DNA of 60,577 nt, the filler included, from Dugesia japonica (taxonomy: Eukaryota), in assembly GCA_001938525.1 (NCBI GenBank). It is 5 parts of 5 records of this genome, joined end to end, with 100 filler letters (N's around TTAATTAATTAA, not from the genome) between each part and the next. Parts side by side here need not be neighbours in the genome. Positions count along the whole stretch, not along the records: positions 20,755 to 31,493 come from MQRL01579954.1; 4 more parts are not named here. One strand, written 5' to 3'. Shown one piece after another: positions 1 to 60,577 of the stretch (positions are counted from its first letter, which is position 1; the number at the start of each line of letters is the position of its first letter). The notes beneath the pieces were generated by a model that ran no database searches, was not told the origin of the DNA, and worked only from the letters and a program-made list of their open reading frames with translations. A program made the position numbers and the translations under genes.

Positions 1-1973
1 GGAAGTAGTATAGTTCCACTTGACTTGTCTAACTCCAACGTAGTATTGCAGATATAGTATTACTCCTTAGTTTTCATATCTTTCAATAAACAACATTAAT
101 ATTACATAAAACTTACTTTTTCTCCTCGTTTCATTTGCACAGCTCTATTAATCCTGTCAAGTTATTCGTTGGAAATACTCATGTCTTCGCTTTAGCCATA
201 TTTTTTTTGTTCTTTTTTGTCATTCAAATTTTCCTGTTGGTAATTATATTTATTGTACAATCTCCATTAATAATTTTAGTTTTTCACAGAAAATGATTTC
301 TAACTTAAACAATGTATAGTTCTTTAAGTAGTTTTTAATTTTTAGTTGAACGATACCAATATTGACTTGATCCAATCAAAAGTAAATCCTGAGTGAGTTA
401 TCGATGTTACATTCTTAATAACTCTGCACCGTGACAATTATTTGAACTGAAGATTGCATCATTATATCCGCCGCGTCATTACGCATCCAACGATACTATG
501 GCGATACCTATAAAATGAAGTATTGCCAGGCAATGTCACTATCAAAATTTGAATTGCTGCGCATATATATAAAGTCTAGTGCTGCCATGCACTGCTATTT
601 ATGTACTAAGTTATTTTAAATTGTTAAACATTTATTCAAATTGGTTGTTATTTTTCGAGGAAACGGTTGCTCTCCCAATGAAAATTATTTTTATTATTTA
701 TATGTTTAAGTAAAATTATTCTTTACATGACCTCTGCAACATGCACAGTCCAGCGGAACGTATCCATCAAGGTCCCATAGCATTCAACCGAATCCGTTTA
801 TAATTGAAGTTATCAATTGACCTGTGTAGTTTTACCTATGCTAAACTTGATTACAGTATGTAAATCTCCGGTAATAGTGCTTCTGATCGTTCACATTCGG
901 TATTAAATGTACACCACCACAACTGTCTAACCTTTTTAAGATAAAGCATCATTACCAATACTTGGCTAGACACTGATCGGCGAAATGGTCAAGAATTCAA
1001 ACACAACTGTTATCAAAATCAATGCATGTCATTAAATAAAAACCATTACTTTTACTATCCTAAACAAATATCATTAAATTAATAAGAAAATATCTTATAT
1101 CATTAAATTCAAATCATTAACTTAAAATAAAATAATTAACTTAAAATTAATAATTAATTAACATTCATTTTATTCATAAGTAATCTAAAATAAAATTAAA
1201 CATACAATTAATTAAATAAACACCTACTAGAAAATTAAAATTTGAAATAATGATGAAATCGTATGTGCATCTTACTTACATGTGTAATCATATTTTGATA
1301 CACACCATATATATTTTTATTTAGCCCAGCTTAACAAAAATTAATTTATTAAAATAAATAATTAAATAGTTATCAGCCATATTTTTAAATTAAACATGGC
1401 TATACAAAAATTAATTTAATCATAAACTTAGGAATTCCAAGCTTAAGAAATTTAAACTTATGAATTTTACATTATTACTTTAAGCCTATTAATTTTAAAT
1501 CAAATTAATTTAAGCTTATTAATTTTAACTCATATGAATTTTAAGCTTATTAACTTTAAGCTGCAGTTTAAAAGCATATAAATTTTAAGTAGCGAAACCT
1601 ATTTATTATATATTTTATGTGTTGTTTATTTTAGTTCTATGATGAAGGCTGTATTTTCCATGTTGATGTGTATATTTTCAATGACGAAACTTGTAAATTA
1701 TATCATGAATATTGTATATTTCTTGTTGAAATTTGTATTTTTTTGACGTGTCTTGTATTTTTAACGATAAAGCCTGTATTTACTGTGATAGAACCTGGAT
1801 ATTCTGAGAGGAATTGCTTTTTTTCTATAAAGAATCCAATATAATTTGAGATGAATGTTGTATTTTCAAAAAGTCCTGTTGTCTTAATTTTCTTAATAGA
1901 TTTAATCAATTTGAAAACTTAGTTTGATGAATTAAATTAGTTGAATGTAATGAATGTATTCTTAGATTGAAAT

Positions 1974-4741
1974 ATTAGGTAGATAGTGGCGGACTGGACC
2001 AACACGTATCGAAACATAATCCTAATGCATTTAGTTGGCAATTTAAAAATGGCATCATATTAGGAAATATTAGGTTACTGTTTTTAAATTTCCCCTGTAT
2101 ATTTAGTTGGGAAAACATTTTGCACAGAAATTATGTCATTAGATTAATTTAATCGGTGAAATTTTATGTATTTAGTTCCAATCTATTTAGTTGGCAAATA
2201 TTTTTGCAAATAAATTATGTAATTTTTAATTGTGTTTTGAAAAGTTTGGCAAATTATTTTAAAATTTAGGTTTTTTCTGTTGTTTTCGGCTGTTGCCAGG
2301 ACTTGTAATAAATATTTCTTATATTCCAATTTTTATCTATTTCAATTCAATAATTTTTAATCTTTCCTTTTTTTCGGTGGTTGCCAAGTTTTAATTTTTT
2401 TGAATTTATTATTTAGTCTTTTTGTTCAATTTTTGGCGTGTCCAAGATTAAGTATTTTTAAAATATTTAAATTTTATTATTCTACGTCAATATTTATTAT
2501 TGACTTATCTGGCCGAAAACAACAGAAAAAGAAGGTGATATCCTTATCAAAACCCTTATCCAAAGAAAAATTAAAGTATTTACATTATTCAATTTTTTAT
2601 TTGGTTTGTGTTAATTAATATAATTTCATAAAATTAATTTGTTTGGTTATTACTATTTTATAGTTTGTAAAACAATTAAATCATATTTGGTAATTCAATA
2701 ACCTAAATTAAAATAAATAAATTCATTAACAAATAAAATAACTCAGATTATAGATAAGGGAATTAATTAAGTACCTACCGCCTATTGCGTTCAAATTAAC
2801 TTAACACACATCGTCAATCTTTAACCTTAATAAAAATAGTTAATTTCAAACTTTAATTTATAATAATTGAAATTTTTATTAAGCATTAGATAATTTGAAA
2901 GAATTTGAAATATTTTTTGAAAATAACTGAAATAATTGGTGAAATAAATAATTTTCAAATAATTATGAGAAAAATATCTAAAACATTAATTTAAAGTGTA
3001 AAATACAGTCGCTTTAGACTTTTTAAAATAATAAGTGAAATTTAAGCTTTTACAATTATAAAGATGAAAAAACTTTTACAATTTTTATTTTCAATTAGGA
3101 TATTATAATAAATAAGGATAATTGTATGAATGAATTAGTGGGTCATGAAACTTGAAAGTATTAGAAACCATAATTTTCATATATTCCTTTCATTGAATAA
3201 TGTTAGATTGCCGCGGGAATGGTATTCATATTGCACTTACAAGTTTCATGACCCACTAAATTCTCTATCTAACAATACTTGGATCATTAAATTTGGATGA
3301 AAATTATAAAAAATAATTTTTTATTTGTGTCGATTAAGTATGCTCGGGAATTTTGACCATGTTTTTTCAAGTTTGCACAGTCAAAATTAAGTTTAGCTAT
3401 TTTAGGTGATGGTTTTCTTGATCAGTGAAAAATTCTTTATAGAATAATGGTGGTTTCGTTACGATTTGAGAAGAAAATCGTTCAAAAATTCTCTGGTTTA
3501 TCTTATTTGTTCTCAGGTGCAGACAAGACTTGGTGATTTTTAACTAAGTCAGCCATGATCAGCAAAACAATCAATATCGAATAGATGGTTTGATGTTCAA
3601 ATTCGAATAACTCTTTCCAAAATTCATAATTTCTCGGGGACCCCAAAATGAAGTACTTGTTTTTTCAATGTAACGTTTTATCTATGAAGGTAAACGATCT
3701 TAGAAGATGTTTTTCTTAATCACAGTAACATTCTCTATCAAATAGATACTTTAATCTTTAAATTTGAGTTACTTTTTATTTTTTCTAAAAAAGTTACGAA
3801 ATCCGGGAGGACAGCTGAAAATCTTCGTTAGGAAGCATTTTTGCGGAGATGATAGTTTAACTTTATACAGTCACCCTTTCTTCCTGAGTAAAATAATACC
3901 AAATTTGAAACCATGCGAGTTATGTATGCAGAGAATATCGAGCTACAAAAAACAAAATTTGAGGGTTTTTCACCACAAAAATCCACTTATTTCATCCCTG
4001 ATAAACTTTTGCTATTTTAGGTTTATATATGTGGAATCAGCAAAACAATTCTCTATCTAATAGATATATTTTTACTTCATGAAAAGATGAGAAATAAATT
4101 TTTGGAAAGATTTTTATTTGTGATAAATAATTTCCATCGAATTCGGCATCGATTGATATAAAAATCACGAAAAAAATTTTCCAAAATTTTCAAAAATTTG
4201 TGAGGTTCCGAATTCACAATTCAGCTCAAACCTACCAGCCCGTCGAAAAATTTGACCAAATCACCAAAATATTACCCAAATTGAGCAGAACCGAGTAAAT
4301 ACCCGATCAAGCTTGAAAAAATTTGTTACCGCCCAAAAAGCATAAAAAATACTACAGCTTAAAAAGCCTGAAATAATTTTCCCAACTAAAAGCCTAAATT
4401 TGAAAATAATTTGCCAAACTTTTCAAAACAAAATTAAAAATTACATAATTTATGTGCAAAAAATATTTGCCAACTAAATACATTGGTAAAAAATTTAAAA
4501 CAGTAATCCTATTACATAAAATTTCACCGATTAAATTAATCTAATGACATAATTTCTGTGCAAAATTTTTTCCCAACTAAATACACAGGGGAAATTTAAA
4601 AACAGTAACCTAATATTTCCTAATATGATGCCATTTTTAAATTGCCAACTAAATGCATTAGGATTACGTTTCATTACATCACTAATCCTGCCGGTGGGGG
4701 ATTGAATGTGTGTTGGTCCAGTCCGCCACTATCTACCTACT
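1974..4741. mobile_element. Non-autonomous Polinton/Maverick derivative (2768 bp) with long TIRs and 6-bp TSD
   Basis: Left end ATTAGGTAGATAGTGGCGGACTGGACCAACAC (1974) is the inverse of the right end ...GTGTTGGTCCAGTCCGCCACTATCTACCTACT (4741). Inverted similarity covers about 1974-2275 vs 4390-4741. TGAAAT flanks both sides (1968-1973, 4742-4747). No coding remnant recognised inside. Confidence 0.88.
3136..3258. mobile_element. MITE-like palindromic insertion (123 bp)
   Basis: TAGTGGGTCATGAAACTTG (3136) ... CAAGTTTCATGACCCACTA (3258) is a perfect 19-bp inverted repeat with further imperfect pairing. The outer TA could be the TSD. Confidence 0.7.
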
Positions 4742-5673
4742 TGAAATGAATTTATTTGCTCAAATTTTTTGAGATGATTGATTGAAATAGATTATAATAT
4801 AATCAAGTTACTCTATATCAGTTTCTAATAAATATTAAAAATATGTTCTCGATTTCTAGTAATTTTTTGAAAATTTTTAATGACTTATATGTATTGTTTT
4901 AAAACTTTTATTGACTTCTAGTAAATCTTTAAAAAATCTTTTTGACTTCTAAATAGTTTTTGAATTCATTTTCCTATGTTTTGCACGGGATTTTGAAAGA
5001 TTTATCTACTTTTATGTAATTTATGAACGTTTTTATTGACTTCTATGCCATTTATTAAAATTTTTATGACGTCTATGTTATTTCTAGTGTGATGGATTAT
5101 AATTTTTACATGTTGATTATTAATTTTATTTGCTGGCCTTTATTTTAATGTGATGGATTATGCTTTTTATGTGCTGGCATAGAATGTTTATATGTTGAAT
5201 ATTAATGTTAACAGTTTGGCTTAAGCTTTGAGTATTAATTTTTATATTTTTATAGTCAAAATGTAAACATTCTAAACAAAGTTAATGCTGAACTTGATAA
5301 TTTATTACACTACAATTAGATAATATCACACAAAAGTTTAACACGTTATAATGGAAATTATTTATCACACTAAAATTATATAGAAATCATTAAAAAGTTT
5401 CAAAAATTACCTAGAAGTAGAAAATTCCTAGTAAAAAATAGGAAAACTTTTCAAAAATTACAAAGAAGTCAGGTAATTTTATCAGAAATTTACTAGGATT
5501 CATGGAAATGTATCTGAAATTTACTAGTCATAGGAATTTCCAAAATTCCATGTAAAACATTGGAAAAATAATTAAAATATTTACTAAAAGTACATAATTA
5601 TCTAAAAATTATTAGAAGTATATGAAAATTTTCCAAATATTAGGATGCATATACAAAATGAATACAATGCACG

Positions 5674-6240
5674 AGAAGATAGATAGTGTAGCACTAAGCC
5701 ACTTCCCCCCAGCTGACAAAGTGGTTTAGAAATCAGGTTTGAAATTTTTGATTTAAGATCTTTTAAGATTTTGATTAGTCGAAAATTTAGAGTCAAAAAC
5801 TTTTGCAATTTCGAATTTTATCTAGAGAAAGTCGAATTTCGAGATTTTGATTAGAATTATTTCGGCCAAGCCTTATCGCATGGCTTCAAATTTGTATCGT
5901 TGAACTCAAAATTAAAAACTGTATCCAGATTTCATGTTACCTTTCTTGGTTTTCTCTGGTAGTAGTAGAGCAATACTAAACCACTTGGACTATGCTTTGG
6001 AAATTTTTCAGTCAAAAATTATAGTATGGTAATAAATTTTGTACCATTAGACTCAAAATAAAAAGTAATCTATACATTTCTTAAAGGACTTATGGGGAAA
6101 AATGCTTCGCTGATGAAATAATATATAATTATATAATTAATTATAAATTATAATTTTAATTATAAATAATAATAATTTTTAAAATATTCAACTCAGAATA
6201 AAAAACTGAATCCATTGGTAAAATTACGGACAACAAAACA
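5674..6240 (+). repeat. Polinton-type terminal module, family B (orphan end)
   Basis: Starts AGAAGATAGATAGTG followed by a C-tract. Internal blocks (GAACTCAAAAT..AAAACTG, AATGCTTCG, ATAATTAATTATAAAT) match 20794-21520 and the inverse of 37965-39033. Confidence 0.6.
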
Positions 6241-6556
6241 TGTATGGTTCTCACTGGAAGGGTATTAGCGTAACCCCCAATTTTGGTTTAAGAATTTTTG
6301 GATGTGTTGGATATTTCTACTCAACAAAGAGATTTTATGGTTCAAAGGTTTAAAGTATAGGTTGAAATGAATAGAATCGATTTTATGGGTATTAGTTGTT
6401 ATGCAAATATGTAGATACCGTATTATATAACTGTAATATATTAAGCAAACAAATATGGTAAAATAATGTATTAGCCTTATAAAATATAAATGAGACGTAC
6501 TCTAACTACAAAATAATAATTTTGGCGTATAACAAATATTTCAATCACCTTAGTAC

Positions 6557-9500
6557 TGTTGGGTTTTTAGGATTTTTATTTTTACTTAAAAAATTCTCTT
6601 CATTCTCATTCATTTTAATAACTTGTCACCTGGTCTAGGGGCAACCTAAAAACCTCAAGCGTTTGCATCACCTCTGTGATNNNNNNNNNNNNNNNNNNNN
6701 NNNNNNNNNNNNNNNNNNNNNNNNNNNNNNNNNNNNNNNNNNNNNNNNNNNNNNNNNNNNNNNNNNNNNNNNNNNNNNNNNNNNNNNNNNNNNNNNNNNN
6801 NNNNNNNNNNNNNNNNNNNNNNNNNNNNNNNNNNNNNNNNNNNNNNNNNNNNNNNNNNNNNNNNNNNNNNNNNNNNNNNNNNNNNNNNNNNNNNNNNNNN
6901 NNNNNNNNNNNNNNNNNNNNNTGTCTTAATGACATCGGCCATTAACCGGTTGGCGAGCTGAAGGGACAGCTCCTTTTCCTTGATTTGGTTATATTCGGCG
7001 GTGGCTTTCATTAATTGTCCCTTCAACCGCAGGTTTTCATTTTTTAGTTCTCTCCGTTGTTCGGTCCATCGTTGCTGCATTTCAATCGTTTCCCTCCTTG
7101 TTATCTTTTCCTCGTTAGATTTGTTCACTGGAATAAACAACAAAATTAATATCGGCAGCCACAATCTACTTATAATAAATTGACCTATGTTGAATTTACA
7201 AACATCGTTAACATTTAGTTGTCAAAAAAAATCTTTTAAACAATGACCATTTACTCCGAGTTTAGTTGTGCACTCAAAAACTATATTTATTAGAACACTC
7301 TGGTCGTTATTATAACCTATGTAGTGATAAAATTTAACACCCGTAGCGTGACATACATATCACATAATCACACTCAATAATAAAACGATATGTAATAATA
7401 AAACACATATATTTCAGGGATCAAATTGGAGTGGGCTGACTTATCTCAGCTCTAGTAGCTGGCGAATGATCCGTGCCTCTTCCTCTTCAAGTTCGTTCTC
7501 TTCCGTTTGCGTTAAGGTTCGGACATTGGAGATTCGTAGTGAGCATTCGGTGGAAGAATCCGGTGCCCCGGCAGTATCCTTCCTGACCGTCTCTTGGTCA
7601 CATTTCTTCTGGAAATCATTCAGCATCGGCCTCTCTGACCACCAGTTGTAGTTGGGCAATCTCCAGATCTGCTTGCAGGTTGGCGACTTTCGCCCGCCAT
7701 CTCCCCTTCTCCTGCTCAATCATCGCCTGTACCTCCGACCATTCCACATGTAAGTATCCGGCCTCGTCGATGTATGCACTCAGATCCTCATTGGTTTCAT
7801 CTCGTCTCTCCTTCTGATTTGGTTCCTGCATCTATAATCAATAGTGGTTAAAGTCATCCAACTCTATATATCAATTCATAANACNGAAAATTTTTATTAA
7901 ACGTTTCTTCGGCCTGTGGCCTATCATAACTTTTCCACCGCTTCATGACGCGAACCAGAGAAGATGGCCACTAATTGAGAGCATCTTTTCTCGTTCCCGT
8001 CATCTTCAAGCTCTGTTACAGCTTCCCTAAATGTCTCACTTGACTTTTCTCCCTATATGAACAACTGAAAAATATATATCGATTTACTGGGCAGCGATAA
8101 TACTTAGTTGCAAAAAAACAATTTTTATAAAACTGAATTTAAAATATTAGTCACTAACACTCATCTAACTCCTAATGATGAATCTATAATACGGACATTA
8201 ATAAAACGGCATTCTCAAAGGTTTCACTATACCCAAAAGCCATAGCAACACTTCCTGAATGCTCAAAAATTTATAATCCACCGTAAGTTAATTTGATTCA
8301 TGCAGAATTCAAACTGACGACTTACTGATATGGATATTGTTAGCTTTAAAACCAAAAGGAAAAACCCAACTAGAACTAAAAGTTACAGCTGAAGATTCTT
8401 CCAATTGTATAGAAGACATAACCTGTCTAATATAAATTTTACTATAGTTAAAAATTTCAAAACAAAATGAACGGTAAGGGCTAAAATATGATTACTAAAT
8501 TCTTTAATAAATAAAATTCCTTCTCAAAAGCTTTAAAATTAATAAAAGTGAATCCAAAACAAAATGAACTGTAAGGCTAAAATATAATTACTAAATTCTT
8601 TAATAAATAAAATTCATTACCAAAAGCTTTAAAATTAATGAAAGTGAATCAAAACAAAAATAAACCTAACGACACGAGCATAATATTTCATAAAACTGCA
8701 AAGGCATAGTTATTCAACCCCACATGATTGGCCGAGCTCTTCCTCTGTTCCTCTTTGGAACATTTGCATATTTCCTACTAAGTTGGAATCAAATTTCTCT
8801 TTTATTTCCGTCCAAACTTGTCATTAACCGCATATTGGCTTCCCTTTTTGTGTCGACTACACATGCTTCTTTGTAACTTTTTACTCCTCGCATTCGGAGT
8901 ATATCACAGACCATTGTTCCAAATGAAATATACTTATAATATGCGGATATTTCTCCAAGAGCCCGGTCATCCATGTGGAGGTAATTTCTNNNNNNNNNNN
9001 NNNNNNNNNNNNNNNNNNNNNNNNNGGAAAATTTAAACAATTTTTACTTTCGCTTGTGTTATCTTTTTGTTCTTCCTAATTGATATATCTGGCAACGATT
9101 CTCCTTGGTAGTAAGCTAATTCCGTATAATTTTCGGTTCCAATAAGTGCCTCTGTGCTGCTCCAATTAGTTGACCTTTAAGATTAATAAAATTTTTCTTC
9201 TGTAAAATTTTCAAAAATTCACCTTTAAGATTAATAAATTTTTTTCTGGTTATTTTCCAAGTGTAATCACTTTTATTCGATTTGTCATTACCTTTTTCAT
9301 TGGCCAGCCAATCACCTGCGATTTTCACTCAATCTGGGCAGATAATTGGTGCAGTTGGTGTGCCGTCTCCTCTTCTCATTGTGTCATCAGAATTGGTGCA
9401 CACCAACTTTTGCCCTATATTTTATTTCTCAGTCACCTCGTGTGACTTTTGTGATGAATCGGCTAGTTGTTATGCCAAGTCCTAGTCTAGCAGAGGATGA

Positions 9501-9967
9501 TTCAGCTAATCTGCTGATTATTTTCGTGATATTTTTCATCAGCTAGAGAAGGACTGATGACTGGACCAGTAGTAATTATAATAATTAAATAATATCAAAT
9601 GGATAATATCCATTAATGTAATAAATATAACAGGTCGTAGAGACCGTTTTAATATAATATTATAATATTGTAGTTTATTTTTATTATTTCTTTCCTCTTT
9701 TCCTTTCTTCTGATCTTAGTTTCAGTTTTGTCCCATAAAATTTGGGTCTTTCCTGCCCAATTTTTATTTCCGTTATTTTATAATATTCTCTTCAATTATA
9801 ATAATCATAATTACATAATAATAATAGCAATAATAATTATAACGATTCTCTGGATAATATTTCTGGCCCAGTTCATCAATTTCGTGTCTATTATTTACTA
9901 TTCTATCCGTTTTCGTTATTCTCTATTTCTTTATTACCTTGAGAATTTTTGGTGTTCCAGCCCAACA
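6557..9967. mobile_element. Putative TG..CA element (large solo-LTR-like or Ginger-like) with decayed minus-strand coding-like segments
   Basis: GTAC|TGTTGGG ... CCCAACA|GTAC gives 7-bp inverted ends and a 4-bp TSD. These ends bound a GC-richer island with minus-strand coiled-coil/acidic ORF pieces (6655-7164, 7441-7831, 8789-9040). Confidence 0.45.
8458..8660. repeat. Tandem duplication, about 97 bp x2
   Basis: CAAAACAAAATGAAC..TAAGG..CTAAAATAT..ATTACTAAATTCTTTAATAAATAAAATTC..CAAAAGCTTTAAAATTAAT..AAGTGAATC occurs twice in tandem. Confidence 0.85.
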
Positions 9968-11039
9968 GTACTTAATAAGCTAATTTTATTTAGAGAGAAT
10001 ACCGCTCAAAGAGATTGGATTATCGGTTTAAAATGTCTGAACAATTACTGAAACAGATCAGTATTTATACAAAAAATTACTCATAGATACAAATAAAATA
10101 TCCTACAGAAAAATTCAATTTAATATTCAAAAATAAAATATCGCATTACTTCAATTTTATAATAATAAATTTTTCATAAAATAAAAATTGTTCATGCATA
10201 AAATACCCAATTTTTTAATAATAAAAGTCTGTTCAATTGTTCATAAAACAATCAATAAGTCTGATTAACATAAGTCTGGTTAAATGCATTAATCAGAAAA
10301 TAATTAATAGAAGTCTGGTTGAACGCTTCCATCTGGATTGAATTGATATATTGATAGGTCGTATCGAATATTGTATTTTTCGAGTATTAGTTGTTTGTGT
10401 GTGTTATGTATGATGTATGTATATGTTCATACAATTCTCAACAGATGGAAACCGGTATCATTGGATGGAATAAAAAGTAGATCAGGAATTTACTTCCTTC
10501 TCTATAAAAATTGAGATTGAAAATTTTAATTAAAAATATTGATATTTAATTTCTTTGTCAAAAATTATCGTATGATGACTGATTATATGTTATATAGGGT
10601 TTGTTATATAATTATGCTTAGCTTCCAAAAAAAGGTAATGCAGCATTAAACCACTTTGAATTTGATTTTCAAATTTATCTGTTAATATTTATCGGATAAC
10701 TTCGGTATTTGTGTCATTAGTCTAAGAATTAAAAACTATTTATACATTGTTTTAAGAACTTATAGCTAAAAATGCTTGGTTCTCGAAATCAAATATAAAT
10801 ATTGATTATATTTATAATTATACTTATTATTCTTTAAAATTCGAATAAAAAGTCTATATTGATTATATTGGATTCTTTGGGTTAATTATTGTATTGGTGT
10901 AGATATAATGATTACAAGTGTTTTCACATTTTCCATTACTGAATGATTTGACTTATATACACGAATAGTAAATTTTTGATGATGAATTTAAACAAGATAT
11001 ATTTAAAATGGTAATGCAATACTTATACGAAAAGAAACT

Positions 11040-11700
11040 AATATGATGTTGACTATCCAACTATACATAAAACCATTTCACAGCGTTTGATATTACCATG
11101 GAGCAGCAATATCCCTACCAGACAAAAAATAGGGATTATCAAAGGAGATAGAATCAGAGCATAATGATTATCATCTAACAAAGAAATGGAATCAGTATCA
11201 CTTGAGGTACTAAGAAATGAATTTCAACGAAATGGTTATCCAGAGAATGTCATATCAAAATATCTAACAAAAAATGTACTATGAAATGATAATAAAAAAA
11301 AGAAAAATATAAGAGAAACAAATATAGTAATTAAACTACCATATATCAATGAAAATGTAGTCAATTGATGCAGAATATTATTTACAAATCAAAGATCCCA
11401 TATTCTCCTAGGATAATATCAAAAACACCTTTAGGAATTCAACTAAAAAAACCGAAGAATTACTCATGAAAGACCAAAATACATATGTAATAACATGTAA
11501 ATTTGTAATAAAAAAATGTAACTTATGAAATTACTTGAACCTGATGCAACAAATCATATATAGGTAAAACCTTTAGAACAATAAGAACCAGAATTAAAAT
11601 TACATATCAAACAGAATGAGAGTAAAGTATATAAACATTTCATACATGATCAAAATATTTATGCTGACTACAATATTATAAAATAGAAGATAATAGATTT
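11040..11700 (+). pseudogene. Penelope-like retroelement remnant (RT thumb + GIY-YIG endonuclease)
   Basis: Frameshifted translation gives LYIKPFHS..ILPWSSNIPTRQKIGIIKGDRIRA..LEVLRNEFQRNGYPENVI, then IKLPYINE, then CNKSYIGKTFRTIRTRIKLH..SKVYKHF. Confidence 0.8.
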
Positions 11701-14700
11701 TTTCTATATATCAGCACTCCATAGAACAAAAAAAACGATGAAATTTTAATAAAAAATTTTAAATTAGATATTAATATAATCAAAACCAGGACAAAAGATT
11801 TAAAATTATAAAAATTGATATTAAAACTCAAATTGAATAGATCAACCACAACTCCTGAAGAAGATAAAATCAAAAATTTGGGAAAAAATAAAAACGTGTT
11901 TTTTTTTGTAATAATTTTTGTTACTTTAATAAAATTTTTAAAAAGAAACATTATTTTGAAACTTTTTTGATCTACGCCTTAGTTTATTTTCGTAATTTTG
12001 AAAATATTTAATTTTTTAATATAATTAATTAATAATTTTAATTAAAATATTTAAATACATGTATCAATAGTAGGCTTATTTCTACAATATGAATAACTAA
12101 TATGCAGGTTTTAAATACTCTATATTCAAGAATCGATGGCTTGTATCCATTATCGAAATAAATGAAACAACATTTATTAGTCTAAAGAAAGATTGGTGAT
12201 TTCTATGATATTTCAGACAAATACATAATTACAATGGAAATCCTTGGATATAGGTAAATAAAGTACAAAATATTTTATCAAGGTCTGATTTTTTATCAAT
12301 TTTATCAATTTCTGATAAATTTTCCACGAGTTCTATGAAGTTTGGATAATTTTAGATGACTTAGTTGAAAGTTTAATTAGTTCTATACTTCTACTAATTT
12401 CTAGCTAATCTGCCAATATTTCTAGAAAGTTGTGGATTTATATTTCAGATATTTCTATGTAATGTCTGTAACTTTTAAATGACTTCTATGTAATGCTTGT
12501 TAAATTCAAACTAATAAAAAAATTAAGTTACCAGAATAGACCTAACTGGAATTAAATAGTTTGATTAATATTAATAAAATCTTCATGTCCCGGAGCATAC
12601 TTTACTTACAATTTTCAACAATTGGTTTATTGAGTGTACATTTTATTGGGTTTACTGGTCGTCTATAATATAAATGTTAAATAAATTAAATGTATGATTA
12701 ATCGTATCAAAAATCTGGTTAATCTCTATGGAATTACTTTAAACCTATTTTAGATTTATGTGAAATTGTATAAAACGAGGGTATATTTTATAAAAATGAA
12801 TGATTATTTAATTAAAATGGGTTATACACTTAATAAAATTACTGTTTACTTAAGAAATAGATGTTTTATGATCTATTGATATATTACTTATGAGAAGTAA
12901 AATAGCTAAAAATAAAACAGAACATATAATCAAAGTCAAAACAATTAATAAAAATCACAATGCATTTTACTTTAAATATTTATTTGGGAAAGTGGTCTAT
13001 GATCTTCATAATAATCTTCTCCTTACACACACACACACACATATATATATACTTGTTTTAACATATTGTTCTCCTTGTATCTACTCATTTTAGGAATCTT
13101 CATCATATAGTGGTTATTGTACCTTCTCCACACCATCTTTCATCACTAGATTGTAGTGGTTTGTTAGGAATGCTTCAATTTTATTGATATTAGTATTTCA
13201 ATTAACAATATTTTTATAAAGATTCAACCAATCAGATTATCTTCATGTTCAATTTACATTAACTAGTCAAAATCATAGAAACAAACATATAGTTTACTAA
13301 ACTTATATGATATACTACTTATTCTAAACTTATGAAATTTGTCTATATTTGTATAAGGTGTGCATATTTGCATTAGTGTACACCTATTGAAATTAGTATA
13401 AAATAAATGGAATTGATAAAGTACTTAATAAAATTAGTGTAACAATTATTGTACTTTATTTAATCTTAATGAAATTTAAGTATTTTAATTATTTATTTAT
13501 TGGCACGTATTGAATTGATAACCGTTGAGTTTTAATTCTAATCAATAAGTTCAATTATGGACGGACTCGGTTAGATGCTAACAGCTGTTGCAGTTTACGA
13601 TTCGAGAGCGGATATGAACGGTCGAAATAACTGCTTGACTATACATGTCGGAGTAGATAATGTCATGGAATGGAATCAAAAAACTGTGATTGAAACAATG
13701 TAAGACATACAAAATTAACAACGATTTTCATCGGGGACCATTTAAATTTAATATTGCAGAGGGTATCTAACATAAATAATTAATTTAATATTTCCGGAAA
13801 GCGACTAATATTAACATTAATATTTTCCGGGAGAAATTTACTTAAATAATTAAAACTTTGGTTAATTTAAACAAGAAATTCAATTTCTGATGATTACACG
13901 ATGGTTATGTAATGATTACGTCATCGTTAAATGGTGATAACGTCATCAAAACACACACTACAATTTAGACTAATCAAAACGCTTAAAATCAGGAACAAGT
14001 GACCTAAAAAATTCTTTTTAAGTGTGTTCTCGTGCGCCCCTATTTATCTACTTATTTATTATTATTTAGTTTATAAGGAAAAATGTAGCTGAAGATACAC
14101 AAGACATGATTGGTACTTTGCGAACTTTTATCGAATCCTACCAATTGTAATAATAAAATATTTCAAGTAAATGAATAAAATAAAGGAAAAATGTGAGCGA
14201 ATATCTGTCTTTCTTAGAACTACAAATAATGATTGTTATAACGTTTTGGTTATGCTGAATAATAATTACCTTTACCTTTGGGTCATGATTTCAATTATGA
14301 GGAAGTTGATGAACGGAAAAACATTTAAAATTTATAGGACAATTATTTCGCCGGTTATTTTCCAAACTAATTTGCGAACAGGTCAGTTATATTCGTCATC
14401 TTATAACGGAAATAATAATATCAAATTTGATACAGTTTTGATAACAAATGATATCAAAGGATAATTTTAAAAAATTTTTAAAAGCTTTAAAAATTCAAAA
14501 AAAATTAACAAAGACAAATTAAAAGCAAAGACATTCTGAGAACAAAGACATTAAAAGAACAAAGATAATAAAGAAAATAAGATATTCTAATAATGAAGAC
14601 CTTCTCAAGAACAAAGAGGTAAATAAAATAAAAATAAATAAAACCAAAATTTAAATAAACAATTTTATTGTTCTTTGTTTGAGTGCGGTACTATCTAGCT

Positions 14701-15641
14701 ACTCAAGTGTTATAATCAAATCCGTAAGAGGTATTGTAAGAAACAACAAGGTTACTGAAGAATTAAAAAGAAGTATTTTTAATTTTCTATGAGCAAATTG
14801 TACAAGAAATTTTCACGAAATTCATTTCTCTTTTACTTCTCAAAATTGAACTTCGAAACTAAATATTAAGTATTCGTATACTTGGATAAATCTTATAGTT
14901 ATTATACAATGTAGAAATTAACAGAGTTTACTGGCAGCCGAATTATCAAATTCAATATATAAATAATTTCAATGAATAAATGATATATATGAAAATTGAA
15001 AATGTAACACTAACAATTTACTTAACCAAGATTAACATTTATTATTCAAAATTCAATCACAAATTTGTACCAATATATAATATAAATAAATTTTAAAAAA
15101 TTATCTGAAAAAGTTAAAAAGTTTTATTCCCAAAAATTTAATAAAAATAAATATTTTATTAAATTTTTATAAAATAATATTGAAATAAATATTTATAAAA
15201 TTAACAATAAATAAAAAAGTAGTTATAACAATCATTATTTCTGGTTCTAAGGGGGACAGATATTTGTTCACATTTTTCATGTGTACCCGTCAAAATTCTT
15301 TAATAAATTGTTAACGAAAATTGCCAATTCTAATAATTGTTTTAATTATCAAATTTCATAATGGTTATAGTTGTGAATTTATTTTATTATTAATTATTCA
15401 TTAATTCATGTCTCAAAGATATTCTGTGCGTGGAAATCGGTATTTGTTTAATAAAATATTATGAAATCAGAATAGTTACTAGTTATTTCTCTGTTGGAGA
15501 CATTGATTCAACTTTTTGGCACCAATCGTGAATTTATAAATAATCTTGAATTTAATATGTTAAATGAATTTCTACGATAGAGGATTTTCTTATTATACTA
15601 AAAAATAAAATTTACTATAAAAGGTCATATATTGTAAATAA

Positions 15642-15645
<4 letters not shown>

Positions 15646-15708
<63 letters not shown>

Positions 15709-15758
15709 NNNNNNNNNNNNNNNNNNNNNNNNNNNNNNNNNNNNNNNNNNNNNNNNNN

Positions 15759-15825
<67 letters not shown>
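15646..15825. repeat. (AAT)n microsatellite with an internal N gap
   Basis: Direct reading. Confidence 0.95.
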
Positions 15826-15827
<2 letters not shown>

Positions 15828-16487
15828 TTTATTAAGAACATTTATTAAAGTTACTGGAAGCAAATGGATATAATAAACAATTACTAAATTCAATAACTTC
15901 GCAGACAATTGACAAAATATTGGTTGGTAATAATTGATTTGGTAGTAATTGATTTCGATAAAAAGACTGAAACTGTATTGAATAATCTTGAACCTGATAA
16001 CATTTTATCAAATTGTATAGGGCCATTTGTTTTATCGATTCCTTATTCTGAAAGTTTTAAAAAGTTTAAGAATTTGGTTCTGAAAGCTGCTAAGGATCTT
16101 CCTTTATGGAAAATTGTCTCTACTTCTCATAAGATTGTTAATAAATCCCATACACCAATTGGTTTGTGTTCTAACCTTGTTTATCAATTTAAATGTAATG
16201 AGTGTGATGNNNNNNNNNNNNNNNNNNNNNNNNGTCATCTCTGTACAAGGGTTCAAGAGCATAATCATCTTGGTGGTGGTAGTAATATTGCTGAGCATAA
16301 AAATAAAAATAAAAGTAATTGCAATGCGAATGCTGAAATGTCAAATTTTAAAATTTTGTCTAAGCAATTTAAGAATTACTGGGAAAGAGTGTTTTATCAA
16401 GCGTTAATGATTAGATTTCATAATCCAAGCATTAATGTACAGGCAGCTCATTCGACTAAATTAATTAAAAAAATTTTTTGGATATAA
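15826..16487 (+). pseudogene. 5'-truncated Penelope-like element: RT thumb end + GIY-YIG endonuclease
   Basis: LLEANGYNKQLL, LSIPYSE, SNLVYQFKCNECD-[gap]-HLCTRVQEH..SNIAEH..FKILSK..ALMIRFHNPSINVQ. Confidence 0.85.
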
Positions 16488-16875
16488 AGTAATTTTTCAA
16501 TTTTTATTGAAATCTTAATTTATTTTTAAAATTTTTTTATAGGTTTTGTATTTTATTTTTTAAAGTGAATTTTAAAAAATATTATTACTTCATAGGTTTT
16601 CTATTTTATTTTTTGAAATAAATTTCAATTTTCATGGGTTTTAAAAAATTTTAAAATAATAAAAAATTTTAATATTTTGGAAAAACATTATTGATTTTAT
16701 AGGTAACAGTAATAAAATATTATAATATAAATAAATTTGTTATTGAAAAGTTGTTAAAAAATTTAAAAATTAAGAATTTTATTTAAAAATTAAGAATTAT
16801 AGCTGTCTTATATTTAATATAATCGCATTAATCTTTGTTTGAATAATACAGACTGAATAAACTCATTTATTTCAT

Positions 16876-16920
16876 TTTTGTCTGATGATGACGGTTAATC
16901 CGTTGAAATATATAACAATA
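16876..16920 (+). ncRNA. Minimal type I hammerhead ribozyme (Penelope pLTR type)
   Basis: Stem I TTGT, core CTGATGA (16882-16888), stem II GACGG-TTAAT-CCGTT, GAAA (16905-16908), palindromic ATATAT stem III, predicted cleavage after A16914, then ACAA closing stem I. Same strand as, and 3' of, the PLE ORF. Confidence 0.75.
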
Positions 16921-18216
16921 CAGTTTTATTTTAAATGGCGTTACTTATTTTTTATTAAACATTTGCCATTGTTTTTTGCATATTTAATAATAATANNNNN
17001 NNNNNNNNNNNNNNNNNNNNNNNNNNNNNNNNNNNNNNNNNNNNNTTAAATGGCGTTACTTATTTTTTATTAAACATTTGCCATTGTTTTTTGCATATTT
17101 AATAATAATAATAATAATACCTGCAAGATTGTCTATATTTTCGTTTACGCTCATGTGAGACTTTTATATGTTAACATCTCTCGCCAATCGTCCTATTAAT
17201 AGCGATAATTAAAAATATGAAAATGTATTATAATTCATTAAGTACAACAACCATTATATTGAGTTTAACATTGATATAGTCAAATGCATTCATCTTGGTT
17301 TTCTTCTTTGTATTTCTTGATCATTGCTAAATCAGCAGATTATTAATAATTTTACAGACTATAACTGATTTTTATTATAACATTGAAAAAATCATTAATA
17401 AAAAGTTAAATGCTTTCCAATTATTTTCCACATTTAGTTCTATCAATTTTTAAAATTTTCTTTTTAGTAAGTAGGGAGATCTAAGACATAAAAATGTAGT
17501 CCTTTGTTCCGGCATAGACCAGGGAAAATAGAGGAAAAAATTTGTAGTTTACCGTGTTTCACGAACAATTTTTTTTGACCCAGCATGTGCAATTAAATCA
17601 ATTAAAAAGCCACAGAAAATTTGGATGCGCGTGTACGACGAAAAATAAAAATTGAGTTTTATAATCTCTTGGTACAACCATTGATCGTAAGCGCACAGAT
17701 TTTTTGTATAGTCAGATTCTTAGTGTTATGTTACGGAAGCTGCCTGACAATTACCCGACGAGATTATATTTAAACCAATATTTAAAACACAATAAAACTG
17801 AAAAAAACATTGACAAATTTAAAAAGATTTATTGTTCATGCATAAATACTTTTACATAAAACATAATAAAATTTTAAACACTTTAAATACAATTTGACAA
17901 GAATCATAAAATTTTAAAAATATAATTGAAAAACAACATATTTTTTGAAGATTTATAAAATATACGTAGATGGATGCATGCACATTAAACTGAGAACTAA
18001 ATTTGATCTATTACATAATTAATATACACATAAAAAGCTTGACATCTGACATATTACGTAATCACTTTCACGGAATCTGTCACTATATAAAACAATATAC
18101 AACTGCTATGTTGCATAAAAAATATTATCACTGTTAAATATAAATGAGAAAATAATAAAAACTGATAATCTAAATGTACATTATATAAGTCGAAAGATAG
18201 AAGCGCAATGCACCAC

Positions 18217-18440
18217 AGTAGGTAGATAGTGGCGCATTGGGCCACTCCCCCCCATGGTCAAGGTCAAGATGGCATATTATACTCTAATCTAATTGGTTGA
18301 AATTTTTTCAAGGTTGAATTTTGATAGTCAAAAACATATAGATCCTGCAATCTGATTGATCGAAGTGTTTCAAGTTCATCCAGCCCGACTTCCCTGCGCA
18401 GACTTAATATTAAAATTTCCTGCGCAGACTTAATATCAAT
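18217..18440 (+). repeat. Polinton terminal repeat, family C
   Basis: AGTAGGTAGATAGTGGCGC, C7 tract, GGTCAAGGTCAAG and CTGCGCAGACTTAATAT twice. Homologous to the inverse of 39407-39800. Confidence 0.8.
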
Positions 18441-18649
18441 ATTTTTTTATTTAATTTTTCAATTTTTTTCTCCTGAAATAGTTTTGTTATACTACTAAAG
18501 AAAAAAACTACAACTCTAAAACGAATATTTATTTGATAATATATATGATGTTGNNNNNNNNNNNNNNNNNNNNNNNNNNNNNNNNNNNNNNNNNNNNNNN
18601 NNNTGATGTTGTTGATTATATATATTATGATGTTGTTGGTATACAGGAT

Positions 18650-20511
18650 ATGGTCCAAATTTGGAAATTTAATTAATCCATACTTTAGTAGGTGGTGAAA
18701 GTCATATCCTCTCAAATTATGGAAGACTACTGGTAATTGATAGTTGATTCTTCTGCTTAAATGGCATTTATTACAGGTAGCTCCTATAAAATTGCATGTA
18801 ATATGATCTTGATCCCGAACTTGATTACTTAAACGCTTTTTACACAAATGACATATTTTACCATGTTTAAATTCCATTTCTTGGACTGGTGTCATAATCA
18901 GTTTCTTTTTTCCATCTTAAATATAATATGGNTATACTATATTATTACCGATTTCATCCACTGCCTTTAGGAAATCGTATAAACATTCATTTCCAACAAT
19001 CTGGCTGTATTTGACTTCATTAGTAAAATTATTTACCAAAAACAGTTTAGCTGAAACAGGTAAATGTTTCTGGAAATGTTTTTCATCACTTGAAATCAAC
19101 ATATATAACAAAAGGTGGGATTAAAGTTTTGGAGTAATCTTAAAACTCCAGATTCTTTTCTGTCAACATTTTGTATAATGTGGTGCCCGTCTGAATTTTC
19201 TCACAAACTGGCTCATGAGTCATGTAAGCCGTATAATCCCTAAATCCGTTAAGGCAATTCTTGCACTGGATTGATCGAATTCGAACACCATCCTTTTTAT
19301 ATATCTCTGTTCATCAATCTATTCAAATTCATTACTGTCGTGTAATGAAATTTGTTGGCATCTTCCAATAACAATAAATTGATTTTCTGTCCATCACATT
19401 TAGACCAATGTATAATGGCTAAATTCGAATGCTTCAGTATAAAGTCATCATCGTCATCCATTGATTGAGGGTTCCATGAAAAAACATTAAACTGATAAGC
19501 CCGAATTTTGCTTTTCAAATTTTGGTCAATTTTCGAGCTTCATTGACATGTCCCATTCATCGAATACAAGCCCGGACATGTACTCTTTACATTTTGTAGC
19601 TCGATATCTATGATTTTCCCCAACTTTATCCTTTTTGAGTACAGCTAGAATGCTGTATATGAAACACATATTGTCATTATTTTTTTTCTTTTTCAAATAT
19701 TTCTGTGTTGGAATAGAGTCTACTGATGTCTGATACCTTGGTGATTTAAACATTTATTTCCAATATGCGGCTCAGTATCCAACTGGATACAAGCTTGCTT
19801 CTTATAGCTATCTTTTCATTTAATTATTTTATTCCGTTTTTGAAAAACGAATCGCTCTATTAGATAATCTGCAAGTTTTTGTTTCATAATCTTTTTGAAA
19901 TTCTACATTAATCCCAAATTGGATCTTGGCAGTTTTTAATTCTTCAATAGTTTTAAATAACTGCTCAATCAAGGATTTCGGTACAGCGATTTCTTTCGTA
20001 TTTCACCTTGAAGCATTCATTTTCAATATCTGTTGACATCTATATAAATCATTTTCTATTATCACATCTTCATCGAGAGAGCCACCGATTTGTGCTTCTC
20101 CTTTATAAAAACTTATCTTAAAAACTTTGCATGACAATATATTTTCTATCCATTCCATCTCTGATTTTAAAATTATTCCAATCATCTTCAATTATCTGAG
20201 GCTTCACCTTCATTTCTTCATCTGGGATAACTATTACATCGTCTTTTCTTTTCTTCGATGNNNNNNNNNNNNNNNNNNNNNNNNNTATCATCCTTAATAA
20301 TTGGTTTTTATTTATTGTAAACTGCTCTAAGTGGTCTGCATGCAAGCTATAACAGTCTACATATTCACCTATTCCTATAGACCTATATGGTGGATATATG
20401 CAATACTTTTTCTCATATAAACACTGACCATAATATTTCTCCATAGTAATATGGCAGTCGTCTTTATGAGTCCGATTTTCGCAATAATGTTTGTACATTG
20501 TACAGCATTCT
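18650..20511 (-). pseudogene. Polinton protein-primed family B DNA polymerase (pPolB), N-terminal part and exonuclease region, decayed
   Basis: SIPT..KNNDNMCFIYSILA; INLLLLED..FHYTTVMNLNRLM; PPFVIYVDF (ExoI-like); KICHLCKK..VRDQDHITCNFIGATCNKCHL (endoVII-like); LPVVFHNLRGYDFH (ExoII). Confidence 0.85.
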
Positions 20512-20698
20512 AGAAAAAATAAGTTGTCTTACATTTTATAAAATTATCAAATAATATTCATAATGTCATGAAATTTAAACGTTTTGTGAGGTAGATTAAA
20601 TAGACAGATTGATTCAAGGAATTTTTTTGTGGCAAATCAATAAAAAAGTAATAANNNNNNNNNNNNNNNNNNNNNNNNNNNNNNNNNNNNNNNNNNNN

Positions 20699-20710
20699 TT
20701 AATTAATTAA
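20699..20710. other. Artificial contig spacer core TTAATTAATTAA (N44 either side)
   Basis: The same 100-bp all-frame-stop linker occurs four times in the window. Confidence 0.95.
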
Positions 20711-20793
20711 NNNNNNNNNNNNNNNNNNNNNNNNNNNNNNNNNNNNNNNNNNNNTTGATCCAGTTACTGATGGTGATGTTGTTAAACAACGAA

Positions 20794-21520
20794 AGTAGTG
20801 AGATAGTAGCGCATCAGAACACCTAGTCCCCCACGCCGGCAAGTGTTTAGAAAAACGTGTTTTTAAAAGTGTTCTGAAATTTGAGCATTTTGATTCGTTG
20901 ATAAAAATACATGGAAAATTTTTCGATTTTGGTTTGTCCAATTTTCGGCCGGGGAGTTTGAAAATTTTAATTTTCGGAATTTCATTTTTTGGCGAATTTT
21001 TATGGTATGACTTCAAATTTGGTATGGATAAACTTGTAATTAAATTCTGTATAAGAAAATAATTTTACTAATTTCAAAACATATTTGGTTCTTGCTACAA
21101 GGGTAGTAGCGAATCAGAACACTTTGACTTGCTTTATAAATTTCTCGGTAAATACATGTTGTATAGGTCTGAAAATGATAAAATTTGATTAAGAATAAAC
21201 TTCTAAACATATGTGGTATAGAGTTTGTAGTGTAAATATGCTTGGTTCAAAAGATAGAAAATTACCGGGTACCATGTCCCACCTTAGATAAAAGAAATTA
21301 TTTACTCTGTAAATACTTATGATAAGCAAACAAATTTAGTATTATTGAACTCAAAATGAAAAACTGAACATATTTCATATAAGGTTTGCTGTATGAAAAT
21401 GCTTCGTTCAAGAAATAATACATAACTATATAATTAATTATAAATATAAATAAATTAATAATAATTTTTATAGTATTTTTAAGCAATTCAACTCGAAATT
21501 AAAAAGCTCTATAAAAATAT
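20794..21520 (+). repeat. Polinton terminal module, family B
   Basis: AGTAGTGAGATAGTAGCGCATCAGAACAC start with an internal re-iteration GTAGTAGCGAATCAGAACAC near 21103. Homologous to 5674-6240 and to the inverse of 37965-39033. Confidence 0.7.
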
Positions 21521-22043
21521 AATTTCACTTTACTTAAAAATAAAGATATTATTAATATAATAAGATTTTTTTCAATAAAACGTTAATCTTTATTGAACAC
21601 ATTTGAGCTGGTTGATATTGTGTTGGTTTGTATTGATACACTAAAAATAAATGCATTAAGCTAATGAAATAATAATTAATAAAATACTACATGTTATTGC
21701 TTTGATCAAAGGTTTTATCATGAATCGTTAATTATTTACGTAAAATATCAGCCAAGTTAACTTCATTCTCTACTTTAACTGAATAATTAATATCAATATA
21801 CTTTACCATACTATCTATAATTTTATCAATATTCATCTTTATAAATTGAACAATTTGATTTTCGTTTATATTATTTAAAATCAATTAATCTTACATAGAA
21901 AAAAAATATTTTCATGACATCATATGGTTAAAGGGCATTTCAAAGTTAATTAATCACACATATTATATAATCTAAAGCATTACAAATCTTGCACACACAT
22001 AAATTGTTACTATATAAACCAAAAAATTTACAATATTTCATTA

Positions 22044-22655
22044 ATGACAATGCAAGAATCGAAAAATAGTGCAACAACCATTGGTTTCAAATCACAGAAG
22101 ACCTACTTTGACAAACCAATCACTTATTCGTTTCAAGTAACATGATCAAACGGCTATTTATGATATTCTATCAAAATATGACAATACCATGTCAATGAAA
22201 GATAGTGCTTTCATTGATTCAAAGAAAATCATAATCAACAAAGGCAGAATCATAGTGGATATACTAGGATAAAAAAACATTGGTAATGNCACAAAACCTA
22301 TTTGGGAATTAAAAAAGTTTGGAATACGCATGCAACAAGTTATCCTTACCAAGGAAAATGTGATGAATATTGTAATTGATTATGGAATGCCTCGGGATTA
22401 TTACCATTTTAAGATGAATTTCTTTCTAAAGCCGATTATTTATGCATTCCAAGTAAATTTGTAAATATTATTACTGTTATTATTACAATTTAGGATCCAG
22501 TTAAACTAAAAAGATATCCATTCAGCATGCAAATATTGGAAATCAGTTTAGAGGACAAGACAATAATCAACAATCTTTTATCAAGAATCGATACTATGTT
22601 GAAAATAGATGATGCACCATTAATAAATGATAAGGAATCAGATGAAAATAGCTAA
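22044..22655 (+). pseudogene. Polinton accessory gene of unknown function, two exons (intron 22453-22493)
   Basis: MTMQESKNSATTIGFKSQKTYFDKP..IWELKKFGIRMQQVILTKENVMNIVIDYGMPRDYYHFKMNFFLKPIIYAFQ, then a 41-nt gtaaat..ttag intron, then DPVKLKRYPFSMQILEISL..DKESDENS*. One frameshift and a premature stop. Confidence 0.55.
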
Positions 22656-22953
22656 ACGAGTGATAAAAGTACTTGATCAATGTAATATTCAAAGGATTAA
22701 AAAAAATATAACAATACATTTAGCCCTATTTGGAAGATAAAAACTGTTCAAGATTTTAATTAATAAATGTTTTAAACCATATTTCTTTATTTCTTTTCAT
22801 TAGTTATATACTACTTGGTTAAATTTCATTAATGGAATAAATAAAATACACACAATTCAAATTAACAAAATTTATTAAATATCACATTATTTGTAGTTTT
22901 CATACATTTGTATTGCACTAGTTTTGTATTTTCTCGATTAAACTGTTCAAATC

Positions 22954-23429
22954 TCACATTATATTATAAACTTGATTTTGACAATATAAATTCTTAAGAC
23001 AAAGTATCACAACTTTCTCACTAGCAAATAGATTAACACAGATATGATTGTATTTAGTAAGTCTCAATGCTGGAAATAATTCAGGTTCATACATACACTT
23101 GGTTATTCTTGCCAATGTATACAAATTAACTGTATAAACAATGTATACAAATTATATATTATTCTTGCCAATGTATACAAATTAACTGATTGATTCAAAT
23201 TGACTACAATAGTTAATGATTGTAACTGAATGTTTTTAATGTCATACTGTAAATGCTTTATTTCTATTGGTTTTCTGCATACCATGATTCTAAAGTTCCC
23301 TGATTTAAAGAAATTAATCGTATACTTTCCACTTTTATCGACTATTTGTGATGGTTTACTGATAGGAAATTTCATTTTACTGGTGATTTCTTGAGATACT
23401 TGTCCTTCATAATTAATATTAGCAATCAT
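22954..23429 (-). pseudogene. TATA-binding-protein (TBP)-like gene inside the Polinton, frameshifted by a 56-bp duplication
   Basis: Repeat 1: MIANINYEGQV..KYTINFFKSGNFRIMVCRK. Repeat 2 after repair: IQLQSLTIVVNLNQSVNLYTLARITKCMYEPELFPALRLTKYNHICVNLFASEKVVILCLK. Compare canonical TBP YEPELFPGLIYRM..IFVSGKVVLTGAK. Confidence 0.8.
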
Positions 23430-23516
23430 TAGTATTATTTAATAGCTTTCAATTATGGGCTTGTAAATAATTCGTTTAAACAATATAAACAAGGTTCTAA
23501 ATAATTAAATCCTAAA

Positions 23517-24139
23517 TTGAATAAGTTAAGAAATGATGCTATATATCAAATTGTTGATCCCAGTGGTAGTGGAAAAACACTGTTTGTATGTAAATTATTG
23601 AAATCCAATTTATTTAAATCAAAATTCAATAAAATTTACTGGCATAGAAGGGCAAACGAAGAGCATGGATTGATTCAATTAGAGTTTTCTAATATAAAAA
23701 TGACAGTTATAAATGGACTTGATGATAATTGGAGCAAGAGATTGAAACCAGGTGATGTAATTGTTGTTGATGATTTATATCAGGAAGCAGGTAAGGGCAA
23801 GGACTTTAACAAACAAATTTCAAGACATTGTAATGTGACTGTGATTTTCATTACTCAAAATCTTTTTTATCAAGGAGATGATCACAGAAACCGTAACTTA
23901 AATTTACAATACTTGATTTTATTTAAAAATCCAAGAGATAAAACAGTGGTTGATTTTCTAGCAAAGCAGGTTAATCCTAATAATAGGAAATTTTTATGGA
24001 TTCATTCAAGGATGCAACAGTAAACCCACATGGGTGTTTATTTCTAGATTTTACACAACAATGTCCAAATAAACTTAGATTACGATATGATATTTTNAAT
24101 CAAAGTGGAATTACAGTATATAAACAATTGAACAATTAA
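23517..24139 (+). pseudogene. Polinton A32/FtsK-like DNA packaging ATPase
   Basis: Walker A PSGSGKT, Walker B VIVVDDL, SRHCNVTVIFITQNLF, LILFKNPRD. After a frameshift near 23995: DATVNPHGCLFLDFTQQCPNKLRLRYDI. Confidence 0.92.
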
Positions 24140-24460
24140 AGTAATTATTTAATTATAAAATATCAGAATTTTAAAAAGTTTTAGTTGATCAGGTAAATGA
24201 TGATTTGAAAAACGAAAATACTTCAAAAATGAAAGGTAAAAAATTAACTGTAAAGAACAAGAAATAAACAACGAAGACTTCAATAAAGAAGAAGACAAAG
24301 AAAAGCATACAAAGAGGAAGCATATAACAAAGAAACAGGTAACGAAACAATGGAGCGAGTTCAAAAAACTATCAAAAAGATTGTGAAAGAAAATTTCAAA
24401 TGGTAATGGAAAATAGGTCAAGATATAAACAATCTGACTGTTTGTATTTAAATAAACATT

Positions 24461-24791
24461 ATGAAATTTAAACAAAGTCTTCCGTTTTTAATATATTGCT
24501 AAAGGTTCCAAAAGAGTAGACAAGAAAATTGTTACAGTTATTTCCAACATTTGTCATAAATGATTTGCTAGAGATAATTGTGAATATTGTTCGTGGTAAT
24601 TTAATTATCAGTAAAAGAAAGACAAGGACTACAACGTCATAAAAGGTCATTGCTTTCAAAGATACAAAGAATACAAAAATACAAAGAATAGGAAATTAAT
24701 GAGAAAAAATATATATAAACAAAAAGAAGGATTCCTTGCTGCTTTATTGCCAATCGCATTAGCAGCCTTAGGACTAGTACATTTTACATAA
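24461..24791 (+). pseudogene. Small basic Polinton virion (core/membrane-lytic-like) protein
   Basis: LLEIIVNIVRGNL..K/R-rich stretch..KQKEGFLAALLPIALAALG. This resembles the QxGGFLxxLL amphipathic C-terminus of small Polinton proteins found between ATPase and integrase. Confidence 0.6.
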
Positions 24792-24852
24792 ACAATGGGT
24801 AACTTACAAACATTATCAAGAATTTATTTCAAATTTATATCAAATTGATGTA

Positions 24853-25885
24853 ATGGACAAAGTCGAACCAATATGGACAGACCCAAAACATCCAGCAAGG
24901 TTCAAAGAAGTGGAAAAACTATGTAAAGCAACACACAATTTGAAAGGCGAGACAAAAAAGGGGTTATCAAACCAGTTAGCGTACAGTCTGAACAAACTAA
25001 TATTGAAAAGATTCCCAACAAGACCGTATAAAACCTTTGATATTGATGATTTATGGTAAATGGATTTTATGGAAATGATACCTTATTCGAAAATTAATAA
25101 AGGATACAAGTATATTTTGACACATATTGACGTATTCAGTAGATTTGCAGGAGTTGTACCGATAAAATCAAAATCTACTAATGAGATGGAAGCTGCACTG
25201 AAAACAATTTTCAAAGAGGAGCCTCCTGATAATTTGCAAACTGATTTGGGAAAACAATTTTATAATTCAAAAGTCAAGAATATTATTAATCATCTCAAGA
25301 TTAATCATTATTCTGTATTTTCACAATACAAAGCAGCATATATTGAATGAATTAATCAAACATTGAGAGATGCATTGAAAAACTACTTTATATATACTGG
25401 TAATAAAACTTGTATACAAGTTTTATCGAAAGTAATTGACAGTTATAATCATACAAGTCATAGAGGATTAAATTGAGCAAGAACTGTTGATGTATCATTT
25501 GATAATTCAATGAAATTATGGGTTTTGAGACAACAACCAAAAGTAATAANNNNNNNNNNNNNNNNNNNNNNNNNNNNNNNNNNNNNNNNNNNNNNNNNNN
25601 NNNNNNNNNNNNNNNNNNNNNNNNNNNNNNNNNNNNNNNNNNNNNNNNNNNNNNNNNNNNNNNNNNNNNNNNNNNNNNNNNATGTATGTGATTAAAGATC
25701 ATGAAGAAAATCTTATTGTTGGAAAATTCTATGAACAAGAATTACAAGTTATTCCTCAACCAAAAGTATTTAGAATAGAAAAGATTATTAGATCAAAGGG
25801 AATTGGAAAGTATAAACAATTCTATGTAAACTAGCATGGATATGAAAAACTAAGTTGAATATCAACATCTCAAGTAGAAAATTAA
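24853..25885 (+). pseudogene. Polinton rve (c-) integrase with C-terminal chromo-like domain
   Basis: DDLW*MDF, YKYILTHIDVFSRF, LQTDLGKQF, KAAYIE*INQTL, SYNHTSHRGL, GKFYEQELQ, FRIEKIIRS..YVN*HGY. Confidence 0.93.
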
Positions 25886-25902
25886 ACAAAGAAGAAAGAA
25901 AA

Positions 25903-26114
25903 ATGAGCAAAACAAATAATTTCTATACACGATTACCGAGTATTAGTTGTCCACGGATTCATCCTGATAATAAAGCAAGTAGATTTATTGTTGCACTTGA
26001 AAATTTTATTTAATTGAATGAACAATGGGAAATTGCCTTGATGGACTTTACCTTTATATATTCAACCTTTCAATTATATACTAAATCATACATCAAATAT
26101 GAAATCACAAAAAT
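25903..26114 (+). pseudogene. Polinton minor capsid (penton) protein, N-terminal fragment
   Basis: MSKTNNFYTRLPSISCPRIHPDNKASRFIVALENFI*LNEQWEIALMDF fits the FYxxLPSxS..PDN..SxF..L..WEVAL pattern. Confidence 0.8.
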
Positions 26115-26786
26115 GTGCAAATCAGTAGAATCGGTTTAGAATCTGTAACTGAAAAACCAAGTTTTGTATTGCTTGATGCCAAATTGATGGTTACAAAAGT
26201 TCAAATTGAATCATCTGTACTAACCGATCATCAAATGGGACTTGCTAAGCAAAATGATGTTTATCCAATAAGAACCAAGGAAATTCTAGTTTATGTAATC
26301 AGTAAAGATAGTACAACGTTTTATAAGGAGCAAATCTTTAGGAATCGTCTATTACCAATTTTTTGTTGGTAACATTTCAAAGCAGAGATCGATATAATGA
26401 ACACTTTAAAACATCAAGCTCGAATTTTGATCATTTCAATGTCAAATCCATAACTCTTTCAAAAAACAGCAATTATCGAGAATCATATGTTCAGGATTTT
26501 GAAAATGATAATTATAGCACATCAATCAGTAGTTAGAAATATGGGATATCTAAACAAGAATATGAATTGTAGAATAACACTTGAGGAGTTTAAAAACGAA
26601 TATTCATTCTTTACCTTTGTACTTGCTCCAGATTTTGATATTAATCAGAGTCAATTGACCCAACGTGGGAATAAGAGATTGAATGTTAAATTTGGAACTG
26701 TTTTGATTACACCAGCATATGTAATAATCTACGGAGTATTTCAAAATGAAATCACAAATACATCAGACAGATCAATACTAATGTAA
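26115..26786 (+). pseudogene. Polinton double-jelly-roll major capsid protein, C-terminal half
   Basis: DAKLMVTKVQIESSVL..YPIRTKE..NFDHFNVKSITL..ITLEEFKNEYSFFTFVLAPD..GNKRLNVKFGTVL..VIIYGVFQNEI..DRSI. Confidence 0.85.
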
Positions 26787-27441
26787 ACAATCTCAGTATC
26801 ATGAAAATAGTTGAGCAAAATGAAGTAAGTTTTGATTATTACTTTGATTTTATTTTTACTAGTTCAATTCAGATAAATCAAATTGCTACAAAATGGATTG
26901 GATCAGAGTTTCTCGGTGAAGATTTATTTCAACTATGAAGGCTGAAAGACTGTTATTATTTATTATTAATAAATTAATTATGTAATTTAGAATTTTAACG
27001 AACTGAGACATGAAGGTGTAGGATCTCGGATGTTTGTGAACGGAGATTCAAGTAAGTTTTTTTAAAAAAATTTTTTCTAAGTTAAATTTTATTAATATTT
27101 TAAAAACTATTATTAAAAACAAATATTCTATGTCGCGTTCCATGATATGTTATGTGATATGATATTATGAAGAAAGGCTCTATGTTATGAAGAAAAAAAA
27201 TGCTTTTTAAAAGTTTTTTTAATGAAAAAGTTCTATGCTTTTATCATTTTTTCTGAGAAAATTGCATCACTAAAATGATTTTTTTAAAGAAAATTGCATC
27301 ACTAATGAGATGTTTTATTTAAAATTACCACTCTTATATGTTTTTTAGATTATATATTTTATAAAGAAAAATGTTACTAAAATCATTTTGTTTTTATTAA
27401 AATTATGATTATATTATTATTAAATTATTAAATCATTTTAG

Positions 27442-29118
27442 AACATTCCAAATTATACAACCATTCCGCAAGTGCGAGTATCAATGGTGACTGTCATAGT
27501 ATCATGATAAATACTATTGCCAACGGTTTTGTGGAAAAAATTATTTTGTGTGTGCTAATTGTAAGGTATTGGATTTAGATGACTACTTAAGTTTTTATAA
27601 GACGCATAAGAAACACTTATCTTGTTTTAGTAAAAGTAAAAAGAATATACTAAAATCAATATTAGATTGGCAGATGGATAGTAAATTTTATGAAGCATCA
27701 GTAAATAAGAAAATTAAGATAGAAGTAAAAACAGTTAAGGATAAACCAGTTTAAATAATTGTTATTGAAGATGATGTTGAAGAAATAACAATCAAGGATA
27801 AGCCTATTGAAACGATTGTTATTGGAGGGGGTATTGAAGAAATAATAATCAAGGATGAACCAGTTGAAAACATTGAATGTTGTTGAAGAAATCATAAATT
27901 TGAAACTAGAAGAAGAAACGTCAAATATTTTACAAGAAGAAGATGCAATCCATATTAAATCAGATGATTGGAACAGTACTTAATGAACTTGATGAAGAAG
28001 ATATCGTGTTAAATAAGATCCTCGATATGGAAGAGAAAAATAATCAAATTGGTATATCGATAATGAATAGTGATGACGATATCATGTTACAACAATTTAT
28101 TGATGCAGAAAAAACGGAAAATAATAATTAAGTTGGTGAATCAGCAAATATAACTGTGGATGATGGAGTAATTATAGAATCGGATTTGTATCGTGGTCAT
28201 AGGATTCTTAAAATAGATGTTTCAAGATGGAATTGTCATGAAATAATGTTACCAGAGGCTATAGTTAACAAATTATTTCAGACAATAGAAGAAAAGAAGC
28301 AAGTTAAAATACAATTTAGGGTGTATTTTGAGTTAAAAAGTACAACAACAACTGTTGATGAAGAAGAAGAGGAGTTTAAAACCTGTAGAATACCAAATAA
28401 AGCCATTGCCTTAACTGATAACTTTTTTGAAGATGGGAATAACCAATTGAATGAGAAAATAACAATAAGAAGCGAACTAGCCTCCAGTTGGATGTTAAAC
28501 AGAATACAGAAAATTAATTTTAAGATCACAAAGGTTGCAGATATTTGTAGACTTTTTGGAAAAAGTTATATTCCAACACCGCCAGATTTAAAAAGGAAGG
28601 AGGCAATTGTAAACATCAAAAACGACGATAATTACTGATTTATTTACAATATTCTTGCTATCACCAAAAAAGATCAAATTAGAGGCAGGAATAAAAACCG
28701 CGTAACATTATATGAAAAATACATGTGGGACCTTGTATTTGATGAAGAGGATATGCTGATGAAACTGATTGATATATCAAAGTTTGAGAAGAATAATCCT
28801 GGACTATCCATCAATGTCCTATTATGGAATCAAGAATCACTGGAGGATGAAGAAGATGAAGTAATCATGAAATATCCGAATTTGGGCATAATACACAGGT
28901 CAAAAGTGATAGATGGAGAAAAAATATATCTTTTATTACTGGGAAATAACAACAGATTTCATTACACAGCAGTAATAAATCTAAATCGCCTAATGAACAG
29001 GAATAATAAAAATGAAAGTCTTCGAATTCGATCAACTTTGTGTCCTAGCTGTCTCAATTGGCTCAAAAATGCTGTAGCATATGAAAAGCAGGAGCCAATT
29101 TGCAAAAATATTTTTTAG
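27442..29118 (+). pseudogene. Second pPolB gene, N-terminal part, truncated at 29118; probable spliced leader exons at 26801-27051
   Basis: Colinear with 18650-20511: VIIESDLYRGHRILKIDVSRW, SSWMLNRI, GKSYIPTPPDLKRKEAIVNIKNDDNY*FIYNILA, ISKFEKNNPGLSINV, FHYTAVINLNRLM, CPSCLN. Confidence 0.85.
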
Positions 29119-29727
29119 GATAACCACCAAAAATCAGCAATTTTATAGCATTAAGTCTACTAAAATAGCATTAACAAACACGGACTAAAAGAGAGTATGG
29201 ATAGGTAAAAATAGCAGTGCCCTATATAGTCACTATAGTATTATAGTTTTTTTCCCATAACTCCGTTCATTCAATCCAGCCTAGTCAAGAACAAAACCTC
29301 AAACAATGGTATTTATTTTGTTTGTTTAAATTTTATTTTAATTTTTTTAAAATATAGAAAACATTGTCGAAAAAAACATTTGTGAACGTATAACCGGTCC
29401 TCTTTAGGACCAAAATTGTACATAGTAGTATATTGTTGGATAAAAAATTTTATTGTTATTTGTTTTTTTATTAGATTTTTATTACGCTTTTTAATGCAAG
29501 CATGCAGTGTACATGACACATGCATGTTAAATATAAACAAAATTAATTGAATTGTTCACTAATAATGAATTTGGACCTTATTATAGAAGAAATGCTGGAA
29601 AATATTGAAAGAAATTATTTCGTATCAGAAATTAAAATATTATCAACAATTTTAGAAGGTAATTTAAAAAGATTTAATTAAAAACTATATGTTTAAAATA
29701 AAAAAGCCATTGATTAAATAAGATTTA

Positions 29728-30009
29728 TTACATAACATTAAAAAAAACAACACATAAAAGTACAACATTTAACAGTAAAATAATGTCTTTCACAACCAAA
29801 AAAACAGGATCTTGGTGTGATTGTTTGACATTGCATACAGGTTCTAAACTAATAATTAATAAGTTTACATAATAAAATATATTACCACTATTTTTCTTCC
29901 TATCCACACGACACTGTCTTTGTTTACCAAATGCAATGAACAGTGTTTGCATTTTAACATTTGTTCTGTTTATATTAATTATCTCTGGACTCTGATATAT
30001 TATGTCCAT
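29728..30009 (-). CDS. Hypothetical Polinton accessory ORF with hydrophobic C-terminus
   Basis: ATG-initiated 93-aa ORF starting 33 nt after the stop of the neighbouring same-strand gene. Confidence 0.35.
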   Translation of the reverse strand: MDIIYQSPEIININRTNVKMQTLFIAFGKQRQCRVDRKKNSGNIFYYVNLLIISLEPVCNVKQSHQDPVFLVVKDIILLLNVVLLCVVFFNVM

Positions 30010-30042
30010 GTTTAATTTATTAGTAATGTTTACTTTTTCTTC

Positions 30043-30555
30043 CTAATAAATTTCGATAGCTGCTGTTGGCGGACCAAGTTCAAAAGTCCTTACCAAGTTT
30101 TTCATCAAAAATGACATGTTTTCAAGAACTTTAGGATCGAATTCAAGACTTATGCTTTCTTCTATTTTTAATACCTAATTAAATAATAATTATTATATGA
30201 TTAATAATGATGATATTACCATGAAACTATCAAGAAATTGAATTTCTATTAAAGCATGAAAACCTTTTTGTAGTTTCTTCTCCAACTTAAATCTATACAA
30301 CAAAATTTCGTTGTTGGATATTTCTGGCACCTGATTCATAAAGGGCTCCAGATTGTATTCTCCTTTTATTCTCTCTGCTTTATTTACTACACACCTATTT
30401 AGATTGTTCATATAGTTTAGTGTATAGGCTTGATTGATGATAGTTAAAACTTTGTATTCTTCATCGGGTAGAGAATCTTCATTATCTTTGTTGCATATAT
30501 CTATCTATTTGAGCCTTTCATTTTGCTTGTGCGATGAATTTCGAATAACTACCAT
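30043..30555 (-). pseudogene. Polinton accessory gene of unknown function, two exons (intron 30175-30219)
   Basis: MVVIRNS..(one stop)..FHALIEIQFLDSFM, then a 45-nt phase-0 gtaata..ttag intron, then VLKIEESISLEFDPKVLENMSFLMKNLVRTFELGPPTAAIEIY*. Confidence 0.55.
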
Positions 30556-30874
30556 TTATAAAATAATGAAATATTTAAACGAATCTCTATTTATATACTT
30601 GTTGTATAATTTTATTGGTTGTAGAAGGAATAGAAACCAACCAGGAACCAATATAAATCCAGAAACCAATACAAATCCAGGAACCATTAGAAATCCATCT
30701 AGAAAAAGAAAATATAAAAGAAGAAAAAATATAGTTGTTGTTGTAATAAATGTTTGTTATTATAAATAGTTTTTTTTAATAATAAAAGCAATAGGTATGC
30801 AACTCAGATGCAGCAGAGATGCAATACACATACACTGAAAATCACGTGACTGTAAATTTTAGACTGCACTAATC

Positions 30875-31423
30875 CCTTGCTAAATATCAAGTCAGTCATA
30901 CCTCATTCAATATAAAGAGACTCAGTATGCTAAATATAGTGACTCCCTTCATACCGTGCTAAATATAGAGACTCCCCTCATCCCATAGTAAATATAATAT
31001 AGTAAATAAATATTTACTATATTATTATTATATTTAGTAAATAAAAAAAATTTAAATAATAAATAAAAAGACTCCTATCATTCCATGCTAAATATAGAGA
31101 ATTCCCTCATCCCCTCATCCCATGCATAAATATCAAGACTGCCCAATATCTTGCCATAATATCAAGACTGTCCATACCATGCATAAATATCAAGACTGCT
31201 CAAAAGAAAATTTTTAATTTCCATGCAAAAATAAATGTTTGAATTTCCCGCCAAAAAATAACAAGACTTCCCTCTTCCATGTTCACAAAATATTAAAAAC
31301 TACTCTTCACACTCAAAAATACTCAAAAAATACTTAAAAATACATAATTTTTACAAAAATAATATAATTTTCTCCAAATTGGGACCATTTAAAATTGTGA
31401 CCTTGTGCCACTATCCCACTACT
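30875..31423 (-). repeat. Subterminal tandem repeats (TGCTAAATATAGAGACTCCC-like, about 30 bp) and Polinton terminus
   Basis: About 9 degenerate units between 30875 and 31280. The terminus ...GCCACTATCCCACTACT ends at 31423. Confidence 0.75.
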
Positions 31424-31537
31424 TGTGATGAAAAATGGATTTCTTATGAAAATCCGAAACTAAGAAAATCATGAGTGAAGCCTGGTCAACCCGNNNNNNN
31501 NNNNNNNNNNNNNNNNNNNNNNNNNNNNNNNNNNNNN

Positions 31538-31549
31538 TTAATTAATTAA
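31538..31549. other. Artificial contig spacer core
   Basis: N44-TTAATTAATTAA-N44. Confidence 0.95.
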
Positions 31550-32104
31550 NNNNNNNNNNNNNNNNNNNNNNNNNNNNNNNNNNNNNNNNNNNNAAAAACA
31601 TTGTATTTAAATAAATCTTATTTTTAAAAACACTTTTTTTTAATTTTATCAGAACATTGATTGTGTAACAATTGAAATGCAAGTTAAATAAAGAAAATGC
31701 AATTTGAAAGCATATAATACAAAGACATTAGGTATAAACGATGAATTTTTCATACTAATGCTTTAGACAATGTATAGGCAACTTTTAATTGTCTATCTTT
31801 TTCCTATTAAAGCGCGGTGATTTACGTGCCTGTGGCGGCCTACAGAAAGGCTTTGTTCTTTTAAACCGTAATTTCAACCGGAAGTAAGCGGAAATTAAAA
31901 TTTTCGAGATCACAGATCGTCTTGAAATTAAATTNTGCATCTATATCACTTAAAGTTTTTTCTTAACATTTTCCAATTTGGCGCTAGGAGGAGGGGTGCG
32001 CAGTGTGGACACATATGTGGAGTCAAAACGAAGCATTTTTCAAGCATAGTACTTTAGACAATGCATAGGTAACTTTTAATTTTAAGACTAATGGTAATAG
32101 TTTC

Positions 32105-32393
32105 AAGTCCATATCTCAAATTAAAATTCAAATTCAAATATTTTATTGATCCGATGATATTTTTCAAGAAATAATTACAGAACATTGCGACGCATACTCG
32201 CGCGCATCTTTTCCACTTTTCAAAACATCGATAGCATACACACATTGACCTTGAGTTACTTTTTAAAAAATTTTGAAAAAAAAAATTTACTTAAAAATTT
32301 TTTTAAAAAAAATTTGTCTAAAAAAAATTTAACGAAAAAAATTTTTCTGGGTGGGGGGAGGGGGGTGCATCAGTGCGGACCTATCTCACTACT
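32105..32393 (-). repeat. Polinton-type terminus, family D, copy 1
   Basis: Ends GGGGGGAGGGGGGTGC..CTATCTCACTACT. Near-identical to 33718-34035 in the same orientation. Confidence 0.8.
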
Positions 32394-33717
32394 TAAAATT
32401 ACCGAATGCTGATGAGATTTGTACATAGATATAAAAACAACTAAAGATTTTATCAAGTTTTATTCAAGTATATGATTCATATCTTCAAGATATTCCTCAA
32501 AAACATGCCTCAAAATAGATTCTTTACACTGATTACATGAAAAAACACATTTAAAAGGAAATAAAAGATATATTTTGATTACAATATCAATTTAAAATCC
32601 TATCTTTTCATATATTTTGTCCCAGTAAATTTCAGGAGTCCAATATACAGATAAATTTTTATTATAATTTAATGTTTTCTTATGGTATCAGCCTATATTT
32701 CTATAACGTGTACATATTCATCAATGTATACCTATTGATATTTTTATGAAATCAATAGAATTTCATAAAGCACTTGATACCATTAGTATGATGTATTGTA
32801 CTTAATGCATATTTTATTGGTATAAGTCAATAATGTATGCCGTATTGAATCTAGTGTATTACTGCTTGACTTAAGTGATTTGTTAAGAATCAATGAAAAC
32901 TAGTATGTTTTAATGAAAATCAGTCTATTTATATGAAATTAAATTATATTTTGAAGAAAGTACTGTAGAATTATGAAATTTTCTGTATGAAGAATGTGTA
33001 TATTAGGTTAATAAGTAATGAAACTGTTGTATGAGTTAATACAGTTTGCATTCTTTTTTCATTTGTCTTTATGAAACTCTTAATAAATCAGTTAAACCTA
33101 TCATATCTAAGGAAACCAATGTATCAACTACAACCATATAAAACTCATGAAACCGTAGAAAACTTTAAAAAGCTATAAAATACTTAGAAAACCATTGAGT
33201 ATCCAAATCTATAGAATACTAAGAAAAATTATTGGGTATCCAAAGCTAATGAATACTAGGGAAACCATTAGTTAACCTAAAACCGTTGAGTATTGAAGAA
33301 GATATAGAATACTCAGAAAACCATTTAATAATGTACAAGTTATAGTCAAAATAAGAAAACATACAACCATATATTGATTTTATTAACAATCAAACTGATT
33401 ATTTGGTATTAAAAGAAAAGAAGGAACACAGAATTCAGGTTAGCAAGCAAAATAGCAGACGAGTAGAAGGAGGATAAAAAGCAAAACCGAGGACAGATGA
33501 TGAGGATGTAAATCTTCTAGAAAAGGATACATGATAACTCTTAATTATACAACAAATAAGCTAAATAAACCGATTGAGTAATAATTTGTCATGAAATTTG
33601 AGTGAACAGTTGCTACTAGTTACTATATTCTATAATATACTAAAATAGTAGAAAACAATGTGTTAATATAGACAAATTTTATTAAAACGTAGTACATTTT
33701 CATTAATTTCTTTAATT

Positions 33718-34035
33718 AAGTCCATATCTCAAATTAAAATTCAAATTCAAATATTTTATTGATCCGATCATATTTTTCAAGAAATAATTACAGAACATTG
33801 CGACGCATACTNGCGCGCATCTTTTCCACTTTTCAAAACATCGATAGCATACACACATTGACCTTGAGTTACTTTTTAAAAAATTTTTAAAAAAAAATGT
33901 CAAAAAAAAATTTGTCAAAAAAACTTTTTCGAAAAAAATTTTTGTCAAAAAAATTTTGTCGCAAAAAAACTTGACGAAAAAAATTTTTTTGGCTGGGGGG
34001 AGGGGGGTGCGGTAGTGCGGGCATATCTTACTACT
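33718..34035 (-). repeat. Polinton-type terminus, family D, copy 2
   Basis: Ends GGGGGGAGGGGGGTGC..ATATCTTACTACT. Direct repeat of 32105-32393. Confidence 0.8.
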
Positions 34036-35479
34036 ATTTTATGCAAATATAGTTAGATCTTGATACGATTAACCATCATAAATCTAATTTATTTTAACAT
34101 TATACTATTCAGGTCCATTAAACACTTTCAAACCCATACAATCAGGAAACCAATTGTTGAAAATTATAAGTAAAGTATACCTCTGAACAATAGGATATTA
34201 TTCATTAAAACATAAAAATGAAGAAAATATTTCTATAAATTACTAAAGGTGTTTGTTTTCAATTTTTAGAGAAAAGAATAAATAGAGAAAGCCGAGGTGC
34301 ACGCAGAGGGGACAGGCAAATAGTGATGATGAATGATAAATGCCTATATTATTATTTTATAAGTTAGGGGAAATAGTACAGAGTTTCCGTAAAGTATTGG
34401 AATATTATTTAGAATTTCAGAGAAGTGTTGGAAACTTATAAAAGAATTTCCGAGATGTATTAAAACTTTATACAGAATTTCAGAGAAGTGTTGAAAAGTT
34501 ATTCAAAATTTCCAAGCAGTCGTGAAAGTTTATCCAAAATTTCACAGAAGTCATGAAAATATATCCAAAATTTCCAAGTAGTGTGTGAAAATTAATAAAG
34601 ATTTTACTGAAGTCATAAATTGTTATAACTTAATAAAATATTTCATACTCTATTTAATAATGTCCAAGGATTCCCATTGTAATCATACATTTGTCTTTTT
34701 TTAGATTAATAAAAAATAATTGTTACACATATTTGTTTGATGGGTATAAATCATCAATTCTTGACAATAGTGTACTTAAAACTTAAATGTTATCTAGTCA
34801 TATTTCAAATGGATTTTAAATTTTTTTTTAATTAAAATTATTAATTATTTATATTAACATTTTAAATATAATTTGTTTAAATTCATTGTTTGCAACAAAT
34901 GCAATCTTTTTAAATTTCCAAAACTTATTATTTGCGTATATAAGTCAAATCTTTTAGACATTGTTCCATATTACAAAGGAAAATATGTCGCCACTTGTAT
35001 ACATTCTATCTAGACCAGTACAAATCATTAAACCCGATACATCCATTAACTAAATACAACCAATAAACCTAGTACATTCAATGAACCCGATACATTCATT
35101 AAACTTATACATTCGATTCATTTACGTATTTGACTTACATGCTATTGACTCAATGCTATCATTCATCTTAATCAACTCGTTCAAGTTAAGCAATACATTC
35201 ACCTTATCCATTGAATATGCTTAATTTGTCTTACTGGACATAAATCAATAAGCAAAAGTCACTATTTTCATTAAAATAAACACTAAGCTGATTCTGATGT
35301 TTACTGATGGTTAACATTACTCTATAATAATAATTCATATCATCTTACAACTAATGATACAGGTAATCAAATTACATAGTTATATATAAAACCTTTTCAA
35401 GGTAAATACCGTAAATTTATCAATGAACACAGCAAAGTCTGTATGTGTCTGTATATGCAAAGTTAATAGATAGAGTAAG

Positions 35480-35760
35480 CAAATAAGTAAAGTAACCTAA
35501 TATGATAGAGTGAAACCAATGGAATACAGTAAAACCGATGAATAGAGTAAGCATGTTAGTACGGTAAGCCAATGTGATAAAGTAAACACTAAGTAATAAA
35601 GTAAACTAATGTGTAACAGTGAAACTAATGGTCCTAGTAAACCACATGTGTTACAGTAAAACTCAAGTAATGCACTAAACTAATGTGTAACAATGAAACT
35701 CATGGTCATAGTAAAGTCGATGGGTTATAGATGAAACCAATGTAATATAGTAAAGTCAAT
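35480..35760. repeat. Degenerate minisatellite of about 21 bp (ACAGTAAA-CCAATG-like)
   Basis: Periodic AGTAAA/AGTGAAAC..AATG units. Confidence 0.7.
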
Positions 35761-36619
35761 GAATATCACACATAGTGCCTGATCGAATCAAATATTTCTA
35801 GTAAATTATTCAACTTATTACTAATTTATCAATTGAATATAAATCAAGTCCAATCATCTATACACTGATTTCATTAAACCATGAATATATTGTAGTTGTC
35901 CACAAGCACATTATTACCACTTGTATACTAATTATTACCAGTTATGTATGAATTACGAACAGTGATATGTAATTTACTGACACCTATGTACAAATTGTAG
36001 TCTTCTATGAGCAAATTATCACCATCTATGTGTAGAATATAGCAAACTTTGTACAAATTATTAAACGCTGTGTGTAAATTATAACTAATATGAATAAATT
36101 ATGGCCATATATAAGAAAATCGTAACCAACTATTGTAGATTGAGACATTAGTTTGGACTTTTTCAAGTCTAAATATTATTTGAATAACTTTATTTTAAAA
36201 CGTTTCTATAGATATGCACAAAATATATACTAAGTCCATAAGCAAATCCATTAAAATGTATAGACCTGTAATTAAAAAATAGACTAATCTTATTAGGATT
36301 TGTTAAGTTTCCATTAATTGGTATAATATTTTTAAGTTTAATAAATTTTAAAAATTTTTCTAAAGTTATTTAAAATTAATTAATTATACTAAAACCATTT
36401 TTATTTCATCCATTTCTCTAACGTATATCGAATATAAAAGATTTTTTAGATTTATAGTGTTTTATAGTGTTCAGCAGTTTTATTTACACAGTAAGCTAAT
36501 AGTTATACTAAAATAGTAGAAAACAATGTGTTAATATAGACAAATTTTATTAAAACGTAGTACATTTCCATTAATTTCTTTAATTTCTCTAAGTTTTATA
36601 AATTTTAGAGTTTAGCAAT

Positions 36620-37400
36620 GGATACAGAAAGCCAGTAAATACACTATATAAGTGGATAGAGTAGACAAATGGGTATAGAAAACCGATATGATACAGTAAA
36701 ACCCAAAGGTTTTAGTAAATAAATGGATAGAGGAAGCCTATGTGATACAGTAAGCCCATGTGTTTTCAATAATGTCAATGTGACATAGTAAAACCCTTGA
36801 ATTTCAGTAAACCAGTGTGTCACAGTAAGGCTCACGTGCTACATTAAAGCATGTGTTGCAGTAAATATAATGTGTTACAATAAAACCCATGTGACACAGT
36901 GAGCCCATGTGTTTCAATAGAGCTAATGTGACACAGTAAACACATTGTATTTCAGTAAACTACAATGACACAGTAATTCCATGTGCTACAGTAAAACCCA
37001 TATAATAGAGTAAGTACATGGGTACAGGAAACCGATCTGATACAATTAAACCCACGAGTTTCAGTAAATCAATGTATAAGGTCAACATATTAGTAAAGTA
37101 AGCTAATGGAATAGAATAAAGCTCATGTGTTATAGTAAATAAGTGTAAATAGTAAGGCCAATGTGTTTCAATAAAGCTAATATGACATAGTAAACACATT
37201 TCAGTAAACTACAATGACACAGTGAAGCCAATATATTACAGTAAAGCCTATGTGCTACGGTAAAACCAATGGGATACAGTAAACCCAAGTGAAATAATAA
37301 AGTCTATGTGATACAGTAAACAGATAGTTAGAGTAAGCAAATGAGTAAAGTAAGACAGTATGTATAGTAAAGTAGTAGACATTGTAAACCAATTAACACC
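36620..37400. repeat. Degenerate minisatellite of about 21 bp, same family
   Basis: Dozens of (C)AGTAAA.CC.ATGTG.(T)A units with higher-order duplication (about 36880-36990 vs 37130-37260). Confidence 0.8.
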
Positions 37401-37964
37401 ACACATAGATAGTATTTTGTCAAAGTATATGCTGAAATCAGTCAATTCAAGTAAGTGATTTAATTTATTACAATATTTTAATTTAAATTTAGTCTATTAA
37501 TCTAATCTAACCTAATTATGTTTAGAAAAGTATGTACTATTAAGAAAAATTATGTGAAATTAATAAGTCTTGTAATTTAAATTTATGTTTTTATTTTGTA
37601 AATTTATAAAAATTTTGAAAATTAAAATTTTACATCTGTTACCATAGCAATATTTTAATAATTTAAATTTTTTATCAATGTAAATATTATTATTTTAGTT
37701 TTTTCAGTTTTTCAATGGAAATAGTTTGTAAAGATTTTCAATGCTAATTTTTAAAAGTAACTCAAATTTATATTATAAAATCATTAAAACTCGACATTTA
37801 CTGGAAAAATCATGAATTTCAAATAAAATGTAAAATTTTGAAATTTAATGAAAATGAATTAAAATTAACACATGAAAAAGAATAAAAATTAACACGTGAA
37901 AATGAAATAAAATTAACACATGAAAAATAAATTAAAATTAACACATGAAATAAAATTATTAGAA

Positions 37965-39033
37965 TGAAGCATTTTTATACAGCAAACCTTGTATACAAAA
38001 TGTTCAGTTTTTAATTCTAAGTTTAATGGTCTAAAAATATTTTAAAATTTATTATTATTTTAATTATAATTATAATTTATAATTAATTATATAATTATAT
38101 ATTATTTTGAGAAGCATACATATTTGTACAACAAACCCTGTTTGAAATATGTTCAGGTTTTTATTCTGAGTTTAAAAATACCAAATTTGTTTGACTATCC
38201 TGAGTATTTTCCAGAAAAGATAATTTTCTATCCAAGGTGGGTCATGACAACTAGCAATTTTCTATCTTTTAAACTAAGCATATTCATACAAACTATCCTA
38301 TATGAAATATGTTCAAAATTTGATTCTAAATCAAATGCTATTATCTTGACTATACGATACGTTTTGATCGTGAAATTCATATATTAAAGTCAACTGTTCC
38401 CGGTCGCTAGTACCTTTATCTTGGAAAATAAAATTATTCATATAGCAAAGCATACATGAAAAATTTTCAGTTTTTGATTTTGAGTTCAACAATATCAAAA
38501 GTGTTATTTTATCATTAGTTTTTCTTGAAAAAATAATTTTTCATTCTCGGTGAGTCATGGCACCCGTTAATTTTCTATCTTTTAAACTAAAAATATTTTT
38601 GCAACAAATCCTATACAAAATATGTTCAGAATTATATTTTGAATCGAATTGTACCATTTACAAAGCATGCCGATAGATTTTGGGTGAGAAATTTAAAAAA
38701 CAAGGTCAACTGTTCCCGTGCGCTAGTATCTTTTCTGAGAGAACCAAGCATATTTACATAGCAAACCCTATACAAAAAATGTTCACCTTTTAATTTTAAG
38801 AAGATCGACACCAAATTCAAAAGCACACGATGAAAATTAACCGAAAATTTTTTTCTTCAATTCGAAATTTTTACCTTTCCGAACTAAAATTCGACCGTTC
38901 CAACTCGATTTCGAAAAACATTTTCACGTATTTGTAACGACTAATCAAAATGCTACAAAACCAAAACAGTTAAAACAACCAAAACACCGAAACAGTTGGC
39001 GAGGGTGAAGGCCCTGACTGTTTTCGTGCTCTA
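37965..39033 (-). repeat. Terminal module family B, inverted, with internal re-iterations of about 300 bp
   Basis: Inverse matches to 20794-21520, e.g. TAAATATGCTTGGTTC, AAAAGATAGAAAATTA..GGGT..CATG, ATAATTAATTATATAATTATAT. Confidence 0.7.
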
Positions 39034-39406
39034 GTATTTTAGGTTAATGACTTTGTTTAATAATTATAAGTTAATGATTTTATTTTAATTGGATTATAAT
39101 TTCACTTCCATGACAGTGATTATCCATGTTTTATCAAAAATAAATTTTGTTTTGATTAGTCTTTTCATTTGTTTCTTTTATATTATTTTTAATATTGTTT
39201 GAGAAGCATCTAATCTTAATATAGCTCGGGCGAAAAATCATTTCAAAACTTGAAAATTTAAACAAAATAAGGTTTCCCATCGATTTTCTATGAAAAATCC
39301 ATAAAAATCATATAATTTAAATAAAAATCTCAAAAATCGGTAAATTTAAACAAATCATAAAAATCAATTAATTTTAACAAAAAATGTTTTAATTATTAAA
39401 ACAAAA

Positions 39407-39800
39407 AATATTAAGTCTGCGCGTAGAATTTAAATATGAAGTTTAGCAGATGACCTTGAAACATTTTGACTAATCAGAGCACAGGATACTGTATCACTTT
39501 GACCTTGAAGCACATCAACCAATCAGGACGCAGTATACTATATTACTTTGACCTTGAAACATTTCGAACAATCAGAACACAGGATACTATATCACTTTGA
39601 CCTTGAAAATATTTCGACCAATCAGAATAGAGTATACTGTATCAGTTTGACCTTGAAAATTCAACCTTCAAATTTTCCACCAATAAGAATTGATTATATT
39701 AAATCACGGACCAATCAGAATCAAGTATACTGTATCAGTGACCTTGAAAAAATTGACCTTCAGGGGGAGGGGTGATACAGTGCGCTACTATCTACCTACT
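39407..39800 (-). repeat. Polinton terminal repeat, family C, with tandem CCAATCAG/TGACCTTGA units of about 49 bp
   Basis: Ends GCGCTACTATCTACCTACT. TGACCTTGA occurs at 39451, 39500, 39549, 39598, 39648 and 39739. Confidence 0.85.
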
Positions 39801-40681
39801 ATCAATTATGTATTACATACAGATAAACACACTAACAGAATGGATAAAAAATACAAACATACATATGAGTGATTTCATTCAAATATAACGAAGTTTCATT
39901 ATAATATATATTAAAAACATGACGTTTACAAGTAATATATCAATGGACCATACACAAAGTTTCTTAAATAAGTTACATAAATGATTTCAACACTCACAAC
40001 AAACACAAAGTAATTTTCTAATACATGTGCAAATTTTTTTAAGATACAGGCTTTTAATATATTTATATAAAACTTCAATACAATACATTCATAGGAATTT
40101 TATTAAAATATACAACATGCATATCGATTTTAATATTGATTTATCGATTTTATAAATATCATAGAAAAATCCGTCATTACATTATGGGTCTATCGACACT
40201 TTACTTGACTCAATAGAATCAGCTTTGGAAATACTGAAGCAATTTTACATAAATTGCATAATAAATGTGATTATTAAAACAATTATTTATGTAAAATAGG
40301 TAAAATATGATAAAAATAGAAAACATGATTTCCACAGCAAAATAAAATAAATTGATAATAGTTCTTTGGGCAATGTATAAGTAGGTTTGTATTCTATATC
40401 AGTGGTGTATAATACTTGATGTCTGTAATAGAAATTCTTCTCTGTAGACCGATTATAAAACATTTTATAATCGATTTTTGCCAAATATTAATTTGAGTTT
40501 TCATTAAAATAAGATAAGGCTTCGATCAAAACAAAACAATTTATTTGTAAAAAAAAATTACAAAACAATTACAATTTTTAAAAAAGGGAGATATTTTTGA
40601 TTAATAAAAAAAAGTCTATATCAATATCTATAAATAANNNNNNNNNNNNNNNNNNNNNNNNNNNNNNNNNNNNNNNNNNNN

Positions 40682-40693
40682 TTAATTAATTAA
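40682..40693. other. Artificial contig spacer core
   Basis: N44-TTAATTAATTAA-N44. Confidence 0.95.
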
Positions 40694-41156
40694 NNNNNNN
40701 NNNNNNNNNNNNNNNNNNNNNNNNNNNNNNNNNNNNNGTGATTTGTAATACCCAAGACCCCTGTTATTTTAATACTATTTTATCAGTTCTTTTAGTATTA
40801 TTTTGAACAAAAAAATTTGCAAACCAATAAATTAGATGTTCTAAATTTCTTCTAAAAATAATGGATGTTCCCAGGGGAAGGAGGGCAACTGAAAAGGGAC
40901 ATAAAGAGATAATGAAGAGGAGAGGGCAAAAAATTGCATATTTTTCGGGGACGTCCTTAAAGCCTTCTTAAGACGTTGAATACTGAAGGCATCAAAACAA
41001 TATATTATATATTATTTTCACTAAATATTCGACATTTTTCAATAAATATCCGAGAATTTATAAAATTGTTGTAGTATTAAAAATACGCCATAAAATTATT
41101 TGAGATAATTAAAAGTATTTAAAGTATTTTTAATTAATTTACGAAGAAATCAAAAT

Positions 41157-42271
41157 TCATTCAAATTTATGACATAATAAAGCCAAGGAAATATTTAGTA
41201 CCATATTGATAAAATATCCTTAACAATCATCTCTTGAAACTGTACCCAAAGCATTTGTAATAAGTTGGCATAAGTCATTTTGCCCACTTAATCTTAGAAA
41301 GAAACTGACAATCTTTAAAACTTTTGAAAAGATATTCTCAACATGGTTAATGGTATATGAAAACAGTGAGAGATATTCAAAACTGTGGGTTGTTGATTAG
41401 AAAAGAGTCTTGATTTCTTCTACACAATAAATTCTTATATTATCCATTATGAATCAGCTGTCGTCCATTACTTCCATATTATTGACTATTATAATTAATT
41501 CCTTTGAAAAACAACAAAATTTTATTGAATCACAAGTTTAATCCCAAATAACCTTTAATTGCACGATTCCTTCTTGTGAAGCAGCTACAATCAATGTTTT
41601 CATCTTTCCACTAACTGTAGGAAGTATAATATTTGCTGGTGTTCCTCTTCTTGAATGGACTTGTCCTCTTCGCAAAAGCAAATAAACCGGACTCGTCAAT
41701 GAAAATACATTTTCTTAATTCATTTGGAAAATCAGACTCATACAAAATTATTTATGAATAGTTTCTTCAATAATTGTCGATCAATAAAAGCGATGCGTCA
41801 TTTTAACGTAATGCTAAGCCGATGTATTACATTATAAATATAAATCAGTTTTAATGCTAAAATTAATCAGAATTTTTTGTTTTATTTGGTTTAGTGTTTG
41901 AGCTGAGCTAATTTCCAGGCTCCTCTCAGTATAATCAACAATTTCCCGTGTTAATATTATTGGAGCATCACCTGACAATGCAGGTGTGTTCCGTTTACTT
42001 GGCTGTCGTGATTGATCTCTTTCACTTTAATTCCTATTAAACTTTGATATAATACTTTTTTGCTGTACTAAAATTTATTTATAGCTTATTTCCTGCTACA
42101 AAAATGATTTCTCTATTTTCATTTACAACTCTTATTAAATTTATTTTGTAATTTTGGCTCATTTTTGAATATTGTCGCCTTCTTCAAAATATTTTCGGAT
42201 TAATTGGTTTCATTTTCTTGATTATTCTCACTATCAAACTTAATATTGTTTGCCTTCGAAATTTTATTCAT
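41157..42271 (-). pseudogene. IS630/Tc1-type DD34E transposase, decayed
   Basis: CIFIDESG; HSRRGTPA; FIMDNIRIY..YLSLFSYTINHVENIFSKV with 34 residues between the second D and E. Confidence 0.85.
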
Positions 42272-43771
42272 CGATATAAATTATTTTTTAATTAAAAAAT
42301 TGATTTTAAATACTGGAATATTGAATTAAAATGTGGAATTTATATATTGATTATTGATAAATTATTATTAATTGATTAATTATTGTTAACTATTTCAATT
42401 TGTTTTGCATTTATTGCATATATGTATCTATATATAATACTGAGAATTTAATTGAAGAGGTTACAGTTTATATACCGCCACCCTCAGTACACCGCCATAA
42501 ATTTTTGTTTACAAATTTGCACGAAATTAGACGATATAAAAAGGGTTGACTGTATAAATATATATAGATAACTGATTTAAATATAGAAATTGAGTAATTG
42601 AAAGTTTTTCGAATATTGATTAATGATTTCGAATTATTGAATTTTCTAAAATTTTAAACAAACTCAGATTTATTTTTCTAAAATATATTTTAAGACTTTC
42701 TTCTTGTTAGTCTGAATTGTTTTAATGATAGCTTTTTTTTAGTTTTAACGTATTTACCTGGTTGTTTGTATGCGATATTCTAATATGTCAAGAAAAAAAT
42801 GGTAGAGTCAAAAAACCTGAAATATTTTTAGAAAGTAGTAGCATTTTACAAATAATTTTTAAACTTAATGACTTGGATAATTTTTTTTTACTATAAAAAT
42901 ATATCAAAAATCCATAAATAAATAATAAAATAAATCATTAAATAATTTTCATATGAAATATTTACAAACTTTTTTCATATTTTATCTAAACACAATTGTT
43001 GGACTTTAATCGATATGAAAATATTTTTTATGTAAAAATTTAAATAAACATTAAATAGTCATAAACTGTTTTCAATTATATAAATAATAAAATTCAAATT
43101 AACGAAAATAATAAAATAGAATTTTATTTGGAAATAAAAATTCGAAAATATTCAAATTATAAAAACTCCAAAAGCAAAGTTTAAAAAGTCAATGAATTTA
43201 AATGAAAAACTAAATCCTTTCGATAATTTTTTGATAAGTAATTGATTACGTAATAAATTTAAGTTATATATATATTGTGATAAAACTTTACATTATTTTA
43301 TTCATTAGTTAATAATCATAAATTTACTATTACAATAAATTCCATAATTCGATTGAAAATAATTATATAAATATCATTTAAAAGTTCTTAAATATTAAAA
43401 ACAGAATATTTGTTGAAATGATAAAAATATAATTACTAACTCTCTACAATTCAAATATTTTTATTTTGATTATTTCAGACAGTATTAAATATAGTTAATT
43501 TATCATATTGCATATCGATTTTATTTCAATCATCAGTTGATTAATTTTCAATAAAGACGATTCCATTTGCTAAAATTAATGTCAATAGAATATTAATTTT
43601 GTCAGTTAATGTTTAGCGGGGAAATATCATCATTCATTATTTTATGATTAATCTTAGTATTAATCTTAAGTATTGAAACTATAATTTTATATGTAAATAA
43701 TATAAATAATAAATTTTCAAAGAGGATATCAAATCAGCATACTTCAATATTATGTTTTCCATAGTCAAATC

Positions 43772-43838
<67 letters not shown>

Positions 43839-43991
43839 NNNNNNNNNNNNNNNNNNNNNNNNNNNNNNNNNNNNNNNNNNNNNNNNNNNNNNNNNNNNNN
43901 NNNNNNNNNNNNNNNNNNNNNNNNNNNNNNNNNNNNNNNNNNNNNNNNNNNNNNNNNNNNNNNNNNNNATAATAATAATAATAATAATAAT
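43772..43991. repeat. (AAT)n microsatellite with gap
   Basis: Direct reading. Confidence 0.95.
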
Positions 43992-44680
43992 ATGAGATAT
44001 CACTGAATTATATAATATTCCTATATTATTCTTTCTATATATGATTAAATCAACATATTTATTTAATAATAGGTGAATGTATGATTGAATGAGTGTTTAT
44101 GATCTCGAAAGTTAAGCAGCATGTAAGCAGTTCCAGCTGAGCCTGTCTCGAGTTTGGTTAGAAATAGTCTTACGCATTTCCAGTGCAAGAAGAAGTCCAC
44201 CACTTTCTTAATGTAATCCAAATATCTATTAAATCTATCCAAAAGTTATATTCCTGAAAAAGATAATAATCGAAAATTCGAATATCTGTCAAACAACAAT
44301 TTAATTTGACTGAAGCTATTATTTCAATAAAATCAACAATTATTCTAGTAATAATTATATTTGCAAAATTCTATCGAAAATTTGATTACTAAAAATTGTA
44401 CAGGTTTCAATTGTTACTTTCAAATTGAATAAATTTTCTTGTAATATATATCATATATATAAACTAATTAGTGAAATAAATTGTATTAATATTATATAAT
44501 TTAATATTTTATGATAAACAATGTAAAAGCTATCACGATAAATCCGAATCAATAAAATTAGATTTATTTACTTGTATCTTTGTTTTATGTAAATTTAGAT
44601 TATTGTAAATAATTACAATTATTAAAGTAACAATATCATTCAAGTGAAACTTTCTAATTTTAGGATAAATTTTAAAATAC

Positions 44681-45330
44681 TACTGTGTTCAAAAAGTGAG
44701 GCCATTTTTAAAATAAAACAACCTATTTATTAAATCATTCTAATTTCTTTTGTCTCCTTTGAAGTAAACCCCTCCCGTTGAAGCAGACATGAATGCAATA
44801 TTTAAAACACTTTTCATATTCAATTTTTTGAATTTCCATCAGCATATCCTTAGATTTTTTGTTTTATTTAGTCTACTAACTCAAGCCCGGTTCCTCGAAG
44901 TGGTTTCATTAGTTGACAGAACAGGAAAAAATTCATTGTCTATATATTTGAAGCAATATTTGTTGAACATTTGATGAGAAACTAACGAATGATGATTGCA
45001 AAAAATTCAATGATTTTGGAATAGTTGTCGATGCTATACTCTTCAATTATGAAAGCTCAGTTAAAATTATGTATACTAAACTTGTTGATGTGTCAACATT
45101 TTCAGCAAGCTATCATCTCACAGTCAAATGAAAATTTGTCATTATTTTGCTTTTAATTTATTAAACATTTTCAATTATTTATGTCAATAGACGACCAGAA
45201 CTATATGCATATTCTATTTATTCACGACCTTCTCTGGTGAACTTATGTCACTTGAATACAGTTTTTCTTGATAGTTTTTGATCAATGAATGTTTTCTGCA
45301 TCATTTTAAGCGTTTCCGTAACATTAAATT
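44681..45330 (-). pseudogene. mariner transposon remnant, internally deleted
   Basis: Minus strand shows HKFTREGRE*IEYAYSSGRL (FxxGRE..RSGRP motif) and C-terminal ASTGGVYFKGDK. One TIR-like end TACTGTGTTCAAAAAGT at 44681. Confidence 0.65.
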
Positions 45331-46904
45331 TAACATTAAAAAGTGTAATGAAAACAATATCTTCAAAAGTTTTTGACAGAATATCTTGGCTGGTTATGAA
45401 GAAATGTTAATTTGATTAGACCACTTGATTAGATTAAATAGCCTGTATAGTCTGAGAAGTTGAAAATAGACATTGGCTTTTGAACTTTTATGGAGCAAGA
45501 AACTTTCAAAATTCGCGTTAACTTGTAGATTCAAACCAAGTTCATTGTATTTAGAGATGATGGAGAAATCACAGTGTTTAGCTAGTCTAAACGATTTTAG
45601 TCCACGATGATTTAAGACCATTTTTCAGTCCAATTCACTCATGCATTTAGCCGAAATTCCTCAATAGATTTGAATCCAAGTATTTAAACTGTCCACAAAA
45701 CAGCTCTATCAAAGCTAATATCGCATGGATAAAAACGAAGTAAACATAACGCAAAAAAGAGATTCTTGCGTCATTAATGAATTACATAAATCTATTTATA
45801 TTGTACTTTTATTTTATTTAATTATACGACTATTTACCATTTACTCATAATTTTTCTGCATTATTGAAAACTAAATAAAGTTTTATAAACTTAATTAATT
45901 AAATTATAATTAATATATTTTAAAAAGAAATATTTATATTTTACTAATTAAAAATTAAAATATCTTTTGTGTAGTCATAAAGTTCCAAACTGCAAGACGT
46001 TAAGGCAATATTTTTGAATTAGTAGGCCAAAAATCGAAAAGATTAGTTGCTTAGTAGCCTAAAAATGTAGATAAAAACCCTAGTACTTACTTCATAAATT
46101 GAAAATTTTTCACTGCACAATACACAAAGATTAGGAGTAGGTTTTCCATAAAAATAATATGTTACTTCTATTGATAATTTGATATCAATAATAGGAGAAA
46201 TACTGCAGACAAAGCAAAATTTTATGATAATAATAAAATTCAATTGTTAATGTCTGTTAAAATATCTCGAAAAATCCAAATTAAACATAGAATTTCATTC
46301 AGTTTTTCAATATCTTTAAATAGCTGAAATATTTGTTTGGTCAGACTATCTATTTTTAACAATATATAATACGGATTTAATTTGGAATTAATGTTCGATT
46401 AAAAGTTATGTTAGAACTATTAGTTAAATTAAGAAGTTCACAGTAATCCATAATTTTTATTCAATATTCCTATTGTTTTATTAAAGCTGAAAAGATTCAA
46501 GCATAATCCATAATATTAAAAAAAAATAATCCATTACTGAAAATATTAAATTTATNTTTAAAAATATCGATTTTTAAAAAAAATACACATAAGATAAATT
46601 TTCTAATAATATATATTTCAATAATCCTTCAAAATAATTTTATAAAAATAGACACTTTCAAAAAATTTTCAAACATTTACAATATTGCAAAAAATATTCT
46701 TACAATAAAATATTTCAAAATAATAACTTGAAAAAAATACAATAAATAATCTATAACAAATTAAACATATACATTTTCAAAAAATCGACTAAGATATTTT
46801 TTACTATAATTTTTTCTATATTTTTTACTATATTTACTATATACAAATACTAATAATATATACTTTACTATAAAATATTTCAAAAAATTTTTTGTAATAT
46901 AATG

Positions 46905-46960
46905 CAGGAGTCAGCAACCTTTTTTAGCTGCGGGTCCAAATAATAAAAATGTAAACATTA
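46905..46960 (+). mobile_element. hAT (Charlie-like) element end
   Basis: CAGGAGTCAGCAACCTTTTT..GCGGGTCC resembles CAGGGGTCGGCAACCT termini. Partner end not found. Confidence 0.45.
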
Positions 46961-48121
46961 AGAATACTATTCGGGTCACTGGGTATTTACAAATAAAATA
47001 TCTCCTTTTTTGCTATTTTTTTTAAATAACTCAAAGATTATTCTCGTGTGGCGATCAAGATCGAGCTTGACGACCTGTGTCCGAGTGACAAGGGCGAATG
47101 TCCATTTGTTGACAGATTAGGACAATGCCAGAACGGCAATACAATGTTAAGATTTTTGTTCGTTATAACAATATAAGTGGTCTTGTCGTATCACTGCAAC
47201 ACGTAATCAGGCGTATGTACAAATATTAAAAAAGCAAAATACTTTTTGCAGAACTCAAATTGGTCAATTAAAATCATCTAACGGGTCACTTGGTAACCCA
47301 CCAAAATATACCAAATTATTTAAATTAAATTGAAAACTGTACCAAGGCATGCATTATATATACATTATCTTACAAGAACAGTCTAAAAGTTTGACTATTT
47401 TCAAAAAATTATTTTTCCATTTTTAGCAACTTTCATGTTTTTCTTTATTTTGTTTTGTTTAATGGAAATAATCAGATATGCATTTCAGCAAAATTACGAT
47501 TACCATGAATCATTCTTTACCATTTATAATTTAAAATTATATCAAGTAAATTGACATATATTTTCAAATACTTTATTATGTTTCAAAACATATTATAAAT
47601 TTAGTTCTCCACCAGTATTTGTATATTGATATCTAAAATTCTATTAAATGTATTCTAATGAAAATCAACAACTTCAACTAAACTGAACTATCGGTGATAT
47701 TATTGATATTCTTATTATTGATATGATTGATAAGTAGAATTGTTTAAATTTGAATTTATATTTTTACTGACATTTATAAATGATCATCAAAATTAAAACA
47801 AAAATTCAAAATATTTAACTTTTAAATTATTGAAATTTAAATTAAACTAATTAAACAAATCAAATTGTATGNNNNNNNNNNNNNNNNNNNNNNNNNNNNN
47901 NNNNNNNNNNNNNNNNNNNNNNNNNNNNNNNNNNNNNNNNNNNNNNNNNNNNNNNNNNNNNNNNNNNNNNNNNNNNNNNNNNNNNNNNNNNNNNNNNNNN
48001 NNNNNNNNNNNNNNNNNNNNNNNNNNNNNNNNNNNNNNNNNNNNNNNNNNNNNNNNNNNNNNNNNNNNNNNNNNNNNNNNNNNNNNATTATTATAATTAT
48101 TATTATTATTATTATTATTAC

Positions 48122-48159
<38 letters not shown>

Positions 48160-48209
48160 TGTTTGAAATTTAACAGAAAATATTGAAAATTCTTAATTTT
48201 GAGACATAA

Positions 48210-48554
48210 TTATAATAATGAGTTCTCACCATTATATTTATCACTTGTGTTTGATGCAGAACTGGATTTAATATTGTTTTGTAAAAAACATCGAACACAA
48301 ACTCTTAATGCTGTATGTGATTGATTTGGTAAAATAATCTTTTGTTGAGAACACTTAGAACAAACAACATTTCCACAACTTCGACAATGATGCTAAAACT
48401 CCAAAGTAATAAAAAATACAAACTCATTATTCAATCGTACCCGTCGCTGAATCCAAGAAAATTCAGTAATCATACAATTCATACATTTTAGTGCTTCGGT
48501 ATCCGGTATCCACACCGGACAAAACGCATTATCAAACGGTTTATTTCGAGACAT
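48210..48554 (-). CDS. FYVE zinc-finger protein, Phafin/PLEKHF-like C-terminus (exons 48554-48441 and 48392-48210)
   Basis: PVWIPDTEALKCMNCMITEFSWIQRR, a 48-nt GT-AG intron, then HHCRSCGNVVCSKCSQQKIILPNQSHTALRVCVRCF. WxxD, RRHHCR and RVC motifs and 8 Cys are intact. Upstream exons are possible. Confidence 0.9.
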
Positions 48555-49269
48555 AGCTGAAGGGTTTATCGAATTTAATAAATGTTCATAATGAAAATAA
48601 ATATATAAATGATTATATAAAACAGCAATAATAGATTTTTCCAAAAATATTATCTTTAAATCGCATCAATTGAATTTCAATAAATTAAAATTTAAAATAC
48701 TAACAAAAATTCATCGGAAAATTGAAATATCAAAAAATAGATGTATATTGAAAAATGACAAAAAAAATAAGGATATCAGTGACAAAATAAACGATTAGAA
48801 CACAATAAAAAATATAAAACGATTATTAAAGCAATCAGAAAATTTTATAAATGAGATGCGGTAGTACTGATATTATACAAACTAAAATATTTCGTAAACT
48901 ATTCCGTTTAGTAATTGTATTTACATATAATTATATTATTTCATTTAAAATAAAAGCTTTGATCAAAATTTTTGGTTTTTTAGAACAATTCGATATTTTG
49001 ACTTAGTTTTCTTCAGGAATATATATGTATGCATTATTTTTGAATAAACTTTTGCACGTTTTGTTGTTGTTTAACTGAACAGTACTTTAAGCGTTATCTG
49101 TTTATATCTTACGATTTTCCAAAATGATTTTAAGAAAATTTGTTATTTAAAATTTTATAAGACGACATTTGTGCCTGAAAAACGTCATTTGCGGAAATCA
49201 TTACTTTATATTATTATTATTATTANNNNNNNNNNNNNNNNNNNNNNNNNNNNNNNNNNNNNNNNNNNN

Positions 49270-49281
49270 TTAATTAATTAA
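49270..49281. other. Artificial contig spacer core
   Basis: N44-TTAATTAATTAA-N44. Confidence 0.95.
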
Positions 49282-49400
49282 NNNNNNNNNNNNNNNNNNN
49301 NNNNNNNNNNNNNNNNNNNNNNNNNATATTCAACTTTTGAATTTAAACATTCAACATTATAAATAAAACTTGTTATATCTTTTGTTGGTAATTCCATTTC

Positions 49401-49754
49401 TTAAAGTAATTGCTTAGATTTTTTATTTGTTCTATGAATTGCATTAAGTATTATTTTATTTTTATGTTCGTCTTGTTCACTTTTCTTATATTCAATTAAT
49501 TTATTAATTTTTTCTTCATTATATTCATTTGATTTTTCTATCTCTGTTTTTAAAACATTATTTTCTATTTCTAAACTATAAATTGTATTACCAGCCATGT
49601 CCACTACTTCTTGAAGCATTTTATATTGTGGATATATAGTTTTTAATAAAATATCTTTTTCTTTAACGCTTGATTTTGATACAATAGAATAATCTTCACT
49701 TAATTTAGTTCTAAACTCTTTATCTTTTTTAATATCATCTATTAAGTAATCCAT
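49401..49754 (-). CDS. Hypothetical coiled-coil protein of a virus-like gene cluster
   Basis: Intact ATG-to-stop 117 aa. Starts 10 nt after the upstream ORF and ends 3 nt before the next ATG (49397). Confidence 0.55.
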   Translation of the reverse strand: MDYLIDDIKKDKEFRTKLSEDYSIVSKSSVKEKDILLKTIYPQYKMLQEVVDMAGNTIYSLEIENNVLKTEIEKSNEYNEEKINKLIEYKKSEQDEHKNKIILNAIHRTNKKSKQLL

Positions 49755-49764
49755 TTTGTATAGA

Positions 49765-50271
49765 CTATTTATAAGTGTTTAAAGATTTTTCTATTTCATC
49801 TTCATCATTATTAATTTTTCCTGCTACATTATTACCCGAATTAATAACTCTTGTACGTTTGGGTTTATTATCATTTAATTTATTTCTTTTTTCTGTTAGT
49901 GTTAATTTGATTTCCTTTTCAGGAATTAATTCAAACTTTTTAGTTTTAACATTAAAAAAATAATTACCATATTGATCATCAATAAATGTATTAGTTTTCT
50001 CATTATAAAAATATTTTAGTTTTGGGTATCTTTTTCTTGGGGGTATTAAATTTAATTCTCTTAATGTTTTATTTAAAGTGTTAACAGATACATTGAGTTA
50101 TTTTGCTATAATATTATCTTTTACATTTGGATCTTTATTTTTAATTTCTTCATATTTAGAGATTAAAGTAATATTTCTTGATTTAATAAATAAATTTGGA
50201 TCAAAGTTATTTGCACATTTAATGTTAAGTTCAACATTTATAGATGTTGATTTTTGATATTCTAGGGCCAT
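49765..50271 (-). pseudogene. HTH-containing basic protein of a virus-like gene cluster (one premature TAA at 50098-50100)
   Basis: 168-codon frame MALEYQKS..ISKYEEIKNKDPNVKDNIIAK*LNVSVNTLNKTLREL..; IAKxLNVSVNTL is an HTH-like signature. Confidence 0.55.
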
Positions 50272-50740
50272 TTTCTATATGAAAAGTATGTGAAGGGCCT
50301 ATAAAATGAGCAACTAAATTAGCCATTTTATAGCCGTGTAACATTTTTCATGAAACATTTTATATTTTCGTGTAACATTTTACATTTTTAGGGTACGCCC
50401 CTGAATTTAACGAGAGATTATTCTATTACTAATATAATATATAATATAATATAAATTAAAAACTTGTTTTTATAAAAAATTGATTGAGATGAATAATAAA
50501 ATAATGTCTGTCATAAATATTTTTAATTAAATCAAACAACAATATTTACATATAAAATGTTTATATTTTCAAATATTTTTAAAAATAAAATTCAATCTAA
50601 TTTTAATTTGTTTGAATATAATTTAACAATAGAAAAGTAATTGAAGTTTAAATACTATATATTATTTCAGATGCTTAATCGTCTAACAAAAAAGTCATAA
50701 TGTCATTTATATTTATAATAATATACGCATAATATGAATG

Positions 50741-53470
50741 TCAACTTTTTCTTTCTTCGAGAAAATATGTGGTTTGTGCTCCTTTGCCCTGAAAAAATAA
50801 AGTAAAATAAATATTTTTTTGGTTTATTTGACTTAACCCATTAACGTAATATTTATCAATTATTTATTTAAATTAATTTGTTTTTAATATATTTTGTTAA
50901 TTTATCGTTTGAGTTTTGTGTAAACTTATTTATTTTTTTAACTGGAGAAAAACATGAAATTTTAAATATTCTAACTCTCTTTGATCAGAATCCAATTGAA
51001 GATATATATAAAAATTATTATCAATTAAATAAAAGAATTATTGAAAATAATTATCATTATTATAAATATTATTGGAGTTTTCAACACATAAATGTTAACC
51101 ATAGAAAACTTAACTGTAATATCAAATGAAGTTTCTATTAGAAAATAAAACTACTTTAATTATTATTTGGAACTAATATATTTTGTTTTACATGAATTTA
51201 TTTTCAATTAATTTATATCCTTATCAATGTCAGTTTATCTGTGTTTCTTGTCGATTTATGTTTATTTAATACTTATTAATATTCAACTTTAAATTATTTT
51301 TTGGATAATATGTGATATCATGTACACATTTACACACACATATATGTGTGTGTGTTTGTGATCATAAGTCGTTTTATCCATTTCCATTAAAAATAAATAC
51401 AAAATCTAAATGATTTAAAAATAGATAGATGATAATAATTACATCTTAGCTTATAATTAAATTGATCTTTGTCATATTATTCAGTTTATCATTGTTGTCG
51501 CTATTTGTATTGAACCACAATTGACTCTTCATAAACGTATTTTCATAGTATATCAAAGATTGAAACACGATAAAAATTCAATGGCTATAACCACAACAAT
51601 AGTTGCATGCTTTGACTTAGGATTTTTACGACACAGATTCCGTAACCGAGAATAAAAGAACTGATGCCCGAAGAAAAAAGATAACGACGAAAATAAAGAA
51701 AATGTTATGACTTTATATCAGAAGACACCATCAATATCTGCTGTTTATAAAAGTTTACAGTTGCGTATACCACAGTCAAGTTTACGGAGAATACTGACAG
51801 ACATTAATTTGAAACTTTGGTAACCTCATTTGCTTCATAAAATGAATGATAACGATTATGATCGACGTGTATGATTTTGCGAATGATTTCAGCAGCAACG
51901 GCCTGAGGATGTTAACATTATGGACAGAATAATTTGGATTGATGAAGCTATATTTAAGCTTAATGGATATGTAAATTTACACAATGCTGTGTACTACTCT
52001 ACTGANAACCCTCGTCAGGTATTGGAGACCAACAATCTTTAACAAGGAATTTATGTATGAGGAGAAATACATTCAAATGGTGTATTTGGTTCTTACTTCG
52101 TTGATAAAACAGTCAATTCTTAACAATATCTAGACATCTGAATGTAAGATAGTGCTCCATCTCATTTTACTAGAAATGTGCGCCATCTCTTGGATGAGAC
52201 TTTTGAAATGTGGATCAAGAGGGGAGGAATCATTGAATGGCCTCCACGATCACCTGACATGACTCCAGTTGATTACTTTTAAATTTTTCTAATTACTTTC
52301 TAATATTTCTAATAAATCATAATAATAAAAAAATAATTTATATTACTGAAAGGTTTTTATTGGAAATAAGATTTAAATGCAATTATATTTTAGATATTTG
52401 TTCCGTTGATCGTGGTCTACCTAACCTCATTATAGAGGTATATACGCACTTCATGATTTTTTTTAACATTATTTTTATTGCTATGTTTTATTTAATTTGA
52501 CATTTTTACATTTTTGAGAGCAGTAACATTAAAATTAATTAACAAATTAAATAGTTAAATATTAAGAAATATGTTTATTGAAACCAATAGCTTGAAATGG
52601 AAAATTAATTAATAATTGCCGTTTTAATTTATTATATTGCTAATAAACACTGAAGTTAATAAAAACCTTTCAATTAAAATTTTGAAATATTAAAATTTTA
52701 CGTTTTTCTAAAAACACCATATACTAATCATAAATATTTTTTACTTATACTTAGTAATATTTTGTTAGTGTACAGATCAAAATTGTTTTATAACGTTAAT
52801 TATACGATAATCTTTCAAAAAAAAAAGTATTTCATTAGAAGTTTTAAAATATAATCCTTAAAATTTGGTAGAATATAAATAGTTAAATATATAATAGTAA
52901 ATTGTGAATAAAAACAATTAATGAATTTTCAAATAAACCAACAATTTACTTTAACTTCAATTTGTCCGCGACATGAAAAATTATAAATATTCTTTTCATT
53001 GATCAACTTATAAGCAATTTCAGAAACTTGAATTTTCATTGCTACTCCGGTTGATTCCATTCTACTAGCGGTGTTAACTGTATCACCAAATAAACAAAAT
53101 CTGAAATTCCATAAATGTTTTCCATAAGCGAAATATTTGAATAACCTCGGCATTTTATTTCCAACAACTCCAGCTACAACTGATCCTGTATGAATTCCTA
53201 TTCTCACTGCAATAGGTTTCCCGTTGTGTGGTAGACGGTAAATATCTCTTACCGATTTAACGATTCCTAAAGCAAACTCACATATTTCTATTAAATGTTG
53301 GTTTCCATTTCTATTTGGTACACCAGAGGAAACAAAATAAGCATCGCCTACATTTATATATTAAAAATCTATTTTCAAATTCAAATACCTATTGTTTCGA
53401 CTTTGTAAACATCATTCTTTTCTACAATTCCGTCAAATAGTGAATACAAACAATTGAGCATATCGACAAC
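50741..53470 (-). CDS. Receptor-type guanylyl cyclase, catalytic-domain 3' exons (53470-53389, 53347-53146, 53100-52950, 50788-50741); 5' part not found in window
   Basis: VVDMLNCLYSLFD..DVYKVETIG/DAYFVSSGVPNRNGNQH..RIGIHTGSVVAGVVGNKMPR/FCLFGDTVNTASRMESTG..RGQIEVK/GKGAQTTYFLEERKS*. All junctions are GT-AG and in frame. The Glu and Cys GTP-specificity residues are present. Confidence 0.95.
51500..52280 (+). pseudogene. Tc1/mariner rosa (DD41D-like) transposase remnant, antisense in the last cyclase intron
   Basis: IIWIDEAIFKLNGYVNLHN; DSAPSHFTRNVRHLLDETF..WIKRGGIIEWPPRSPDMTPVDYF with 40 residues between the last two D. Confidence 0.85.
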
Positions 53471-54116
53471 CTATAAAATAAAAACTACCTTAAACAATTA
53501 CTAGTACATTTATATATAAATGATCGACAAACTGCACTAAATTTAAAAACATTAAAAGTCATACGCAGTATAGATAGGTAATTGGTACTACTGCTCCTCA
53601 CTACTGCTACCACATACGAAATATTCAAATTGTAATAAAATAAATTCCTATGTAAAGAAATATAGTAAAATCTAAATTACACAATTAAATCAATTTCCAT
53701 TTACAAAGAAAACATAAGAAAGTTTAATATTGCAAATCACAATAACGGTCTATACAAAAAAGTTTCAAACAAATATTGAAGACAAAAATCTTGTTTCAAT
53801 TTTATAAATCAACTTTCACACCAAAATCAAATAGTTTCTTTAAAACATTGCTAATTCTTCCTAGAAAATAATGTAAATAATATAATTGATAATAAACTAC
53901 ATGTAACCCTCCTACAACGCAGTATAGAGGTTCCTAAAAAATGCTGAGTTGTAAGAAATCGTGTTGTAGGAGACGTTAACTCCATACAAAAATCAGATTT
54001 TGGTTCCAAATTGCAAAATTGGTTTTTAAATGGTATATACTCACTATATTTTTGTTTTTTGAGTCTTAACAACATAATTTGATATTTATATTTACGAAAT
54101 ATCAAAATTACGAAAT

Positions 54117-54370
54117 AGTAGATAGATAGTAGCAGTCCACGCCACGCACACATTCAGTAGTCCCCCCTCGCCGTGACGTAAGTAATGAAATTTAGTCCTA
54201 ATGTATTTAGTTGGGAATTTAAAAATTACATCATTAGGTAATAGTACTTAATTTGGTGTTACTTTTCCCCTGTGTATTTAGTTGGGAAAATCTTTTAGGC
54301 TTTTTAAGCGGTAATGTGGTGTTACTTTTTTCCTGTGTATTTAGTTTGGAATAAAACTAAATTTCGCGCC
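54117..54370 (+). repeat. Orphan Polinton terminus related to the 1974-4741 TIR (family A)
   Basis: AGTAGATAGATAGTAGCAGTCC, C-tract, then CCTAATGTATTTAGTTGGGAATTTAAAAAT and TTCCCCTGTGTATTTAGTTGGGAAAA as in the family A TIR. Confidence 0.8.
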
Positions 54371-56040
54371 GGATTCAATGATCAAATGCCCTTCATATCT
54401 TATAATTATATATAATTCGAACATAAAAATTAAAAAATTTAATTAAGGAAATAATGCTAATATAAAATCTATTTAGTATAATAGAAATTAGTGCAAAATT
54501 TTTAAAAAAACAATTAAAATGGAAAACACAAATGTGCACACACATTTAAAAATGCTGATCTTTAAAAAGAACTCCTTTCAAATCTAAGCTTCGAAAGAAT
54601 CTCCTAATATGTTGTTTAAATTGTTTCTTTCGTTGTTTTACTTTCTGAGTGACCATCTTTAACAAATGGCCTTTTTTCAATTATTTCCCACAATCACGAT
54701 TTCATGGTACTCAAAGATACATTCGTAAAATAATTACATTGCTATGTTAACTGTTACTGTAATTTGTAAATTTGAATTTTGTTAAATTTTCGTAGTTAAT
54801 TTAAATTAGTAAATTTTAATGTTATTTTAAGGTTATTAGTTAAATTCAAAATCTCACAACTCTCCATAAGTTTTTATTTATTATTACAAATTTTTTGAAT
54901 AAAGTAAAAATAGATGAAGAATAATCCATAGTATTCAAACAAATAATCTGAGAAATTTTTAATAAAATATTTTAAAAATTTAGATTTTAATTCTACAAAA
55001 TATTCATATTTTTAATCATTTTTCTACATAAGTTCTTTAAAATAATTTATACTTTTATAATTTTGCTTTATATAATATATACAAATTATCTAAATTAATT
55101 TGTATTTAAAAAATGTTTTATATTTTAACATTTTCTTAAGTACATTTTCTACAATAATATTTGAATGTAAATTTTAATATAATATATAAAAAAAATTAAA
55201 AAATTTCCCACATATTTAAAATCTATGAATCGTTCTTACAAAGGTTATTGTTTAAATTTGTTGTAAAATTTGGCAATTTTAAAATTTTGTATTGTATAAA
55301 TTGTGAATTCAGAAGTCGTTGTGAAACTAAAGATTCAACCAGGAACATTTATTATCAATATACTCATTGAATAAATTTTATTAATACAAAAGAAGTTAAT
55401 AATAAAATTAATATAACATTTTGTGTCTGCCAATTAAATTTATTACAAAGTAAGTGTAGAAAATATTAAATAAATGGTTAAGAACAATGTTCTATAAAGT
55501 ATTTAAAGTATTTTTAACAGGTTATTCCATATTTAATGGATAATTAATTCAATCAAGGGTCTCAAAATGAAACCACTTTGATAGCAATATTGTATTTTAT
55601 CCGAGGATTAGAATACTGTATATAAATAAATTAATATTTGAGAATATTGAATTAGATTATAAATTATATTTATATTTGATCTACTTAAGCAAGACGGTAA
55701 GGAAAAAAATAAACAATAATCAACTTAATTTTTAAAAAGTATTTTGAAAATTTTTTTTCAAAATTTGGAATAATATTTTTAGTTTTTTCGAAACCTTTTT
55801 TATTAAATTGATGTATAGACTGACCAAATAATTTTTTTCTATTTTATTTTAAATTATATTTGATAAAGAGTTCAATTAAAATTTCAAGTACTTAATACAA
55901 ATTAACTCATGAAATTCTTTTTTTTTAAAAGCAGACAAACGGTTTTTTCAAGTTATTAAATTTAAAAAGCTTTTTGTTATAAGTGATTTCTAAATTATAA
56001 ATAATAAATTGTAATTTAAAACTCTAATTATTTTCTAGTA

Positions 56041-56621
56041 TTTGGTTGTAACATAATTTTCCGCGATTTTATTGTTTTATTTTAAATTGTCGTTTGTTTA
56101 AGCTCACCATTTTTAATATTGAAAAATAACATTTATTTGAAATACCTTTTGTGTTCTGCAAAATCTTAGTAATTTTTTTACATGTTAAAAACTGTTATTT
56201 AGATCTTAGAGATTTTAGAAATGCAATTTCAAGTAGATAAAAATCAACATTTTAGATATCTACTTTTATTCGCTGTTAATCTACGTCTAATAGTTGCAGA
56301 AGTGGTCCGAGATATTTGTGCTGTGTATAAAGAAGGTCCAATGGACTGGAGTACAGCAAAAGATTAGTTCACCAAGTTACAAATTGACACAATCAACCTT
56401 CAAGATACTGGTCATTGAGATCGGCCATCCTAGTTCGATGAGGACCACTTGATTGTTCTATTTAATGATAATGCATTTAAACTTGTGATGAATTGGCCAA
56501 AAAGGTGAACCGTATTTCAATGACAAATATCATATTACTGCTTAACTTGTAAAACGAATTTTTCTAAATAAGTGTTTTAAATCATTATTAAAAAATCGAG
56601 GAAAAATATGTTACAACCCAA
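56041..56621 (+). mobile_element. Internally deleted mariner (581 bp) with TIRs and TA TSD
   Basis: TA|TTTGGTTGTAACATAATTTTCCGCGATTT ... AAATCGAGGAAAAATATGTTACAACCCAA|TA. Coding start at 56221: MQFQVDKNQHFRYLLLF..RDICAVY. Confidence 0.88.
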
Positions 56622-57479
56622 TATATACTTTATGAAATGCAAAATTAATGGTGAAATGTTAAACATTTTTAAATGTTTAAACATTTTAAATTCCCACCGA
56701 AGAAGTATCATAATGTTAATTTATTAATGTAACTTATAATATATAACTTTTTATATAAATTTCTTTTTAAATAAATTCGAGTTGCAGACCTAATTTTCCC
56801 TTGGAAAAAAATTCCTCAACTTAAAAACATTAATAATTTTAACCTAGTGTGTAGTCTAATATCTGAACAAAATCGTTCAGCTGATAACATTTTTTAAAAT
56901 TACATTTAAATAAAAACGTTGAACACGACGACTAGTGCTTTTATTACAGCTCCTTAAACTTCATAAGTGTATTTGTGAGAAATTCATAGTTTAAAATCTA
57001 TTATATAAATAACCTCATTTTTTGAACCTCATATATATATTAGTTGTATCAGGTTTTATGAATGTATTTAATTGGTTTATATGTGTTAGTTTTATTAAAT
57101 TTGATTGATTTTATGATTTAATTAATATTTAAGTATTATTTTAAGTGAAATGATTCAGGTTTAATAAATAAAATGGCTTAATGAATGTATTGATTTTAAA
57201 AGATGCATTAGGTTTAATTAGTATATTCAGTCGGTGTATTAAATGTATATGACTTATTAATAGTGTTATATTTGGAAAAATATTAATAATTTTAATAGTA
57301 AAAATTAAAAGTATTTCAATAATAATAATTTCAAAATGTTATTAAAATTACAGTACATTGATTTATTAAAAATTAAACAAAGCTTTGGGGTAAAAAGAAA
57401 ATCCGATAATTTATTTCTAATTAAGTTTTGGTTTTTTTTCTAAAATTCCTATTTAAAAAACAGAAAGGACTAATACAGT

Positions 57480-58072
57480 TTAATCGAGAGACACGGGAAA
57501 AGATCAAAACTTGTTGAATCGGATTCATTTTTATATTATCAGAAAAAATAATCTATGCACTCAATTAGCGTAAAACGTCAGCTTTATAATACATTAAATT
57601 GTCATGCCATTACTACAATCAATAAATACAGTAATTTATTAAATTTGAAAATGAATCAAAACCATGGACCTAAAAAACATGAATTGCAGTCCACCAATCC
57701 TTAGACATTTGTTGAAAAAACAATAAAAATAATTGATGACTTGTATCTGGATTGTGCAAGAATTTCTAACAACGAGGAAAAAAGATCCAAGTACACTCAA
57801 TTGTTCGCGAATACTTGAGGGAACAAGTTTCCAATGATTCGATAAGTTCGTTCCAATTCCTTCGGCAACTTTTAAGATTACCTGATTGCCCTCAAGATCT
57901 TGTTTCTCTAGAAGACAATGAAATGAACCAATTTCTTCAACATTTAAGTTATATCGAAGAATACGAAGATGTAGAATATGATTATGAACAATTTAATCTT
58001 GCTGAAAATAATTATAATTCTCAATTAATTATTTTTTGCTCAGTTTTACCGAAAATAATTCTGGTTATTTGA
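57480..58072 (+). pseudogene. Probable MULE transposase N-terminal remnant (FLYWCH-like)
   Basis: GKRSKLVESDSFLY..LYNTLNCHA..QNHGP, then LPDCPQDL..EQFNL..LIIFCS. Confidence 0.5.
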
Positions 58073-59189
58073 TGTATGTTTTAATATACTTGCTGGTAAA
58101 ATAAGACACATATGTGGACATGCGTGTTTTTACTTTAAATGCACTAAGCGTTTAGTCTATGAAGCCACACTAGCAATGGAAATATGCAAATGTCCATATG
58201 TTGACAAGAAAATTTTTCATTACAAATATTATATTTAAGAAAGATTATTAATGGTTGGCATGTTAAATACATTTTGATTTTCTGTGTTTTTCTTTTAACT
58301 TGAGCACTGTTAAATGCGTAATATGTCGAAGGAAAGTCATTATATTTTTTATTAAAAATTTTTAATGTAAGTTTTTTTAAATTTAAGTTTCGATGACTCA
58401 TCATTAGATAATGTACTCCAATGATCTTTAAATTGTTGTGGATATATCACTTTTGCTAATCCTTTGTTTAAGATGATTACTTAATTTTGTATTTGATTAG
58501 TTAAATTCTAAGTACAGTTGATTTTTTTAATAGTTTAAATTGATTAATTGACTTGTCAATTTTGGAAATTATTAATATGATTATTTACCTAGAATATGTA
58601 TTGATCAGATTTTATACAGAAATAAATAGAAATCTTTATTTAGATTTTTCTTAATTGATACAATATTATAATTGGTATAATATTGATATTATATATATAT
58701 GTGTGTGTATGTGTGTGTAAAGTTGATAAAATATTTAGTATACTTTTTAGACTAAAAATCAACATTGTTTCACTAATAACTCCATAAAAACAACAAAACT
58801 CACGAATAGCGAGAAAAACACCAAAATTACCAATATGATGCTAAAGTAGGCTTCTCTCATACCCCAATTTAACCATTACTATTAAAATTCAACATGTAAA
58901 AATCATTGTTACACTAAATTGACAAAACATAAAATTTTAACCCATAATATAAAAAGTTATTTTCCATCAGACTAAATTTGACAAGAGGAAATTATTTCCA
59001 GAGGGAAAATATTGCATCAACCCATAAATTCATTTAAATTCCTTGAAATTTAAAAAAATCTATAACAAGATTTTAAACTAATTTTTAATTTGATTTAAAA
59101 ATTAATTTTATTACAAATTTATTACACAGGAAAAGTTAAGTAACCGAAAGTTAAGATTTCAGCAACAAAACCCATATTTTTACTAATAA

Positions 59190-59620
59190 TAAAGTTTCCG
59201 TTAAAGTTTTGTTTTTCTTTGAAAACAGACATAAATGTTGATATTTTATAATTTTGGAATAATTCTCCTCTAAATTCGATCTTCTTTCAAAATGTTTGCA
59301 AGTGATATGCACTGTTTCCATTGACATTCTGGGAGTTGAGATTGCTTTAGGACTAACAGCTTTTCACCAGAATAAGTTATTTCATCATCAGCGAGCCAAG
59401 CTCAAATATCTCTAATGACTTTAATGTGTCTTGGAGTCCTTGTGGTGTTTGCACGTCTTTTTCTTGGACGGTAATTGGTTGTACCTCTTTACAGGAATCG
59501 ATTGATTGTTCAATATATTATAACCCTTGTCACACCAACGTCTTTTAGAGATCTAAAAATGACTTCCCGCAACATCTCATTTTGACATATTTTTAATATA
59601 ATTTCGCTATACTCTTTCAT
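59190..59620 (-). pseudogene. Tc1/mariner (DD37D/maT-like) transposase remnant
   Basis: MKEYSEIILK..IFRSLKDVGVTRVIIY*TINRFL*RGTTNYRPRKRRANTTRTPRHIKVIR, then ITYSGEKLL (degenerate FSDEK). Confidence 0.65.
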
Positions 59621-60453
59621 ATTAAAAAGTTTAATAAAAACTAAATCTATTTGAAAATTTTTTTTATTGATGATTATTAGGAGTTTAAAAATAAACTCCT
59701 ATCTGTAATTTTCAAAAATCATCATTTTTAATAATTTTAAAATTGATTATTATAGCCAGTAAAGTTTTCAACATTAAAATAATTTAGCCTTGAAAATCTT
59801 TATTTAAATATTCTGAAGAAGAATATTAATTTTTATTGCAAAATAAATTTTGAAGTTATTGAAATTATTTTATGGATATTGAAACTGAACCCAATAACTT
59901 AGCGACAGCTAACAATGATAACATGCAAACAAAAATCCTTTTAACTATTTTTGGATAATTAATAGTTCGGAAAAATAACAGTAAATAGATAACACAAAGT
60001 TGTATAAGAACTTTCCTATCACGGTGTAAAAAATTATTTTTGTACCCCCAAATCCAATGCTCAAAATTTGCTGCATTAATCTGTAAAATTTAATTAACAC
60101 TAATTTATTTAAATCTAATAATAATATGCTTTTCAGTCTTATTTGAGCCATTCATAAGCTAAATTGATTACATCGATTTTTTTGGTATTTTAGTGTCAAA
60201 CTACTTGGTATTCGCCTTGTTAGGCTGAAATATAAAATTAATCTGACTCATATTTATTAAAATAATAAACAATAAAACTGTCCCTCTTCTGATTCATCGA
60301 TATATATTTATTAAATCTTGACCTATGATGTAATATAGGTTAAAATTTTGAAATAATAATAATCGATCTCGATTATTACATAAGATTGAACTGTAATTAT
60401 AGAAGATTTTAAGTCTAGGAATCATACAGCACAAATATAAAGTAAATACTATA

Positions 60454-60540
60454 TACATTCAAACCTCGATATAACGATATCCTTAGAGATTTTCGAAAAT
60501 TGTCGTTATATTGAGGGTGTCGGTATATCAAGGATATTCT
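60454..60540 (+). mobile_element. pogo/Tigger-like terminal repeat
   Basis: TACATTCAAACCTCGATATAACGA with an internal inverse TCGTTATATTGAGG. Confidence 0.5.
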
Positions 60541-60577
60541 TTTAGCACATCTTACTTAACTAAGTTCCCTAATAAAC

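Follow-up and report, generated by a model that had tools for sequence, protein, structure and literature searches.

A Polinton-borne family of minimal TBP-like proteins and a candidate late-promoter word upstream of virion-module genes

Here we describe a family of TATA-binding protein (TBP)-like proteins of about 150 amino acids (mini-TBPs) carried by Polintons, and we propose that they act as private readers of late promoters marked by the word YATAAAC(A/G), at which they would recruit host TFIIB and RNA polymerase II. We put the probability of this reading at roughly 60%; it is predicted from protein anatomy and from correlation, and its groundwork is the fold, Polinton setting, selection regime, and kept and changed residues of the family, together with the position, strand, and gene-class bias of the motif, all documented below. 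The point of departure was a single gene copy in a stretch of 60,577 nucleotides, filler included, of the Dugesia japonica assembly GCA_001938525.1 (here, the window). Viral TBPs are already known from nucleocytoviruses and herpesviruses; the contribution here lies in the split of the motif between gene classes, the control Polintons, and a second and third type of Polinton TBP.

A TBP-like pseudogene in an old Polinton

The TBP-like gene lies on the minus strand at 22918-23429, in two frame pieces, and it faces a decayed Polinton's packaging ATPase in a head-to-head arrangement. Its 5' piece (23160..23429), which by translation encodes a shortened N-terminal lobe and the start of the C-terminal lobe, is 88% identical to P0001, an intact natural relative of 151 amino acids, and 45% identical to the protein of locus L007; its 3' piece (22918..23132, with homology to about 22921) encodes the C-terminal lobe with the TFIIB stirrup. 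Both pieces contain the TBP motifs cited in the original prediction. The C-terminal piece on its own exceeds the Pfam TBP cut-off (24.4 bits versus 22.9; E 2.6e-5), and its PDB matches are TBPs without exception; the N-terminal piece on its own matched no Pfam family and gave a weak match to an archaeal TBP (E 0.72). P0001 is collinear with the repaired gene, which agrees with the earlier description of a gene lacking introns and an N-terminal extension.

The two pieces are separated by a 56-bp frame-shifting insertion. The 28-mer noted at 23105 and 23161 is exact and has no third site in the window, and it extends to a 30-nt direct repeat (23103-23132 and 23159-23188; exact match, offset 56) that spans 23103..23188. 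A third piece of the same local sequence, 16 nt long, sits at 23139 between the two 30-nt copies; the insertion therefore resembles the scar of a templated repair event more than a clean tandem duplication. The gene had been read as one frame of about 139 amino acids with two TBP-like repeats; the motifs of those repeats are indeed present in the pieces, but that length reflects an in-frame stop at 22954-22956, beyond which 11 further homologous codons follow. Five of the 12 differences between the window copy and P0001 fall in columns that are at least 90% conserved, compared with 0 to 2 of 33 to 49 differences for seven intact relatives, which indicates decay. With its insertion, early stop, and changes at conserved sites, the window copy is a pseudogene.

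The window is AT-rich (∼25% GC), gapped, and eukaryote-like, and the plus strand beyond the TBP-like gene holds a broken virion module. This comprises a packaging ATPase in two frames (23505..24136; 62% identity to the L014 ATPase, with homology from 23523), a broken small basic core-protein-like ORF (24462..24788; homologous to ORFs that follow the ATPase in L022 and L014, with a weak Adeno_PX match at E 0.057), a retroviral-type integrase (24778..25876; Pfam rve E 3e-10, 51% to L022), and, at 25846..26786, the 5' fragment of a penton-like gene and the 3' half of the major capsid gene, found by tblastn with L016 and L022 proteins and separated by an internal deletion. The Polinton hallmarks of ATPase, retroviral-type integrase, and major capsid protein are all present, and all are broken. 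Two decayed tandem copies of a gp2.5-like single-stranded DNA-binding protein (SSB) gene lie at 21954..22652 on the plus strand, convergent with the TBP-like gene (the second copy by profile, E 1e-4; the first by eye).

Protein-primed DNA polymerase B (pPolB) is represented in the window by two N-terminal fragments only, one at 27910..29115 on the plus strand (E 4e-6 to the pPolB of L027) and one, inverted, at 18677..20191 on the minus strand (E 5e-14 to the same protein; inverted repeat I22, 73%). The relatives L027 and L016 have pPolB together with an adenovirus-type protease, for which no match was found in the window. A search of the window for terminal inverted repeats or a target-site duplication gave no clear pair bounding the element, and the copy is an old, internally deleted Polinton. 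The position of the two pPolB fragments, about 73% alike, on both sides could reflect two elements or an old duplication. Elsewhere in the window, degenerate tandem arrays with units of 31, 49, ∼37/74, and ∼155 nt occupy 34380-39739, one of them with an inverted relative at 21170-21445, and a 165-nt inverted repeat pair (97%), 2.3 kb apart at 2006-4677, resembles the ends of a non-autonomous DNA transposon.

Range, selection, fold, and residues of the intact family

Searches with the 5' piece recovered 7 relatives with 57 to 88% identity, and a profile of these retrieved 1254 proteins (threshold E<=0.001); most of the 120 best are 144 to 165 amino acids long. The family amounts to 244 clusters at 50% identity (E<=1e-10), with a tail that includes some archaeal TBPs. 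We kept 80 metagenome loci, 27 of which hold family members (L006-L031 and L034); an ATPase, integrase, penton, capsid, or protease gene is reached in 10 of these 27 and in all 6 of those longer than 4 kb, so that intact copies do stand beside virion or integrase genes of Polintons. The near-complete element L027 carries genes for pPolB, PLA2, a TBP-like protein, ATPase, integrase-chromo, and capsid, and L086, which was retrieved by its ATPase alone, also carries a mini-TBP gene. Gene order is variable, the TBP-like gene of relatives lying either upstream of a codirectional ATPase or behind a capsid-protease block; the head-to-head arrangement singled out by the original prediction exists in the window, with a start-to-start gap of about 90 bp, but is peculiar to it and not conserved in relatives. 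IMG/VR scans with the N-terminal piece, ATPase, capsid, and integrase returned no family member or close Polinton, a scan of the same resource with the family alignment returned distant TBPs only, and no phage match was found. Some Polinton contigs (L086-L092, G001-G005) had been binned into bacterial genomes of the GTDB collection, which gives those bins apparent TBP genes; this is likely contamination.

The intact relatives are under purifying selection: pN was lower than pS in all 231 pairs among 22 intact genes, and dN/dS was 0.13 to 0.28 in the closest unsaturated pairs. Phylogenetic analyses of 66 or 128 of the family and TBP rows, which have long branches and do not include animal TBP, TRF2, or herpesvirus and poxvirus proteins, placed the family, 29 of 66 rows, on its own side of a branch with 100/99 support. 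The rows nearest to it are the full-length TBP of another Polinton (L059) and an unplaced sequence, followed by L088, L097, and L102. In an AU test, again with long branches, the tree joining the family to eukaryotic TBPs was not rejected (p 0.21), and an ancient capture from a eukaryote is therefore possible. The expectation that the gene is long resident rather than a recently captured host pseudogene agrees with the many intact, selected relatives in Polintons and with their separate clade, in a tree from which animal TBP and TRF2 are absent; features of a recent host retrocopy were not found.

The predicted model of P0001 has a pLDDT of 96, and when it was compared with the PDB, TBPs filled ranks 1 to 44 (Foldseek E 3e-9), with a Z score of 13.0, an rmsd of 2.6, and 148 of 151 residues aligned. 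This intact member is thus predicted to have the two-lobed TBP saddle fold, as the original reading of the gene implied, and a search of the ESM Atlas with P0001 returned TBP clusters only. The best TM-score to the mini-TBP model in BFVD (0.80) belongs to entry A0A0C5K842, a viral protein of 197 amino acids.

To describe individual residues, we used yeast TBP numbering, assigned through a canonical TBP collinear with yeast TBP, across 116 family rows. The intercalating phenylalanines F116 (100%), F190 (99%), and F207 (100%) are kept, while the F99 position is never phenylalanine (proline or lysine depending on the alignment), leaving three of the four canonical phenylalanines. The TFIIB stirrup is kept as well, with E186 in 96% of rows (aspartate in the rest) and E188 in 100%; the L086 protein, with asparagine at 186, is the one exception seen to the stirrup glutamate. 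N69 and Q158 are also kept, and P191 is kept in 89%. By comparison, the DNA face is fixed at new residues at eight positions: V71N (96%), V122R (98%), T124M (100%), N159S (97%), V161T (88%), I194R (98%), V203C (100%), and L205N (100%). Part of helix H1 and most of helix H2 of the N-terminal lobe are missing, with 8 or 9 of the 20 H2 columns filled in P0001, L016, and L024; deeper-branching members keep the H2 helix but not its basic residues.

Published work gives these positions a possible meaning. The main text of Ravarani et al. (2020; PMC7221094) presents the E186/E188 stirrup as a TFIIB signature and the basic patch of N-lobe H2 as a binding site for the regulators TFIIA, TAF1, Mot1, and Brf. 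In the accessible part of the report on yeast TBPm3 (PMC1636458), changes at 194, 203, and 205 confer a new specificity, and R194, C203, and N205 of the family occupy these three positions. Table 1 of PMC12529657 likewise gives polar residues for ORF24 of KSHV (the Kaposi sarcoma herpesvirus) at several of the same DNA contacts. Judged from these residues, the rebuilt polar face points to DNA binding with altered specificity rather than to loss of binding.

YATAAACA before virion-module genes

Upstream of 100 ORFs of the family loci, ATAAAC/ATAAACA ranked first among the enriched words, with ATAAACA occurring 32 times in the sense and once in the antisense orientation against 1.7 expected; L019, a near-copy of L016, was left out of the motif counts. 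The base preceding ATAAAC was T at 29, C at 15, G at 2, and A at none of 46 sites. YATAAAC precedes 27 of 36 virion-module genes compared with 2 of 25 TBP/SSB genes, in classes assigned by hand after the motif had been seen and with genes that are non-independent within and between related loci. The link to virion genes that the original prediction had proposed gains support from this motif, of which that prediction made no mention. Exceptions to the split are the 9 of 36 virion-module genes without the motif, and all three DEDD-exonuclease genes and one SSB gene with it. A canonical TATA was present in only 7 of the 25 TBP/SSB genes (p 0.2 versus virion genes), and several TBP-like and SSB genes combine a canonical TATA box with a TCATT initiator-like word. 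Another candidate before TBP-like genes, TTGTTTTA, was dropped; it often stood behind an AATAAA/ATTAAA signal or equaled the main motif on the other strand, and it was not ranked among the enriched words.

The distance from motif to ATG was 32 to 46 nt at 26 of 43 sites, the same range in which the canonical TATA boxes of these elements lie. Many sites are embedded in coding sequence: 17 of 38 lie within the upstream ORF, 13 of these at least 36 nt before its end, and 10 of 38 overlap the upstream TAA stop; among YK(Q/H) triplets close to the ends of proteins, 7 of 8 are written with the codons of the motif. The virion module of the window itself has 6 sense and no antisense occurrences against 0.75 expected, all of them candidate sites by motif match on the plus strand. 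One lies about 35 nt before the ATPase, as a candidate late promoter (23484..23491), another in the 3' end of the ATPase, at conserved YKQ codons in the alignment and before the next small gene (24119..24126), and a third 37 nt ahead of a small virion-module ORF's ATG (24424..24431); two precede the integrase (24714-24721 and 24787-24794), and one precedes the penton-like fragment (25811..25818).

Comparisons with other genomes suggest that the word goes with the mini-TBP. In cellular and giant-virus loci (455 ORFs), the motif occurred 21 times in sense and 22 times in antisense orientation, and in six ATPase-fetched Polinton contigs (partial) where this TBP type was not seen, it preceded 2 of 29 genes. 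L086, which has the mini-TBP type, carries it before 3 of 5 genes. A second Polinton lineage encodes full-length, near-canonical TBPs of 183 to 188 amino acids with four phenylalanines and H2 (L088:11568-12122, L102:2229-2777, L097:1418-1981, and L098, the last from G002), and its promoters are instead enriched for TATAAAAG-type words; ATAAAAG precedes 9 of 47 of its genes against 2.1 expected, with the duplicate contigs L105 (identical to L087) and L106 (identical to L092) counted once each. Within the family, the first base of the motif was C at 11 of 17 sites in the branch that keeps H2 and T at 23 of 29 sites in the other branch.

A proposed early-to-late switch, its rivals, and known parallels

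We propose that the TBP-like and SSB genes form an early class transcribed via host TBP, and that the mini-TBP would then bend YATAAACA with its three remaining phenylalanines and its polar face. The kept E186/E188 stirrup would dock host TFIIB and so deliver RNA polymerase II to the genes for packaging, integrase, and capsid; a host partner is proposed because neither TFIIB nor polymerase genes were seen in the elements, and no TFIIB family member was found among 38 scanned ORFs or in four bins, the contigs being partial. Loss of the basic N-lobe helix may shield the protein from Mot1/BTAF1, TAF1, and TFIIA/Brf-type binding. The outcome would be an early-to-late switch operated by one protein of 150 amino acids.

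Several observations count against such a promoter reader. The match between TBP type and motif comes from one or two lineage contrasts that are independent, with partial control contigs, and TATAAACA is one mismatch from the TATA consensus. Work on TATA variants attributed to Patikoglou in 1999 reportedly described a Hoogsteen pair at TATAAAC. Going by the title of PDB entry 1qn3, wild-type TBP has been crystallized on a C(-25) variant, and on account of this crystal and the single mismatch, host TBP may itself read YATAAACA. Further, P191, which is said to permit only T at the first position, is kept in 89% of rows, yet a third of the sites begin with C. The virion-module genes without the motif, the exonuclease and SSB genes with it, the scarcity of canonical boxes among the supposed early genes, and the sites that overlap an upstream TAA stop weigh against it as well.

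In a different account, which we consider unlikely, the protein is a spare, regulator-proof TBP for all promoters of the element, or for times when host TBP is scarce or silenced, and YATAAACA is a weak TATA box that host TFIID also reads, with timing set in some other way. The motif indeed departs from the TATA consensus at one or two bases and lies at canonical-box distance from the ATG, type II Polinton TBPs are near-canonical and paired with canonical boxes, and the 1qn3 title fits as well; what this account leaves unexplained are the new, mostly polar residues at which eight DNA-face positions are fixed and the confinement of C at position 7 to one gene class (27/36 versus 2/25). More doubtful still is a decoy role, in which the protein sequesters host TFIIB or sits on AT-rich promoters of the host to damp host transcription, the motif then being read by another factor such as a host forkhead protein or an unrecognized protein of the element. 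The forkhead consensus is RYAAAYA, with which ATAAACA is compatible, and a kept stirrup in an otherwise diverged protein would suit such a role, as would the other possible DNA binders that the elements encode (KilA-N, C2H2 zinc fingers). However, forkhead variants are not enriched (GTAAACA 3; ATAAATA 5 sense versus 4 antisense), the motif is strand-specific at 32 to 1 and stands at a TATA-like distance, it is nearly absent from Polintons in which the mini-TBP type was not seen, and neither the three phenylalanines nor a new, invariant DNA face would be needed in a decoy. The original prediction had offered a viral transcription-initiation factor or a TBP decoy; the decoy is the less favored of the two.

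The motif might also serve the upstream gene as a poly(A) or termination signal and have no connection to the TBP-like protein, whose role would then lie elsewhere in replication or chromatin. We regard this as very improbable: the motif does contain ATAAA, and the overlap of 10 of 38 sites with an upstream TAA stop fits, but the preceding base is never A among 46 sites, the opposite of AATAAA, and sites lie deep within upstream ORFs (13 of them at least 36 nt before the end), at a tight distance to the downstream ATG and a loose one to the upstream end. The ATPase site in the window, moreover, has no same-strand gene within 800 bp. Least credible of all, to the point that we give it almost no weight, is that a retrocopy of host TBP was captured once and has since decayed. 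The missing intron, the broken window copy, and the eukaryote-type YEPELFP stirrup would agree with it, and the AU result (p 0.21) leaves an ancient eukaryotic origin standing; against it are hundreds of intact, selected relatives in Polintons, a clade of their own at 100/99, and an identity of only ∼20% to cellular TBP. As a recent event, it is already refuted by the family data.

Canonical eukaryotic TBP binds TATAWAWR and seeds the pre-initiation complex. Compared with cellular TBP (PF00352; 7o4i, 5fur, 1mp9), the mini-TBP shares the two-lobed saddle over 148 of 151 residues and F116, F190, P191, F207, N69, Q158, E186, and E188, but is about 30 residues shorter, has a cut H1 and a largely vanished H2 basic patch, lacks F99, and has other residues fixed at eight DNA-face positions. 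The closest functional likeness may be with the vTBPs of beta- and gammaherpesviruses (KSHV ORF24, EBV BcRF1, HCMV UL87), which, as presented in the accessible text of PMC12529657, also belong to viruses without a polymerase of their own and are TBP mimics with kept phenylalanines, a polar DNA face, and a non-canonical TATA-like word before structural genes. Those proteins are large, have several domains, and include a Pol II-binding N-terminal one, whereas the mini-TBP is a bare core of 150 amino acids with a TFIIB stirrup, as its mostly 144- to 165-residue relatives (among the best 120 of 1254 matches) illustrate; if it reads promoters, it would be a minimal parallel of ORF24 and not a member of that family. 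Nucleocytovirus TBP-like proteins, which are among the BFVD matches, have two lobes and no eukaryotic N-lobe regulator signature according to the main text of PMC7221094. The same text gives ∼40% conservation of the stirrup glutamate, in contrast to 96 to 100% in the mini-TBP, and describes a viral TFIIB almost always alongside, in contrast to none detected with the mini-TBP on partial contigs; the word "Polinton" does not occur in that main text.

Adintoviruses and MELD viruses (Starrett et al. 2021; PMC8502044) belong to the same element class, and a figure legend of that article marks "TBP" in MELD viruses. The accessible text names no element for it and offers neither a family range nor a residue analysis nor a promoter motif, and about 4 million characters of the supplement contained no match to TBP. 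The original remark that TBP homologues are not known as standard Polinton genes is qualified by this legend, the only such mention we found. No literature describing the mini-TBP family, its residues, or its motif was found in a search with limited coverage of subscription journals.

For the timing of Polinton capsid genes, and for whether Polintons still make particles, a dedicated TBP with a matching word would offer a concrete, testable switch; the window copy is merely a fossil of that system. YATAAACA could then serve as a sequence marker for Polinton late genes. By keeping a docking site for host TFIIB, the mini-TBP departs from the reported pairing of viral TBP with viral TFIIB, and as a natural TBP of 150 amino acids with likely altered specificity, it may serve as a probe of how TBP reads DNA and as a candidate orthogonal promoter-factor pair. 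We hold more tentatively, at slightly less than even odds, that many animal-type Polintons run a herpesvirus-like early/late program through this single protein and its private word, borrowing host TFIIB and Pol II while evading the regulators of TBP. This would be the smallest such system, and the switch by which an integrated transposon becomes a virus that makes particles; Polinton lineages would represent stages of it, from a near-canonical TBP paired with TATAAAAG to a rebuilt one that has a word of its own.

The gp2.5-like SSB gene often flanks the TBP-like gene (in the window and in L008, L009, L011, L013, L014, L021, L024, L025, and L031). A relative of the window SSB is predicted by its model to fold like the T7 gp2.5 and Enc34 SSBs (Z 7.1 to 7.3), for which reason a role for this neighbor as a TBP partner or as a stand-in for TFIIB or TFIIA was dropped; an ESM Atlas search with the neighbor protein found nothing. 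An acidic tail is present in some copies, and in several the first exon seems to be spliced. L059:2165-2728 and L060 encode a third Polinton TBP, again of full length, and its N122, N124, and S205 are the residues listed for KSHV ORF24 at those contacts in Table 1 of PMC12529657. The L059 gene adjoins one that, by eye, resembles PC4-type DNA-binding proteins.
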